From: an uncultured Nitrososphaerota archaeon
GTDB lineage: Archaea > Thermoproteota > Nitrososphaeria > Nitrososphaerales > CADDZS01
Assembly (NCBI GenBank): GCA_963799845.1
Contig: CAWCYI010000004.1
Span: 416,001-480,000 of the forward strand
Length of the DNA stretch: 64,000 bases
Direction of reading: 5' to 3'
The stretch's first letter is position 1. Each line of letters opens with the position of its first letter. A program made the translations under genes and the position numbers. The notes beneath the pieces were generated by a model. It was not told the DNA's origin, searched no databases, and saw only the letters and a program-made list of their open reading frames with translations. Of the stretch, positions 1 to 64,000 are shown one piece after another.

Positions 1-770
1 TTATCGTCGCCGCTGTTTTGTATTCGATCCTAGCTTTACTCCTTATTCACTACTTTCGATTCAAATCACCACATCTGACGTGCCGGTAAACATCAACCAA
101 GCGGATTCGTACCTCCTCAAAGGAGTAAATCCGTACGGTCAAAATTACACCATTGATGTTAGGTCAAATCCATACGATGCCAGTGAGAACGACATAGAGA
201 CTGTGAGTATTTTGCAGTATCCACCGGCAATGGTGCTTTACTACTTCCCCTTTTACTTGATGGGGGACATTCGCTACGGCAATCTGCTGGCAGACATCGT
301 GATCTATTTGCTGATCTTGCTATATTTCAAAGGTAGAGACTTTGAGAGCAAGTTTGCCTATCTTTTCCTGTTCAATGGACTGAATCTCATCTCCAACTTC
401 GTTTATGGCGCAAACGACATCGTAGCAGGTCTTTTTGCCGGGATTGCCCATCTATTTTCTGAATAGAAGGGAAAAACTGTCTGCGCTGAGTTATGGCATC
501 AGCCTCATGACTAAGCAACTTTCCATACTGCTGATTCCATATTTTATTCTGAAGGCAACGCAGAGAATCAAATTTCTTTTCATCGTATTCCTTGTCGGTG
601 TGTTGATTATTCTCCCTTTTTCCCCGCATGTCATTTATGATACAATCTTTGGAATATTTTACAGACGGGTTCCACTTCTATCGTATAACCTCGTTTTCTA
701 TCCGTTCTTCTTTATGCCAGTCTTGGATTGGTTTGCGAACAAGAGAAAAAGGCGAGTCAATCCTATTTGA
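1..770 (+). CDS. GT-C fold (GT87/DUF2029-like) membrane glycosyltransferase, 5' partial, broken by apparent frameshifts near 60 and 440
   Basis: Hydrophobic ORFs 80-466 and 435-770 overlap in different frames; motifs TTSDV, GVNPY, QYPP, GANDIV and SLMTKQ are typical of GT87-like proteins. Confidence 0.6.
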
Positions 771-776
771 TCCGAG

Positions 777-1700
777 TTAGTCCTCAATCTGGATTTTGGG
801 TGCTTTCACTTCAGAACCTGCATCGTTCTTTACGAGCCGGCTGCTTATCACTATCGCGCCAAATGCTACAGCGGCCCCACCGATCAAATCAATTAGATAG
901 TGCTGTCCGAGATAGAGTGTTGAGAAAAGTATGCCGACCGTAATCGGTATTGCAAAAAGGCCGTAGGTGTGTTTCAACTTTGTCATGTAGAACCCAAACA
1001 GGATCGCATAAGCCGCATGTAAGCTGGGGAAAGCGGCAAATTTGTCTGAAACAAACGACTTCGTTGCATTGTCTACCGCGGTAATCGCCGGAGCCAGATT
1101 CGAAGGAACTGCAGCAGGTTTCGTCAGCAGATTAACAGCGACACCGAGTTACCACGGCGGGGAAGTCGGAACCAAGAGAAAGATCATCAAAGAAACATAA
1201 GAGGAAATCACAAGCGCGGAGACATACCTTTTGAATAGAATCTTTCGCGAATACCAGAGAGTTATCGCCAGTATCGCGACTAGGGCGAAGTGCAGGCTGT
1301 AGAAGAATGTCGAAAGATCGGTCACGATGTTCGAATAGAAGGCGTTCTGGATTGTCCCGGTTAGATTAAAGCCCCAGAGCTTCTCGTCGATGGAGTAAAT
1401 AGAAAACACTCCCCTGGAAGCAGCCAGAGAACCCGCTATTCCCTGAAGAGCCTCGTAAGAGAGCAAGAGAACCAGAAACGGAACCCAGTCTTTGATGTAC
1501 TCCTTCGTCTTCCCCAGCACAAAGGTCACAGGAATCAGGGCAAGCGAGATTATTCCCAGCGTAGACTGGAGCATTACTCCAAAGTACACGTAGCTCACTA
1601 GAACGATGCTGAAGTAACCGGCGATTAGCAAAAGGTAAACGTTGTATAGAATCCATACGAGTTTTTCCAGAGTCGAGACACTACCCTCCTTCTGACACCC
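777..1700 (-). CDS. PAP2/Aur1-like (inositol phosphorylceramide synthase family) membrane phosphoesterase, interrupted by an in-frame TAA at 1149-1151; start uncertain
   Basis: ORFs 1149-1631 and 777-986 share a frame; reading across the stop gives PTSPPW*LGVAVNLL...FAAFPSLHAAYA...YLGQHYLIDLIGG, the PAP2 C2/C3 motifs. Confidence 0.8.
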
Positions 1701-1917
1701 GGATGGACGATCATCTTACCTGCCAATTTCAGAGGCCCTCAAAAAATGAAAAAAATGTTTAGAAATCGGATATAAAAACCCAAAAACTTCTTTTTGATTT
1801 TAGATTTGAAGAGGATATTATTTGGGAAGGCTGGGATTTTCGAAAAGTTTGGGGTTTTCGCTTTCCAAAGCTAAACTAGTTTAGGTCGGTCATTATCCTT
1901 AGGACTAAGTTAACCAA

Positions 1918-2220
1918 ATGAACGATAGAGCTGCAAAATACGCAGCGATGAAGAGGGCTTCCTCGGCCAAGAAGTCGGGCCCGTTGTTGATCGCATACGT
2001 TTCAAGAACCCCTACGGGCAAAGTACGATTGCGCAAGATCGGCATAAGATTTGAAGGACAGAAGGAAGAGATCGTGGCAGATTTGCGTCTCGACGACCCG
2101 CATCTCGCGCTTGAAAATGATTACAAGGTGAGAAAAGCTGCGCACGAGATTGTCAAAAAATCTGCAAAGTTCGGCAGGTTCTTTGATTCAAGTACAAGGA
2201 TTTCCTATGATACCAGATAG
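1918..2220 (+). CDS. hypothetical protein (basic, 100 aa)
   Basis: ATG ORF after an AT-rich intergenic region, convergent with the next gene (7-nt gap). Confidence 0.6.
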   Translation: MNDRAAKYAAMKRASSAKKSGPLLIAYVSRTPTGKVRLRKIGIRFEGQKEEIVADLRLDDPHLALENDYKVRKAAHEIVKKSAKFGRFFDSSTRISYDTR

Positions 2221-2227
2221 AAAACTT

Positions 2228-3061
2228 CTAGCTTTCGGAATTCGATCGGTCTTGCGTTGGAAGTTTCTTGAAGAACGCACCGTACTTGTCTTGTTGGATC
2301 AACTTTTCTTTAGCCAGTCGGATGCAACTGGCTTCTAGGTCATCGGGATCGAGGCTAGCTCCGTAAGTCTCCTCCAAATCCCTTTCAAGCTGAAAGAAGC
2401 CCTTCCACTTCATATCACCCAACGATTCCAAGACCTTGGAATCCAGTTGATCCCAACTCGGACTAGATTGCACCATCTCCTCTTGCTCCGTTTTCACCTC
2501 GGAAACAGCGGCGTCCTCTATTTGGAGAACCCACTCGTTGATCGCGTTTTGAGCCTCAGCCAAATTGCGTGGTCTGTTCTTTTGAAGAAATTCTGTTTTG
2601 GTGGTAGAGGGACTGTCAGCCGGATTGTGCCACACAACGTTGAGCGACTGTCTGAGAATTCCTCTGTTACCGGCAGCGGTTACGACCTGATCAAGGGGTA
2701 TCGAAAGGGCATCGGGCCTGTCTAGCATTTTTTGTATATCCTCATCCTCAGGTTTCTCCTGCCCTGCGACAAACACCAGTCTACGGTTCGTAAGGAAAAG
2801 TGTCCCCTCCAGAATGGTGAGTGAGTTTCTGCAGATAACGTTCTCTTGCGTCCTGACCACATTTTCCTTCTTGGTGCCTGAAAGGCTTTGACTCGGGACA
2901 TTTTCCATGGAAATTTCGTTTGAGGTGCTTCTCGGTTGTTCTCTCAGCACCGGTCCAGAGGTGAGTTGGTCTTCGTAAATGTATCCGCAATAGGAACAAG
3001 TTTGGGAAGAGGGGTCCCGGCTCGTACCACACATCGGACACACTGAAAGTCTGGCGGGCAA
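2228..3061 (-). CDS. zinc-ribbon + PH/GRAM-like + winged-helix domain protein
   Basis: CPMC...CSYC knuckles; EGTLFLTNRRLVF PH/GRAM-like strand motif; C-terminal wHTH-like segment ending LIQQDKYGAFFK. Confidence 0.7.
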   Translation of the reverse strand: MPARLSVCPMCGTSRDPSSQTCSYCGYIYEDQLTSGPVLREQPRSTSNEISMENVPSQSLSGTKKENVVRTQENVICRNSLTILEGTLFLTNRRLVFVAGQEKPEDEDIQKMLDRPDALSIPLDQVVTAAGNRGILRQSLNVVWHNPADSPSTTKTEFLQKNRPRNLAEAQNAINEWVLQIEDAAVSEVKTEQEEMVQSSPSWDQLDSKVLESLGDMKWKGFFQLERDLEETYGASLDPDDLEASCIRLAKEKLIQQDKYGAFFKKLPTQDRSNSES

Positions 3062-3168
3062 ACGTAAGGTCTTGATTCAGATGGCATTTTCATTCTTTCG
3101 GAGCCCATCCTCGCTCGATCGTTTATAAAATCGTAAAAGCGAAATCTGGAGGATCCAAAGCGTATCAA

Positions 3169-3789
3169 TTGGGACTCGCAAGATTGCTGGATGAGGAGAA
3201 GGATCTCAAGGAGTTGTTGAGTCACAAAAGACTCCGAAGGCTCCTGGTGAGCAATCCAGTCATCCTTGAGTCTGTTGATTCGACGCAGTCATACGCCGCC
3301 AACGAGCTAGAGAGCAATCGTGAAGGCGATGTGGTGATAAGTAAGGTACAAACGGCCGGGAAGGGCCGAGAAGGTAGAACATGGAACTCTCAGAAAGGAG
3401 GCCTTTGGATGACGATAATCCTTCTCCCTCACTCCACTGAAGTCGTCGGAAATATCCCGACCATTGCGACAGAATCAATTGTGAAGACGTTTCGAGATTT
3501 TGGAATCGCAAATTGTAAGATCAAGCCACCTAACGATGTGTTCTGCAACGGGAGAAAAATTGCGGGTGTCCTGGCTGATGGAGTTATCCAGGGTACGAAA
3601 TCGATTGTCTATCTCGGAATGGGAATGAATGTCAACAATGACCCCTCTGAAATTGGGATGATTTCTGAAACCGCAACGAGTCTTTCGAGGGAGACCGGGC
3701 GCAAAGAGAATTTGACGAAATTTGCCGCGATGCTGATTGAGAACTTAGATCGAGAATATGATGAAGATATTCTCGGCGAAAAAGTTTGA
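3169..3789 (+). CDS. birA: biotin--protein ligase (no N-terminal HTH)
   Basis: DSTQ, QTAGKGREGRTW, KPPND, KIAGVL and GMGMNV motifs. Confidence 0.92.
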   Translation: MGLARLLDEEKDLKELLSHKRLRRLLVSNPVILESVDSTQSYAANELESNREGDVVISKVQTAGKGREGRTWNSQKGGLWMTIILLPHSTEVVGNIPTIATESIVKTFRDFGIANCKIKPPNDVFCNGRKIAGVLADGVIQGTKSIVYLGMGMNVNNDPSEIGMISETATSLSRETGRKENLTKFAAMLIENLDREYDEDILGEKV

Positions 3790-4010
3790 AGCTCAATAGT
3801 AAATATATCAGTTGTCTGACCTGAACCCGTCTTTCTTGAAACTCTTGAACCTTTCAGGCCTGCGGGTACAAAACTACCCGACCTAGGGGCCATTCCAGTA
3901 AATCTACTGAAGATGTCAAAAGTAACTCCTCTACTTTACAGTGGCATTAGAATTTGGCCGAAGAGCTCGTTTCAAGCCCTTCGGTACGCAGAATTGCACT
4001 GTTGCGCACG

Positions 4011-4027
4011 TATGCAAAATTTGCATA
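4011..4027. promoter_or_regulatory. 8-bp inverted repeat TATGCAAA-A-TTTGCATA, possible operator
   Basis: Perfect arms with a 1-nt spacer in the roughly 700-bp gap upstream of the mutase genes. Confidence 0.3.
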
Positions 4028-4504
4028 ATAAATCAATGAAATGAATCAATTGCTACAGGAAGTACGATTGGCGAACAGGTACAGCAAGAGGAAAAGACCT
4101 GCGGACCTCCTTTACTCGATTTTCACAAATCCACTGATTGGACCAAGAAAGCAATGCGACTCACTCGCAATTGCATCTAAACGTGAATTAGGGATCGTGT
4201 TTAGTGCATTCCACATGCGTGACGTGATCAGTCTGTTCGCATCTTCCAAGCTCGTCGTTTTCGCTGAATTGGACAAGGCAATGAGTGCAGTAGGTATCCC
4301 TGTCAGCGTTGAATTCTGAACTCGACCGATATTCTTTGTACTTCAAATGTAACCGAGCTTATTACTTCTCGCAAATTAATATTTCTCGAAGAAACGATAT
4401 CAAACTGCCTGCCCGACACCGTTTTTGTAGCTCGGAAAACCACAACCGAAAAATACGCGATGGGAGATTATTGAGTCTGCAAGAATTGGAGACCTCTTTG
4501 TAAA

Positions 4505-6259
4505 ATGACTGATGAATCTTACTGGATTACTAAACTGAAAGAAATTGAAAGGAGGAGGAGCGCGTCTCGAGCTGGCAGTTTCGACGAGACAAGGTTGAAC
4601 GCTCTAAAGGAGAGTGTGAAAAACTGGGAAAAGACAATTCTTGCCCCATATCTGACGGAGACTCCCGAAAGGAAAGAGGTTTTCGAAAATCTCTCCGGCA
4701 TCCCATTGAAGAGGATTTACACACCAGCTGATACTGAAAATCACGATTACAACAAGGACCTTAATATGCCCGGCGAGTTTCCCTACACTCGCGGAGTTTA
4801 CCCTACGATGTATCGGGGCAGGCAATGGACAATGAGGATGTTTTCAGGTTTCGGCACGGCTGTCCAGACAAATAAGAGATTGAAGTATCTTCTGAAGGAA
4901 GGCGAAACGGGACTCTCGATAGCGTTTGATATGCCCACGCTCTATGGTTACGATGCCGACAGCGACAGGGCGGAGGGGGAGGTGGGAAAGTGCGGCGTCT
5001 CAGTCTCATCCCTTGAAGACATGGAGACAATCTTTGACTCGATCCCGCTGGATAAGGTGAGTACGTCGATGACGATCAACGCGCCAGCCGCTGTCTTGAC
5101 CGCAATGTATGCGGCGGTCGGAGAGAAGCAGGGTGTTCCGCTCGACAAGTTACGCGGAACGGTTCAGACCGATATTCTGAAGGAATACATCGCGCAGAAG
5201 GAGTGGGCCTTTCCGCCGGACGCGCATTTGAGAATTATCAGGGACCTGATGATTTTCTGCACCGACAAGATGCCCCTGTGGCACTACATCAGTATCTCCG
5301 GATACCACATCAGAGAAGCTGGGGCTAGCGCGGTTCAGGAACTTGCTTTCACCCTGGCTGACGGGTTTTCTTACGTTGAACTCGGCAAAAACGCCGGCCT
5401 CGATGTTGACTCGTTCGTTCCCCGCTTTTCGTTCTTCTTCAACTGCGACATGGATTTCTTCGAAGAGATTGCAAAGTTTAGGGCAGCAAGACGAATCTGG
5501 TCGAAGGTGATGAAGGAAAAATACGAGGCAAAGAATCCCAGATCCATGATGCTTCGTTTTCACACCCAAACATCCGGAGTCTCACTCACCTGGCAGCAGC
5601 CGTTGAACAATATCATCCGCACGACTATCGAGGCTCTGGCCGCGATTTTAGGTGGAACGCAGTCCCTCCACACCAATTCATACGACGAAGCCTGGGCTCT
5701 GCCCACCCAGGACGCGGTCACGGTAGCGCTGAGGACGCAGCAGATAATCGCAGAGGAGACCGGCGTATCCGACGTTATCGATCCCCTCGGCGGCTCGTAT
5801 TACCTGGAGTGGCTCACGAACCAAATGGAGGAGCAGGCATACCGATATTTCGAGAAAATTTACCAGATAGGCGGAGTACTCGAAGCTATCAAACAGGGTT
5901 ACATTCAGAGAGAAATTGCAAATACTTCGTATCGTAAGACGCAGGAGCTGGAATCCGGCGAGAGGTCTGTGGTCGGTGTAAACAAGTACGAAGTCAACGA
6001 AGAAAAGCCGATTGATTACCTGAAAGTTAACCAGGCACTTCGGAGGAAGGCGATGACAAAATTGCGCTCTCTCAGGAGGTCCCGCGACGAAGTACGGGTC
6101 AGGAGGAATTTGGAAGTTTTGAGAAAGGCGTTCGAAGACCCAGATGCCAACTCTATGTATCCGATCCTCGAGGCGGTCAAATCATACGCGACGCTTCAGG
6201 AGATAATGGATGTAGGACGACAGGTATTTGGCGGATGGAAAGAACCCATCATTGCTTAA
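4505..6259 (+). CDS. icmA: B12-dependent acyl-CoA mutase large subunit, isobutyryl-CoA mutase type
   Basis: [20 protein letters not shown] and [10 protein letters not shown] motifs; RMFSGF (Phe, not the MCM Tyr89) and [14 protein letters not shown] (Gln, not the MCM Arg207). Confidence 0.88.
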
Positions 6260-6302
6260 CAATATGCCCAAATAACTGCCTTGATGATCTAGGTCAGAAC
6301 AA

Positions 6303-6854
6303 ATGTCAACCACTCAATTGCTGGATGACGGTTTAGGCACCAGTCGGGATTCAGCGCTCGGCAGAAGAATAAGAATTCTAGTGGCGAAGCCTGGTCTTGA
6401 TGGCCACGATCGCGGCGCGCTGGTTCTATCGCGGGCTTTTCGAGACGCTGGAATGGAAGTAGTCTATTCCGGCCTGCTTCCGACCCCCGAACAGGTGGCC
6501 CAGATGGCGGTTGACGAAGATGTCGATATAGTTGCGCTCAGCCTGCTCAACGGAGCTCACATGACGGCCTTTCCCAAAGTTGTTCGTTTCCTGAAAGAAA
6601 AGGGTGGCAAGGATATTCTGGTCGTGGGCGGTGGAATAATTCCTGATACGGACAAACCAAAGCTTGAGAAGATGGGAATTACTGGAAATTTTGGTCCCGG
6701 CACCTCTCTGAAGACTATAGTCGAATTCATCAAAGATTCTGTTTCGAAGAACAGAGCAAGACTAGCGAAGGTAGAAAAGAAAAATTCCAAGGTAAGAACA
6801 AGAAGTGCAAGTCGAAAAGGTTCGAAGGGCAGGAGCACCAGACGTTCGAGATAA
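6303..6854 (+). CDS. icmB: acyl-CoA mutase small (cobalamin-binding) subunit with basic C-terminal tail
   Basis: AKPGLDGHDRG (DxHxxG), ALSLL and GGGIIP motifs; directly follows the large subunit. Confidence 0.9.
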   Translation: MSTTQLLDDGLGTSRDSALGRRIRILVAKPGLDGHDRGALVLSRAFRDAGMEVVYSGLLPTPEQVAQMAVDEDVDIVALSLLNGAHMTAFPKVVRFLKEKGGKDILVVGGGIIPDTDKPKLEKMGITGNFGPGTSLKTIVEFIKDSVSKNRARLAKVEKKNSKVRTRSASRKGSKGRSTRRSR

Positions 6855-6921
6855 CTTTGCTGTCGCCGAGAACTCTAGCATCGAATTCTAAAAATTCCTT
6901 CTTCCATTCAGTAGAGAAATT

Positions 6922-7516
6922 TCAATCCTCACGTGCAATTTTTGATACTTTCTTCAGATCATCTTCTAGCAAGGTCCTCAGGGAGCGATTTCGAAAAACC
7001 GAAGCAGGGTGGTAGGTCGGAAACACAGGAATTTCCGATTTTCGCGAGTGTGCAAGTCTGCCATGATTCGGCCCCATTTTCTTCTCTCCGGTGAAGTACT
7101 CGAAGAGCTGTCGCGCCGAGCGTGCAGATAATTTTGGGTTTTAGTATGTCGAGCTGTTTCTCCAGATAGTTCGAAGTACAAATGACGATTTCGTCAGGTT
7201 TTGGCTTTCGATTTTTGGGGGGCCTGCATTTTACGATATTTGTAATGTAAACCTGATTCCTTTCGAGTCCTGCGACTTGCAGGAGTTCATCCAGGAGCTT
7301 TCCCCCTCTCCCAACAAACGGTTTCCCTTGAAGATCCTCGTTTTTACCCGGCCCCTCGCCGATAAAGACTACACTCGGATTCTCGATATTGCCGGAACCC
7401 GGCACTGCTTTTGTTCGGGTCTCACAAAGCCTGCAAAGCATGCACGAGCCGATTTTTTCATCCATCCGCTTCATCAGTCGAGTACCTTTAGAATATTCAC
7501 TTATCACGGGATTCAC
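6922..7516 (-). CDS. udg: uracil-DNA glycosylase family 4 (Fe-S), frameshift near 7105
   Basis: CMLC, GEGPG, PFVGRGG and NIVKCRPP; the alternative frame gives FPTYHPASVFRN and stops at 6922. Confidence 0.9.
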
Positions 7517-7739
7517 TTTCCTTTAGGATTAAAGTGCTGGTTTTGTTGTATCTCCTGAAAAATCGGCAGGGCGATAGATATCGCTCAAAGAGTCGGTTGG
7601 CTTCGTCAACGAGTGATTGAGTCCAATAAGAATTAGTCGATTAATCAAGAAAATGCTTTCGATGCTTTCAAGAATCGTTCCCAGATGGAATTCTCACTCG
7701 CAAATTTCTTATGTGCAAATTCGAACAGATATAATGGGC

Positions 7740-7871
7740 ATGAGCAAGCGCAAATCTGTCGGAAAGGAGACTTCTGGTGGCGCTCAAAGAATACTTCAGC
7801 TTTTGGACGCAGAATTTGAGAAGTGGATGGATTCGGTCGAGCGAGCCGGGTTGAAGCTCAAAGCATCCTGA
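7740..7871 (+). CDS. small hypothetical protein (may continue via a frameshift to about 7972)
   Basis: MSKRKSVGKETSGGAQRILQLLDAEFEKWMD reads as an amphipathic helix; an overlapping frame continues RVEAQSILSEDGAL... Confidence 0.35.
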   Translation: MSKRKSVGKETSGGAQRILQLLDAEFEKWMDSVERAGLKLKAS

Positions 7872-8055
7872 GTGAAGACGGAGCCCTCTGCGCTTTGTCT
7901 GACAGAATGCTTCCGAGTCTCAAAAAGAGAATTCTGAGGCACGCAGAGAAGGATCCCGATGTGATGAACTAGGACATGTACTCCTGTCTAGCATCCTCCA
8001 AATCCGGAAGGAATTGAACTGTGAAATTATTTGAACGTACAAGGCTTGGCCTTCA

Positions 8056-9232
8056 TCATTGAACTCCAATTCGATTCAGGATTAGTTTGCTAGCTATTTC
8101 TGCTCCGGCAGAAAAGTCAGGAGATGGATAGGACTTGGCCAAAGCTTGATTGATAGCGCTAACGAGCGATTTGACGCTCATCTGCTCGTATTTTAGCACT
8201 GCAAATCCATATTCCTCCGAAAATCTTCTTGCATTAGCCTCTTGTTCAAAATGGTTTGAAATTGGAATCGCAACACATGACGTACCAAGAGATGCAACTT
8301 CGTTCAGGGTCGACGCTCCTGCCTGACAGACTACACAGTCTGCAGCCTTGAAATATTGAATGCTGTCCGGTGTAAAAGAGACGAACCGAACCGGATCCGA
8401 ATTGTCGACTTTGTATTCTGATTTCCCAATCCTTGGGCCGAGAAGAACGATTATCCGACAATTCAGACTCTCTTGAAATTTCACGGAAGTTCACGAAAAG
8501 AAAATCGACCAGGACTTTCCCAGTCGAAGTTCCGCCGACAGAGGCAACGATCAATTTCTTGTTATCTGGTTCGTCGCCAAATTCAGTCGAGATTATTTTA
8601 TTCCTCAGCTCTGCCTTCGATGCAAACGGCAGTTTGGGCAGTATTGGTCCCACGACTTCGAAATCGGCTAATCTCGAACGTATCTTCGGGGAAACCGAAT
8701 CCGGATTGTCGGCAAAAATCCTGAGTGAAGCTTTTGAGAAAGCTCTCACAAGCATCCGGTTCGCGTACCATGTTATTATCCGACTCAAAGGGCTCAGGCT
8801 GCGTCCGGACTCAAACTGCAGATAATCTGTGATTATGATTCTAAAAGCTGGGAGTTTCGGATTTTTGTCCCACATGAAGCAAAACATCGTCTCCGCGAAC
8901 TCGTCTTGAATGAGCACGTCAAAGTTGGCTAATTGTTCCTTCAACAGTGTATAGTTAGTGCGGGCGATGGAGGAAGAGTTCCTCGCAACACGCGACATAT
9001 CGTCGAGCCGGCCGGAACTGACGCCTTTCTCCATAACAGGGCTCAGCGATTTGAGCTCCCTTGAAACTGGCAGGATTTTCTCACCCTCACTCTCAAGAAA
9101 CGAAATACCGGGCTCTGCAGTGATCCAGCTGATTTCGATGTCGCTTCGAATCTCCCGAAGGTTTCTTGCCAGAGTGAGGCTCCTTCTCGCGTGGCCGAGT
9201 CCTACCGAGGAAACTCCGTAGACTATTCTCAT
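8056..9232 (-). CDS. glycosyltransferase family 28 (MurG-like GT-B), frameshift near 8480
   Basis: N-terminal GLGHARRS and SVGGT; the second ORF carries QAGASTLNE and HFEQEANA. Confidence 0.85.
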
Positions 9233-9258
9233 TGAAAGCCAGAAAATTCCAGACGGCT

Positions 9259-10368
9259 TTAGACTTCAATCAAATCTCTGGAGGCGGTCGTTAGGACTCT
9301 AGGTTTTCCTTTCGTAACAAGTACATCGTCTTCAATTCGCACTCCTCCGAAGCCGGGTAAGTAAATCCCCGGTTCGACCGTCAGAACCATTCCTGGCTTT
9401 AGTTTCTTTTTGTACCTGGGGGAAAGACCGGGGCCGTCGTGCACGGATAATCCCAGGGAGTGGCCCAAAGAATGGATGAATCTTCCTTTGTACTCGGTCG
9501 AATCAATTAGAGCTGCGACTTTTGAGTGCACAAACTCACCGGTGTTTTCGGGAGTGCAAAGCTCGGTTCCGAGTTCAAGCGCGCGCCTGATCAGTTCGTA
9601 CATTTCCTTTTGTTTCTTTGATGCTGCTCCAAAGACCAGTGTTCGAGTAATGTCGGAACAGTAGCGACGGTACTTCGCGCCGTAATCACAGAGGACAAAC
9701 CGCCCACTCCTCAACTTCGCATCTCCTGCTGCGTAGTGAGGTTCCGAGCTGTTTTTCCCAAATGCAATTATGGAATCAAAAGAAACACTGCTTGCTCCGG
9801 CTTCTTGCATATCAAAAGCCATCTGGGCGGCAACAGAGCTCTCGGTAACTCCCTCGGACAACATCGAGGGTATCTTCCGGTAAGTGGCAGAAGCAATGTC
9901 GCACGCTTTCTTGATGAGTAAGATCTCGCTTTCGTCTTTGACGAGTCGTGCCGCCTCGAATGCTTCCGATTCATCCAGTAATTCTGATCCTTTGAAAATA
10001 GATTTGATCTGAAGGTATGAACCATACGTAAGCTCGGACGAGTTGAGTCCAATCGATTTGAGGCCGTTTCCCGCAAATGAAGCTAGTCTCGACCTCATGT
10101 GGTCTTTATCCGGTTCCGTAAACACCTCAATTTCGGTCGAATGGGCTCTTGCTATGGGCTCCTCAAGCGGAGAAGTAACCAGTGATATTCTTCCGTTTCT
10201 TTCTGCGATCAGGAATGAGCTCTCAAACAAGCCATAGGGAAACCCGGTAACGTAGAAGAAAGAAGCGTCTAGATGGGGTTCCACTCCGTTCGCGATGATG
10301 AAGGAATCTGGCCCCTCCATCTGTTCGAAAATTTTCTGAACTCTCAACTTTGGACTGATTTTGGACAT
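9259..10368 (-). CDS. pepQ: Xaa-Pro peptidase (M24B)
   Basis: DYGAKY..YCSDITRT, HSLGHSLGLSVHD, TVEPGIY and GVRIEDD. Confidence 0.93.
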   Translation of the reverse strand: MSKISPKLRVQKIFEQMEGPDSFIIANGVEPHLDASFFYVTGFPYGLFESSFLIAERNGRISLVTSPLEEPIARAHSTEIEVFTEPDKDHMRSRLASFAGNGLKSIGLNSSELTYGSYLQIKSIFKGSELLDESEAFEAARLVKDESEILLIKKACDIASATYRKIPSMLSEGVTESSVAAQMAFDMQEAGASSVSFDSIIAFGKNSSEPHYAAGDAKLRSGRFVLCDYGAKYRRYCSDITRTLVFGAASKKQKEMYELIRRALELGTELCTPENTGEFVHSKVAALIDSTEYKGRFIHSLGHSLGLSVHDGPGLSPRYKKKLKPGMVLTVEPGIYLPGFGGVRIEDDVLVTKGKPRVLTTASRDLIEV

Positions 10369-10435
10369 GAACGCGCACGACTGTAAAGATGGCAGAGAAA
10401 AAGTCTTTTGGATGCCGCTGTAACTCTTGTGATAG

Positions 10436-11620
10436 ATGAATTTCGATCTTACAGACGAGCAAGAACTGATCCTGGATGTTGCAGAGGAGACCTGCCATAA
10501 GATCAGGCCTGTTGAGGACCGTTTTTACCTTGAACGTCGTTTCAATGATCGAGTGCTCCCGATTTTCAAAGAGTCCCATCTACTGGGACTGCCGATCTCC
10601 AGAAATTATGGCGAGGGTCAGGGAGCCGATGCTCTGATGTACGCGCTGGTATTGGAGAGGATAGGCCAGGAAGGGACCGGAATCAGAACTTTTTTCTCGG
10701 GTCATATATCTCTCGGGCAGCTGACCCTCCAAAAATGGGGGAATGAGGAACAGAAACAGCGCTATCTCCCAAGGACGACGACGGGGGAACTTGTCATGGC
10801 ATTCGGCCTAACTGAACCAACAGCCGGCTCAGATCCCGCGTCGATGAAAACAAACTTTGAAGATCGCGAGGGCAGTTATTACCTCAACGGGCAGAAAGCC
10901 TGGATCTCTAACGGCTCGATTGCTGATCTCATCGTTGTCTTTGGTTACCCAAAGGGGAAATCGGAGGGGATGTGTGCCTTCCTAGTCGAGACTGACAGCG
11001 AAGGGTTCTCTGCCGAACCGATCAAAAACAAGTTAGGGCTTCCAACATCTGATACTGGACTGCTATATTTCACGAATTGCAAGGTGTCAAAGGAGAATCT
11101 GCTCGGCCCTCCCGGAAAAGGTCTGAGCATCGCATACACCGCGCTGATGAGCGGAAGACTCTCAGTTGCAGCTGGAAGCGTGGGCATAATACAGGACTGC
11201 CTAAATGAAGCAGTGAGGTATGCCCGCGAGAGAGTACAACACAAGAAAAAAATCGGAAAGCACCAGCTTGTTCAAAGGGAGATAGCGAAGATCTCGCTTG
11301 ATCTTGAGACATCAAGGATGATTATGTACAAGGCAGCTACCATGAAAGTAAAATCAGATGAGTCCCCGGAAAATTATGAGCTTCGGTCGGAGGCAGACTG
11401 GTGGATCGCGCAGGCTAAGTATTTTGCAGCGAATGCTTCATTCAATGCCGCCGACCGGGCGGTTCAGGTCTTCGGGGCGAACGGTTTTTCATTCGAGAAC
11501 AGGCCGGCTCGGCACTTGGTTGATACGAGGGCATGCAGAATATACGAGGGAACGGATCAGATTCTCGAGCAAAAGATCGCAATCAAGTTGCTAGGGCCGG
11601 AGTACGAAGCCTTCTCGTAA
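10436..11620 (+). CDS. acyl-CoA dehydrogenase
   Basis: FGLTEPTAGSD, NGQKAWISNG and IYEGTDQI (catalytic Glu). Confidence 0.93.
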   Translation: MNFDLTDEQELILDVAEETCHKIRPVEDRFYLERRFNDRVLPIFKESHLLGLPISRNYGEGQGADALMYALVLERIGQEGTGIRTFFSGHISLGQLTLQKWGNEEQKQRYLPRTTTGELVMAFGLTEPTAGSDPASMKTNFEDREGSYYLNGQKAWISNGSIADLIVVFGYPKGKSEGMCAFLVETDSEGFSAEPIKNKLGLPTSDTGLLYFTNCKVSKENLLGPPGKGLSIAYTALMSGRLSVAAGSVGIIQDCLNEAVRYARERVQHKKKIGKHQLVQREIAKISLDLETSRMIMYKAATMKVKSDESPENYELRSEADWWIAQAKYFAANASFNAADRAVQVFGANGFSFENRPARHLVDTRACRIYEGTDQILEQKIAIKLLGPEYEAFS

Positions 11621-11699
11621 ATACAGCCTGTCGCAACAATTGTGAAATAGATTAGGCTTGAAAAGATTCGCGATTTCGAAGACTATTCACGGATCGTAA

Positions 11700-12503
11700 T
11701 TGGTGTATCAAATTTTGCCAGAGATTATTGTCTGCTTCAAGCACGTAATCGACGAGACAGAGCTCCGGATTGACAGGACGAATAATAAGATCAATTTCGA
11801 GGGTGCGAAAACAAAGATCAGTGACGATGACAAGAACGCGATCGAGGAAGCCGTCCGTATCAAGGAAAAAAACGGCGGGAGCATCACGGCGTTGTGCGTC
11901 AGCGGCCCCGACGCGAAAAAGAGCGTGAAGGAAGCCCTCGCCATGGGATGCGATCGGGCTAGACTCATGGTTGATCCTGCGTTCCAGGATGGAGATGCAC
12001 TGACTACGGCTTACATTCTGTCGCAAGCTGTCAAGAAAGTCGGAAAATTTGATATTGTGATTACTTCGACTGGGACAACGGATTCGTACACAGGCATAGT
12101 CGGACCCGCGCTCGCTGAATACCTGGATCTTCCGCAGATGACGTTTGCCTCGAAAATTACGCTGTCGGGGAGCAAGATAATGGTCGACCGCCTGCTCGAA
12201 GACGGCGTTGAAACGGTCGAGTCAGAGCTTCCAGTCTTGGTTACGGTGTCCCGGGAGATAAACCAGCCCCGATTCCCCACTCTGCTGCAAATAATGGGCG
12301 CGGGTAAGAAGGAGCTTCTGGAGTGGAATGCCTCGACACTGGGAATAGACACTTCTCTTGTCGGCAGGGCCGGATCAAAGGTCGAGGTAAGGTCTCTGAA
12401 TGTTCCTAAATCATCGAGGAAAAGAGTTCTCTTTGAGGGCAAGCCGGAGGAGAGCGCAAAGCAGCTTGCGGAAGCACTTGTAAAGGAAGGGGTCGTCAAG
12501 TAG
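11700..12503 (+). CDS. etfB: electron transfer flavoprotein beta subunit
   Basis: IIVCFKHV, AIEEAVRIKE, EALAMGCDRA and EINQPRFP. Confidence 0.93.
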   Translation: MVYQILPEIIVCFKHVIDETELRIDRTNNKINFEGAKTKISDDDKNAIEEAVRIKEKNGGSITALCVSGPDAKKSVKEALAMGCDRARLMVDPAFQDGDALTTAYILSQAVKKVGKFDIVITSTGTTDSYTGIVGPALAEYLDLPQMTFASKITLSGSKIMVDRLLEDGVETVESELPVLVTVSREINQPRFPTLLQIMGAGKKELLEWNASTLGIDTSLVGRAGSKVEVRSLNVPKSSRKRVLFEGKPEESAKQLAEALVKEGVVK

Positions 12504-13453
12504 ATGACGAACATTCTTGCGTTCTCCGATTCTTCAGACACCGCGTTAGAGTTGGTTACTCTCGCGGTAAAGTTAGGCGGTCAGCTGTCTATCGCCGTTC
12601 TCGGCTCCGGCGATCTATCGGCTCAATCGAAGAAACTTTCTGTCCAGGGAGTCTCCACTATCTATGAAGTATTACACGAATCTCTCGGCAATCTTTTGGC
12701 CGGGCCATGTACCGATGCGCTGGAGTCGGTTTGCAAGAAGATCAATCCGGACCTGGTCTTGATTGGGGCGACGAAGAAGGGAAAGAGCTTGCTCCCCGGC
12801 TGGCCGCAAGACTCAAGATCGGCTGCATTTCAGATGCGATGAAATTATCTCAGGAGCGAAGCAGCTTTGTTGCAGATAGACTGGTCTGGGGAGGAAACGC
12901 CATCGCGACCGTTGTCTCAAAGGGGGCCACTATCGTCACGATCCCCCTGCGAGCCAATGAGCGTGAAACGACTGCTTCCAATCCAGAAATCATCAAGGTT
13001 TCGGACTTTCAACCAAAGCCAAATAGGGCAAGCGTGGTCGGCAGAAAAGAGAAACCGAAGGGACAGGTGAACATCAAGGATGCGGAAATTGTCGTCTCGG
13101 CTGGGAGAGGTTTCAAAAAGAAGGAAGACCTGTCAATTCTCGACGACCTTGCCAAAGTGATCAACGCAGTTGTCGGAGCTTCGCGGCCTCTGACATCCGA
13201 CCTCGGGTGGGTACCGGAAGATCGTCAGGTCGGCCTTTCCGGCACTACCGTAAAACCGAAACTGTACATCGCAGTTGGAATCTCGGGTCAGATCCAGCAC
13301 CTCACAGGCATGAGGGAATCAAAGATTATAGTCGCTATCAATACAGACAAGAACGCGCCAATCTTTCAGGAATGCGATTACGGCATAGTGGGCGATCTCT
13401 ACCAGGTGGTGCCCGATCTAACGAAGGATTTCAAAGCTCTTCTCGGTCGATGA
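12504..13453 (+). CDS. etfA: electron transfer flavoprotein alpha subunit, frameshift near 12783
   Basis: VVSAGRG, GASRP, QVGLSGTTVKPKLYIAVGISGQIQH and AINTDKNAPIF; restoring one A in GGAAAGAG joins the two ORFs. Confidence 0.92.
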
Positions 13454-13511
13454 CTGGATCCAGCGATAAGTAAAAATCCGGTTTTCCCAGTCGCATCCAA
13501 ATAATTCGATT

Positions 13512-15620
13512 TTGAACGCTCTGCCCGCCCCCCTGCCTTTCTTCGACACCTGCGTCCAGACCGAAGTCTGCCGTCTAAAGTATCCGCTTCTCCCGGCCGA
13601 TACGCCAGACTATCTTTACAGCGCATTTGCAATCTTTCTGGTCATTTTCTTTTACGGCGTCTACAGAAAATATTCCATTTATGGAATCGGCTGGAAAGAT
13701 GTTTCTCAGAACTTACCAAAACTCGTGACAAACGGTAGAAGGATAATCGTAGATGGTTTCGGTCAAAAAAAGATCCTGCAGCGGAGATATGGTGGCGTGG
13801 AACATTCGTGGATGTTTTACGGAATTACGGCCCTGACGATCGGAACAATACTTGTCGGCATCGATTACGATCTTCTCAGACCGATGGGGATAGTTCTACT
13901 CCAAGGTGATTTCTATCTGGGTTTCAAGACAGCCCTCGATCTCTTCGGCCTAGGCTTTGTGATAGCGATAGTTCTCGCGCTGGCTAGGCGGCTGTCTTTC
14001 AAGCCCTTCTTCATGGGCGAGGACAAGGCTGACCGTTTTCTCCTTGTGGGTCTGCTCTACATGGGCGTCTCGGGTTTTGTGCAGGAAGGGCTTCTGCTTG
14101 CAATGATTCCGGTCCCGTGGGCTTACTTTTCTCCCGTTGGTTGGATTTTTCAGAAGCTGTTCATCGCTCTAGGCGCGGGAGTTTCGGCTTCGACTTACCA
14201 GAGCTGGGTCGGTACTTACCAGACGCTCTGGTGGATTCACGCCCTTGTCGCCTTTGCACTGATCGCCTCAATCCCCTTCACCAAATTTTTCCACGTCCCG
14301 AACGCGCTGATCAACATGATGCTCACGGACGAGGAGCGGCCTCTGGGAAGGATGAACTCCCCGTTCAACCTAGCGGAGATAATGAAACAGCAGGAGTCAA
14401 ACCCCGACTATATGCCCGACCTGACCATCGGTCTCAAAACCAGTGACGATCTCAAATGGAACCAGAGGGTGATGCTTGATGCCTGCACTAACTGCGGAAG
14501 GTGCGAGGCGGCCTGTCCAGCCAACGCTGCCGGGAGAGATCTCTCCCCGAGGCTCGTGGTTCAGGATCTGAAAAACAGGTACTACAAAGATGAGAAAGGG
14601 ACTCCAGGAGTACAGAAGGATCTTTTCGCGAGCGGAACCATTCGGGACGCCGAGATGTATTCCTGCGTGACGTGCCTTGCGTGCGTTTACGAATGCCCCG
14701 TTGAGATAAATCAGGTTGATTTTATCGGAGATCTCAGGAGAACGATTGTCTCGTCGAACAGACTCGAACCCGCGCAGAATACCCTTCTTTCAAATCTTGC
14801 CTCGCACCAAAATCCCTACGGCCTGAGCAACTCCACGAGGTCTAATTGGACTTCAGGGGTACCTTTGGAAATCAAAACGATCGCCGAAAATCCGAACGCG
14901 GAATATCTCTACTGGGTAGGATGCGTCTGCTCATTCGATCAGAGAGCCCAGAATATTGCTAGATCTCTCGCCAAAATCATGAACGCGGCGGGAGTATCGT
15001 TTGCGATACTCGGAAACGATGAAATGTGCAACGGCGATCCCGCGAGGAGACTGGGAGAAGAGGGAAGGTTCCAGGAACTCGCCCTGCAGAACATTGACAG
15101 ACTCAACGGGTCGAATACGAAGAAAATCATCACGAGCTGTCCCCACTGCTTCAACACGATAAAGAACGAGTATCCGACCTTCGGCGGAAAATACGAAGTG
15201 GTCCATCACACCCAGTTGATTTCTGATCTTATCGCGGCGGGAAAACTCAAAGTTTCCTCTGGTAAGCTCAAGGACATTTCCGTGACTCTCCACGATGCCT
15301 GCTACGCGGTTCGGTACAACAGCATTTTCGAGGAACCCAGACGCATTCTCAAATCTGCGAAAGTCGATTTGAGGGAGATGCATAGGTGCAAGGACAAGAC
15401 TTTCTGCTGCGGAGCGGGCGGCTCAAATTACTGGTACAAGGTCCCGCAGAAACAAACGATCACAAGCATCCGGACTGAAGAGGCGGCTCAGACCGGCGCG
15501 AAAACTCTCGCGACTGAATGTCCGTTCTGTCTTTCGATGTTTGAAGATTCGACCAAGGTCACCGGTACTAAACTTGACGTGAGGGATGTGGCGGAGCTCA
15601 TCGCGGAAGAGCTGCCCTAA
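13512..15620 (+). CDS. fadF: FadF-like membrane Fe-S oxidoreductase (NarI-like TM domain, 2x[4Fe-4S], 2 CCG domains); probable ETF:quinone oxidoreductase
   Basis: N-terminal TM helices with His (WWIH, KFFH); CTNCGRCEAACP, CVTCLACVYECP, CPHC, HDAC, FCCGAGG and CPFC; follows etfAB. Confidence 0.85.
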   Translation: MNALPAPLPFFDTCVQTEVCRLKYPLLPADTPDYLYSAFAIFLVIFFYGVYRKYSIYGIGWKDVSQNLPKLVTNGRRIIVDGFGQKKILQRRYGGVEHSWMFYGITALTIGTILVGIDYDLLRPMGIVLLQGDFYLGFKTALDLFGLGFVIAIVLALARRLSFKPFFMGEDKADRFLLVGLLYMGVSGFVQEGLLLAMIPVPWAYFSPVGWIFQKLFIALGAGVSASTYQSWVGTYQTLWWIHALVAFALIASIPFTKFFHVPNALINMMLTDEERPLGRMNSPFNLAEIMKQQESNPDYMPDLTIGLKTSDDLKWNQRVMLDACTNCGRCEAACPANAAGRDLSPRLVVQDLKNRYYKDEKGTPGVQKDLFASGTIRDAEMYSCVTCLACVYECPVEINQVDFIGDLRRTIVSSNRLEPAQNTLLSNLASHQNPYGLSNSTRSNWTSGVPLEIKTIAENPNAEYLYWVGCVCSFDQRAQNIARSLAKIMNAAGVSFAILGNDEMCNGDPARRLGEEGRFQELALQNIDRLNGSNTKKIITSCPHCFNTIKNEYPTFGGKYEVVHHTQLISDLIAAGKLKVSSGKLKDISVTLHDACYAVRYNSIFEEPRRILKSAKVDLREMHRCKDKTFCCGAGGSNYWYKVPQKQTITSIRTEEAAQTGAKTLATECPFCLSMFEDSTKVTGTKLDVRDVAELIAEELP

Positions 15621-16084
15621 CACGTTAAGGCATCTTGGATGATCGGAATACCCGTCAACGCCTGTTCCTGCGGCGGGAATGCCCCTATCGAGTAAGTAAC
15701 GCTGGCCGACAATACATCACCGGTGTCGAAGAAAGAGGGTAGGGGGACGGTGATCGTTTCGAACGTGGAATTTGTGGCCAGATATTCGGCCAGTGCCGTT
15801 TGATTCAGCGGAAGATCCGCCCTCTTCTCCTGACCGGTGTCAAATACGATAACGGACCGGAAACTCATTGATGTCCTGTCGCCGATCACGTTGATCTCCA
15901 ACCACTCGCTGAAATTGTTTAGTATGGTACCGCACTGAATGGACTTTGGAGTTTCGACCGCACTAGCCGTGAAGGAGTAGACCTGATCAGAGTCCTGGCT
16001 CGTCCTTACCAGAAGGCCCAGCGCCGTACCCGGAGCCAGCGAGCCCACGACGACGGCGATTGCAAGAATCATGACCGATTTCAA
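15617..16084 (-). CDS. hypothetical exported/membrane-anchored protein
   Basis: N-terminal hydrophobic signal; fills the gap between neighbouring genes. Confidence 0.6.
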   Translation of the reverse strand: MKSVMILAIAVVVGSLAPGTALGLLVRTSQDSDQVYSFTASAVETPKSIQCGTILNNFSEWLEINVIGDRTSMSFRSVIVFDTGQEKRADLPLNQTALAEYLATNSTFETITVPLPSFFDTGDVLSASVTYSIGAFPPQEQALTGIPIIQDALTC

Positions 16085-16135
16085 AAATCGCTAAACAAAA
16101 AGCTCGGAGACACCCGCGTATAAAGACTGCCACTT

Positions 16136-17323
16136 TCATTCTTGGCCCAGCGCGAAGTTTGAAATTACTATCTTCATGATCTCGGAAGTTCCCTCGCCAA
16201 TCGTCATCAATTTGGCATCCCTCCAGTGACGATGAATGTCTGCTTCATCGGTGTAACCGTATCCTCCGTGAATCTGGATCGCCTCGTTGCAAGCGTTGAG
16301 AGCCATTTCGGTCGCAAAAAGCTTTGCTTCGCACGCTTCCACCGAAAAATCCTCCTTCAAATTCTTCCTGTAGCCCGCATAGTACGTGGAGAGTCGGGAG
16401 GCATCGATTTGCGTCTTCATATCCGCAATCTTTGATCTGGTGATTTCAAAATCCGCGAGAGTATGGCCGAACGCCTTCCGCTCCTTCGAATAAGCTATTG
16501 ATTTTTCTAGGGCGATCTGGGCTATACCCACGCTGAGCGCCGCGATCGTAATTCGACCGGCGAGGAGCATTTTCTTGGCGTATTCGAAACCGTCTCCGTC
16601 CTTTCCGATCAGGTTTTCTTCGGGCACGGTCACGTCGTCAAAGTTCATCCCCGTCAGAGTCGAGCCGCGCAGCCCCATCTTTGGAATGTTCGCTCCGCAG
16701 GAAAAACCGGCGGCATCTTTAGGAACCATTATCGAAGCGTGGCCCGTCGCAGTTTTCGCAAAAACAAAATAGTAATCCGCTTTGCCAGAATTTGTGATGT
16801 ACATTTTAGAACCGTTGATGTGCCACTCTCCGTCCCGAAGTTCGGCGGTCGTCGTCATTGCTCTCGCATCACTGCCAGCTCCTGGTTCAGTGAGCGCAAA
16901 TGCCGCGATCTTCTTCCCGGTTATCAGTGGTCTGAGATATTTTTCATGCTGGTCCGAATTTCCAAATCGGAAGAGGCCATCGCAAACGGTGCCGTGAATT
17001 GCAAGTGAGATCGCTGTGCTTGCGCATGCCTTCGCGACCAGCTCCATGCAGGCGACGTACAGTGGGTACGGCAGTCCGAGTCCTCCGAGCGACTCCGGAT
17101 AAGGAATGTTCGTGAACCCCTGTGCGAATATTTTGCCCATATTTTCACCAGGAAAAGTTCCGTTCTTGTCAATCTGTTTGGCGGTCGGAAGGATCTCTTT
17201 TTCGACAAACCCCCCAAAGGATTCGAGGATGTTTGAGTAATCGTAGTAATTGTCAGGATACATCATCTGAATGATGTTCTTTTGCTCTGGAATAACGAAT
17301 GCCGTAATGATCAAGCCTTGCAA
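16136..17323 (-). CDS. acyl-CoA dehydrogenase (start probably about 17266)
   Basis: FALTEPGAGSD, NGSKMYITN, QIHGGYGY and IGEGTSEI. Confidence 0.93.
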   Translation of the reverse strand: MQGLIITAFVIPEQKNIIQMMYPDNYYDYSNILESFGGFVEKEILPTAKQIDKNGTFPGENMGKIFAQGFTNIPYPESLGGLGLPYPLYVACMELVAKACASTAISLAIHGTVCDGLFRFGNSDQHEKYLRPLITGKKIAAFALTEPGAGSDARAMTTTAELRDGEWHINGSKMYITNSGKADYYFVFAKTATGHASIMVPKDAAGFSCGANIPKMGLRGSTLTGMNFDDVTVPEENLIGKDGDGFEYAKKMLLAGRITIAALSVGIAQIALEKSIAYSKERKAFGHTLADFEITRSKIADMKTQIDASRLSTYYAGYRKNLKEDFSVEACEAKLFATEMALNACNEAIQIHGGYGYTDEADIHRHWRDAKLMTIGEGTSEIMKIVISNFALGQE

Positions 17324-17381
17324 GAATAGAAAGGAATTGGATAGAAATCATTTCTGCCCAAGGGTTAACGAACCTCTTGAA

Positions 17382-18788
17382 TCACGGCCGATGAACCGAT
17401 CCCCATATCCTTTCTCCGACTTCAAGCAACCTAAAGTCGTCAAGGGGCTCCCCCGAGATCTGGAACCCGGTCGGCAGCGAAGAAGAATCTAATCTGTTTG
17501 AGGGTATGCTAAGCGATGGGAATCCGCAGAGATTGAACGGCTCTGTATTCCTCACGAGCTGCTTTCGAATGCTTCCCGCTTCCTTTCCCATGACATCTTC
17601 CAACTTCGGGGCGGTAGTAAGACAGGTCGGCATTGCGATGAAATCGACTTTGCGGAAAATCCTAGAGATACTAGCGATAAAGGAAAGCCTCTCCTTCGAG
17701 GAAACAAAGAATTCCATCATGCCCGTTTTTGAGCCCGCATCAAAGAAACTCATTACGTCCTTTGCGACGAGCTTCCTCTTTTCCGGATTTGCAACGAGAT
17801 CTTGATAGAACCAGGATGCTTCTTTGACTTGAATCGTTCTCCTAGTCCTCGATATTTTTTCGCTACCTTGGATTTTCAGATCCTCCACCACGATGAAGTC
17901 GGCCACTCTCAGTTTATCGATTACGCGCCAGAATGCCTTTTCTACCGCGGGAACGCAATCCTCAAAAAAATAATTTTCCGGGATTCCGATTTTTGTTTTT
18001 GAGCTCGAGGAGATCTTGGATCTTTTCAGGTACCCACCATTGTTTCCAGAGATAGCCCTGAAAGCATAGCTCATGTCGGACATATTCTTTGTCAATATTC
18101 CCACATGATCAAGCGTAGCGCTCAGCGGAAATATTCCTGACATGCTGATTGTGCCGATTGTCGGCTTGAAGCCGCAAACTCCGCACAGGGCGGCAGGAAC
18201 CCTCACAGAGCCGCCTGTGTCTGTTCCCAAACTCACTATTGGGTAGCTCGACATCGCGACCGAGACTGCCGAACCACCACTCGAGCCCCCGGAGATCCGT
18301 GAAGGATCTACTGGGTTTCGCACGGGTCCGAAGAAAGAACTCGATGAGGTCGCGCCCATTGCAAGTTCATGCAGATTTGTCTTTCCCAGAGGCATGCACC
18401 CTTTTGACAAAAAAGAATCAACTACTTCGGCATTGACGGCGGGAACAAACTGCTGAAAGGCTTGTGAGCCCGCAGTGGTCCTGTTCCTCGCAACGAAAAT
18501 ATTGTCCTTTATTGTCAAAGGGACGCCGTACAGTGAAAAGTCCTTTCGGGCAGCCGTTTGCTGTCCAAAATCCTTCTTGCTTTGGAATTTCTTGGTACCG
18601 TCTTGCTCTCCAATTTGCGAAATCGACCTGGCCGAGTCTTCGTCAAAAATCGTGATGAACGCGTTGAGTCGAGCGTTATACTCGGTTGCGTTTCGGAGTT
18701 CATCTTTGAAAACTTGAGCCGCGTCAATTTTTCTGGAGTCTATTTCTTCCTGAAATTGTATGATGTTTTTGATTCTACTTAGGAGCAT
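17382..18788 (-). CDS. amidase signature family enzyme
   Basis: LTIKDN, GKTNLHE, GGSSGGSA and GTDTGGSVRVPA. Confidence 0.9.
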   Translation of the reverse strand: MLLSRIKNIIQFQEEIDSRKIDAAQVFKDELRNATEYNARLNAFITIFDEDSARSISQIGEQDGTKKFQSKKDFGQQTAARKDFSLYGVPLTIKDNIFVARNRTTAGSQAFQQFVPAVNAEVVDSFLSKGCMPLGKTNLHELAMGATSSSSFFGPVRNPVDPSRISGGSSGGSAVSVAMSSYPIVSLGTDTGGSVRVPAALCGVCGFKPTIGTISMSGIFPLSATLDHVGILTKNMSDMSYAFRAISGNNGGYLKRSKISSSSKTKIGIPENYFFEDCVPAVEKAFWRVIDKLRVADFIVVEDLKIQGSEKISRTRRTIQVKEASWFYQDLVANPEKRKLVAKDVMSFFDAGSKTGMMEFFVSSKERLSFIASISRIFRKVDFIAMPTCLTTAPKLEDVMGKEAGSIRKQLVRNTEPFNLCGFPSLSIPSNRLDSSSLPTGFQISGEPLDDFRLLEVGERIWGSVHRP

Positions 18789-18900
18789 GTTGCTTGACTC
18801 CTCAAAGAGGTACCTCCATCTTTAAGCAGTGATGGGACAGTCGTGGCAAAATTTCAGGATTCACTGATAACTCTGATCGAAAAAATATACATAATCTTAA

Positions 18901-20082
18901 ATGAACACCTCAGAGCTTTCCGTTCTGACTAAGTTGCCCGGCAGGGATGTAGCTATTGTCGGCATTGGCGCTTCGAAGTTTGATTCTACTACTATAGGCC
19001 AGTCGTACAAGGAACTTACTTTCGATGCGGCAAAAAAAGCGTATGCCGATTCGGGGATCGATGTCCGTGACGACGTTGGATCGTTCATCTGCTGCGCTGA
19101 GGATTTCTGGGAGGGTAATAGCATCAGTGATGAATACGCGCCTGATCAACTGGGCGCAAAACTTCGACCCCTGTTTACCGTTTCAGGCGACGGCCTTCTG
19201 GGTCTTGCCCACGCATACATGCACATCATGGCCGGAGTTTCTGACGTCGTCGTTGTCGAAGCGCACAGCAAACTTTCCGACGTCGAAAGCAAAGATCTAA
19301 TCGAGGACCTGGGCTTCGATCCGACTTTTGCCCGAATTCCCGGGGTTGATTCAAAGTACCTGGCGGGACTCGAAATGAGGCGATATCTCGAAGAATCTGG
19401 AAGTACTGTTGAAGACTGCGCTGCCGTCGTCGTCAAAAACTCCTCTAACGCCCTAAAAAACCAGCTGGCTACATACGGAGGCAATCTTTCTTTGGAGGAT
19501 GTTTTGGAAAGTAAAGAGATTGCCTCGCCGTTGAAGAAATTGGATGTCAGTCAGCCTTCGGACGGCTCGGTCGTGATTGTTGTTACTTCTGCAACCAAGG
19601 CAAAGCGGCTTTCCGACAAGCCAGTCTGGATTTCGGGAATCTCATGGTTTTCAGATACGCCCAACGTTGAGGAGATGGATCTTGGACAGGCAGTTTATGC
19701 TTCGAATTCTTCAAAGAAGGCCTTTGAGATGGCGAGGATCACAAGGCCAACTGAGCAGCTCGATTTTGCTGAAGTGGACGACGCTTACTCGTTCAAAGAG
19801 TTGGAGCACATCGAAGCGATCGGGTTAGCAAAGAGAGCGGGCAAGTATGTCTCTAGTGGAAAGGCTGATCTGGACGGCGTCCTGCCCGTGAATCCCTCGG
19901 GAGGATCAATTGGCATGGGCTACTTTGTCGAGGCGAGTGGTCTAGTTAGGGCATACGAATCAGTCCTCCAGTTGAGGGGCGACGCGGGATCTGCCCAGCT
20001 AGCAAAGGCTACAAAGTGCGTCGTGCAATCGTGGAGAGGAATTCCAACCCAGTCGGGCGTAACGGCTGTCTTGCAAAGGTGA
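18901..20082 (+). CDS. thiolase-fold (SCP2-type) protein lacking catalytic Cys/His, Ltp4-like
   Basis: VAIVGIG, SDGSVV, FAEVDDAYS and VNPSGG are present; no ACASG and no GHP motif. Confidence 0.8.
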   Translation: MNTSELSVLTKLPGRDVAIVGIGASKFDSTTIGQSYKELTFDAAKKAYADSGIDVRDDVGSFICCAEDFWEGNSISDEYAPDQLGAKLRPLFTVSGDGLLGLAHAYMHIMAGVSDVVVVEAHSKLSDVESKDLIEDLGFDPTFARIPGVDSKYLAGLEMRRYLEESGSTVEDCAAVVVKNSSNALKNQLATYGGNLSLEDVLESKEIASPLKKLDVSQPSDGSVVIVVTSATKAKRLSDKPVWISGISWFSDTPNVEEMDLGQAVYASNSSKKAFEMARITRPTEQLDFAEVDDAYSFKELEHIEAIGLAKRAGKYVSSGKADLDGVLPVNPSGGSIGMGYFVEASGLVRAYESVLQLRGDAGSAQLAKATKCVVQSWRGIPTQSGVTAVLQR

Positions 20083-20092
20083 ATCGAAATAA

Positions 20093-21262
20093 TTGGCTGA
20101 GAAAAGAAAAGTCTGTGTAATCGGGGCCGGCTTGACGCTCTTCAGGAGGCGACTTCTCGAGACCGGTAAGGAGCTGTCTTTCGAGGCGGTCAGGATGGCT
20201 CTTGATTCGGCGGGTATCTCCAGGAAAGAGGTTGACTCGGTTGTACTTGGTTCGGCTCCGGACGCTTTCGACGGAGTCCACATGAAAGGAGAGTACCTTT
20301 CTGATGGTGCAGGAGCTTACCGGAGACAGTATTCGCGCGTCTTCGTTGGCGGAGCAACCGGAGTTTATACCCCGGTGTCAGCGTGGTGGCACGTTGCTTC
20401 CGGGCTTAGCGATGTTTGTATAGCTGTTGCCGAGGAAAAGATGTCTCCGCTACAGCCTCACCCGCAGTACGCCTTCTGGAGCATTTTTGACCACGACTAC
20501 GAGCGGCCTCTCGGCACAACTCTCCTCTGGATTTTCGCCCTCGAGATGCGGCGCTACATGAACGCCTACGGAATCAAGGAGGAGGAGATAGCGCAGGTCG
20601 CGGTCAAGAACAAGAAGAATGCGCTCGATCATCCGTGCGCGCAGTTGGCAGCCAACATTACCGTTGAAGACGTGATGAAATCCGAGCCGATGGTGTGGCC
20701 GGTCAAGAGGCTCGACGTCAGTCCACCGAGCGACGGCGCCGCCGCGGTTATCTTGTGCTCGGAAGAGTTTGCGAAAAAACTTACCAAAGATCCTGTCTAC
20801 GTGGCGGGTTGCGGCTGGAATATCGACAGCATGTACTGGACCGATAGGGACCTGTATTACCCGCAGTATCTAGAGAACGCGGGAAACATGGCGTACAAGA
20901 TGGCCGGGATAAAGAACCCCAGAGCTGAAATCGATTTTGCAGAGGTCTACGATCCCTTCGATTACAAGGAGTTGCATCACATGGAAGGCCTGCAGCTTGC
21001 AAAAAAGGGCGAGGCGCCTAAAATGACGACGGCCGGGATCACTCAGAGAGACGGGGAACTGCCGATCAATCCGTCGGGTGGACTCCTCGGAGTGGGAAAT
21101 CCGATCGCCGCGGCCGGTATGATGAAAGTTTGCGAACTGTATTTCCAGCTTACAAATCAGGCTGGGAAGCGTCAGGTGAAGAAGGAAATCCACACCGGGC
21201 TGGCACAGGCGTGGGGCGATCTGATGCAGTACAGCTCCGTTTTCATAATGAAGAGGCGATAG
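20093..21262 (+). CDS. thiolase-fold (SCP2-type) protein lacking nucleophilic Cys, Ltp3-like
   Basis: FVGGATG where the ACASG-type motif is expected; SDGAAA, FAEVYDPF and INPSGGLLGVGNP. Confidence 0.85.
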   Translation: MAEKRKVCVIGAGLTLFRRRLLETGKELSFEAVRMALDSAGISRKEVDSVVLGSAPDAFDGVHMKGEYLSDGAGAYRRQYSRVFVGGATGVYTPVSAWWHVASGLSDVCIAVAEEKMSPLQPHPQYAFWSIFDHDYERPLGTTLLWIFALEMRRYMNAYGIKEEEIAQVAVKNKKNALDHPCAQLAANITVEDVMKSEPMVWPVKRLDVSPPSDGAAAVILCSEEFAKKLTKDPVYVAGCGWNIDSMYWTDRDLYYPQYLENAGNMAYKMAGIKNPRAEIDFAEVYDPFDYKELHHMEGLQLAKKGEAPKMTTAGITQRDGELPINPSGGLLGVGNPIAAAGMMKVCELYFQLTNQAGKRQVKKEIHTGLAQAWGDLMQYSSVFIMKRR

Positions 21263-21263
21263 A

Positions 21264-21776
21264 ATGAGCGAGAGAGTAAAGTACTTTCCGGGGAAGGAAA
21301 TTCGTCCCGAGGAGCTGGATAACGGCGAGCTCCTGATCACGCATTTCAATGCTGATCTAAAGTACTCATGGGCAAGCGGCGTCGCCGTTGGAAGATTCCT
21401 TTCCGAACTGAAAAATGGCCGCTTGATCGCGAGGAAGTGCAACAGATGCGACAGGATCCTCATACCTCCGAGGATGTTTTGCGAAGATTGTTTCAGAGAC
21501 ACGGACGAATGGGTCTATGTCAAGGATACGGGAACAATCAACACCTATTCAATTGCCCACGTCGGCACCGACGCGCACAGGTTGACGGAACCGCTCTTCG
21601 TCGCTGTTATCAACATCGATGGCGCAAGCGAATTGATGGGTTTCCTGCACCTTCTCGGAGAGATAGATGAGAAAGACATCAAGATAGGCATGAAAGTCCA
21701 GGCCGTTTGGAAGCCAGCAGAGGAAAGAGTAGGCTCTATACTAGATATCAAGTACTTCAGGCCCGTCAAAAACTGA
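21264..21776 (+). CDS. DUF35 Zn-ribbon/OB-fold acyl-CoA-binding protein
   Basis: CNRC...PPRMFCEDC and IGMKVQAVW. Confidence 0.9.
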   Translation: MSERVKYFPGKEIRPEELDNGELLITHFNADLKYSWASGVAVGRFLSELKNGRLIARKCNRCDRILIPPRMFCEDCFRDTDEWVYVKDTGTINTYSIAHVGTDAHRLTEPLFVAVINIDGASELMGFLHLLGEIDEKDIKIGMKVQAVWKPAEERVGSILDIKYFRPVKN

Positions 21777-22255
21777 TTTGGGTGGGATGGATAACGGAAA
21801 AAATCTCAAACAACAACGAGATAAGGACGTGGCGCGACCACATCCCGCTCGACTGGAAGTACACGGCAGGAGTTGCCGGAGAGCGCTTTTTGCAGCTCCT
21901 GAAACAGGGGAAAATTCAGGCAGCGATCTGCAGATCCTGTAACAAGAGTTTCCTTCCTCCAAAGATATTTTGCAAAGACTGCTTCATCCAATTGACAGAG
22001 TGGAAAGAAGTCGCCGGCGATTCGGGTTTCATCTATTCGTTCACCAAAGTTAGAACAACAGACAAGAAAGAAGGGGCAAACACTGCTCGGATAATCGTCC
22101 TCGTAAAGTTCGAAGGTATAGAAGGCGGATTGTTGGGCAGGTTCAAGACGGGTCGGGAGGAACCCAGAATCGGGATGAAGGTAAAACCTGTTTTCAAAAA
22201 GCGCGAAAATAGAAAGGGGGAACTATCGGACATCGAATATTTCGAAAAAATTTAG
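21707..22255 (+). CDS. DUF35 Zn-ribbon/OB-fold protein (true start probably about 21778-21787)
   Basis: CRSC...PPKIFCKDC and IGMKVKPVF; paralog of the upstream gene. Confidence 0.85.
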   Translation: MEASRGKSRLYTRYQVLQARQKLIWVGWITEKISNNNEIRTWRDHIPLDWKYTAGVAGERFLQLLKQGKIQAAICRSCNKSFLPPKIFCKDCFIQLTEWKEVAGDSGFIYSFTKVRTTDKKEGANTARIIVLVKFEGIEGGLLGRFKTGREEPRIGMKVKPVFKKRENRKGELSDIEYFEKI

Positions 22256-22392
22256 CCGGTTTTTGAAAGGCATCGGTTCCTCACAATGGGATAACATTTT
22301 GAATCAGGATTAGGCTTATCTAGGAAATGGTACTTTTTCACGCTGTTCTATGTCGTGAACTTTGAATATTTCGTCATTAGGAGCTGTGCGAT

Positions 22393-23588
22393 TTGAAACT
22401 TTCACCCGAAAACACTCCCGTCATAGTAAGTGCGGTTAGAACTCCAATTGGAAAATTTGGGAGGACGCTCAAAGATTTTACCGCGCCCAAATTGGGAGCT
22501 ATCGTTGTCAACGAGGCTTTGAAGAGGGCCCCGGGATTAAAGGAAACTGAAATCGATGAAGTGATCATGGGAAACGTGATCTCCGCCGGACTGGGCCAAA
22601 ACCCGGCTAGGCAGGCCTCGATTTTTGCTGGCCTTCCGGCATCCGTGGGTGCGACTACCGAAAACAAGGTTTGCGGCTCCGGTCTGAAAGCGATCATGTT
22701 TGCATCGCAGGCGATCAGAGCCGGAGATGCAAGCTGCCTCATCGCCGGCGGTATGGAGAACATGAGCCAGTCTCCCTACATCCAGAAAAATCTTCGCTGG
22801 GGCCTGAAATTCGGAGACTCAAAAACCCAGGACGCCATGCTGCTGGACGGGTTGTGGGATGTCTACAATGATTTTCACATGGGGATGACCGGAGAAATTA
22901 TTGCGGAACGACATCATGTTTCTCGCGAAGATGCAGACAAGTTCGCTCTGTCATCATACAGAAAGGCCTCTGATGCGATTGAGAAAGGGGCGTTCAAGGA
23001 TGAAATCGTTCCCATTGAAGTGAAATTGCCGAACGGGCTGGTCGGAATGTTTGAGAATGACGAGTGCGTCCGCTCTGACACGACGCTCGACGGATTAAAG
23101 TTGTTGAGGCCCGTTTTCAAACCGAACGGTGTGCTGACTGCCGGTAATTCCTCGCAACTGAGCGACGGAGCGGCAGCGGTTGTCGTGATGTCGGAAGCAA
23201 AAGCGATATCTCGTGGCATCGAAGTCATGGCGAGAATCGTGGAGTACGGACAGGCCGGCGTAAAACCAGAACTCGTGATGGAAGCTCCCATTCCTGCCTG
23301 CAGGGCCGTCATGAAAAAGCTGATCTTTCAATCCGTGACATGGATCTGATCGAACACAACGAAGCCTATGCTACCGCCAGCATAGTGGTGGCGAAAGAAC
23401 TGGGAGTCCCGGAAAACAAGTTCAATGTGAATGGAGGGGCAATCGCGCTCGGCCATCCCATTGGATGTTCAGGGGCGCGTCTCGTCGTTACCATAATCAA
23501 TGCCCTAAAGAGTAGAAAGTTACATCGCGGGCTGGTTACCCTCTGTCTAGGAGGCGGAGAGGCCGTGTCGATGATACTTGAAGTATAG
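22393..23588 (+). CDS. acetyl-CoA C-acetyltransferase (canonical thiolase), frameshift near 23318
   Basis: NKVCGSG, NEAY, GHPIGCSG and CLGGG; one missing A in ATGAAAAAGCT restores the frame. Confidence 0.92.
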
Positions 23589-23627
23589 CGACTTATTTTT
23601 TCTAGATGAATCGAACTAAATCAGAGG

Positions 23628-24743
23628 ATGAGATATTTTTTGCTTGCAGAGTTGACCCAGGAACAGGAGCTACTGCAGGGGACCATCAGAGAATTCGCGG
23701 CAGGTGAAATATCTTCGCTTGCTTCTAAGATTGATTCGGAAGCAAGAATCCCCGGCAAACTATTCCAAAAGCTTCCCGCCCTGGGGTTGTACGGCATTAC
23801 GGTTCCATCGGAGTTTGGCGGAGCTGGCGCAGATTTCTTGAGTTTGCTCTTGGCGGTCGAGGAACTGTCCAAGGTCTCAGGATCGGTTGGGGCGCGCATT
23901 TCCTTTCATAATGCCGTGTGTGAGGCTCTCGTCTCTTCTACGAATGAGCAGCTGAAATCCACTCTCCTGCCAAAGCTAGCAGCAGGCTCGCTTGCCGCTT
24001 TTTCAGTGGATCCGAAATCGACTATCACATTCAAGAAGGAAAATAGGAGCATGACCATCGAGGGATCATCGGAATTTGTGATGAATGCCGACTCCGCGGA
24101 AATTTTTCTGGTTCTCGCGAAGGCTAGAGATGGGTCAAAGACTTTCATCTGTTTTCAACGCCCAGATTCCCAAGATAAATTTGAAGTTGGTGAGCCGAAG
24201 AAATTAATGGGAATGCGGGGAACAGGAACGTGCAAAATCTCCTTTCACGGTTTGAAGCTTTCAGACCAATCTGAAGTCTTTGAGAAGAACGCGACTTTCT
24301 CAGCGCTGGAATTGTTTCTAGTCAGCACAAGACTACTTGTCGCAGCTCAGGCGCTGGGAATTGCGCAGGCTTCTCTTGACGAAGAGGTCAGATACGCCAA
24401 CGAACGTTCGCAGTTCAACACGAAGATCGGGAGATTTTTTGCCGTTCAGGACTTTATTGCGCAGGACGAGGTCAGCATCCAGACATCGCGATCAGTGACA
24501 TATGGTACGGCTCCGCGATCCTCTTCGGCTGAAAAGGTACGGGACAGCTGCATCGCAAAAATCTCAGCCTCAAATGCTGCCGTGCAATCAGCGAGACATT
24601 CCATCAGAATCCACGGAGGCTACGGATTCGTGAGGGATTATCCGGTCGAGAGATATCTCCGCGACGCGCGAGCAACGCAGCTTTACATTGAACCAAACGA
24701 GGTTCTGAAGGCTAAAATTGCAGAATCCCTACTTCTGAGATGA
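23628..24743 (+). CDS. acyl-CoA dehydrogenase-like protein with degenerate active-site motifs
   Basis: ACAD fold (GITVPSEFGGAG, IHGGYGFVRDYPVERYLRDAR), but FSVDP replaces FALTEP..GSD and LYIEPNE replaces IYEGT. Confidence 0.82.
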   Translation: MRYFLLAELTQEQELLQGTIREFAAGEISSLASKIDSEARIPGKLFQKLPALGLYGITVPSEFGGAGADFLSLLLAVEELSKVSGSVGARISFHNAVCEALVSSTNEQLKSTLLPKLAAGSLAAFSVDPKSTITFKKENRSMTIEGSSEFVMNADSAEIFLVLAKARDGSKTFICFQRPDSQDKFEVGEPKKLMGMRGTGTCKISFHGLKLSDQSEVFEKNATFSALELFLVSTRLLVAAQALGIAQASLDEEVRYANERSQFNTKIGRFFAVQDFIAQDEVSIQTSRSVTYGTAPRSSSAEKVRDSCIAKISASNAAVQSARHSIRIHGGYGFVRDYPVERYLRDARATQLYIEPNEVLKAKIAESLLLR

Positions 24744-26435
24744 CCCGGGAGCGCTTTCATCCCTCAACTCTCGCCTCAGGACCTTCCCAACGAGAGTCTT
24801 TGGCAATTCGTCTCTGAATTCGATAATCCTAGGAACTTTGTATGGAGCCATCTGCGTTTTACAAAACTCCCGAATAGCTTCCACGCCCGGGTTCTTGTTC
24901 TTGTCTTTCAAGACAACGAAGGCCTTCACGTTTTCACCGCGGTACTCATCTCTTACTCCCACAACCGCGGCCTCTTTGATGTCAGGATGCGTAAACAATA
25001 CTTCCTCTACCTCTCTGGGCCAAACTTTGAATCCGGAGGCGTCTATCATGTCTTTCTTGCGATCAACGATGAAAAAATAACCATCCTCGTCCATCCTTGC
25101 TATATCGCCGGTTAGGAGCCATCCATTCCTCATTACCTTGGCTGTTTCCTCTGGTTGATGCCAGTAGCCCTTCATCACCTGAGGGCCTTTGACTGCAAGC
25201 TCTCCCGTCTCGCCGAGTGGGAGATCGGTCATGCCAGTTTCCATGTCAACTATCTTTGCATCGGTCTCCGGGAGCGGGGTTCCTATGGAGCCAGATTTTA
25301 CGGGCGCACCTTCTCCAATGGGATTGCAATGGGTAACTGGACTTGCTTCAGTCAAGCCATATCCTTCGACCAAGTTGCCCCCGGTCAACTCGTTGAATTT
25401 TCTCTGAACCTCCACTGGTAGAGGGGCGGCGCCAGATACGCACTTTTTGATCGATTCGACCGAGTATCGGGAAAGTTCGGGATAATTGATGATGGCAACG
25501 TACATAGTCGATACTCCGGGAAAGGATGTGATCTTGTGCTTCGAGATTGCTTCCAGTACCTCCTTGACGTGAAATGAGGGAAGCAGAACAATTTCCATCC
25601 CCGAGTACATTGGAGAGATCATGCCAACCGTGAGACCGTAGATATGGAAAAATGGAGTGACCCCGAGCAGGCGACCAGAGTTGTCTCCATGTTGCCAGTT
25701 CGCCAAGACTATGGCATTGGAAACAAGGTTGAAGTGAGTGAGCATCGCACCTTTTGAGGTTCCTGTAGTTCCTCCAGTGTACTGAATTACTGCGACATCC
25801 TCCCTCGGATTCATTGACATTGGAGGCGGTTCATTTTTTGGCTTGCTCGCTACGAACGCTGCCAGATTAATTGTATCGGGTTTCTTCAGTGTCTGAATTT
25901 TCTTCACGGTTCCTGCAAGTTGCTTTTTGATAGGCGGCAGATAGTCCGTTAGAGACGTCACAAACACATGTTTTACATTCGAAAGCCTCGGTCTCGCTTT
26001 CTCAAAACTGGAGTAGAAATCATTCTTGTTGTAGACATTGTTTAGAATCACAACTGCTTCCGACTCCGAATCCTTCAACTGAAACTCTATTTCTCGCTCC
26101 CGATAAAGCGGATTGCAGGGTACGACAGTCAGTCCGGCTTTAAGAGCGCCCCAGAAGCAGAAAACGAATTGAGGAATGTTGGGAAGGATGATTGCGATTT
26201 TCGATCCCTTCTTCAAGCCAAGTGAAATCAGCCCATTTGCAAATTGGTTGGAGAGTTCATTCAACCTCTTGTAAGTTGCCTTGTACCCCTGGTATTCAAT
26301 CGCCGAAGAATTAGGATACTTCTCTGCCGCATTGACCAGTATCGATTGAAGGGATTCTTGAGGAAAATCTATGGAGTGCGCTACTCCCTCAGGGTAGAAT
26401 CTAAGCCAGGGCTTCGGTAAAACCGAGCTTTGCAT
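24729..26435 (-). CDS. fadD: long-chain fatty-acid--CoA ligase
   Basis: YTGGTTGTSKG, EGYGLTE, WLLTGD, DRKKD and LPKTLVGK. Confidence 0.93.
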   Translation of the reverse strand: MQSSVLPKPWLRFYPEGVAHSIDFPQESLQSILVNAAEKYPNSSAIEYQGYKATYKRLNELSNQFANGLISLGLKKGSKIAIILPNIPQFVFCFWGALKAGLTVVPCNPLYREREIEFQLKDSESEAVVILNNVYNKNDFYSSFEKARPRLSNVKHVFVTSLTDYLPPIKKQLAGTVKKIQTLKKPDTINLAAFVASKPKNEPPPMSMNPREDVAVIQYTGGTTGTSKGAMLTHFNLVSNAIVLANWQHGDNSGRLLGVTPFFHIYGLTVGMISPMYSGMEIVLLPSFHVKEVLEAISKHKITSFPGVSTMYVAIINYPELSRYSVESIKKCVSGAAPLPVEVQRKFNELTGGNLVEGYGLTEASPVTHCNPIGEGAPVKSGSIGTPLPETDAKIVDMETGMTDLPLGETGELAVKGPQVMKGYWHQPEETAKVMRNGWLLTGDIARMDEDGYFFIVDRKKDMIDASGFKVWPREVEEVLFTHPDIKEAAVVGVRDEYRGENVKAFVVLKDKNKNPGVEAIREFCKTQMAPYKVPRIIEFRDELPKTLVGKVLRRELRDESAPGSSQK

Positions 26436-26639
26436 TTATTCTAAAGAAAAATAGGTCGTTCGTGTTATTTTAACGTTCATGGCCGGAAACACGGTAAATC
26501 CCTCATTCTCTGAAAGCAAAGGGGTCGTTCATACGAATTGTTTAGGCGGTATTCACTTCCGTCGGACGTGTAGCGGAGGCGAGAATACTTTCAATCAATT
26601 CTTATTAGTTTGAAACGACTATTTATCGTGGAATAACAA

Positions 26640-27804
26640 ATGAGAAATGTCTACATACTTAGCGCTGATATGACGAAATTCGGAAAATCGCCCCTTTCCG
26701 CGAGAGAACTAGCGCTTGAAGCCTCAAAGAAGGCGATCTTGGATGCTGGAATTTCACCATCTGACATTCAGGCGGCGTTTGTTGCCAATGCTTTTTCACT
26801 CGCCGAAAAACAGGGTCACTTGGGCCCAATCATAATGTCCGGTTTAGGCGTACCGGATGTCCCGGCATCGACCATTGAATCTGCCTGCGCAAGCGGAGCT
26901 TCGGCGATCAGAGAGGCTTGGATAAACATCGGAGCTGGCATCTATGATTGCATGCTGGTCGTTGGTGTGGAAAAAATTAGCCAGCTGGATACAATAACCG
27001 CTACGACCTACTTTTCCTTCGGTTCCGACTTTGTTTTCGAGGGAGCCTGCGGCGCCTCATTTCCAGGATTGTATGGTGCAATAGCTGAGGTCGCACATGG
27101 CGAGGTATGGAACTACTGAAGAGCAGCTCGCCAACGTTGCCGTTAAGAACCACGAAAACGCGCTATCAAACCCGAACGCGCACCTCCACAAGAAGATAAC
27201 CGTTGACGACGTGATGAAATCTCCCGTTGTCGCAAGCCCGCTGAAACTCTTTGACGCGTGCCCGTTCTCCGACGGGGCCGCAGCTGCGATCCTGTGCAGC
27301 GATGATTTCCTGAAAATGAAAAATAGGAATACCTCAGAGCAAGTGCTCATCAGAGGCTCGGGCCGTGCTGGAGGGACAGGTGCTCTTTTTCAGAGGGATG
27401 ATCTTACGACCCTGAACGCGGCGGTGCTGGCGGGGCGCGAGGCGTTCAAGATGGCCGGGATGTCGCAGAAAGACATTGATTTCGCTGAAGTGCACGATTG
27501 CTTCACGGTTGCCGAGCTTATCGCCGAGGAGGATCTTGGTTTCGCCAAGAGGGGTGAAGCCGCAAAGCTCACCCAGCAAGGTTATACAAAGATCGGTGGG
27601 GAATTGCCGGTAAATCCGTCGGGTGGTTTGAAAGCAAAGGGCCATCCGGTCGGCGCAACTGGAGTGGGGCAGGTCGTCGAAGTCTACGAGCAGCTTCATG
27701 GAAAAGCCGGTTCGCGACAAGTAAATGGTGCGAGAATCGGACTCACACACAACGTTGGTGCAACCGGTGGAAGCTGCGGGGTGCATATCTTCGAACTCAC
27801 TTAG
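26640..27804 (+). CDS. SCP2-type thiolase with intact catalytic motifs, frameshift near 27090
   Basis: ESACASG, EVHDCF, KGHPVGATG and HNVG. Confidence 0.9.
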
Positions 27805-27825
27805 GAGGCATGGGTGTAGATTTTC

Positions 27826-28224
27826 GTGAGCGCGCAGACTCAAAAGGAATTTTCTTCTGAAATGACGATAAAGGATTTCCAGGAAGGTATCCACAACGGC
27901 AAGATTGAGGGTTACCAATGTTCAAACTGCGGTGAGAAGCGGATTGACATCATGGAGTTTTGTCCGGTGTGCCACAGTTCGAAGCTGCAAAAGGTCGAAT
28001 TTTCCAACACCGGGTCAGTATTAACTTACACCATCCAGTTCGTTGCTCCCGAGCAGTACATGAACGAAGTTCCCTACGCCTGGACGATCATCCAGCTTGA
28101 TGACGGTCCCAAAGTGACCGGCTGGATTCCCTTCATATCCAAGCCCTCCGATCTTCCATTAGGTCAGAGAGTAGTCTTCAAGAAATCCTACCTCCCCGGA
28201 ATGGTTTTCGAAAAGTCGAACTAG
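27826..28224 (+). CDS. DUF35 Zn-ribbon/OB-fold protein
   Basis: CSNC...FCPVC, VPYAW and LDDGPKV; follows the thiolase. Confidence 0.88.
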   Translation: MSAQTQKEFSSEMTIKDFQEGIHNGKIEGYQCSNCGEKRIDIMEFCPVCHSSKLQKVEFSNTGSVLTYTIQFVAPEQYMNEVPYAWTIIQLDDGPKVTGWIPFISKPSDLPLGQRVVFKKSYLPGMVFEKSN

Positions 28225-28263
28225 ATCCTCGCAAAAACGCCTTATTACGGCGACCTTCCCGAA

Positions 28264-29244
28264 GTGGCGTCGAGAAACATGCTCTACGTTAGAAAGGTGG
28301 GCGTCGTTGGATCAGGTGCGATGGGCAGCCAGATTGCAGAAATCATGGCACTGAACGGCTACGAAGTGTATCTGAAAGATGTTTCAAAGGAATTCCTGGA
28401 TAGGGGTATGTCAAACATCAGGAAGAACCTTGATGAGCTCGTCGCGTTTCACAAATCCAAAGCCGATAAGGAGATCGCCCGGATTCTAGACCAAGACGGA
28501 GTTGCCCTGTCCGAGGAGCAGGCTTCCGTTGTCAGGGCAAAGCTGAAACCGACCTATGATGAAAAACGGGCTTCAGAAATCTATTCGAGAGTTCACCCCT
28601 CTGAAAGCTATGATCCGTTCCGCGATGTTGATCTTGTAATTGAAGCGATTATCGAAGAGATCGAGGAAAAGAAGAAACTCTTCCGCGAGCTTGATCAGGT
28701 AGCAAAAAACGCGGTACTTGCGACGAACACCTCAACTCTTTCTATAACCGAGATCGCAGGCGTCTCAAAAAGGAGGGACAAGATAGTCGGGACCCATTTT
28801 TTCAATCCTCCAATCACTCTTCCGCTCATCGAGGTGATTCCGGGCCTCGAGACCAGTGAGGACACAGTTTCTGACATGATTGATTTTCTTTCCTCACTAC
28901 GAAACTTTCGCTATCCGATGCAGCCAATCAGGGTCAAAGAAGTTCCGGGCTTTCTAGTGAACAGAGTTCTCGGGGCCATGTGGAACGAGGCGTTTGCGCT
29001 TTACGAAGAGGGAGTGGCCTCGATGCGTGACATTGACCTGGCGATGAAAACTGGAGCGGGGATGCCGATGGGTCCATTCGAACTCGCAGATCTTGTCGGC
29101 ATAGACGTGATGTATCACGTGGAGGAGTCAATTAAGCGAATGGAGGGGAGCTTTATTTCTCCCAGACCAACTCAGATCGTTAAAAAGATGTACTACTCGG
29201 GTCGGCTGGGCAAGAAGACGGGAAGAGGATTCTACAATTACTGA
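28264..29244 (+). CDS. 3-hydroxyacyl-CoA dehydrogenase with internal insertion
   Basis: GSGAMG, IEAIIE, TNTSTL, HFFNP, PGFLVNR and PMGPFEL. Confidence 0.9.
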   Translation: MASRNMLYVRKVGVVGSGAMGSQIAEIMALNGYEVYLKDVSKEFLDRGMSNIRKNLDELVAFHKSKADKEIARILDQDGVALSEEQASVVRAKLKPTYDEKRASEIYSRVHPSESYDPFRDVDLVIEAIIEEIEEKKKLFRELDQVAKNAVLATNTSTLSITEIAGVSKRRDKIVGTHFFNPPITLPLIEVIPGLETSEDTVSDMIDFLSSLRNFRYPMQPIRVKEVPGFLVNRVLGAMWNEAFALYEEGVASMRDIDLAMKTGAGMPMGPFELADLVGIDVMYHVEESIKRMEGSFISPRPTQIVKKMYYSGRLGKKTGRGFYNY

Positions 29245-29320
29245 AGCGATCGCGATATACATCTGACTGGAGGTACATCCACTCATCCTGGCTTAATCTC
29301 GCACCGATACCATAGGATTC

Positions 29321-30331
29321 ATGAAGCGATACCGTTTAAATTCCAGCGTGACGAAAATACACTCTATGCACAAGAGAGTCATCATTATTGGCTCTGGCCC
29401 GGCGGGCTACACCGCTGCTATATACACGGCAAGAGCCAATCTAAGTCCGCTAGTTTTGGCGGGAACCCAATCCGGGGGACAGCTCATGATTACAACCGAC
29501 GTTGAAAATTATCCCGGCTTTCCGGAGGGAATTCAGGGCCCCGAGCTCATGGAAAGATTTCGAAAGCAGGCCGAAAAGTTCGGTGCCCACATTCAGGATG
29601 TCGATGTCACCGCAGTAGATTTTAGGCAATCGCCTTTCGTCGTACGAGCTGGCGAACACATGCATACGGCGGACGCTCTGATCATCGCTACTGGCGCAAA
29701 TGCAAAGTGGATCGGCCTTGAAAACGAGTTGAAACTTCGCGGGAGCGGCGTGTCGGCTTGCGCGACATGCGACGCATTCTTCTTCAAGGGAAAGGACGTG
29801 TTCGTTGTCGGCGGGGGAGACACTGCGATGGAGGAAGCTAACTTTCTTTCAAAGTTCGCAAAAACTGTTACAGTGGTTCACAGAAGAGAAACGCTGAGGG
29901 CATCAAAGATAATGCAGAAAAGGGTGATGTCAAACCCGAAGATATCTTTCATCTGGAACTCGGAAGTCACGAACGTACTGGGAGACAAGCGTGTAACGGG
30001 TCTCGAACTACGCAACGTCAACGATGGCTCGACCAGAAAGGTTCCAGCAGATGGATTGTTCATCGCGATCGGGCATGAACCGAGTACAATTCTATTCAGA
30101 GGTCAGCTTGACACTGACCCGCGTGGCTACGTTATAGTAAATGACCACACCAAGACAAACATCGAAGGAGTGTTTGCCGCCGGAGACGTGAAGGATGCCA
30201 GATATCGCCAAGCAGTCACTGCAGCCGGATCTGGCTGTGAAGCTGCACTTGATCTGGAGCGATATCTCGAAGAACACTTCCACGAACATCTGTTGCCAGA
30301 AGAGCTTGAAAATCCCGCAGTAACTTCTTAA
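29321..30331 (+). CDS. trxB: thioredoxin-disulfide reductase (start probably 29366)
   Basis: GSGPAG, CATCD, GGGDTAMEE and FAAGDV...RQAVTA. Confidence 0.95.
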   Translation: MKRYRLNSSVTKIHSMHKRVIIIGSGPAGYTAAIYTARANLSPLVLAGTQSGGQLMITTDVENYPGFPEGIQGPELMERFRKQAEKFGAHIQDVDVTAVDFRQSPFVVRAGEHMHTADALIIATGANAKWIGLENELKLRGSGVSACATCDAFFFKGKDVFVVGGGDTAMEEANFLSKFAKTVTVVHRRETLRASKIMQKRVMSNPKISFIWNSEVTNVLGDKRVTGLELRNVNDGSTRKVPADGLFIAIGHEPSTILFRGQLDTDPRGYVIVNDHTKTNIEGVFAAGDVKDARYRQAVTAAGSGCEAALDLERYLEEHFHEHLLPEELENPAVTS

Positions 30332-30413
30332 GCTCACAAAATTAAGGCAAGTCTTAATACGGAAAATCAAGTGTAGAATGATCCGCTAACTTTCATGTGA
30401 GAATTGATTCTCT

Positions 30414-31208
30414 TTGCCTGATTCAGATTTTCAATTTCTTAAAACAAAGAAGGATGAAGCCGCCTTGATCATTACGCTGGACAATCCGCCCGTTAACGCT
30501 CTGAATTTGAAAATGCTTGAGGAAATCTCCCGAGCAGTAAAAAATGGGAACGAGGATCCTGAAGTTCGTGGACTGATAATTACTGGTGGCGGTACGAATG
30601 CCTTTTGCGCTGGCGCCGATCTGAAGATGATGGCTGGATTCAGCCCAGAGGGAGCGGCAAAAATGGTTCAGACAGGTCACAGAGCTTTTCTTGCAGTTGA
30701 AGAATCTCCAAAGCCGGTAATTGCAGCTGTCAATGGTCTCGCGCTCGGCGGGGGAAATGAACTCGCAATGTCATGCGACATTAGATTTGTTTCGGATCGT
30801 GCCAGGTTCGGCCAGCCCGAAGTGGGTTTGGGGCTGATACCCGCGTGGGGAGGTACCCAGAGGATGAGCAGGCTGATCGGCGTGGGAAAGGCAAAGGAGC
30901 TGATTTTCTCGGGACAAATAATTAACGCCCAGGAAGCTTTCAGGATTGGCCTCGTTAACAAAATAGTGCCGGACGGCGAAGAGCTGAGAGCGGCGACTGA
31001 TTATGTCCGAATGTTGGCAGCGAAAGTTTCGCCTCTCGCAGTTTCTCAGGCGAAGATCGCGATAAACGAAGGGATTCAGGTCGCTTCTCTGAAGGATGCC
31101 CTGGAGTACGAAGTAAAGGCGATTCGAGTTTTGGCCGCGAGTGATGATTTGAGGGAGGGCGTTCAGGCATTCCTGGAGAAGAGACCGCCTAAATTCTCCG
31201 GCAAGTAA
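30414..31208 (+). CDS. enoyl-CoA hydratase/crotonase
   Basis: FCAGADL, ALGGGNELA and QPEVGLGLIP.WGGTQR (both catalytic Glu present). Confidence 0.93.
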   Translation: MPDSDFQFLKTKKDEAALIITLDNPPVNALNLKMLEEISRAVKNGNEDPEVRGLIITGGGTNAFCAGADLKMMAGFSPEGAAKMVQTGHRAFLAVEESPKPVIAAVNGLALGGGNELAMSCDIRFVSDRARFGQPEVGLGLIPAWGGTQRMSRLIGVGKAKELIFSGQIINAQEAFRIGLVNKIVPDGEELRAATDYVRMLAAKVSPLAVSQAKIAINEGIQVASLKDALEYEVKAIRVLAASDDLREGVQAFLEKRPPKFSGK

Positions 31209-31226
31209 TTCTGTTGGGCGATTTCT

Positions 31227-32459
31227 TTGGCGTTAATTACTGCCATCAACCGAGCTACGGATGCCGTCTACGACTACAAACTTCCTCCAAAATACGATCT
31301 TTTCCGTCTCGCTCTGCGTGAATTTCTCCGAACTGAAATCTCGGATACTGTCGAATACTACGACAAGATAGAATTGTTCCCGGAAGAGAACATCAGAAAA
31401 TTCGCGAGGCTAGGTTACATGGGGATTCCGATTCCCCTAAAGTACGGAGGTGCGGAGCTCGGCGAGTTCGGTTATGGCCTGGCGGTTCAGGAAATAAGCA
31501 AAGTCTGCTCTTCTCACGGAACAATTATAGGGGCCCACACCGGTCTCTGCGCGATTCCAATCTGGCTTTTTGGAAACGAAGATCAGAAAAGGCGGTACCT
31601 TCCAGACCTAGCGAGCGGTAGAAAGCTGGGCGCGTTCGGATTGACAGAACCGGGCGCTGGGAGCGATGCGGCGAATATCAAGACGACAGCTGCAAAGGTT
31701 GGAGATCATTTTGTCATCAATGGCACAAAACAGTTCATCACTAACGGCGACAGGGCGGAGACGTTCGTCGTTTTCGCATCTAATGATCCAACACTCGGGG
31801 CATTCGGCGGGATAACAGCATTCATCGTCGAGAGGTCATTTGGCGGAGTTTCAACCGCGAAGGTCGAGAAGAAGATGGGTATAAGGGCCTCGACGACGGC
31901 GCAGCTGGTCTTTCAGGATTGCCCGGTACCGAAAGAAAATATTCTCGGTACTTTCGGTGCGGGGTTCCTAGTTGCTCTTACCGCTTTGGATGGCGGCCGG
32001 GCGTCTCTTTCGGCTGGCGCGGTCGGGGGCTGCGAGCTGGCTCTGGAAACGATGATAGATTGGGCTCGAGAACATCCGAAATTGGGGTCCATGCAATCGA
32101 TCCAGTGGATGATTGCGGACACTGCAATCGACGCGCATGTTTCTCGTCTGATGAGCTACGAGTCCCTTGAAGAAGTGGGAGTTTACTTCGACCGGTTATC
32201 GAGGGGAGAGAAAATTCCGCGAACGGAGCGTGAAACGATTTCAAGACACACAGCCATGGCGAAAGCGTTCTGTTCCGAAGCGGCAACGAGATCAGTTGAA
32301 AGGGCGATCCAAGTAATGGGAGCTGAGGGATACGTCGAGGGAAACGGACTCGAACGTGCCTACCGTGATTCCGTAATCGCGGAGATTTACGAGGGGACGA
32401 ACGACATTCAGCGACTGGTGATAGCGCGGGATCTGATTGGTTCTGCACCTGCAAACTAG
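31227..32459 (+). CDS. acyl-CoA dehydrogenase
   Basis: FGLTEPGAGSD, NGTKQFITNG and IYEGTNDIQR. Confidence 0.92.
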   Translation: MALITAINRATDAVYDYKLPPKYDLFRLALREFLRTEISDTVEYYDKIELFPEENIRKFARLGYMGIPIPLKYGGAELGEFGYGLAVQEISKVCSSHGTIIGAHTGLCAIPIWLFGNEDQKRRYLPDLASGRKLGAFGLTEPGAGSDAANIKTTAAKVGDHFVINGTKQFITNGDRAETFVVFASNDPTLGAFGGITAFIVERSFGGVSTAKVEKKMGIRASTTAQLVFQDCPVPKENILGTFGAGFLVALTALDGGRASLSAGAVGGCELALETMIDWAREHPKLGSMQSIQWMIADTAIDAHVSRLMSYESLEEVGVYFDRLSRGEKIPRTERETISRHTAMAKAFCSEAATRSVERAIQVMGAEGYVEGNGLERAYRDSVIAEIYEGTNDIQRLVIARDLIGSAPAN

Positions 32460-32487
32460 CCTTTTTGAAAGGTAAGCGTCCCTCCAG

Positions 32488-33111
32488 TTGACAGAGAATA
32501 ATCGGATTCTGGTTTACGTCCAGGCGATACCTTCCTCATTGCCGACTTCTCTCAAACAATTTTCAGATCTTGAAACATGCGACTTTCAAATGTCGCACTC
32601 GAGCAAGGTCGCACTTGCGTTTGCTACCTCGCTTGGTTTTCCGGAAATAATCGCTGCGGGGTTCTCTCCGATTCTGCAGGAGGCACTGGCTAGAGGCGGA
32701 ACCGGTTACCATTCCATGCCGCTTTGCGACGATCCCCTGGAGCAAATTTCATTTTTTCCAAAAGACGAATTCTCGAACATCATCGTCGGTGAAAATCCAG
32801 ATTGGGTATTCTCTGGGGCATCTCTTTGCGGAGCTATAATTGGAACGAAAGGATTCGATCTCTCCCCCGTATCGAAAAACTTACCTCAAAGATCCGTTTT
32901 GGTGGTTCCGGATTCTGGGGAAGAGAGTGCCGGCGTTGATATTAGAAGGATAAATTTCTCTACTTCTTCCAGCGTCAACCCGGAAGGGATTCTTGGCGCA
33001 TCAATCTTTGCAAAATCGGAGACCAAGAGACCGGAACTTGTGATCGGATCTCCAAGCGAAATTATCTCGTTACTATCAAGACGAATCCGGAGGCTCGTGA
33101 TCGACGAATAA
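32488..33111 (+). CDS. highly divergent EtfB-like protein
   Basis: ILVYVQAIP, LQEALARG and C-terminal KRPELVIGSPSEIISLL align by eye with the EtfB at 11700. Confidence 0.6.
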   Translation: MTENNRILVYVQAIPSSLPTSLKQFSDLETCDFQMSHSSKVALAFATSLGFPEIIAAGFSPILQEALARGGTGYHSMPLCDDPLEQISFFPKDEFSNIIVGENPDWVFSGASLCGAIIGTKGFDLSPVSKNLPQRSVLVVPDSGEESAGVDIRRINFSTSSSVNPEGILGASIFAKSETKRPELVIGSPSEIISLLSRRIRRLVIDE

Positions 33112-33942
33112 TGATCGTCGTCTTTTGCGAGCAGGGAGGATCAAGGCTCCTCGGTAAGGCGAGAGAGCTTGCTGATGCAACAGGCGATAAATTACTGGCA
33201 CTTACTTCCGAAAGTATCCGAGGATTTGCAGCTGCGTTTGATTCATCTTGGTGCGGATGAAGTTGTCAGTTGCTCGATTGAGAACTCGAGCGATTGGATC
33301 CTTGTGATTTCTGAGGTTATTCGATCGGAATCAAATGTGAGGATGGTCATTTTTCCATCGAATTCATCCGCGAACATTCTAATGGGTATCTTATACTCCA
33401 GCGTCAAAGTAAAAATTTCTTCCTTTCTCGATGGAGCAAAAGCCATCGATGCAGACTCGATTTCAAAACAATTTGAGGACTCCTTCTTTCTGCAGAAGCG
33501 ATTGAGCCCAGACAAGACGGCACTTGTTTCTCTTAAACTAACGTCTTTCGCAGAACCATTCGAGGACGCCTCACGCTATGGAAAGATAAGATCTATCCCC
33601 AGAGTGAATTCGGAAAGGGTAATTCCTTTTCCCCTGACATCGGATTCTTCAAGCAAACTTACCGTGCTGGTCGGAAGGGGAACCAGTGAAAAGACTTTGA
33701 ATCCGGCAAAGCGCCTAGCCGAAAAATATCATGGGGAGATGAAGCCCAGTTCCGGGAAGGTAGAGGTCATCTATGGCCCTTGCATTGCCGTGGAGATATC
33801 CACAAGGCTAAGAGAATTACCGGAGTTCAAAGGGGAATTGATTTCGATTGCCGAGAAAAATCTGCCAATCGGCACTATCGCCGAAGTGGCAGTAGTTACT
33901 CCTGAACTCGATTCCGTGCTGGAAGGCTTAGCTTCAGACTAG
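33111..33942 (+). CDS. highly divergent EtfA-like protein, frameshift near 33210
   Basis: The ATG in the TAATG overlap gives MIVVFCEQGGSRLLGKARELAD; the next frame gives LGADEVV, VLVGRG, CIAVEIS and ISIAEKNLPI. Confidence 0.6.
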
Positions 33943-34793
33943 TGGTATTCATAGAATCCCTTTCCCGTCTTTCGACCCAAGTAACCCGCCCTGACCATCC
34001 TCCGGAGCAGCGGGCTGGCGCGGTATTTGGGATCTTGAAACTCCCTGTAAAGCACTTCCATAACGTCCAACACTATATCGAGCCCCACAAAGTCTGCAAG
34101 CTCGAGGGGACCCATTGGGTGATTCATACCCAGCTTCATCACAGTGTCAATGTCTTCTCTACTCGCCACGCCCTCTTCCAGCGCAAAGATTGCCTCGTTT
34201 ATCATTGGACACAAGACTCTGTTAGAAACGAATCCAGCTGAATCTTTGACGACTACGGCTGTTTTTCCCAGCTTCGAGCTCACTTCTTGAATTGCAGCAA
34301 CGGTGTCATCCGAAGTCTGCAGGGCGCGCACTATCTCAACGAGTTTCATGAGCGGAACGGGATTGAAAAAATGCATTCCGACGACTCGCAGTGGATTCGA
34401 GACGAGGCTCGCGAGATAGGTAATTGGAATCGAAGAAGTGTTACTTGCGAGTATACAATCAGTTGAGCAGATTTTGTCAAGCCTCCGAAACACTTCGCTC
34501 TTTACTTCGATCTTCTCCAAGGCAGCTTCGACGACCAGCTCGCAATCGTTGAACTCCGGCAGATCAGGAGTCGGCCTGATTTTGGATTCAATTTGTTTTT
34601 TCTGAATTTCAGAGAGCCTACCTTTTTGAACGGATCGAGTCAAATTCTCGTCAATCCTTTTCATTCCCTTATTCACGAATTCTAGACTTACGTCGTTAAG
34701 CTTCACGTCGAAACCTCCCTGCGCAAATACCTGGGCTATTCCATGCCCCATCGATCCGGCTCCCACTACACCAACTTTTGCAACGCGCTGCAT
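33939..34793 (-). CDS. hbd: 3-hydroxybutyryl-CoA dehydrogenase
   Basis: GAGSMGHGIA, SNTSS, GMHFFNP, GFVSNR and HPMGPL. Confidence 0.93.
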   Translation of the reverse strand: MQRVAKVGVVGAGSMGHGIAQVFAQGGFDVKLNDVSLEFVNKGMKRIDENLTRSVQKGRLSEIQKKQIESKIRPTPDLPEFNDCELVVEAALEKIEVKSEVFRRLDKICSTDCILASNTSSIPITYLASLVSNPLRVVGMHFFNPVPLMKLVEIVRALQTSDDTVAAIQEVSSKLGKTAVVVKDSAGFVSNRVLCPMINEAIFALEEGVASREDIDTVMKLGMNHPMGPLELADFVGLDIVLDVMEVLYREFQDPKYRASPLLRRMVRAGYLGRKTGKGFYEYH

Positions 34794-34899
34794 TCTTGTT
34801 TATCGGGCATTAGGGATCTAGGGTGGAGATTTCACTCTTTTGACTTAGCTATAATAGCAGGATTAGAAATGATCTTGCAATCGGGAGTTTTTCGAGACT

Positions 34900-35946
34900 A
34901 TGCTTTACTTTGTTGGATTAGGGATCGAACAGTCACTGTCGGTAAAATCGGTGAACGAATTACGCACATGCGAAGTTGTGTACCTCGAAAGCTATACTTC
35001 CCCAAGTGTCAATGGTGAAACGATCTCCCAGATTTCGAATCTGCTAGGTCCTGCAAGAGTTGAAGTGGTAAAGCGGGAGTTGGTGGAAGATGGAAGAAAA
35101 ATTCTGGAAATCTCAAAACGTACTGATGTCGCCTTACTCTGTTCCGGCGACCCGATGGTTGCGACGACCCATCAGGAGCTCAGGACTAGGGCTGTCAGAG
35201 AGGGAATTACCACCAAGATAATTCACGGCTCGTCGATACTTTGCTCGGTTGGCGGAGAACTCGGGCTGCACTCCTACAATTTCGGCCGCGTGGTAACGAT
35301 GACAAGGGAGCCTATGCAATACACCGCTTACAACACAATTTTTGATAATCTCTTTCGGGGACTGCACACGACTATCCTTTTGGAATGGAACGAAACTCAA
35401 AATTTCTTCCTAGGTCCGGCTTCGGCAACTAAGAGTCTCGAAGATGCGGAGAGAGATCTTAGGCAAGAGATTTTGGATTCGTCGACCCTGATCCTGGTCG
35501 CCTCCAGACTGGGTTCTGATTCAGCGAAAATATGGGCGCTGACTCTTGATGGGCTGAAGAGAATGGACCTCGGGCCCCCACCTCACGTTCTCGTTATACC
35601 TGGGAGATTACACTTTACGGAGCTCGAGGCTCTGGGTGCATTATTCGGTCGAAGCGTAGATTCTTTTCCGGACAATTCCAAGCGAATACTAAGATTATCG
35701 AGGAGAATGGTGGAGAAATATACAAAGAAGACCATGATCGCCCTTGCCGGAGCAAAGAAAGCGTCCGAATCCTCTGATCGGAAAATAAATTTCGCGGATA
35801 TCTTCGAAAATGTGGAATGCTACACCAGGGACTCGGAGCGATTCCTGAACGAGGGCAGAGACGAACTTGCCGTACTAAGCATAGGCTATGCGGAGGGCCT
35901 TCTGGACTCTCTCAGGTTTGGTGGCCAGCTGGAATTCGACTGGTAA
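34900..35946 (+). CDS. dph5: diphthine synthase fused to DUF357
   Basis: LYFVGLG, ESYTS, GDPMVATTH, LHSYNFG, GLHT and LHFTE; C-terminal SIGYAEGLLD (DUF357). Confidence 0.93.
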   Translation: MLYFVGLGIEQSLSVKSVNELRTCEVVYLESYTSPSVNGETISQISNLLGPARVEVVKRELVEDGRKILEISKRTDVALLCSGDPMVATTHQELRTRAVREGITTKIIHGSSILCSVGGELGLHSYNFGRVVTMTREPMQYTAYNTIFDNLFRGLHTTILLEWNETQNFFLGPASATKSLEDAERDLRQEILDSSTLILVASRLGSDSAKIWALTLDGLKRMDLGPPPHVLVIPGRLHFTELEALGALFGRSVDSFPDNSKRILRLSRRMVEKYTKKTMIALAGAKKASESSDRKINFADIFENVECYTRDSERFLNEGRDELAVLSIGYAEGLLDSLRFGGQLEFDW

Positions 35947-35949
35947 ATT

Positions 35950-36924
35950 TTACCTGAATTGTATGAGATACATCAAGAGAAGAGCCCCAAGTCCCAAAAG
36001 AATTGGAACCGGGAGACCCGGCGCAACCTCCCTGTTTCTGAACACATAGAACGATAAAACCAGTCCAATGTCTAGAACGACCATAACGACGAAGAACGCC
36101 AGCACGCTTACGAGAATCAGAGCGATCGCAGGAACCATCGTATAGAATGCAATGTCGGCCATCCCGATTTCGATTTTTCCGAAATTTATAGTCAGGAGTC
36201 CAAAGTCTGGCCACTTGCCCAGCCTAGATTTCCTGATCGGCTTTGATTGCTCCTTCGGCTTTGCGTCACTCTCCTTCTTCACTTGGCTCTCCGCATCTCC
36301 GACCTGCTTCACCAGTTTCCCCAGGCGGCCGTAATAGATTGCGTAGATGTCGAACACTGAATAGACAGTGGGCACAATCCAATTTAGAGGAGCTTGCAGC
36401 AGGATCGGAAACGAGCTACCGAGCTCCAAAGCAAGGAAGAGCGCAAGAAGGTTTACGATCTTGGGGTAACCGCGGGCCGCCGCCACAATCGTAATGACCG
36501 ACGCAACAATGCCCGCGACAACTGGTAGAATAGAATACAGCCCCGCGATAAATGAAAAATACAGAAGAGTCACGTTGAAGATCAAGAACACGCTGATCAC
36601 TATCGAAAACCACTTCATCCGCTTTCTTCTGTAGAGGAAAGCGAGCATAGAAACGACCGCGATGTTCGCTATCACGAATACCGCCGCAAGAAGTAGAGAC
36701 GGATCTAACCCATTCCCTGCCGGATTAACAAACTGAGGTGTGGTACTCGGGACCGATATGCTCTGATTCAATTGCGTTGGAACGACGACAACCTGAGAGG
36801 GAGAGCTGGGATTTGTCCCAGCGATCCCTGTTGCGACGCGAAGGAGCGTTAACAGAGAAATGATCTGGAATAATATGGAAAATCCGAGGAGAAGCGCCTC
36901 GCTACGATCTATGATTTGCTTCAG
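35950..36924 (-). CDS. presenilin/SPP-like (A22) intramembrane aspartyl protease homolog; frame stays open upstream to a CTG at 36924
   Basis: Multi-TM protein; YSVFDIYAI, IGMADIAF and APGLP correspond to the YD, GxGD and PAL motifs. Confidence 0.72.
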   Translation of the reverse strand: MKQIIDRSEALLLGFSILFQIISLLTLLRVATGIAGTNPSSPSQVVVVPTQLNQSISVPSTTPQFVNPAGNGLDPSLLLAAVFVIANIAVVSMLAFLYRRKRMKWFSIVISVFLIFNVTLLYFSFIAGLYSILPVVAGIVASVITIVAAARGYPKIVNLLALFLALELGSSFPILLQAPLNWIVPTVYSVFDIYAIYYGRLGKLVKQVGDAESQVKKESDAKPKEQSKPIRKSRLGKWPDFGLLTINFGKIEIGMADIAFYTMVPAIALILVSVLAFFVVMVVLDIGLVLSFYVFRNREVAPGLPVPILLGLGALLLMYLIQFR

Positions 36925-36962
36925 CTGACTTCCCTTCTGGAAATAATTTCTTCGGGAGACTC

Positions 36963-38267
36963 TTAACGATTGTTGAGTGGTACTAGTGGAAGATCTTTCA
37001 TTTTATTGATCTCGTGGTAAAGAGAAATGAGGTAGACGAACGAAAAGAGGGTGAACAGGAGCCCGCTAGCTACCATTATTCCGTATCGCAATTCACCAAG
37101 TTTCCCACTCACAAACATAGTGTCGAGGATTTCGTAATGGATAGAGAGTGGCTCAAGAAATCTTGTAAAGTACGTGTTGTTTGCGATCAGGAAAGCAAGC
37201 GAGGATATCCAAACTGCGTGGAATAGGCCTCTTCTTCTCTTTGACTCCATAACGTAATAGTCTACAAGCCCGAGTCCAAGAAAGTAGATCGTGTACTGCT
37301 CGTTCACGATGGATTTTGTAAGAAAGAATACAAGCGTCACAAATAGAAGCGAGAGACTGACGTTCCGAGTAATGTTTTCTTTTCCTCGAACTCTGAGAGT
37401 ACAGAAGATCGAAGCAATCAACACGGCTGGGATCCAAAGGTAAGCCAAAGTACCTAACAAATTTAGGATGGCAGGAGAAATATTGCGATAAGCATTGTAT
37501 ACGGAGAGGACAACCCAGTAGTTCATGCTATTTCCGATTTTATTTACGACGTTGACTCCGACTCCCTGAAGCTGCGACAACTTCCACTTCGTGAAAAAAA
37601 GATAGGGCAGGAGAGCAAAGAAGATGGATGATCCGACGGAGACAATAAAAAAAGTCGCTATTTTTGTCTTTGAGGTTTGGACTAATGCCAAGATTGGAAA
37701 ATAGATTAGAGGGATGACCTTGAGGAGAAAGCCAAGTGCCTCCATCAGTGCGCTTTTCTTGGTTTCATTCAAGACAAGGATTGAACCAAGCACCAGAACC
37801 ATTATGATTTGGTCGAACATGCCCCAGACGGAAGAGATGATTATCGTGAAGGGGCAGAGCATCCAGAATGAAAACGCTCTAACTCCAGATTCAACATTTT
37901 TCAAATCCGAGATCATCCCCATCAGCAAATAACCCGTTAGCAAATCCGCGATTATCATTGGCTGCTTCACGATGTAGTAGTAGACAAACCGGTCATTTAT
38001 TCCGGACAAGAGATAGATCTTGTATAGTCCCGCCTGAAAGAAAGCCCAAGTCGGAGGATACCCGATCCAGGTCATGTACTGAGCTCCCGGAAAACTAAGA
38101 TTCGGTATCGGGGCGGTGATAGAATATGGATCATTCCCACGCGAAACGTAATACCCGATTCGGAGCCAAAGCTCAAAGTCGAACGGATGGCCAGTGAACG
38201 GAGCCAGCACCTCTCGAATCGTCAAACCCGCAACGAGTGCAAGAGTGATCTTTGAACCTGTTTTCAG
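36963..38267 (-). CDS. GT-C fold membrane glycosyltransferase (PIG-M/GT87-like); start uncertain (TTG 38225 or CTG 38267)
   Basis: APFTGHPFD, YPP, KQPMIIADL, SSVWGMFD and VNEQY; about 11 TM segments. Confidence 0.75.
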   Translation of the reverse strand: MKTGSKITLALVAGLTIREVLAPFTGHPFDFELWLRIGYYVSRGNDPYSITAPIPNLSFPGAQYMTWIGYPPTWAFFQAGLYKIYLLSGINDRFVYYYIVKQPMIIADLLTGYLLMGMISDLKNVESGVRAFSFWMLCPFTIIISSVWGMFDQIIMVLVLGSILVLNETKKSALMEALGFLLKVIPLIYFPILALVQTSKTKIATFFIVSVGSSIFFALLPYLFFTKWKLSQLQGVGVNVVNKIGNSMNYWVVLSVYNAYRNISPAILNLLGTLAYLWIPAVLIASIFCTLRVRGKENITRNVSLSLLFVTLVFFLTKSIVNEQYTIYFLGLGLVDYYVMESKRRRGLFHAVWISSLAFLIANNTYFTRFLEPLSIHYEILDTMFVSGKLGELRYGIMVASGLLFTLFSFVYLISLYHEINKMKDLPLVPLNNR

Positions 38268-38380
38268 TCCCGAGGCTACCTTCTTTTGGACAAAAGTGCG
38301 GGTCTAGTTCGAAATAGGCACTGTTAAGCTTTTTATCGAGTCGGCAATCTTTTGCATGCTCAGATTCTGGAAAAGTTTTT

Positions 38381-38396
38381 TACTACAGCAGTAGGA
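38381..38396. promoter_or_regulatory. putative BlaI-family operator TACTA-CAGCAG-TAGGA
   Basis: Imperfect palindrome just upstream of the TTTAAA TATA box (38408-38413) of the BlaI-like gene. Confidence 0.5.
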
Positions 38397-38443
38397 GATA
38401 TCCAAGATTTAAACTGTCACCAGGAACCACACCAACTAAGCAG

Positions 38444-38827
38444 TTGGAAATAATCGGGGAATTAGAGTCTGACGTCCTTGAGGTATTGAAGACACGTGGC
38501 CAGGGGACGGCCGCAGATGTTATGGAAGTGTTGCAAGGAAAAAGAGAGATCGCCTACACGACCGTGAGCACTACTCTCGATAGGCTGTACAAAAAGAGGC
38601 TCGTCGAGAGAAAGGTGTTGCCCGGTCCGGGAGGAACGAAATACCTCTTTTCGCTAGGAAAGGACGAAAAACTGAAACGGAAAATAGTGGAATCTACTAT
38701 CGATAGGCTAACGAGTGCTTTCGGAGAAACAGCATATTCTGCCATTTATCGAAAATTGGACTCGCTTCCTGAAAGTGAGCTTGATCGGTTGAAAAAGCAG
38801 GTTGACAAAGCGCGGAGGAAAAAGTGA
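38444..38827 (+). CDS. BlaI/MecI/CopY family transcriptional repressor
   Basis: GELESDVLEVL and IAYTTVSTTLDRLYKKRLVER. Confidence 0.9.
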   Translation: MEIIGELESDVLEVLKTRGQGTAADVMEVLQGKREIAYTTVSTTLDRLYKKRLVERKVLPGPGGTKYLFSLGKDEKLKRKIVESTIDRLTSAFGETAYSAIYRKLDSLPESELDRLKKQVDKARRKK

Positions 38828-38833
38828 TCCCTA

Positions 38834-39799
38834 ATGCTACATTGGAACCCAAGCTTGCTTGACATTCTTGGGGACTATTTCAGGACGAGCTTTGTCGTTG
38901 CTGGTATCGCGGTAGCTGCCGTTGCTCTTGTTGCGTCAATATCGGTCTTCGTCTTCGCTCGAAATCATAACACAAAAAGTTTGTCTCTACTTACCACGAT
39001 GGGAATTTCTTCGTCTCTTTGGATTTTTATTTTTTCCAGTCTTGCGCTTTGCGTCGGTCTGGTGAAGGAGTACGCTCGTTCGCCCGATGGAACTATTCTA
39101 AACGTGGCCAGACTGGCGCTTCTTCCGACACTAGTTCTCGGCCCGGTTGCATTCTACTTTCTTAGGAAGCGAGCTGTCAAACAAGTCTATCCATTCTTCA
39201 CTCTTGCAATTAAAGGGGATAATTCGGGAACAGACTCTCTTCGAAGAAGAACCTCTTCCCTATTTTCTAATCTCATATCCGGTTCAAGACTATCGGGAAT
39301 TGGTCTTTCGATAGTTCCTGCTCTAACCAATTTACCCGTCTCTGCTGCTCTAGACTGGAAGGGTGAAAAAATTGTTGCCATTTCGGTAAGGACAATTGAA
39401 ACTCTGGACGACGATGAGCTGAAAGCGGTGCTTGCCCACGAAATAGGTCACATCGCACACAGAGATTCCCTTCGCAAAACTATGGCGACCGCATACAAGA
39501 CTGCATTTGTCTTTGATCCGGTTGCCCGTTTCGTAGAAGCTGCAGTTTACAGAGACGGTGAGTTGTATGCTGACGAGTACTCAGCAGAGTTGACTGGCAA
39601 GCCTGCCGCTCTCGCCTCGGCATTGATCAAAATTTACGAGTCATTACGCTCATCTCCCTCCTTAATTCCAAATACCACAGGGCTTTCACTATTGATGAAG
39701 GATCACGATTCCGGTCTATTCAGCAAGCAGCCTTCATTGACGCTCAGGATTAAGAGGCTTCTGGAAATGGAACGGCGTATGCAGGCGGGTTCTTTCTAA
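38834..39799 (+). CDS. membrane zinc metalloprotease M48/M56 (BlaR1/HtpX-like)
   Basis: N-terminal TMs, ELKAVLAHEIGH, ELYADEYS and LASALIK; directly downstream of the BlaI-like gene. Confidence 0.88.
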   Translation: MLHWNPSLLDILGDYFRTSFVVAGIAVAAVALVASISVFVFARNHNTKSLSLLTTMGISSSLWIFIFSSLALCVGLVKEYARSPDGTILNVARLALLPTLVLGPVAFYFLRKRAVKQVYPFFTLAIKGDNSGTDSLRRRTSSLFSNLISGSRLSGIGLSIVPALTNLPVSAALDWKGEKIVAISVRTIETLDDDELKAVLAHEIGHIAHRDSLRKTMATAYKTAFVFDPVARFVEAAVYRDGELYADEYSAELTGKPAALASALIKIYESLRSSPSLIPNTTGLSLLMKDHDSGLFSKQPSLTLRIKRLLEMERRMQAGSF

Positions 39800-39833
39800 G
39801 ACAGGAAAAGCGTTTACTGAAGGAAAAATATGT

Positions 39834-39849
39834 TACGAGTGCTATAGTA
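39834..39849. promoter_or_regulatory. putative operator TACGA-GTGCTA-TAGTA
   Basis: Same motif and spacing as the 38381 site; intergenic, upstream of the GT2 gene. Confidence 0.4.
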
Positions 39850-39963
39850 GCAAAAAAAATCCTTTTTGAAATAAGTATATTTACAGCCTATTTGCTAGAC
39901 CAATCCCCTTGAGGACTAGACGTCAATCTAATTCTAGCTCTCATTGAATAAATAGAAAAAAGT

Positions 39964-40902
39964 GTGGATGCAATGCTCGCGCTGCGTCGAATTCAATCGT
40001 TCACGATTGGGATCTGCGCAAGCGATATTGCTGAAAACTTGCCCCGCCTTCTTGAATTGATCCAGTCTGAGAGATTTCCGGAAGATTATCTATTGGAGCG
40101 AGTGGTTATAGTTGCAAGTGGTTGTTCTAAAGCTGCTCTAGACGATGCTCATGCATTCGCCAGATCTGATCGCCGGGTCATTTTATTTGAGGAGCCGATC
40201 AGAAAAGGAAAGGCGGATGCAGTAAACAAGATCATTCAAAACTCGGTAGGAAGCTATCTTGTCTTCATAAACTCCGACGCGCTACCCGACAAGGGCTCTA
40301 TATTCCAACTCCTTTCGGCGATTGAAAAGGACGAGTCGATTGGACTCGTGTCCGGTCGGCCCTCCTTTAGTCAGAGAAGCAGCGCTACATCGCTCATCGA
40401 ACAACTAATGTGGAACGTGCACATCGACTGTTCCTTCAAATTAAATCACATGAATGAAAGCAACCATGGAAGCGATGAGATGATGGTTGTAAGAACTGAC
40501 CTACTCCAGAAACTTCCTATCGGACTGGTAAACGACGGAGCATACATTGCGGGAAAGGCAAGGCTTCGAGGATATTCGATCAAATTTTGCCCCGAAGCAA
40601 CTGTACAGATAGATGTGCCCGCAAGAACGATCGACTTGATAAGACAACGACAAAGGATTATTTTTGGTCACTTTCAAGTCTGGAGGATGACCGGGAAGTC
40701 TCCAAAGACAGTAGAATCGCTCTTGCTCAGTTCTCCTTTTTTCAGTCTGGCAATAGTGGTTCGAGCGGTAGCGAGAACCCCTAGATTTATCAAAGTGATT
40801 CCCTTGGCGTTCATCGTTGAGGTTATTTCGATAGCTCAAGGCTTGAAGGATGCCATTTCATCGACGAAGAAACATGGAGTTTGGGAGAGATATGGAAACT
40901 GA
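39964..40902 (+). CDS. glycosyltransferase family 2
   Basis: KGKADAVN, FINSD, VNDG and QRQRI (QxxRW-like); C-terminal hydrophobic segments. Confidence 0.85.
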   Translation: MDAMLALRRIQSFTIGICASDIAENLPRLLELIQSERFPEDYLLERVVIVASGCSKAALDDAHAFARSDRRVILFEEPIRKGKADAVNKIIQNSVGSYLVFINSDALPDKGSIFQLLSAIEKDESIGLVSGRPSFSQRSSATSLIEQLMWNVHIDCSFKLNHMNESNHGSDEMMVVRTDLLQKLPIGLVNDGAYIAGKARLRGYSIKFCPEATVQIDVPARTIDLIRQRQRIIFGHFQVWRMTGKSPKTVESLLLSSPFFSLAIVVRAVARTPRFIKVIPLAFIVEVISIAQGLKDAISSTKKHGVWERYGN

Positions 40903-41851
40903 AAACCCACAGATATCGCCAATATTGAACGAAAAAACTCTCTTGAATATGAAACTCTTTTGTGATGTTGCCAAGGCGAACGGCGCTTCGGTTTCACTCA
41001 AGGAGTTGATTGAATTAACCTCGATAGATTTTACCGAACAGCAGCTTGCGCAATCGTGGAACGATTACGAAATTCTTTCTTCCCGCTTTAGAATTGCGTC
41101 GGGAATTGTTCTGGAATCACTTGTCGAAGATGATCCAAACAGCGCCAAACTAACTCTTAGAAAGACGGAGGAGATTTCGGAGAATTTCCAAAGAGCGATT
41201 TCCAACATTTCTTTCGCGACCCGATTTGGCTCGTTTCTTGGATCTGATAGCTTCAAGGTTCTTTCGATCAGCGGCTCAACGTCTTATCTCTCGGCTTCGA
41301 AAACGGACGACCTCGATTTCTTCTGCATCTCGGAGTCCGGTAGGATGTGGAAAAGTTTTGTCAAGTCTCTAATTCTCGCGAGATCGTTCCGACTGCTGCA
41401 AAAGGATTCGCCTTGGTTGTGCCTCAGCTACGTTGCCGACGAACAGTTTGCAAAGCGCGAATTTGCCAGCAGTCGCGACGGATTATTTGCAAGAGATGCA
41501 ATTTCCGCCCGAGTTATTCATGGAGAAGAGTACTACTCGAATCTTCTTAGAGAAAATTCTTGGATGGCCGAATACTTTCCAAAGTTATACAGCCTGCAAA
41601 TAGCCAAATCTTCGAACGCGGTGAAAGCGATGAAGAGAGATTCTACTTTTGCTAGGATTGTCAATTTGTTTCTTTATTACACAGCTGGATCTTACATCAA
41701 GCTAAAATCGTATCTTCTAAACAGAAAGTTTTCCAGAGATCGGAAAATTTCCTCCCTCTTCAAATTGAGGATCGGTGTAGACCACTGCGTCTACGAATCT
41801 CAGGATTACCTGAGACTCCGAAAAATGTACGCAGCGTTTAGAGCATCGTAG
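40892..41851 (+). CDS. nucleotidyltransferase-fold hypothetical protein
   Basis: ISGSTSY...DDLDFF (GS plus DxD); the ATG at 40892 overlaps the end of the GT2 gene. Confidence 0.65.
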   Translation: METENPQISPILNEKTLLNMKLFCDVAKANGASVSLKELIELTSIDFTEQQLAQSWNDYEILSSRFRIASGIVLESLVEDDPNSAKLTLRKTEEISENFQRAISNISFATRFGSFLGSDSFKVLSISGSTSYLSASKTDDLDFFCISESGRMWKSFVKSLILARSFRLLQKDSPWLCLSYVADEQFAKREFASSRDGLFARDAISARVIHGEEYYSNLLRENSWMAEYFPKLYSLQIAKSSNAVKAMKRDSTFARIVNLFLYYTAGSYIKLKSYLLNRKFSRDRKISSLFKLRIGVDHCVYESQDYLRLRKMYAAFRAS

Positions 41852-41852
41852 A

Positions 41853-42512
41853 CTATTGCTTTACTGTGATCGCTCCCTTCATCCATCCCGGATGGAAGGT
41901 ACAATAATATGGATATACTCCAGGGGTGTTGAAGGTATATTCGAAAGTTTGGCCCGGACCGAGAGCGCCGGAGTTGAAGGAAATGGAATCGCCCTGATCC
42001 GATGTCACAGTGTGATCCGCGGTATCCTTGTTCGTCCACTGGACCGTGTTATTCGTCCCAATGACAACAGTAACGTTCTGCGGTGAAAACGTGATTTGGT
42101 TGGCGACACCGCTTTGAATTGCAGAACCTGGGAGAATAACCAGAAGCGTTCCGGGAGGAGGCCCCTTCGTCGTAGCGGAAGGAGTCAGAACGAGTCCGGT
42201 AAAAACCACTCCAACGCTCAGTATTAACAGAAAACCGATGAAGACTTTCGCTGTGTAACCTGGAGATGGAAGTCCATCCTTGAATAGACCCGCAGGGAGC
42301 AGTATAAACCCGATAATCATCATGTAACCCGAAATATTTTGCATCTCTTGGAACGAAGCAATTGTAGCTCTGGGATCGCACGGGGCGCCGAAAAGGTATG
42401 GATTCCCCCCGGCCGGGTTGCAGGGAATCCCTCCGAAGAAGTACCAGGCTAATTGTCCACCTATACCAACAACCAGCATGAACAGACTGATGTAGAAGAG
42501 GTCCTTGTCCAA
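41853..42512 (-). CDS. multi-TM protein with C-terminal plastocyanin-like type-1 copper domain
   Basis: Three hydrophobic segments, then DHTVTS...YYCTFHPGWMKG (H, C, H, M ligands). Confidence 0.88.
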   Translation of the reverse strand: MDKDLFYISLFMLVVGIGGQLAWYFFGGIPCNPAGGNPYLFGAPCDPRATIASFQEMQNISGYMMIIGFILLPAGLFKDGLPSPGYTAKVFIGFLLILSVGVVFTGLVLTPSATTKGPPPGTLLVILPGSAIQSGVANQITFSPQNVTVVIGTNNTVQWTNKDTADHTVTSDQGDSISFNSGALGPGQTFEYTFNTPGVYPYYCTFHPGWMKGAITVKQ

Positions 42513-42515
42513 TTT

Positions 42516-44315
42516 CTAAGCTACCTCTTTGCTCTTTGGAATCTGATTGAGCGAACCAATTCTTGAGCTGGGTGGAGAAACTCCTGCCAGTGCCCCAGAA
42601 CCAAGCTCTGTCGCGTTTTCAACATCGGCCGCATGCACCATCGGGGCAGGGACTAGCATAGGCATTGCCTCTTCAAGAGTTGCGGGAGTTACGACCGGCT
42701 TTAGCAGCGTGGGACCGGTCAATGTCTTCAAAAGATTCCATATGAAAGGAATCTGTGCCGCAGCCACGACAATGGCGAAAAAGAATGCAATGTCAAGGTA
42801 TAGCTGGTAATTCAACGTAATAGTGAATGGTAGTAACGGGTTGATTGGCGCAAACTGTCTCCTCGCTACTCCCAGATATCCCATCGCCGTGAAAATAAAG
42901 GCCAGACCAAATCCTCCTACGACACTACCCCAGAAGTGAATTTCCCCAAGTGTCTTGCTGTACCATTGCTTCGAAGAAATTTCGGGTAGGATCCAGTAAA
43001 GAACTCCGAAGCCAGCAAAGACTATACCATCTAGACCATTAAAGTGAAAGTGACCCACCACGGCATAGGTGTTGTGAAGGTAAACGTCAAGCGAAGCATT
43101 TCCTTGCTCCACACCCCCGATCCCGCCAATAATCCATCCGAATATGCTTGCCAGCAGGAATTTCGCAGTTAGGTTCCACTCGTACTTGGATCTCCAGATC
43201 AGGGCAAGTAAAGTAAAAACAGAAATTCCGGATGCAATCCCGATAACCATTGACATGTTCTGGGACATGAACTGCAACGCAAACGGCTGAGATGTATCCA
43301 TGAATAAGTGGTGGCTGTAAACTCCCACTCCCGTAATCAAGAGAAGAGGCCATGGTGCTTTCGCCCATCTGCTACTCGAGAAGTTTCTCTTGGAGAGAAT
43401 TGGAATCAGAGTGTAGTACATTCCAATCAGAGGGAAGAACGCATAGTAGACAATTGGGTGGTAGTTTATCCAAAGAAAGTTCTTCGCAACCAGGTTGTTG
43501 AGGAATGTTGGATTGTTCAGCGACTCCCACGCGCCGTCAGCCAGTAAAGTTAGGAAAGGCGGCGCGGATACGATCATGTCGATTGTAGTTACGACGCAAG
43601 CTATGATTGCAGGCGGATAACTGAAAATCCTGGATCGAACCGCTTTTGGCATGTAAGCGTCAAAGCCGATTGATCCGGCAAACTTTGCGGACATTGAATG
43701 ATTGAATCCAGGCTTCAGGTTGTATTCGTCCTGATACTTGTTGGAGAACACTGTTCCCAAAACGATGTACGTGAAAACGAAAAGAGACACATTCGTGATC
43801 ATCATTCCGGCGAAAAATAGTAAATCTTGGGCGAGTCCCCAAGGAGCAGTCCCCGCCGGGCCGCCGTGGAATGGTAACGGGAACAGGAAATACCATCCAG
43901 GGCCGAAACCGAGAGCGGTTGAAAGCCAGACGAGATAAAACCCGATCGTAAATAGGAAAAATACAACAGGGAGAAGCTTCTCGCCGTACAGTTTTCGTTT
44001 CATATACTTCGGAATGGCGTATGCAATCAGGCCGTACGTAAAGGGAAATTGCCAACCGACGAACATTCCCAGCCCGTGAGCCGTCAGCAGCTGGCCGAAC
44101 ACCTGTGGGGTGCCGAGAGGGCCAATCGAAGATGCGGCGCCTGCTTGATCAGTCCTCATGAAAAGGGCGAGCGTGCCTGCAATGATGAAGTTTAGAAATG
44201 AAAGATAGAGCAGACGCCGCGACCACTTTCGCGTGAAGGGAGTGAGCGCTTCATTGACCGTACTTTCAGGCTTTGCAATAGTTTGAGTTGATGGACTTGT
44301 GCTCAAATTTTTCAC
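42516..44315 (-). CDS. coxA: heme-copper oxidase subunit I, B-family-like
   Basis: LTAHG, HPIVY, SHHLF, HNTYAVVGHFH and GVARR. Confidence 0.92.
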   Translation of the reverse strand: MKNLSTSPSTQTIAKPESTVNEALTPFTRKWSRRLLYLSFLNFIIAGTLALFMRTDQAGAASSIGPLGTPQVFGQLLTAHGLGMFVGWQFPFTYGLIAYAIPKYMKRKLYGEKLLPVVFFLFTIGFYLVWLSTALGFGPGWYFLFPLPFHGGPAGTAPWGLAQDLLFFAGMMITNVSLFVFTYIVLGTVFSNKYQDEYNLKPGFNHSMSAKFAGSIGFDAYMPKAVRSRIFSYPPAIIACVVTTIDMIVSAPPFLTLLADGAWESLNNPTFLNNLVAKNFLWINYHPIVYYAFFPLIGMYYTLIPILSKRNFSSSRWAKAPWPLLLITGVGVYSHHLFMDTSQPFALQFMSQNMSMVIGIASGISVFTLLALIWRSKYEWNLTAKFLLASIFGWIIGGIGGVEQGNASLDVYLHNTYAVVGHFHFNGLDGIVFAGFGVLYWILPEISSKQWYSKTLGEIHFWGSVVGGFGLAFIFTAMGYLGVARRQFAPINPLLPFTITLNYQLYLDIAFFFAIVVAAAQIPFIWNLLKTLTGPTLLKPVVTPATLEEAMPMLVPAPMVHAADVENATELGSGALAGVSPPSSRIGSLNQIPKSKEVA

Positions 44316-44909
44316 CTATGATGAAGTAACATTGAACTGGCTTATCATATCCGTATGACCATACCCGCAGAACTCAAGACAGCGTATGTAATAGATTCCC
44401 GGACTCGTGAATTGGTACATTATGTTATTGTAATATTGCGGCATTACCTGTACTTGAAAAATTATTGCTCCTGCTGCATCGTAGACTCCGAAACCGTGTG
44501 TAACGTCTAAACTGGTCACGTTAAAGAAAACGGTACTTCCAACCGGTATGGGGAAGTTAGGGACGCAAGGAGATCCCCACCTGGGAGACGGCGTTAGACA
44601 CCAGGCAAACTGCTGTGCCTGGACATCGACGATCATGTTAGGTTTGATATTGCTGTGTCTATAAGGATACGGCAGGTAAGCCAGAGTTGAAACGCTAAAC
44701 ACAATGAAGATTATCACAATGATAACGACCCAGTGCTTTTCGTATTTTGCCAGCGCGTGGCTATCGCTCTCCTCGGGATGCCTCGTTGAGTAAATCACTG
44801 CGATAATGGCGACCGCGGCAATCAGCGTGCCCATAACAAAGATTATCGTTAGATAGGTAATGTTCATGCCCACGCTTGCGGGGAATATCCCAAGAGTGGC
44901 GACGCTCAA
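44316..44909 (-). CDS. coxB: heme-copper oxidase subunit II (CuA)
   Basis: Two TMs, QQFAW, DVTHGF and CLEFCGYGHTDM. Confidence 0.93.
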   Translation of the reverse strand: MSVATLGIFPASVGMNITYLTIIFVMGTLIAAVAIIAVIYSTRHPEESDSHALAKYEKHWVVIIVIIFIVFSVSTLAYLPYPYRHSNIKPNMIVDVQAQQFAWCLTPSPRWGSPCVPNFPIPVGSTVFFNVTSLDVTHGFGVYDAAGAIIFQVQVMPQYYNNIMYQFTSPGIYYIRCLEFCGYGHTDMISQFNVTSS

Positions 44910-45130
44910 AGCTGCATGCCCCTCTCAACTTACGCACTATAAATGTTATGTTGGGAAACCATTTTGGAAAAAATTATTCAAAAATAGTCTCGCCAAGAAA
45001 CAATTCGTGCTGATTTACAGTCCACTATTTGCGTCAGATTTTCTGGAGTAGATTGATTCTATGTTTCAATGATTTCTCATGTTCCAAATACGAGGCTCCT
45101 CGGATGTGTTTTTGATGGAACCATCAGCTG

Positions 45131-45598
45131 CTAACTTTGAGCTGCTAAAACGATCACGGTTCCTTTCATCCATGTGTGGTATGAGCAGTGGTAGTTGTAC
45201 GTGCCCGGAGAGGAAAAAACAAAGGTGTAGTTTGAACCTGGCGAAATGTTGCCTGAATCAAACACGTTAGTGTTTGAAGTCGCGGTATGAAATGCATAAT
45301 CCTCATTTGTCCAAGTTACACTGTTGTTCACGCCTATCTCGACTGTAATGGTGGACGGAGAGAAACCTTCGGAAGAATTTGTTCCCGCGCCGTTTTGGAT
45401 TACGACTGTCACCGTCTTTCCCGTGAAGAGAACACTGGACGTCGTACTGATTGACGCGGCAGATTCTCTGATAGATTGGGTCAGCCCGGCAGTAAGAGAA
45501 ACTCCGACGAGGACAACAAGCAGCACTCCGATCAATGTCCGCCCTACTTGGGAAGAAGATCTGGAATCCTCTTGAGAATTATTTCCCAAAAATCTCAC
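45131..45598 (-). CDS. membrane-anchored plastocyanin/azurin-family blue copper protein
   Basis: N-terminal TM, then FHTATS...YHCSYHTWMKG. Confidence 0.9.
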   Translation of the reverse strand: MRFLGNNSQEDSRSSSQVGRTLIGVLLVVLVGVSLTAGLTQSIRESAASISTTSSVLFTGKTVTVVIQNGAGTNSSEGFSPSTITVEIGVNNSVTWTNEDYAFHTATSNTNVFDSGNISPGSNYTFVFSSPGTYNYHCSYHTWMKGTVIVLAAQS

Positions 45599-45607
45599 CG
45601 TTTTCCT

Positions 45608-46543
45608 TCAGGAAGTAGAGTTCAGCCCACAGGAAGAAGCGCCGTCACCGTCGCAGTAAGCATTCGGGAGAACTATGAGATAGCCAAACATTCCGTTGGC
45701 GACGTGGTATATACACGTGAATTCGAAGACTCCCGCGTAGCTTGCCTGGAAGGCGGCGATCCCCCAAACTTCAGAGCTCGACGCGTTTGACGGAATGCTG
45801 ACGCCACTAAGATTGGCACTGCCTCCAAAGTAAACCTCGTCGGAAACTGGGATTGTGATCGGGTGCGGGTTTGAGGCGTTGCCCAGATCCGAGTGCGGGT
45901 TGGCGTTCTGTTCGGAAGCGTAATCGGAAGCTCCAAGAGCTGATAGGGAGCTTGGAGAGAGTAGACTAGAGCCAGAAACGCAGTATGATGTGGAGATCCC
46001 TGAAGATTCTTGAGCATAATTTCCATTGATGCAGCTGCTGTTAAACGTGCTTCCACTTTGCAAGAAATCAGCTGAGCCCGCGACAGTATTGTTAATCTGA
46101 AAATCGTAGGGCCCCGACGTAAGAGTGAATGTGTGCGCATCGGTGTCATTCTGAATGAACAGTATCTGCACGATGTCGCCCTGAACTACCGTGATTGTGC
46201 TGGGACAGAATCTATCCTCTCCGGAATTGTCCGTGTTGCACCAATCTATCTTTATTGGCAAAACGGTTGGTTTCTGATTAATTGAAGCGGCTGGCGGCCC
46301 TGCTTGAGTGGTCGTTGTGGTACTCGCAGAGTGAGTAACGGCCGCTATATTGTAAACAATGACTGTGGCTCCAACCCCCAGCACGAAACTAATTACTATC
46401 AGCGCGAGGGCGGCGAGAGTTGTAATCCCCGTCCTTCTTCCTCGGCTCTTACGAATGTGGTAAGAAAGAGGTACATTAGTTCGCAAAGCCCTGAAGTTAG
46501 ATGAATGGGACATAAACATTGTCGGGGATATGAAATACGTCAA
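45608..46543 (-). CDS. membrane-anchored cupredoxin with large internal insertion
   Basis: TM, PSTITVVQGDIV, AHTFTL, about 120 inserted residues, then FEFTCIYHVANGMFG. Confidence 0.8.
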   Translation of the reverse strand: MTYFISPTMFMSHSSNFRALRTNVPLSYHIRKSRGRRTGITTLAALALIVISFVLGVGATVIVYNIAAVTHSASTTTTTQAGPPAASINQKPTVLPIKIDWCNTDNSGEDRFCPSTITVVQGDIVQILFIQNDTDAHTFTLTSGPYDFQINNTVAGSADFLQSGSTFNSSCINGNYAQESSGISTSYCVSGSSLLSPSSLSALGASDYASEQNANPHSDLGNASNPHPITIPVSDEVYFGGSANLSGVSIPSNASSSEVWGIAAFQASYAGVFEFTCIYHVANGMFGYLIVLPNAYCDGDGASSCGLNSTS

Positions 46544-46667
46544 ATTTTAAAGGATTTTGTTTTACACCTTTAGCGAGAAGACAATCTCTATGTCACAGTT
46601 TTTCGTTTACGATATTGCCACTGTTTTCGAGAATTTTCTCAGTGATAAAAAATCAAGAATCGCGATA

Positions 46668-46677
46668 CTTATTTATG
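46668..46677 (+). promoter_or_regulatory. TATA-like box of the tRNA-Tyr gene
   Basis: CTTATTTATG about 25-30 nt upstream of the mature tRNA start. Confidence 0.5.
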
Positions 46678-46700
46678 CGCTGAACCGAGGTTCCTCTTTA

Positions 46701-46900
46701 CCCGCGGTAGCTCAGCTTGGTAGAGCTTCCGACCTCGGATAATCAAAAGTCCCGGGGGGAGACGCTGTAGAGATCCTCGGCTCCTCAAAGAATCGTAGAG
46801 GCGCTGATCCCAACCCAGCCTATCAAGCCTACAGAAACCGGAGTGTCGTCGGTTCAAAAAGCGTGGTCAGTGAACGCGCCTGAAAGTCCGACCCGCGGGA
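46701..46900 (+). tRNA. tRNA-Tyr(GUA) with three introns (30/31: 46732-46763; 37/38: 46771-46836; 59/60: 46859-46886)
   Basis: Acceptor CCCGCGG/CCGCGGG+A, D arm GCTC..GAGC, spliced anticodon arm TCCGG-CTGTAGA-CCGGA, T arm GTCGG-TTCAAAT-CCGAC; 74 nt after splicing; BHB-type central helices at each junction. Confidence 0.9.
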
Positions 46901-46901
46901 C

Positions 46902-46908
46902 TTTTTTT
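46902..46908 (+). terminator. oligo-T terminator after the tRNA
   Basis: T7 tract immediately 3' of the discriminator base. Confidence 0.6.
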
Positions 46909-46917
46909 CCCTGATTG

Positions 46918-48301
46918 CTATTGGACTATGATCTCTACGACTTTAGAGACTGCGAGGGTGTTAGTACCGAGTTGTCAATGTCACAAAGTAGACCCCAGAC
47001 ATTGATCCATTATTCTGAATCTCCACTACCGAATTGAAGCTTCCCGATCCTTGCTGAGGCGCAAATGTGAAAGTGAAGTTGCCCGTGAAATTGCCAACGT
47101 AACCCTTTAGATAAACGAGCGATGAGTTACTGGTTACCGATAGCCCCAGATTGATCTTACTTCCGTTCGGAATCGATACTGGGCTAGAATAATTGATCAA
47201 TTGCACCTTAACGTCCAGTGCTTTCGTCGTATTCACTGTTCCTACTTTTCCTGAAAATAGCTCTGTATACCATGGTTCGCCACTGGGTGACAAGGTACTG
47301 GTCAACATGTAACTTATGTTTCCGGCGTCCCTAATTTCCGTAGGGATAAAGTATTCAATCAAACTATTACTGACAGGGTCGAATTCTCCCATCGCGTTCC
47401 CATAGTGCTCGTTGAACCACACATTGCCGTTTTGGTCAACCCAACAAAAATAGGGAAGTGATTCGATCAGAGAATTGTTCGAAGTCGAAATCGTCTTGAA
47501 GTAGTGCGTAGTTGGATTGAACTCCGAAATAAAACTTGGGCCGTGTTGAGTCATCCATATGTTCCCGAGGGAGTCGACCGCGATCCCTACTGGTGTTGTG
47601 ATCAAACCTGTCAAGTTTTCAATTGTAAAACTGCCCTGATAGTAAGATCCGATCGAATCGGTCCCTGGGAGGGTGAACCAGACCTTCCCCGTCGAATCGG
47701 CCGTGATGCCTGATGGCTCAGGATCTCCTTTGGATGGCACTAATAGTTCATACATGGAACCGTTTGCAGCAATCTCTCCTATTTTGTTTCCTTCAAGCTC
47801 GGCAAACCAGACGTTATGATTCGTATCAATTGTTATTCCAAAAGGAAAAGCGTCTGGTGTGACCAGTTTGTGCTGCTCGAATCGATGATTATTCATATTG
47901 AAACTCCAGATCGAATTCGAAGATTCTTCAGTAAACCAGATCAAACCCAAAGAATTATCCACAGACATCCCCCAGGTCATCATACTTCCACTCTTTATTC
48001 CAGGCACACGGTATTCGTGAATTGTTCCGTTTGCCGGGATTAATTCAGCGACTGACGAATCGTTCTCCAATGTGAACCATATGTAGCCGGCAGAATCGAC
48101 GGTTATTGCGTTTGGTGAGGTTGAGGAAGATTGGGTAGGGTACTCTATGGTGTAAGCGCCTACCTGCGGTTTGGAGACGTATAGGTAACTCACCACAGTA
48201 GCAGGTTCTAGAAAATAGTACGAAAGCCCTACGACTAAAAGTGCGATAATCAGAACTCCCAGCGGGATTAGAAACCACTTCCGTCTTTTCTGTGTACTCA
48301 A
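46918..48301 (-). CDS. membrane-anchored Vgb-lyase-like beta-propeller protein with C-terminal beta-rich domain (probable frameshift near 46965)
   Basis: N-terminal TM; repeated P.GI..D..G.(I/V)WF.E blades; the alternative frame ends TLAVSKVVEIIVQ* at 46918. Confidence 0.8.
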
Positions 48302-48386
48302 GCGTCACACTTTATCTTAGTTGGCTGAATGTTTTGCAGCGGAACGACAGTTCGAATCCCATATTTTCCAAACCGTCGAGACGCCG

Positions 48387-50054
48387 TCACTTGCGATTCG
48401 CTCGCCTACTCGTCGGTCTTCTCCTTGAAACAAGTACTAACGAACTTACAACAACCGCCGCTAGAGCCCCACCTATCGCCGCAGCGTCAATCAACAGGGA
48501 TGGGTGGTCAGGAGAGCTTTCAACTTTCAGAGACAGGATTGTGGAATAGATGTCTCCAGTCAAGTTTGATTTTCCACTGATGGTAAGATAGTAAATCCCG
48601 GGTAAAAGACCGTTTGTCGAGATTGAAAGATTTGATACAGCTTTACCTGAAGAACTGAAGTTCAATGAAGGCGGATTAAACACGGCCGATGCATTCTGCA
48701 GATTTCCGGTGCCCGAAATTCCCGAAATATCAAGACCGATATTCTGGTTCGAGTCCGCAGAGATCATTATCGGAACGGAGATATTTCCACCGCTGGCTTC
48801 AAGCTCGGAAGTAGAGTTGCCTGTCGAAAGAATAACCGATTCATTGGAATTTGCTGGTACAAGTTCTCCAATGTTATTTCCGTCGAATTCGGTAAACCAA
48901 ACGGTTGAGTTTTCCCCGAGTGCAAGGTATAGAGTGCCGGCAATCTGGGAGCCGCAACACGGAATGGGATACTCGATCATGCTTTTTGTCGAGGGATTGA
49001 ACTCCGCAATCTTGTTACCATAATGCTCTGCGATCCAGACATCGCCATTGTTGTCTATCGCGATCCCATTCGGCAACGAGGTAGCGTAATTGGGGTTATG
49101 AGTCCGCGAAGTCCAGAATTTGTCGAGGACTTTGGAACCAATATTGTACTCGTCAAAAGAACTTACGATGTGCTCAGTGATCCAGAGTGTCTTACCATCG
49201 GGGCTGATTGCGAGCTGGCTCGGCGTCTGGAGGCTTGAGACTATCGTTTGCGCTTCGTTGTTGACTGATAGGTCAGTGGGAGGTGGGCTATTCACGATTG
49301 TAGTGAGATAACTGCTGTTCGTCGGAGCAAATTCCTGGATGCCTTTACTTGTGCCGGGTTGAAGCTCGGATGTAGTTACATATCCGATCATGTTAGAATC
49401 GGCTGCTGTAAACCAAAAGTTTCCGCTAGAATCAAACGCTATGTCAAGAGGAGCAGAGTAAAAGACTGGAAGGTCAAACGACAAAAATGTCGAATTCGTC
49501 GGAAAGAATTCGTCTATCTGATTCGAGAATTCGCACGTAAGCCAGATTGAGGACTTTGAAGCAGCGACCCCGATCGGGCCGCAGGAAAGATTTCCAGGAG
49601 CTGTTGGAATTTTGAATTCGCTTATTGTCCCCGAGACCGAGTTCAGCTCTCCCAGATTCTCTCCATTCAGCTCGGTAAACCACGGGTTTCCAGATCCGTC
49701 TACTGTGATCTGCTCGAGCAACGAATTAGGAGTAGGCACGTTAAACTCTTTGAAGGTTTTAGATTGGGGATTGAACATGCCGATCTGGTTTGATCCCGCC
49801 TCGGCAACCCAGACTCTTCCGGAAGCATCGACTGAAATGCCCCAAGGCTGAGAGGAATTTTTTGGTAGCGGGAACTGCACTATCCTGTAATTCTGCATCC
49901 CAAATGTTTGCGAGCTTGCAGTGACCATCAGGGATACCACACTAGGAGAAAAAAGAATTATCGTTGCCACGGAGACAACTATTATCGCTAGGACAAAGGT
50001 CGGGAGAATCCTGTCACTCTGAATTCTCAAATCCGGATAGTTTCCAAATCGCAT
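48387..50054 (-). CDS. Vgb-lyase-like beta-propeller surface protein with C-terminal TM anchor
   Basis: Repeated PWGISVD/PNGIAID..VW.AE blades, N-terminal signal, C-terminal TM plus basic tail. Confidence 0.85.
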   Translation of the reverse strand: MRFGNYPDLRIQSDRILPTFVLAIIVVSVATIILFSPSVVSLMVTASSQTFGMQNYRIVQFPLPKNSSQPWGISVDASGRVWVAEAGSNQIGMFNPQSKTFKEFNVPTPNSLLEQITVDGSGNPWFTELNGENLGELNSVSGTISEFKIPTAPGNLSCGPIGVAASKSSIWLTCEFSNQIDEFFPTNSTFLSFDLPVFYSAPLDIAFDSSGNFWFTAADSNMIGYVTTSELQPGTSKGIQEFAPTNSSYLTTIVNSPPPTDLSVNNEAQTIVSSLQTPSQLAISPDGKTLWITEHIVSSFDEYNIGSKVLDKFWTSRTHNPNYATSLPNGIAIDNNGDVWIAEHYGNKIAEFNPSTKSMIEYPIPCCGSQIAGTLYLALGENSTVWFTEFDGNNIGELVPANSNESVILSTGNSTSELEASGGNISVPIMISADSNQNIGLDISGISGTGNLQNASAVFNPPSLNFSSSGKAVSNLSISTNGLLPGIYYLTISGKSNLTGDIYSTILSLKVESSPDHPSLLIDAAAIGGALAAVVVSSLVLVSRRRPTSRRANRK

Positions 50055-50112
50055 ACCGATTTTGCGTTTAAGAATTTTCGGGTTAAGTTCATGCGGCTTA
50101 ATCGTTCACCTT

Positions 50113-50742
50113 TTACGCTAGATTTCCCGACTCTTCTATCCTCTTTCTCAAGCCCAATTTCACTTCCGGCCATTCTTCCTTGGTTATCGAATACACCATC
50201 GTGTCGCGGATGGATCCATCCGATCTGAACCTGTGGTTTCTGAGCCTACCTTCAAATTTAGCCCCCAATTTCAAAATTGCTCGCTGCGAGTGAATGTTGT
50301 TATCGTCTGTCTTTAGTTGGACCCGAACTGCCCCCCAGTCCTCGAAGGCATGTTTCAAAAGCAGAAATTTACACTCCGGGTTGACGACGGTGCCTCGCAC
50401 TCTTGGAGAGTACCACGTCCATCCTATCTCGGTTCCCTTCTGCTTCGGCTGAGTGTCCATGTACCTCGTACTCCCAATTATCTTGTTAGTAGTCAGATCC
50501 CGGACGACGAAGGCGAATTCTTCGCCCCTTGCCTGAGCTGCTAGTGTCGCTTCGATCCACGATTCAACTGATTCCAGACCGTCGAGTTTTACCGACATCC
50601 AAGCCCAGTCAGAACCCTTTCCAGCTTCAACAATGTCAGGAGCAAATTGGTGAGAGATCGGCTCGAGCCTCGCGTACTTCCCTTGCAAAGTAATTGGTCC
50701 GAGCTTCTTACTTGCAATATCCATTTCCAATTTTTCATCCAT
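50113..50742 (-). CDS. GNAT (RimJ/RimL-type) N-acetyltransferase
   Basis: EIGWTW, RVQLKTD..NIHSQRAI.KLGAKFEG and RDT..YSI. Confidence 0.92.
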   Translation of the reverse strand: MDEKLEMDIASKKLGPITLQGKYARLEPISHQFAPDIVEAGKGSDWAWMSVKLDGLESVESWIEATLAAQARGEEFAFVVRDLTTNKIIGSTRYMDTQPKQKGTEIGWTWYSPRVRGTVVNPECKFLLLKHAFEDWGAVRVQLKTDDNNIHSQRAILKLGAKFEGRLRNHRFRSDGSIRDTMVYSITKEEWPEVKLGLRKRIEESGNLA

Positions 50743-50767
50743 GGAGGACTAGGCAACAAAACGGAAA

Positions 50768-51232
50768 TTACATCCCGGAATGTTTTGTTTTCTTGTAAAA
50801 CATTCCCGACGCCATGTCAAGTCCCTCTATGCCGAAGCTCCAAGAGACTTTCGGTGTAATCTTGAGATATTTCCCAGGACCGAACTGCCCGTCGTGATCT
50901 TCAGCTTCAGCAGTGCCGTTTACCTTGATGCATCTCGGTCTCCAGGGATCCACCGACTGGAGATCGTCGATTGTAAGCGAAACTTTCTTGTTTCCATCTT
51001 TGACATTCCTGTACTTGTGGCTTCTCACGAAAATGTCCTGGCTGTGACTTCCGACCCAAAAGTTCTGTCCGTCGAATTCTAGCCCGACCGGGACTACATC
51101 CGGCTGGCCACCTTTCGACACGGTTCCTATTCTAAGTAGTTCCTGAGATTTTATGTAATTTACTTCGGGCTCTGAAAACAACTTTCCTTCCTCTAAGCAG
51201 AATTTGATCCATAGGATATAATGATTCCACAC
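50768..51232 (-). CDS. PPOX-class (pyridoxamine 5'-phosphate oxidase-like) putative F420/flavin-binding protein; start probably about 51180
   Basis: RIGTVSKGGQPDVVPV, KYRNV, DDLQSVDPWRPR and ITPKVSWSFG. Confidence 0.85.
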   Translation of the reverse strand: MWNHYILWIKFCLEEGKLFSEPEVNYIKSQELLRIGTVSKGGQPDVVPVGLEFDGQNFWVGSHSQDIFVRSHKYRNVKDGNKKVSLTIDDLQSVDPWRPRCIKVNGTAEAEDHDGQFGPGKYLKITPKVSWSFGIEGLDMASGMFYKKTKHSGM

Positions 51233-51301
51233 TTGTCATGAATTCAAATGAGCACGAAATCCGGCTGTAATTGATATCGCTCTCTTTGATAAGTTCGAGC
51301 A

Positions 51302-51370
51302 CTACTATTAATATGGTAGTAAATGGGGATTTGGAGAAATGCTTTAGTAGTTCTACTATAGCGATAGTAG
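51302..51370. promoter_or_regulatory. two palindromic operators CTACTAT-N4-AT(A/G)GTAG (51302-51319 and 51353-51370)
   Basis: The second copy is a perfect 7-bp inverted repeat; both lie between the divergent PPOX and wHTH genes. Confidence 0.6.
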
Positions 51371-51406
51371 TTGTCAAACACTCGTAGCGAAGTTTACAGT
51401 GGGAAT

Positions 51407-51826
51407 ATGAGCGAAAACAGAAACGGCGACGAAGAATTCCGTCGGCTTCTCTGGTTTCTTTTGGGAGGGAGCAGAGGCGGAGAAAACAGAGTGCGGATCT
51501 TGAATGCGATAAGGACAAGACCGAATAACCTGAATCAACTTTCGAAGTTGCTCGGAATAGACTACCGATCGGTCCAGCACCACATGGGGGTGCTCCTCAA
51601 GAATTCGCTTGTAATTGGCTCGGGCGAAAAGTATGGGGTGGTGTTTTCTATCCATCCGTGGCTAGAATATCATAGCGCAACTTTTGAGCAGGTCTGTCAG
51701 AAGCTCGGATATCCAGTTAATGCACCCAACACGTCTCCATTGAAAGCTAGGAAGCACGCAAGTCGAAAAGTTGGTGCAACTGTCATGCGGCAAATTTTAC
51801 CGGCAAGTGACGGACTCCACCTATAG
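51407..51826 (+). CDS. ArsR-like winged-helix transcriptional regulator
   Basis: LLWFLLGGSRGGENRVRIL...NLNQLS...DYRSVQHH...KYG. Confidence 0.85.
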   Translation: MSENRNGDEEFRRLLWFLLGGSRGGENRVRILNAIRTRPNNLNQLSKLLGIDYRSVQHHMGVLLKNSLVIGSGEKYGVVFSIHPWLEYHSATFEQVCQKLGYPVNAPNTSPLKARKHASRKVGATVMRQILPASDGLHL

Positions 51827-52986
51827 CGACGTTCCTGATCGGAGTTCAGCTCATCATCCTTAACTTTCAGTTCGACCTTGGTGTATCTTTCCGCCAGCAG
51901 CTCGATTGCGACTCTTGATTCCAGCCGTGCGAGCGGAGCTCCGAGGCACATGTGGATTCCGTGTCCGAACGCGATGTGGGGGTTTGGTTTTCGCTCGATG
52001 TCAAAATTCCCTGGGTTGTTGAATTTCGAACCATCTCTATTTGCAGCGCCGATCCAGGCCATCAACGAATTCCCCGCTTTCACCTGCTTTCCCGATAATT
52101 CCGTGTCCTTAATCGCAATCCGGAACATGCCGCGAACCGGAGAGCTGAAACGAAGCACTTCTTCAACTGCACTCGGGATGAGGGACTGTTTCTCATTGAG
52201 CTTTTCGAGGGACCGATAGCGAGCGAAAAGGCGGATCGCGTTTCCCAGAAGATTTGTCGTTGTCTCGTTTCCCGCGATCAGAAGAAGGATGCAAAAGCTC
52301 ACGGCTTCGCTCTCTGTGAGGCGCTGTCCGTCGACTTCGGAAGTGACTATCGACGAGATCAGGTCGGAGCGAGGACTTTTCTTGCGTTGCTCTATTATTT
52401 TTGAAAAGTATCTCTCGAGTTCGATGTGGGTTCTCCTGCGAGCCTCGGGGCTTTCTTCAGAGGAGCCGATTTCGTTGTCGGACCATTTCTTGAACCGCCT
52501 GCGGTCTTCGCCGGGAATTCCCAACATCTCGGCGATCACAGTGACAGGTAGTGGATCGGAAAAGTCCGTTACAAAATCAGTCTTGGAGACATCCAAGCCG
52601 TTCAGTAATCCGGAAGCTATCTCACGGATTCTCGGCTCAAGCAGTGAAATCGACGCCGGAGTGAATGACTTTGAGACGATGTTCCTCAGCTTGGTGTGAA
52701 AAGGAGGGTCCGTCGTAAGCATGCTTCCCATGATGTTCGCCTCTTCGGAATCTCCCGACGAGGATAATCCGTCGTATCCGCCAAATTCGGAAGAGAATGT
52801 ACTAAACTGGGTCAGGACGCGTTCGACATTATTGTAGCTAAAGACGTTCCAAGTTCCGCTTCCGCGCTCCAAAAAGATCGGCATCGAGCGAAGCATGAAC
52901 TCGTACCAGGGAGACGCGTCAAGGAACCAATCATCAGTGCCAAATTTGGGAACCTCGGACTCTTGCATAGTTACTCTCGACTGCAA
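51783..52986 (-). CDS. cytochrome P450 (C-terminal frameshift near 51845)
   Basis: DPPFH, AGNETT, EVLR and FGHGIHMCLG; the alternative frame gives the typical end GGVRHLPVKFAA* at 51783. Confidence 0.93.
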
Positions 52987-53049
52987 AGCTGCGTATATTG
53001 AAATCGCTTACTCGCCACGCTTAAGAAATACAAGTCCTACCAATAATCC

Positions 53050-53632
53050 ATGAGAACAATTGAATTTATTTTCGATTTTTCCAGTCCAAATTGTTACGTC
53101 GCGCTGGCGAAAATGGACGGATCAAGAAAAGGAAGGAAATTGAGGTCGTTTATTCTCCAATATTTCTAGGCGGACTACTCAAGTCAACAAACGACGCGCC
53201 TATCCCGCTTGGGACTCTCGAGTTCAATTACATGGAGAGAAATCTGCAACGGTTGTCGCGGAAATTGGGAATAGGGTTCCATTTTTCCCACGAACGGTTT
53301 CCTGTGAATTCGCTAAAATCAATACGTGGATATTACTCTGCGAAGAGTCTAGGCAAGGATCATGACTATCTTCATCGATTGTTTCGAGCATGCTGGGCGG
53401 ATAACCTCGACATTGCAGATGAGGCGACACTAAAGGTAATCGTCGAGTTACTTGAGCTTGATTATGATTTGTACGATGAGTTTACAAACAAAAATGATAC
53501 CAAGCAAAGACTTAGGGCGGATACTCAAAAAGCGTTCGAGCGAGGCGCGTTTGGGGCGCCGACGTTTTTCCTTGATGGCGACATGTACTTGGGAGCCCGG
53601 AAGTCCTCTGGTACCTAGAAACAACGCTCTAA
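53050..53632 (+). CDS. DsbA-like 2-hydroxychromene-2-carboxylate isomerase / kappa-GST family protein (frameshifts near 53120 and 53590)
   Basis: ATG 53050 gives MRTIEFIFDFSSPNCY; downstream PIFLGGL, FPVNSL and GAFGAPTF. Confidence 0.82.
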
Positions 53633-53633
53633 A

Positions 53634-53990
53634 TTACTTTGGGGGCCGCAGCGACGAAGTGACGACAGCTGCAAGCCCGGATGCGAGAAACGCGATCAGT
53701 ATCGTAATCCCAAGGGGAGCCACGAATCCGCCCGGAAGTCCTATGATTGCTCCGACGAGAGACGCGTTTGCAATCCTGGTAGCTGTGTCAGACAAGAAGA
53801 TTGGAATTACCGCACCGAGGGCCCCAGACAGACCGAAGTAAGCCAGGTTCGACCACCTGCTCTTCAGGAGAAAGCCCAGAAGTGCAGAAGGAGCGAAGAC
53901 GTAGTACCATAGCCCCACGTAAGACAGCGCGAAACTTGCAACAAGGTCGATGACCACAAGAGCATAGAGTCTCTCGGTTATCCGCATCAT
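53634..53990 (-). CDS. small 4-TM membrane protein
   Basis: Hydrophobic; its start overlaps the acylase stop. Confidence 0.75.
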   Translation of the reverse strand: MMRITERLYALVVIDLVASFALSYVGLWYYVFAPSALLGFLLKSRWSNLAYFGLSGALGAVIPIFLSDTATRIANASLVGAIIGLPGGFVAPLGITILIAFLASGLAAVVTSSLRPPK

Positions 53991-56554
53991 GGCGAGGAAC
54001 TGCCTCCGGGATACAGATAGTAGAAGACGCTCGGAAGACTGCTAGGGATCAACGTGTAATAGATTCCATCATTCCAGTCAGAGACGGTGTTCGAGTAGTA
54101 TTGCGTTAGGGAATTTTCGCTGAGACCGCCAGGGTAAATCCCGAACGATGAAGTGATCGGCTGACTCATGTCCGTAACCTGCCGCCAGCTCGGCCCGGTT
54201 GTCGAGTTCAGGCCGTAAGCTGCGTTCGGTGTATTGTCGTCTCCTTCGGCCGACAAGATCGGCCCGTCAAGAGCACCAAGCCCGAACAGACTGGGATCGT
54301 ACCTCATGTGAATCTCTCCCCACGCCCACGTACTCTCGGAATAATTCCCCCGGATAGACGAGAGTTGGTCTAGCGCCTCCCCGAATGCCTGCACCATCAG
54401 TATCGTTGCGTTCCGCTTTTCTCCGTTGGACGGATTGTTGAACCACTGAATCGTGGGATAGTTTACGGTCCAATTGGCGAGATCCTCAATCAGGGGCCCC
54501 TGGTCGATAGAACTCGATCCCACAAAGAAGCTCGTCCCGTAGAGTCCTTCATCCAGCGTGATGTTATAGTAACTCATGTACGGAACGAAAGTGTCGTTGA
54601 TGTATGAGTTGAGCCAAAAGTAGTAGACTGTTGCCGCAGAGGAGTTGATGTCCATGTTGCCATTCCATGAGGAAAGCGCCTGAAACTCGGCTGTAGAGCT
54701 GTAATTTGAGCCCTCCAGCGCCGTAATTAAAGGCTTGAGAAACATGTTAGACGAATAATCGTGGTCAGATAACTGCAGCAGCTCCATCGTAGAGACGTTC
54801 GGGTGCGCTGTCGAATTCAATGTCGAATATATCTGATCCGCGCGGTATCCCGATTCATAGTCCCATCCGATGTAGTATGGATAACTGGGCGACACCTGGA
54901 TCTGGTTTGCAGAGAAAACGAAACCGTTGGAAGGATTGTAGAGATGAGGCTGGTCTGCGATTGGAATCGAGCCGACCCAGTCGAAGCTGCCATTTCCAGG
55001 AAGGATCCCTCTCGGATTTCCTCTCTCGATAATCGGATAGTAGCCGTAGGTGAAAATCCCGATATTTCCCTCGCGATCTGCAACCGCCCAGTTCTGGATT
55101 CCGACCTGGAAATTGGTTAGGGCGTTTTGCGCCGAGGAGACATTTTGTGCGTAATCAAGCGAAAGCACCGCGGCGATTTCGTTGGTCGGATAGAGGCCCG
55201 TCCAGTCCATCGCAATTGTCCCGTTCCAGCCCGGAATTATCACGCCGTTTGCCGCTCGCTCTATCGACAGAATAACGGTCCTCGATCCTGCGACGGAAAT
55301 AGATTCGTTCAAGATGTCAAACTTTGTCCATGAGCCGTCGTGCATGTACTCGCTAGTGTCGGACGGGTTCAGGGTCTCGTAGTAAAAGTAGGTTGCCTGG
55401 ACATAAGAATCAGTGGAGCCCCAGGCGATGTAGGAGTTGTGTCCTAGGACTACTCCCGGAGCTCCCGGAAAAGAGACTCCGACAACATTCTCCCCTGGCC
55501 CCACGAGCTGGAAGCCAAGCCAGATTGGCGGGACCGTTATTGAAAGATGCGGATCGTTTGCGAGCAACGCACCACCTCCAGTCAAGTTCGAGCTTACAGC
55601 CCAGTCGTTGCTGCCCTTGTCGATGAATGATGGCAGCGAGTAGCGGATTGAGTCCAGCTCCGATAGGAGTGGGGAGAGAATGAGGTTTGCCTCTCGATTG
55701 TTCGAGATTGGGGTAATTGCAAATTTCGTTGTCTGATCGGGGGAGACATTCAGGTTCGGGATCGTCGGGGAGTAGAGCGAGAGATTTTGGAGGTTGCCGG
55801 TCCCTTCGTAGATCGTCGCATTAAGAGATGACGGCTCGACTGGATGCTGGACCGACCCGGGGTATGCTGGATAGAACGCGTTTATGACGTTTTGCGGCAT
55901 TTTTTCCAATGCGAAGTTGAACGAGAGAGGGTCAAACGAGGAGCTGAGTTGCCAGGTTAGCAACTGCTGGACGATGTAGGTGTCCTCCATCCTCCACGGA
56001 GCAGGAGAATATTGCAGTAGCTCGAAGAGCAATGGTAGCGTAGTCTTTGTCAGCGATGAAATGTAAAAGTTGACACCCGCGGTGTACTCGCTAACTGCAG
56101 TGTAGGCGAGGCTGGTTTTTGAGAGATTACCCACGATCTCCTGAGCAACCGGGTACATCTCAAGAGTTCTGTAGAACTCGTCGCTTCCGAGTGATGAAGA
56201 CCCCAGTATCGCGGAAAGGTTTCCCTCGGCGAGCCGTCGAGTGAAATCCATCTGGGTCAATCTGAACTTTGCTGTCAAGTACCCCTGTTCGTAGTAAAGG
56301 GCCCACGTTTCGTTTGAAGCGATCCGGATGAATCCGTTTGGGTCGATATCCGTCGCAACGCCTGCGGTCGAGCCATTTTGCGAGACTGAAAAGGAATTCT
56401 GTCCCGTTTCAACCGAGTTTGAATTAGGCGCCCAGATTCCGATCTGAGGGTTCAGTAAATTCGAAAGCGCTGGCAGCGCGCCGAGCGGCAACGCAGTCGC
56501 GCCGAGCAAAATTGCAAGTATGGCAAAAGAGACGACGAATCGGCGCCTGTACAA
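53987..56554 (-). CDS. penicillin acylase family (S45) Ntn-hydrolase, exported
   Basis: QGYLTAKFRLTQMD, KG|SNDWAV, LANDPHL, SANQ and PSWR; N-terminal TM/signal. Confidence 0.92.
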   Translation of the reverse strand: MYRRRFVVSFAILAILLGATALPLGALPALSNLLNPQIGIWAPNSNSVETGQNSFSVSQNGSTAGVATDIDPNGFIRIASNETWALYYEQGYLTAKFRLTQMDFTRRLAEGNLSAILGSSSLGSDEFYRTLEMYPVAQEIVGNLSKTSLAYTAVSEYTAGVNFYISSLTKTTLPLLFELLQYSPAPWRMEDTYIVQQLLTWQLSSSFDPLSFNFALEKMPQNVINAFYPAYPGSVQHPVEPSSLNATIYEGTGNLQNLSLYSPTIPNLNVSPDQTTKFAITPISNNREANLILSPLLSELDSIRYSLPSFIDKGSNDWAVSSNLTGGGALLANDPHLSITVPPIWLGFQLVGPGENVVGVSFPGAPGVVLGHNSYIAWGSTDSYVQATYFYYETLNPSDTSEYMHDGSWTKFDILNESISVAGSRTVILSIERAANGVIIPGWNGTIAMDWTGLYPTNEIAAVLSLDYAQNVSSAQNALTNFQVGIQNWAVADREGNIGIFTYGYYPIIERGNPRGILPGNGSFDWVGSIPIADQPHLYNPSNGFVFSANQIQVSPSYPYYIGWDYESGYRADQIYSTLNSTAHPNVSTMELLQLSDHDYSSNMFLKPLITALEGSNYSSTAEFQALSSWNGNMDINSSAATVYYFWLNSYINDTFVPYMSYYNITLDEGLYGTSFFVGSSSIDQGPLIEDLANWTVNYPTIQWFNNPSNGEKRNATILMVQAFGEALDQLSSIRGNYSESTWAWGEIHMRYDPSLFGLGALDGPILSAEGDDNTPNAAYGLNSTTGPSWRQVTDMSQPITSSFGIYPGGLSENSLTQYYSNTVSDWNDGIYYTLIPSSLPSVFYYLYPGGSSSP

Positions 56555-56587
56555 TTTAGTCGGATGGACAGTTCAGTCGTTCATTAT

Positions 56588-56773
56588 TTATTGGTTGAAT
56601 TCGAATGCTTCGAGAAAGCGAAATTTTAGATCGGGCAAATCCCAAGCTACGGCGTCTGGAATGCTTTCCTTCGTGGCGAATCGTTCCTCATCCCAGATGT
56701 CCTCCCTTTCGTTGTAACCATACATCTTCCAGTATCCGTCTTCGTAATCTGGCAGGAACTGAATTTCATTCAA
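56588..56773 (-). CDS. small acidic/aromatic hypothetical protein
   Basis: 61-aa ORF with protein-like composition, same strand as its neighbours. Confidence 0.4.
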
Positions 56774-56882
56774 CCACTCTGCGCCCGGTTCCTAAATTGG
56801 TTGCCACAAAAGCGCGTGGGTCTCGATTGCTAGCGGTAAGGTTACGCACTCCGAGAAATGGCCTCGCGCCTAGAAAATAGAG

Positions 56883-57236
56883 TCAATAGGCGGCAAACGT
56901 TTCAAGTTTTTTCAACTTTTTCGCAACCGGATCGATCTCGAAGCCAAGTCCTTCGAGTAAATAGACTCCCAGAACATAGGCATCGCCTCGCTCTGCGAAT
57001 ACAACTATCGAAGTGGCTCTCTCGCTGCCAACTTCTAACTCGGCTTCCCCGACACTTCTTGAGATCTCTCTGCCCTCTATCGTCTTGAACCTCCTTTTCT
57101 CAACTCTGGGTTCTATACCTAGTCGAACGAGCGAATCACTATCTATCCAAGTATATACCGATCCAGTATCCACTAGAAGATTGAAGGTCTCAGCCTTTCC
57201 ATCTCTGCCGTGAACCCGAACTTCTGCGAATGTCAA
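56883..57236 (-). CDS. clan AA (retropepsin-like) aspartyl protease
   Basis: LLVDTGS and VLGVYLLEGLG..IDP. Confidence 0.85.
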   Translation of the reverse strand: MTFAEVRVHGRDGKAETFNLLVDTGSVYTWIDSDSLVRLGIEPRVEKRRFKTIEGREISRSVGEAELEVGSERATSIVVFAERGDAYVLGVYLLEGLGFEIDPVAKKLKKLETFAAY

Positions 57237-57313
57237 ACGGGCTCAAAGAGAGATCTCGATACCGCGTTTAATAACTTGAATCATTAAAGGATAAAATCAT
57301 ATCAGGGAAACAA

Positions 57314-58793
57314 ATGCCAGCCAGCGAAAAAACTCAAGGGGATGAACCGAAAATCCTGGATATTCCAATCGGCATCATTGCCACAGGGATGCGAAAGGAA
57401 ACGGACTCACTTGGAGAAATCGAAGTCCCGGCAGATCATTACTGGGGCGCACAAACTCAGAGGTCTTTGATTCATTTTCCGATTGGAAACGACCGGATGC
57501 CAAAGGAAGTTTACCACGCATACGGCTACGTGAAAAAAGCTGCGGCGCTGGTCAACACTGCTGAGGGACTATTGCCGAAGTGGAAAGCAGATCTGATAGC
57601 CAAAGTCGCGGACGAGGTCATCTCAGGCAAACTGGACAGCGAGTTTCCACTTTATGTCTGGCAGACCGGTTCCGGTACCCAGTCTAACATGAACGTGAAC
57701 GAGGTGATAAGCAACCGGGCGATCCAGCTTGTTGGAGGAAAACTGGGCAGCAAGAAACCGATCCATCCTAACGACGACGTCAACATGAGTCAGTCCTCGA
57801 ATGACACGTTTCCTACGGCGATGCACATTGCGACTGTCTATGAATTTACTGATCGCCTAATTCCTGCTGTCACCGTGTTCAGGTCTGTCGTTCTAGCGAA
57901 AGCGCGCGAGTGGGTTGATATCGTGAAGATAGGCCGTACCCATTTGCAGGATGCGACCCCGTTGACTCTGGGTCAGGAGTGGTCCGGATATGCTTCACAG
58001 CTCGAAGATTCTTTGGTCTTGTTGAGGCAGGCTCTTCAGGGCCTTTACCGTCTTGCGATGGGTGGGACCGCCGTAGGGACGGGTATCAACTCACCTGAAG
58101 ATTTTGGCGAAAGATCCGCTGTCGAAATTTCTCGTCTCACCGGACATCCTTTCGTGACCGCCCAAAACAAGTTCGCCGCGATTGCCTCTCTCGACGCGAT
58201 GCTCGTTGCGAGTTCGACTTTGAAGAGCCTCGCGATCGTCATGATGAAAATGGCGAACGACCTTCGATGGCTGGGATCGGGACCGAGGGCGGGAATTCAT
58301 GAACTAATCCTGCCTGACAACGAACCGGGAAGCTCGATAATGCCGGGAAAAGTCAACCCGACACAGGAAGAAGCTTATGATCATGGTGTGCATACAGGTC
58401 ATCGGTGAGGACAATGCCGTTTCGTTCGCTGCATCTCAGGGAAACTTTGAGCTGAACACCATGCGGCCCATAATAATCAACAACGTGCTGCATAGCGCAA
58501 GAATTCTCGGGGACGCCATGACCAAGCTTCGAGAGTTCAGCATCGAGCGAATCGAACTCGATCGCGTAAGGATCGACAGGTACGTTCGAGAGTCGTTGAT
58601 GCTAGTTACGGCGTTGAGTCCGGTCATCGGGTACGACAAGGCTTCAGCTATATCCCATCGTGCGATGGTGGAAAATTTGACTCTTCGGGAAGCCGCTCTG
58701 AAGAGCGGTTACATTGGCGCTGAGGAATTCGATCGAATCGTTGATCCCCGGAAGATGGTGGGGAATCCTCACCGCGATGTTGGAATCAATTAG
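57314..58793 (+). CDS. fumC: fumarate hydratase class II, frameshift near 58376
   Basis: [27 protein letters not shown] and [11 protein letters not shown]; the second ORF has QGNFELN and LVTALSP. Confidence 0.93.
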
Positions 58794-58852
58794 TCTGCCT
58801 GAGACTTTCGTTGTGGGAAATCAATTAAAGCAGGGCTCTAGTTCAAACCCCC

Positions 58853-59173
58853 ATGCCAAAGTATCTGTTCTCAGTAAATTACACAGCAGATGGTATGAAA
58901 GGGGTCGCTAAAGAAGGAGGATCAAAACGTCGTGAAGCTGCGGATCAGGCCGTAAAGAGTGTAGGAGGAAAGATTGAGGCTTTCTACTACGCTTTTGGTG
59001 ATCACGATGTCTACATCATCGCCGAGTTACCAGACCATGCGAGTACGGCGGCGCTTGTTGCAACTGTAAACTCAAGCGGCACTACCATGATCAAGACTAC
59101 TCCCCTCCTCACTGTGGAAGAGATTGATCAAGCCGCCAAAAAGATGACGCAGTACCGACCTCCGGGCAGGTAA
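58853..59173 (+). CDS. GYD domain protein
   Basis: YT..G.KG, GGKIEAFYYAFGDHD and TTPLLT. Confidence 0.88.
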   Translation: MPKYLFSVNYTADGMKGVAKEGGSKRREAADQAVKSVGGKIEAFYYAFGDHDVYIIAELPDHASTAALVATVNSSGTTMIKTTPLLTVEEIDQAAKKMTQYRPPGR

Positions 59174-59293
59174 GCACAACATCTCCTTCTGGGTACGTCG
59201 CCCAAAGCTCTCAATTGAGAGCTAATAACAAACCAGAGGCCTCCTATTCATAAATAGTAATCCAGTTACGGGAGAACGTAGGTAAGCGACGAT

Positions 59294-59509
59294 ATGGCAA
59301 CTTGTCAATCTAGCGAGGGCTGCACAAACAGAGCGACGCACTGGGTATTGATAGAGTACAGCTGGCCCATATTGCCGAAGGAGATGCGAACGTATTTGCT
59401 ATGCAAAGAGCACTTGGCGCATGCTCAGAGAGCTGCAACGACCCAGATGTCAAAATATCCGGAAACTGGCATCAGAATAGTAGAGCACGGGGCACTAGCG
59501 ATCAACTGA
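59294..59509 (+). CDS. small Cys/His (putative Zn-binding) hypothetical protein
   Basis: C-x5-C ... H ... C-x2-H pattern; AT-rich upstream region. Confidence 0.55.
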   Translation: MATCQSSEGCTNRATHWVLIEYSWPILPKEMRTYLLCKEHLAHAQRAATTQMSKYPETGIRIVEHGALAIN

Positions 59510-59757
59510 ATTGGGCAACTCTCCAATCCTAAATAGTTGAATGCAGCCCAACCACACACCTAATAATCGCGGAACTCGTTATTTTCCTGCGCATTGAACT
59601 CTGATTATTCGAACGAAGTAGCCTGCTCGTCATTAGACAATCGGCAATAAGACCGGCTACCTTAGTTTTCATCTATCCGCTACAAGCGAATAGATTTTTG
59701 CCGCGGAGCTTTATTTGCGAACAATCTCGAGCGAGATTCAGGGCTTCTGCGAGATGT

Positions 59758-61419
59758 CTAGTCGCCCATGCCGCCGTAGCCGCCCATTCCACCTGGTGGA
59801 GGGCCGGCCGGGCCTTTTGACTTGCCTGAAGACAGGACATCGTCCACGCGCAGTATCATGCTGGAAGCTTCGGTTGCTGCCCTAATTATCTCCTCTTTCA
59901 CTGCGAGTGGTTCAACGACTTCATCCATCATGTCTGCCACCTTTCCCGAGCGCGCATTGATGCCGAACCAAATCTTGCCCTGAGCGTGCTTTGCTCTTAG
60001 CTCGACTTGGACGTCGATTGTCTCCATCCCTGCGTTCTCCGCAAGCGTCAGGGGGATCGATTCGAGAGCATCGGCGTACTTCAACACAGCCAGTTGTTCC
60101 CTTCCTGGAAGCTTCGTAGCATAATCTCTCAACCTCGATGCGACTTCGGCTTCCGGAGCTCCTCCACCGGCAACAATCGCGGGTTCTTCCAAAACATCCT
60201 TCACGACCATGACCGCGTCGTGGAGACTTCTTTCTGCCTCATCCACGACTCGTTGCGATCCGCCGCGGACGAGTATCGTCACTGCTTTGGGGTTCTTGCA
60301 TCCTTCGATGAATACCCACTTGTCATTTTCCACTTTTCTCTCCTCCACGAGCTTCGCGAATCCTAGGTCCTTCACGGACAGATCATCAAGATTTGTTACA
60401 GTTCTCGCACCGGTAGCTTTCGCAAGGCGGGTCATGTCGCTCTCTTTGGCTCTTCTGACCGTCAGTATCCCCTTCTTTGCGAGCAAACTCTGAGCGATAT
60501 CGTCAATCCCCTTCTGGCAGATGAGGACGTTAGCACCCGAGGATTCTATCTTTTCAACCATCGATTCGAGCATTGTATTTTCTTCGTCAAGAAAGCCCTG
60601 CATCTGTTTGGGCGTGTTGATTCTGATCTCGGCCGAGAATTCCGTCTTTTCAATTTCGAGCGGCGAAAGAATCAGGGCGATCTTCGCATTCTCAATCCTC
60701 TTCGGCATGCCAGGGTGGACTACTTCCTTGTCCAGGATGATGCCCTTGATCAATCTCGTATCGCTGGACGAACCGCCGGCCTTCTTCTCTACTTTGATAT
60801 TGTCAATGTCAACCTTGTAAGTGCCGTCGTCATTTTTCTCAGCAACCAGCAGCATTCCATCGACCACGACGGAAGCGAGCTCCTTACCGATGTCGGAGAC
60901 CAGTTTTGTCTGCATGCTAGTTTCTGCTATCCGCTCGAGAGTTTTCCTGTCATCTGGCTGTACTTTCACGGCTATCTCCTTCAGGATTTCAAGCGCTTTT
61001 TCTTCAGCTTTAGAATAACCGTCAACGATAACCGTCGGGTGGACGTCCTTCTTGATCAGTTCTTCCGCGTTTTCAAGCAGTGCACCTGCGAGTACTACCG
61101 CGGAGGTGGTACCGTCCCCAACTTCACTGTCGGTTGTCTTTGAGATTTCGACCAGCATTTTCGCGGCCGGATGCTGCACGTCAATCTCTTTGAGAATCGT
61201 TGCCCCGTCATTTGTGATCGTGACGTCGCCCAAACTGTCAACGAGCATCTTGTCCATGCCTCTTGGACCAAGGCTCGACTTTACAATCTCGGCGATCAAC
61301 TTCGCCGCGAAGATGTTGTTGGTCTGGGCGTCTCGACCCTTTGTTTGAGACGAACCCTCCTTCAAAATTAAGACCTGTTGACCTGAAGACGTAGTAGCTG
61401 GAGTAAGAGTTGCAGACAT
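59758..61419 (-). CDS. ths: thermosome (group II chaperonin) subunit
   Basis: [31 protein letters not shown] and a GGM tail. Confidence 0.96.
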
Positions 61420-61449
61420 TTGATAACACTGTACAACAGAGCCGCCGGC

Positions 61450-61457
61450 TTAAAAAG
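61450..61457 (-). promoter_or_regulatory. TATA box of the thermosome gene
   Basis: CTTTTTAA on the minus strand about 30 nt upstream of the ATG, consistent with a near-leaderless transcript. Confidence 0.55.
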
Positions 61458-61534
61458 CGAACTACAGGACGGAGCTTTTTGGACTGGTAATTCGGTCGGA
61501 AGACTCACTGGAAAGTCATCCCGCTGTCATTTCT

Positions 61535-61813
61535 TCAATAATTTCTTCCGGTAAGCTGATTTCTAGATTGTCTACCTCTTTTGTCTCTCTTTGTCATTTC
61601 TTCAAGGTAGGCGACTCCTTGCGGCGTTATTTCGTATTTCTCGTTTTGCAGATTGAGGTATTGGTCTGTAACCATGGCGTCAAGAGTTTCGGCACATCTC
61701 TTACGTGACATCTTCGTAATCGACGTTATCTTGTTCCTAGTCAGTCCATTACGAATGGTCAAGATTTTCAGTATCTTCTTTTCGTGGACAGTTTGCGAGG
61801 TCTTCGTCCTCAT
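61535..61813 (-). CDS. small winged-helix protein
   Basis: ILKIL...LTRNKI...LDAMV..QYL...KYEITPQG. Confidence 0.75.
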   Translation of the reverse strand: MRTKTSQTVHEKKILKILTIRNGLTRNKITSITKMSRKRCAETLDAMVTDQYLNLQNEKYEITPQGVAYLEEMTKRDKRGRQSRNQLTGRNY

Positions 61814-61922
61814 CTGTTAAGCACCCAATTTGAGCAGCTCGAAAATTATCAAGTCACGGTTTTGTAGTGATATATCGATTACTCGAACGAACGGCTGGCT
61901 GAAAACGTGGGGCGTCTAGAAT

Positions 61923-62111
61923 TCAACTCGTGTTCGAGATCAAGGCTTTCCATGTCACAAAGTGTTTGCAATTGGAGCAGGGCGTGGAATATCCCGGACT
62001 TGGATTTTCCGCAAGAGGTTCTTTCGCGACCTGGACTAGCCTAGAGAAAGCCGTTTTGCAGATGCACGAGCATGTTCGTTCCTGCTTCTCGATGTCACAG
62101 TGCTTGCACAA
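61923..62111 (-). CDS. small Cys-rich hypothetical protein
   Basis: CKHC, CSCIC and CSNCKH within 62 aa. Confidence 0.45.
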   Translation of the reverse strand: MCKHCDIEKQERTCSCICKTAFSRLVQVAKEPLAENPSPGYSTPCSNCKHFVTWKALISNTS

Positions 62112-62275
62112 TTATGATAACACCGTCAGCATGAATATTCTCAGAGCTGATATTTACAGCCCTAACACGATTCTCAATAATGATACTGAAGGAGAAAATC
62201 AAGTGCTCGAATATTTGTATCTAGATGAACTCCCGTCAAAACAAATTAAACACTCTCCTAATGAAGAGGGATTGC

Positions 62276-63291
62276 ATGCTGTTTCGCAATCTTGGAAGAA
62301 ATTGTGGATTGAAAGTCTCTCCTATCTGTCTGGGTACGCAATATTTTGGGACTTCAATCGAAGAGCCAGAAGCAATAAAGATTTTCAATCATGCAATCAA
62401 TTCCGGCATCAATTTTGTCGATACTGCAGATATCTACGGTGGCGGTGAGTCAGAAATCGTCGTCGGGAAGGCGATCCAAGGAAGACGCGAAGACATTGTT
62501 CTTGCCACCAAAGTTTTTGATCGACGGGTGACGGGCCGAACGATGGAGGCCTCAGTAGGTATCACATCCTAGGCGGATTAGAAAAGAGCCTGGAGCGCCT
62601 GAAGACCGATTACATCGATATTTACCTGCTTCACGACCCTGACTATCTTACGCCGATCGAGGAAACTCTTCGCACGCTGGATATGTGCGTGAAGGACGGA
62701 AAGATTCGATACATCGGTTGCTGCAATTTTTATTCATGGCTTCTCATGGAGGCGTTGGCGAAAAGCGAGGGGTTGAATCTCGAAAAGTTCGTCTGCACCC
62801 AGCCATTGTACAACATCGTCAACAGGGACATCGAGGTGGAACTCCTGCCTCTATGTGAGAAATATGGAATCGGAGTTACATGCTACAGTCCGCTGGCTCG
62901 CGGTGTCCTCGCGGCAAAGTATCATTCTGGAGAGGAACCGCCCCCGGACTCGAGAGCAGGCAAGGGGAATAAAAGACTCTTTGAGACAGAATGGCGCGAA
63001 GAAAGTTTTCGAGTCGCCGACAAGCTCAAGGAGATCGCCAGTTCGCATGGAAGTACGGTCACTCAATTTGCTCTCGGATGGGTTCTCGCAAATCCTTCGA
63101 TTACTTCTGCGATAATTGGGCCAAGAAATTTAGAGCAGTTGAAGGACAACCTGGGGGCTCTGGATTTGACGATTACTCGGGAGGACGAAAAACTGGTCAA
63201 CGAACTCGTTACACCAGGAGAGCACACCGACAGAGAATTCAACAATCCAGATTATCCGGTGAGGGGCCGGCCGATCGTTAAAGAAAAATAG
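62276..63291 (+). CDS. aldo/keto reductase, frameshift near 62520
   Basis: DTADIYG, LATK, DYIDIYLLH, GKIRYIG, YSPLARG and AIIGPR. Confidence 0.92.
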
Positions 63292-63336
63292 AAAAGACCG
63301 CCGTTTGACGACGTTCCATTCTCAGGTTGGAATGAG

Positions 63337-64000
63337 TTGTCGAAGAAAATCACATTCGGAATCGTATTGCCCACGAGGGGCGTCCTGTTCTCAGGTTCAG
63401 ATCCTAGAAAGGACGTTATCGGACTTTCGAGGTTGACCGAAGAGTACGGTTACGATGGAGTGTGGGCTGGCGACAGCATTCTCGCAAAGCCTCGGTTGGA
63501 TTCGATTTCCGTTCTCTCCGCGGTAGCTGGAGCAACTGAGAGGCTTAAACTGGGAACTTCGTGTTTTGCAAGCTTTCCATTGAGGCATCCGATACTTCTT
63601 GGATATCAGTGGGCGACGCTTGACCAGCTTTCCGGCGGGAGGACTATACTCGTCGTCTGTCAGGGGACTCCGACGGGGCATGGCCCGATCTACAGGAATG
63701 AGTACGACGCGTTCGGAATTTCGCCGAAGGACAAGGTGGAGAGGATAGAGGAGGGCATCGAGATCTTGCGAAAGATATGGAGCGAAGACAATGTATCTTA
63801 CAACGGGAAGATCTTCAAGTTCAAGGACGTGACGGTGCAGCCAAAGCCCGCGCAGAAAAATTGTCCGATCTGGATCGCGTCGAACCCGCGCTCCACCGGC
63901 GAGCTTGAAGGTCCACCCGGAAATATCGAGGCAAACTTTGACCGGGTGGGCAAGTACGCAGATGGCTGGATGACGACGATGGTCAGCCCGGATGAATTCA
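63337..64000 (+). CDS. LLM-class (luciferase-like/Mer) flavin or F420-dependent oxidoreductase, 3' partial; not in the ORF track
   Basis: The TTG 63337 frame is open to the window end: ITFGIVLP, GYDGVWAGDS, TERLKLGT, RHP and LDQLSGGR. Confidence 0.88.
   Translation, partial: MSKKITFGIVLPTRGVLFSGSDPRKDVIGLSRLTEEYGYDGVWAGDSILAKPRLDSISVLSAVAGATERLKLGTSCFASFPLRHPILLGYQWATLDQLSGGRTILVVCQGTPTGHGPIYRNEYDAFGISPKDKVERIEEGIEILRKIWSEDNVSYNGKIFKFKDVTVQPKPAQKNCPIWIASNPRSTGELEGPPGNIEANFDRVGKYADGWMTTMVSPDEF

What the first reader, a model, noticed from the sequence alone, without database searches (positions are those of the whole stretch)
46701..46900. tRNA-Tyr(GUA) interrupted by three introns, probably spliced in a fixed order
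Seen: the 200-nt gene gives a clean 74-nt tRNA only after removing 32 nt (30/31), 66 nt (37/38) and 28 nt (59/60). Intron 1 has a full BHB: central helix CTTC/GGAG, bulges CGA and ACG, flanking helices AG/CT and CCTCGG/CCGGGG. Intron 3 has central helix TTCA/TGAA with bulges AAA and AGT. Established: triple-intron tRNAs are rare and best known from Thermoproteales, and need an endonuclease that accepts non-canonical sites. Inference: the intron-1 BHB uses D-stem and anticodon-loop bases, so the 37/38 motif can only fold after intron 1 is removed. Default annotation may miss this gene.
Basis: partly seen in the sequence, partly recalled or inferred. Interest (0 to 1): 0.75.

Follow-up and report, generated by a model that had tools for sequence, protein, structure and literature searches.

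The report
Three-intron tyrosine tRNA gene, thaumarchaeal
This is a real tyrosine tRNA gene of an uncultured soil archaeon, cut into four pieces by three small protein-spliced introns, a known kind of gene that standard finders miss; its middle intron also carries a conserved stretch that pairs with the tRNA's own D-loop.

Summary
Window 46701-46900 (+) is a tRNA-Tyr(GUA) gene. ARAGORN and Rfam both miss the gene.

It is not a rarity of Thermoproteales. The organism is a non-marine thaumarchaeon. tRNA-Tyr genes with introns at 30/31, 37/38 and 59/60 recur across its order, class and phylum. The scan has met such genes before. The genome encodes a catalytic and a structural EndA subunit plus RtcB.

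The fixed-order idea is plausible but unproven, and "can only fold" is too strong.

One new point emerged. The 3' part of intron 2 (46816-46828) pairs with D-loop bases 15-23 and with G31-G34. This pairing shows compensatory changes across 75 sequences. It excludes the intron-2 splice motif but is compatible with the intron-1 motif. In-silico ensembles favour removal of intron 1 before intron 2. No RNA data were available.

The parts
46661..46680 (+). Promoter-like block CGCGATACTTATTTATGCGC. The TATA-like TTATTTAT lies at 46669-46676, 25-32 nt upstream of the gene.
   Evidence: Read from the sequence. The same block (CGCGATAsTTATTTATG) sits at the same distance in family-f1 orthologs L020, L021, L025, L045 and, with changes, in L024, L026, L028, L044. 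Function as an archaeal BRE/TATA is inferred, not tested.
46701..46731 (+). Exon 1: tRNA positions 1-30 (acceptor 5' strand, D-arm, 26, first 4 nt of the anticodon stem).
   Evidence: It is 94-100% identical in relatives across the class and phylum.
46732..46763 (+). Intron 1 (32 nt, 30/31) with a full hBHBh' motif.
   Evidence: outer flank 2 bp, inner flank 6 bp. The central helix is paired in 28 of 28 aligned sequences that carry this intron and in 16 of 16 in the phylum sample.
46764..46770 (+). Exon 2: positions 31-37 (G31, anticodon loop C32-G37 with anticodon GUA).
   Evidence: Invariant in alignments A1 and A2.
46771..46836 (+). Intron 2 (66 nt, canonical 37/38). Central helix CTGT/ACAG, both 3-nt bulges, and a 5' hairpin. 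There is no contiguous inner helix on the 3' side.
   Evidence: The central helix is paired in 48 of 48 distinct sequences.
46816..46828 (+). Conserved antisense segment of intron 2 (CAGC + CTATCAAGC). It forms helix Y with G31-G34 (46764-46767) and helix X with D-loop G15-G23 (46715-46723).
   Evidence: Present in the unconstrained MFE of the 200-nt precursor, with P(X)=0.95 and P(Y)=0.62. Across the alignments X is 97.1% paired and Y 99.5% in A1, and both are 100% in A2, with compensatory changes at two X pairs. In DNA contigs of four runs, 46829 reads T instead of C, which would add an A14:U pair.
46837..46858 (+). Exon 3: positions 38-59 (anticodon stem 3' strand, variable loop, T-stem 5' strand, T-loop TTCAAA).
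46859..46886 (+). Intron 3 (28 nt, 59/60 in the T-loop) with a BHB whose outer helix is the T-stem.
   Evidence: Present in 10 of 48 distinct sequences of A1, with the central helix 92.5% paired. It recurs in other classes.
46887..46900 (+). Exon 4: positions 60-73 (T60, T-stem and acceptor 3' strands, discriminator A73).
46902..46908 (+). Run of seven T just after the gene, a likely archaeal transcription stop.
   Evidence: T-runs follow the gene in L020, L021 and L026 too. Function is inferred.

Best explanation
This is the genome's tyrosine tRNA gene, the only one found in the assembly.

Expression and splicing (inferred). It is transcribed from a TATA-like promoter about 30 nt upstream and ends at a T-run. 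The 200-nt precursor carries three protein-spliced (bulge-helix-bulge) introns. These are cut by the heterotetramer-type (alpha-beta)2 splicing endonuclease and the exons are joined by RtcB.

Age of the introns (shown by comparison). Introns 30/31 and 37/38 are old. 37/38 is in every ortholog examined. 30/31 is in all parsed families of the organism's order except two, and in several other classes. 59/60 is patchy and probably younger or often lost.

Likely order (inferred, about 55%). The T-loop intron is cut independently. Intron 1 is cut before intron 2. The reasoning is as follows. The 3' part of intron 2 pairs with D-loop bases 15-23 and with G31-G34 (helices X and Y). This pairing unwinds the D-stem and anticodon stem. 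It leaves positions 23-30 and intron 1 as a side branch in which the intron-1 core motif can form. It also occupies C32-G34, which the intron-2 central helix needs. Once intron 1 is removed and the exons are ligated, the 5-bp anticodon stem can form and compete with X/Y, which allows the 37/38 motif.
For: Gene and introns:
- Searches give a perfect cloverleaf with anticodon GUA, C1-G72 and A73.
- Exons are 74/74 identical to L020 against 96/126 for intron columns, and the upstream block and T-run are conserved.
- There is one match in the own genome.
- A DNA contig spans the gene.

Enzymes:
- There are two EndA paralogs, each with N- and C-terminal Pfam domains.
- The 186-aa one aligns best to chains of crenarchaeal EndA structures (3p1z_B, E 2.8e-37; 2cv8_A). 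It keeps Tyr/His/Lys at the positions that I recall as the catalytic triad, and it keeps the KPR-containing insert.
- The 232-aa one has Ala where the His lies.
- RtcB is present (E 1.1e-172).

Order:
- The MFE of the full precursor contains X and Y.
- In the ensemble for the own gene, the full precursor has P(H2)=0.00 and P(H1)=0.32. After removing intron 1, P(H2)=0.42. After removing only intron 2, P(H1)=0.00 and the D-stem is 0.86.
- Across the 23 intron-1-bearing orthologs folded, P(H2) was at most 0.01 in the full precursor in 23 of 23, and P(H1) was at most 0.03 without intron 2 in 23 of 23 (one row, L022, comes from the unpublished genome G001).

X/Y is real:
- In A1 (48 distinct sequences) X is 97.1% paired. 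One pair reads CG 28 / UA 18 / UG 1 and another reads UA 38 / UG 5 / CG 4. Slid controls reach at most 52%.
- In A2 (27 sequences from other classes) X and Y are 100% paired. The same pairs read CG 18 / UA 9 and UA 20 / AU 3 / CG 2 / UG 2.
- Both states of the first pair occur within single families (f1, f26).
- About 47 G.U cells in X would be A.C mismatches on the other strand, so the helix is read on the tRNA-sense RNA.
Against: - No RNA evidence exists. Spliced product, intermediates and circular introns are all unobserved.
- X/Y also occurs in every ortholog that lacks intron 1 (20 of 48 sequences in A1, 11 of 27 in A2). Its primary role therefore cannot be to present intron 1.
- After in-silico removal of intron 1, P(H2) rose above 0.1 in only 7 of 23 orthologs. 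X stayed dominant in most of the rest. The nearest-neighbour model alone therefore does not explain how intron 2 ever gets cut.
- With a relaxed flank rule, my solver could remove intron 2 first in L029 and L037. Broad-specificity EndA enzymes cut relaxed motifs (PMC4090602, passages).
- In 4 of 23 orthologs (L028, L038, L044, L045) X scored 0 in my fixed register, because the segment is displaced by insertions.
- Folding was done at 37 C, without proteins or co-transcriptional kinetics.
- The assembly is 86.7% complete, so a second tRNA-Tyr gene cannot be excluded.
Confidence: 0.8

Rival explanations
1. The gene is real, but there is no obligatory order. The broad-specificity endonuclease cuts each motif whenever it forms transiently, in any sequence. 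The intron-2/D-loop pairing serves another purpose, such as keeping the unspliced precursor out of a tRNA-like fold, or exposing U35 for pseudouridylation before splicing.
For: - X/Y is present with or without intron 1.
- The solver removed intron 2 first under a relaxed rule in L029 and L037.
- (alpha-beta)2 enzymes accept hBH and HBh' motifs (PMC4090602, passages).
- In the X/Y fold U35-A36-G37 are unpaired, whereas U35 is paired in the BHB (from the sequence).
- TruD/Pus7 is found in 56 of 61 genomes of the class.
Against: - In-silico ensembles give P at most 0.01 for the intron-2 central helix while intron 1 is present, and P at most 0.03 for the intron-1 helix once intron 2 is gone. Both hold in 23 of 23 orthologs.
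- No TruD match was found in this genome, which is 86.7% complete.
Confidence: 0.4
2. The locus is a decaying pseudogene or an assembly chimera, not a working gene.
For: - No RNA data exist.
- ARAGORN and Rfam do not recognise the gene.
- The genome is a draft with 4.87% estimated contamination.
Against: - Exons are 74/74 and 73/74 identical to same-genus orthologs while introns diverge and change length.
- All stems of the spliced product are perfect.
- All three BHB cores are intact.
- The promoter block and T-run are conserved.
- A 3404-nt contig of a public run spans 46701-47000.
- No other tRNA-Tyr match exists in the assembly.
Confidence: 0.03
3. The conserved intron-2 segment is a guide or box element (C/D or H/ACA type) acting on other RNAs. 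Its match to the D-loop would then reflect a trans target.
For: - Archaeal tRNA-Trp introns encode C/D guides (cited in PMC4090602, reference list).
- The D-loop sequence AGCYTGGTAG is shared by many tRNAs.
Against: - I could not see C/D or ACA box architecture in the 44-nt versions of the intron.
- An Rfam scan at E up to 10 gave only chance-level snoRNA hits, on the opposite strand.
- The segment covaries with the D-loop of its own gene, including the rare GGCA and GGAA variants.
- Among 13 introns of 10 other roughly parsed tRNA genes, none had a run above 7 bp.
Confidence: 0.05

Closest known systems
Multiple-intron tRNA genes of Thermoproteales (Pyrobaculum, Thermofilum, Caldivirga; Sugahara et al. 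2007/2008, as cited in PMC4033280 and PMC8450103)
   Same: [quoted passage not shown] They are cut by an (alpha-beta)2 endonuclease with broad specificity and are missed by plain tRNA finders.
   Different: This gene lies in a thaumarchaeon (Nitrososphaeria), not in Thermoproteales. The intron positions are shared by orthologs over very large distances, rather than looking like the recent transpositions described for Thermoproteales (PMC4090602, passages).
Thaumarchaeal non-canonical tRNA introns as modelled in tRNAscan-SE 2.0 (PMC8450103)
   Same: Same phylum-level group and same kind of intron. The paper reports 107 non-canonical introns in Thaumarchaeota genomes. It notes that closely spaced introns may need iterative removal before the next BHB can be detected (passages).
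   Different: I could not run tRNAscan-SE, so I do not know whether it calls this gene. In the passages I read, the paper does not describe any pairing between the canonical intron and the D-loop.
[quoted passage not shown] 2013, PMC3728597)
   Same: [quoted passage not shown] RT-PCR of intermediates indicates that the D- and T-arm introns go before the anticodon intron (passages). That is the same direction as proposed here.
   Different: It is a eukaryotic nuclear gene cut by a eukaryotic endonuclease. The order there is supported by experiment, whereas here it rests only on folding and comparison.
Intron-dependent maturation of tRNA-Tyr (Psi35 by Pus7 in eukaryotes and archaea, or by an H/ACA guide in Sulfolobales; PMC2651775)
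   Same: The canonical tRNA-Tyr intron is nearly universal and has a function before splicing.
   Different: No link between Psi35 and the D-loop pairing is shown here. TruD/Pus7 was not found in this assembly.

Membership tests
tRNA-Tyr (archaeal type) | The spliced product folds into a cloverleaf with 7/4/5/5-bp stems and a 7-nt anticodon loop bearing GUA. | tested here: met
   ARAGORN calls tRNA-Tyr(gta) on the 74-nt product, and the MFE is the cloverleaf at -33.6 kcal/mol.
tRNA-Tyr (archaeal type) | C1-G72 pair and discriminator A73. These are identity elements of archaeal/eukaryal TyrRS, recalled from memory and not drawn from any call. | tested here: met
   The gene starts with C at 46701, pairs with G at 46899 and ends with A at 46900.
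tRNA-Tyr (archaeal type) | Expressed, spliced and aminoacylated. | not testable with these tools
   No RNA run was available to examine.
Archaeal BHB (EndA-spliced) intron | A 4-bp central helix flanked by two 3-nt bulges on opposite strands, with cleavage after the second bulge nucleotide. | tested here: met
   All three introns fit: CTTC/GGAG, CTGT/ACAG and TTCA/TGAA. The central helices are 100%, 100% and 92.5% paired across orthologs. The cleavage rule itself is recalled.
Archaeal BHB (EndA-spliced) intron | Outer (h) and inner (h') helices of the strict hBHBh' motif. | tested here: inconclusive
   Intron 1 has h 2 bp and h' 6 bp. Intron 3 has h 5 bp and h' only after an A.C mismatch. Intron 2 has h 1 bp before and 6 bp after removal of intron 1, and h' 1 bp. 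Introns 2 and 3 are therefore relaxed (hBH-like) motifs.
Archaeal BHB (EndA-spliced) intron | A matching endonuclease and ligase are encoded. | tested here: met
   Two EndA paralogs and RtcB.
(alpha-beta)2 heterotetramer-type EndA | One catalytic subunit with the Tyr/His/Lys triad, and one structural paralog lacking it. | tested here: met
   The 186-aa protein keeps Y, H and K in the alignment to 3p1z_B and 2cv8_A. The 232-aa protein has Ala at the His position in the alignment to 1a79_A. The triad positions are recalled from the M. jannaschii enzyme.
(alpha-beta)2 heterotetramer-type EndA | A specific loop in the catalytic subunit that confers broad substrate range (described in PMC5829648 abstract and PMC4033280 passages). 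| tested here: inconclusive
   The segment GKPIGIPKPRQNEFDVPIIL aligns without gaps to the A. pernix segment [20 protein letters not shown]. That this segment is the loop in question is recalled, not checked against the structure papers.
(alpha-beta)2 heterotetramer-type EndA | The two subunits assemble as a heterotetramer. | not tested
   No complex prediction was run.

The most novel reading that the evidence does not exclude
The canonical intron of pre-tRNA-Tyr carries an antisense element (CAGC plus about 10 nt, ending 7 nt before the 3' splice site) that is conserved across Thermoproteota. This element pairs with the tRNA's own D-loop and with G31-G34. The precursor is therefore bistable. 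One fold is a rod-like X/Y form in which the 37/38 splice motif cannot form, positions 23-30 are looped out (with the 30/31 intron where present) and U35-G37 are single-stranded. The other is a cloverleaf-like form in which the 37/38 motif can form. On this reading the intron acts as a built-in switch that times or orders maturation: 30/31 cut first, and perhaps a modification before splicing. It would also explain why the 30/31 intron sits where it does.
Probability: 0.35. Interest if true: 0.75.

Novelty: new member of a known kind. Interest (0 to 1): 0.5.

Why it matters
As a gene, this is one more multi-intron archaeal tRNA. It is useful mainly as a warning for annotation. Without it the genome appears to lack tRNA-Tyr, and in this genome no Rfam tRNA match has the length of an uninterrupted tRNA. 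In two ammonia-oxidiser-type relatives, 17 of 34 and 19 of 32 matches do.

The part that could matter more is the covarying helix between the canonical intron and the D-loop. Why tRNA-Tyr keeps its intron almost everywhere is an old question. A conserved intron element that refolds the whole precursor gives a concrete hypothesis about what the intron does before it is removed, testable by mutation, and about how several introns in one tRNA can be taken out in a set order.

Tried and rejected
RNA evidence. The run search listed no RNA holder. Expression, junctions and circular introns therefore could not be examined. Only DNA contigs were laid.

Genome-wide intron census.
- An acceptor + D-arm + T-arm pattern scan found only 8 clean pairs. 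A looser scan gave mostly false hits.
- BLAST with 54 mature tRNAs from two relatives flagged 50 tRNA-like loci.
- My strict-BHB solver then resolved only 19 of the 46 loci it attempted. Several parses looked doubtful (nested or very long 'introns'). I do not report intron counts from it.

Four- and five-intron relatives. L037 was resolved as a four-intron gene. L027, L038 and L056 were not resolved to a canonical product under the strict rule: L027 and L056 gave none, and L038 gave only a product with an aberrant T-loop.

C/D or H/ACA guide in intron 2. Rejected, see the rival explanations.

X as the missing inner helix of the intron-2 BHB, or as a pseudoknot coexisting with the cloverleaf. 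Rejected on geometry. Only 1 nt links the X strand to the central helix, while its partner lies beyond the whole anticodon stem. This is reasoning, not computation.

Pus7 link. TruD was not found in this genome, which is 86.7% complete, so the result is inconclusive.

Literature. Five full-text searches and passages of seven papers turned up no description of an intron/D-loop pairing in pre-tRNA-Tyr. Sugahara et al. 2007 (PMC1852824) is not held, and supplements were not read. An earlier description could therefore exist.

Full report
**1. What is there**

Window 46701-46900 (+) begins with CCCGCGG and ends with CCGCGGG-A. Joining 46701-46731, 46764-46770, 46837-46858 and 46887-46900 by coordinates gives 74 nt. 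ARAGORN calls this tRNA-Tyr(gta), and its unconstrained minimum-energy fold (-33.6 kcal/mol) is the cloverleaf.

Standard tools do not find the gene:
- ARAGORN finds nothing in the whole window.
- ARAGORN with introns allowed finds nothing on the 300-nt region.
- Rfam finds nothing at gathering score.
- Rfam does not report the tRNA family even at E up to 10 on 46500-47100.

**2. The splice motifs**

I used the rule that I recall for archaeal bulge-helix-bulge sites: a 4-bp central helix, two 3-nt bulges, and a cut after the second bulge base. In what follows, gene index = window position - 46700.

| Intron | Central helix | Bulges | Outer helix | Inner helix |
|---|---|---|---|---|
| 1 (30/31) | C26-C29 / G58-G61 | CGA, ACG | A24 G25 / C65 T66 | CCTCGG / CCGGGG |
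| 2 (37/38) | C65-T68 / A131-G134 | AGA, AAA | the anticodon stem | hardly any contiguous |
| 3 (59/60) | TTCA / TGAA | AAA, AGT | the T-stem | A.C mismatch, then GCGTG / CGCGC |

A script listed every deletion that obeys this rule, removed them iteratively, and asked ARAGORN whether the remainder was a full-length tRNA. It recovered exactly these three introns and the 74-nt product. It also gave three alternative products with non-canonical anticodon or T loops, which I set aside.

**3. Organism and enzymes**

The window is C4:416001-480000 of a 4.6-Mb, 9-contig assembly, 86.7% complete.

The closest named relatives of its catalytic EndA are uncultured Thaumarchaeota/Nitrososphaerales from metagenomes (82-90% identity). 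Nitrosopumilus lies at about 55%. The best-matching record belongs to the 'heterotrophic terrestrial Thaumarchaeota' described in PMC10640624 (passages). The neighbouring genes encode COX1, COX2, cupredoxins and Vgb-lyase-like propellers.

The genome has two EndA paralogs, each with both Pfam domains:
- The 186-aa protein aligns best to chains of crenarchaeal EndA structures (3p1z_B, E 2.8e-37; 2cv8_A; 3ajv_B; 2zyz_B). It keeps Tyr, His and Lys at the positions I recall as the catalytic triad, and it keeps the KPR-containing insert.
- The 232-aa protein has Ala in place of the His.

This is the pattern of the (alpha-beta)2 enzyme, which reviews assign to Thaumarchaeota, Crenarchaeota and Nanoarchaeota and link to non-canonical and multiple introns (PMC4090602, passages). 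RtcB is present.

**4. Relatives**

The 200-nt gene matched:
- 56 of 61 sampled relatives
- 130 of 151 genomes of the class
- 155 of 201 genomes of the phylum

The own genome gave one match.

Parsing the fetched loci and two alignments gave the following. A1 has 49 sequences and A2 has 27 sequences, mostly from other classes.
- The 37/38 intron is in every gene.
- The 30/31 intron is in 28 of 48 distinct sequences of A1 and in 16 of 27 of A2. It always ends ...GGAGAY before GCTGTAG.
- The 59/60 intron is in 10 of 48 sequences of A1. In A2 it is also in L141, L143, L146, L153, L155, L156 and L158.

The exact three-intron layout of the window therefore recurs in other classes (L141, L143, L146, L155, L156).

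Some relatives have a D-loop intron (L033, L034, L046, L047) or a further 53/54 intron. My solver confirmed L037 as a four-intron gene. Earlier notes of this scan report the same kinds of gene (e1-4885709, e1-2109618, e1-3972415).

Within the genus, exons are 74/74 and 73/74 identical, while intron columns are 96/126 and 90/126 identical. This is the signature of a working gene.

**5. The genome as a whole**

- Rfam's tRNA model gives only 12 matches over its cut-off in G000. Eleven are 90-141 nt long and one is a 66-nt partial match. None has the length of an uninterrupted tRNA.
- Two complete genomes of the same order give 34 and 32 matches at E up to 0.001. Of these, 17 and 19 are 70-77 nt.
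- Four genomes of the own family give 7, 23, 12 and 20 matches, mostly long. A genome of another family gives 35.
- BLAST with relatives' mature tRNAs flags about 50 tRNA-like loci in G000.

Interrupted tRNA genes are therefore the rule in this lineage. I could not produce a trustworthy intron census.

**6. A conserved pairing between intron 2 and the D-loop**

BLAST matches in distant genomes covered not only exon 1 but also gene positions 115-158, that is, the last 22 nt of intron 2 plus exon 3.

The conserved intron part reads CAGC + CTAYCARGC(T) + N + ACAG + NN.
- ACAG is the central-helix strand of the 37/38 motif.
- The 9-10 nt before it are complementary to D-loop positions (14)15-23. 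This is helix X, gene index 15-23 with 120-128.
- CAGC is complementary to G31-C32-U33-G34. This is helix Y, index 64-67 with 116-119.

In most parsed genes the anti-D-loop 10-mer ends exactly 7 nt before the 3' splice site.

Pair counts on A1:
- X is 97.1% paired and Y is 99.5% paired.
- One X pair reads CG 28 / UA 18 / UG 1. Another reads UA 38 / UG 5 / CG 4.
- For the whole structure counted in that call, none of 500 shuffles reached the observed covariation score.
- Slid registers reach at most 52% paired.

Pair counts on A2:
- X and Y are both 100% paired.
- The same two pairs read CG 18 / UA 9 and UA 20 / AU 3 / CG 2 / UG 2.

Both states of the first pair occur inside single families (f1: L019-L021 against L024-L026; f26: L049 against L054-L064). 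L021 shows the U.G intermediate. The changes are therefore not one inherited event.

The roughly 47 G.U cells in X would be A.C mismatches on the opposite strand, so the helix belongs to the tRNA-sense RNA.

In public DNA contigs of four runs, 46829 reads T rather than C. This would add an A14:U pair to X.

Among 13 introns of 10 other roughly parsed tRNA genes of this genome, none had more than a 7-bp run against its D-arm.

I found no description of this pairing in five full-text searches and the passages read, nor in earlier notes of the scan. Sugahara et al. 2007 was not available.

**7. What the pairing implies**

X and the 37/38 central helix cannot coexist. Y and that helix use the same bases (C32-G34), and only one nucleotide links the X strand to ACAG, while its partner strand lies beyond the anticodon stem.

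X/Y also replaces the D-stem and the anticodon stem. Positions 23-30 are left as a bulge. The 30/31 intron sits at the edge of that bulge, and its central helix uses positions 25-28.

The unconstrained MFE of the 200-nt precursor (-68.3 kcal/mol) contains X, Y and an intron-1 hairpin as a three-way junction.

Ensemble probabilities for the own gene:

| Precursor | X | Y | H1 (intron 1 central helix) | H2 (intron 2 central helix) | D-stem |
|---|---|---|---|---|---|
| Full | 0.95 | 0.62 | 0.32 | 0.00 | 0.01 |
| Intron 1 removed | 0.21 | 0.34 | - | 0.42 | 0.36 |
| Intron 2 alone removed | - | - | 0.00 | - | 0.86 |

Over the 23 orthologs with intron 1 that I folded (one of them, L022, from the unpublished genome G001):
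- H2 was at most 0.01 in the full precursor in all 23.
- H1 was at most 0.03 without intron 2 in all 23.

This supports 'intron 1 first, then intron 2', with the T-loop intron independent.

Three results count against a simple switch:
- X/Y is just as conserved in genes that have no intron 1.
- After removal of intron 1, H2 exceeded 0.1 in only 7 of 23 orthologs.
- Under a relaxed flank rule, intron 2 could be removed first in L029 and L037.

These are equilibrium calculations at 37 C without proteins.

**8. Comparison with what is known**

- Multi-intron tRNA genes with up to three introns are documented for Thermoproteales (PMC4033280, PMC8450103, passages).
- Thaumarchaeota are known to have many non-canonical introns, and tRNAscan-SE 2.0 has a dedicated model. 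[quoted passage not shown]
- In the red alga C. merolae, RT-PCR of a three-intron tRNA-Ile indicates that the D- and T-arm introns go before the anticodon intron (PMC9602550, passages).

The gene is thus a new member of a known kind, and the idea of ordered removal is not new either. What I could not find described is the covarying intron/D-loop helix.

**9. Verdict**

The gene itself is of moderate interest. The intron-encoded antisense element is a lead worth an experiment.

Claims that touch unpublished genomes: only one row (L022) and the sequence listings (L022, L052). The alignments and pair counts exclude them.

Noticed in passing
window 46816-46829 with 46715-46723 and 46764-46767; loci L019-L077, L138-L166: The 3' part of the canonical tRNA-Tyr intron is complementary to the gene's own D-loop (9-10 bp) and to G31-G34 (4 bp). 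Compensatory changes occur across class- and phylum-level samples. It is present whether or not the 30/31 intron exists.
   Followed up: yes
L037 (G014); also L027, L030 (G051, G030), L038 (G042), L153, L158; L056 (G099): Relatives carry tRNA-Tyr genes with four apparent introns (30/31, 37/38, 53/54, 59/60). L056 may have a fifth just after the acceptor stem. The papers I read give three as the maximum. Only L037 passed my strict solver. An earlier scan note (e1-4885709) reports the same.
   Followed up: partly
G000 whole genome: None of the 12 Rfam tRNA matches in this genome has the length of an uninterrupted tRNA, whereas about half do in two relatives of the same order. About 50 tRNA-like loci exist. 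The own family as a whole shows few and long matches. This lineage may rival Thermoproteales in intron load, but I could not count the introns.
   Followed up: partly
window 46829: Contigs of four public DNA runs read T where the window has C. The T would pair with A14 and lengthen the intron/D-loop helix to 10 bp.
   Followed up: no
G000:C6, minus strand, reverse-complement coordinates 1443169-1443325: An initiator-like tRNA gene (acceptor AGCGGGG/CCCCGCT), 156 nt long, appears to have its T-loop interrupted after TTCAAA. This is the same 59/60 position as intron 3 of the tRNA-Tyr gene.
   Followed up: no
G000 whole genome against the class: No TruD/Pus7 family match in this genome (86.7% complete), although 56 of 61 sampled genomes of the class have one. 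In several families the match is split into two or three pieces within one open frame.
   Followed up: no
window 42516-46543 (-): A COX1-like gene (599 aa), a COX2-like gene (197 aa) and two cupredoxin-domain proteins lie directly upstream of the tRNA gene on the opposite strand. Two Vgb-lyase/NHL-propeller proteins lie downstream (46961-50054).
   Followed up: no
L166 (G247): This tRNA-Tyr gene has an extra 23-nt block inside the 3' strand of the anticodon stem, after ACC in alignment A2. This is a further intron position not seen in the other sequences.
   Followed up: no
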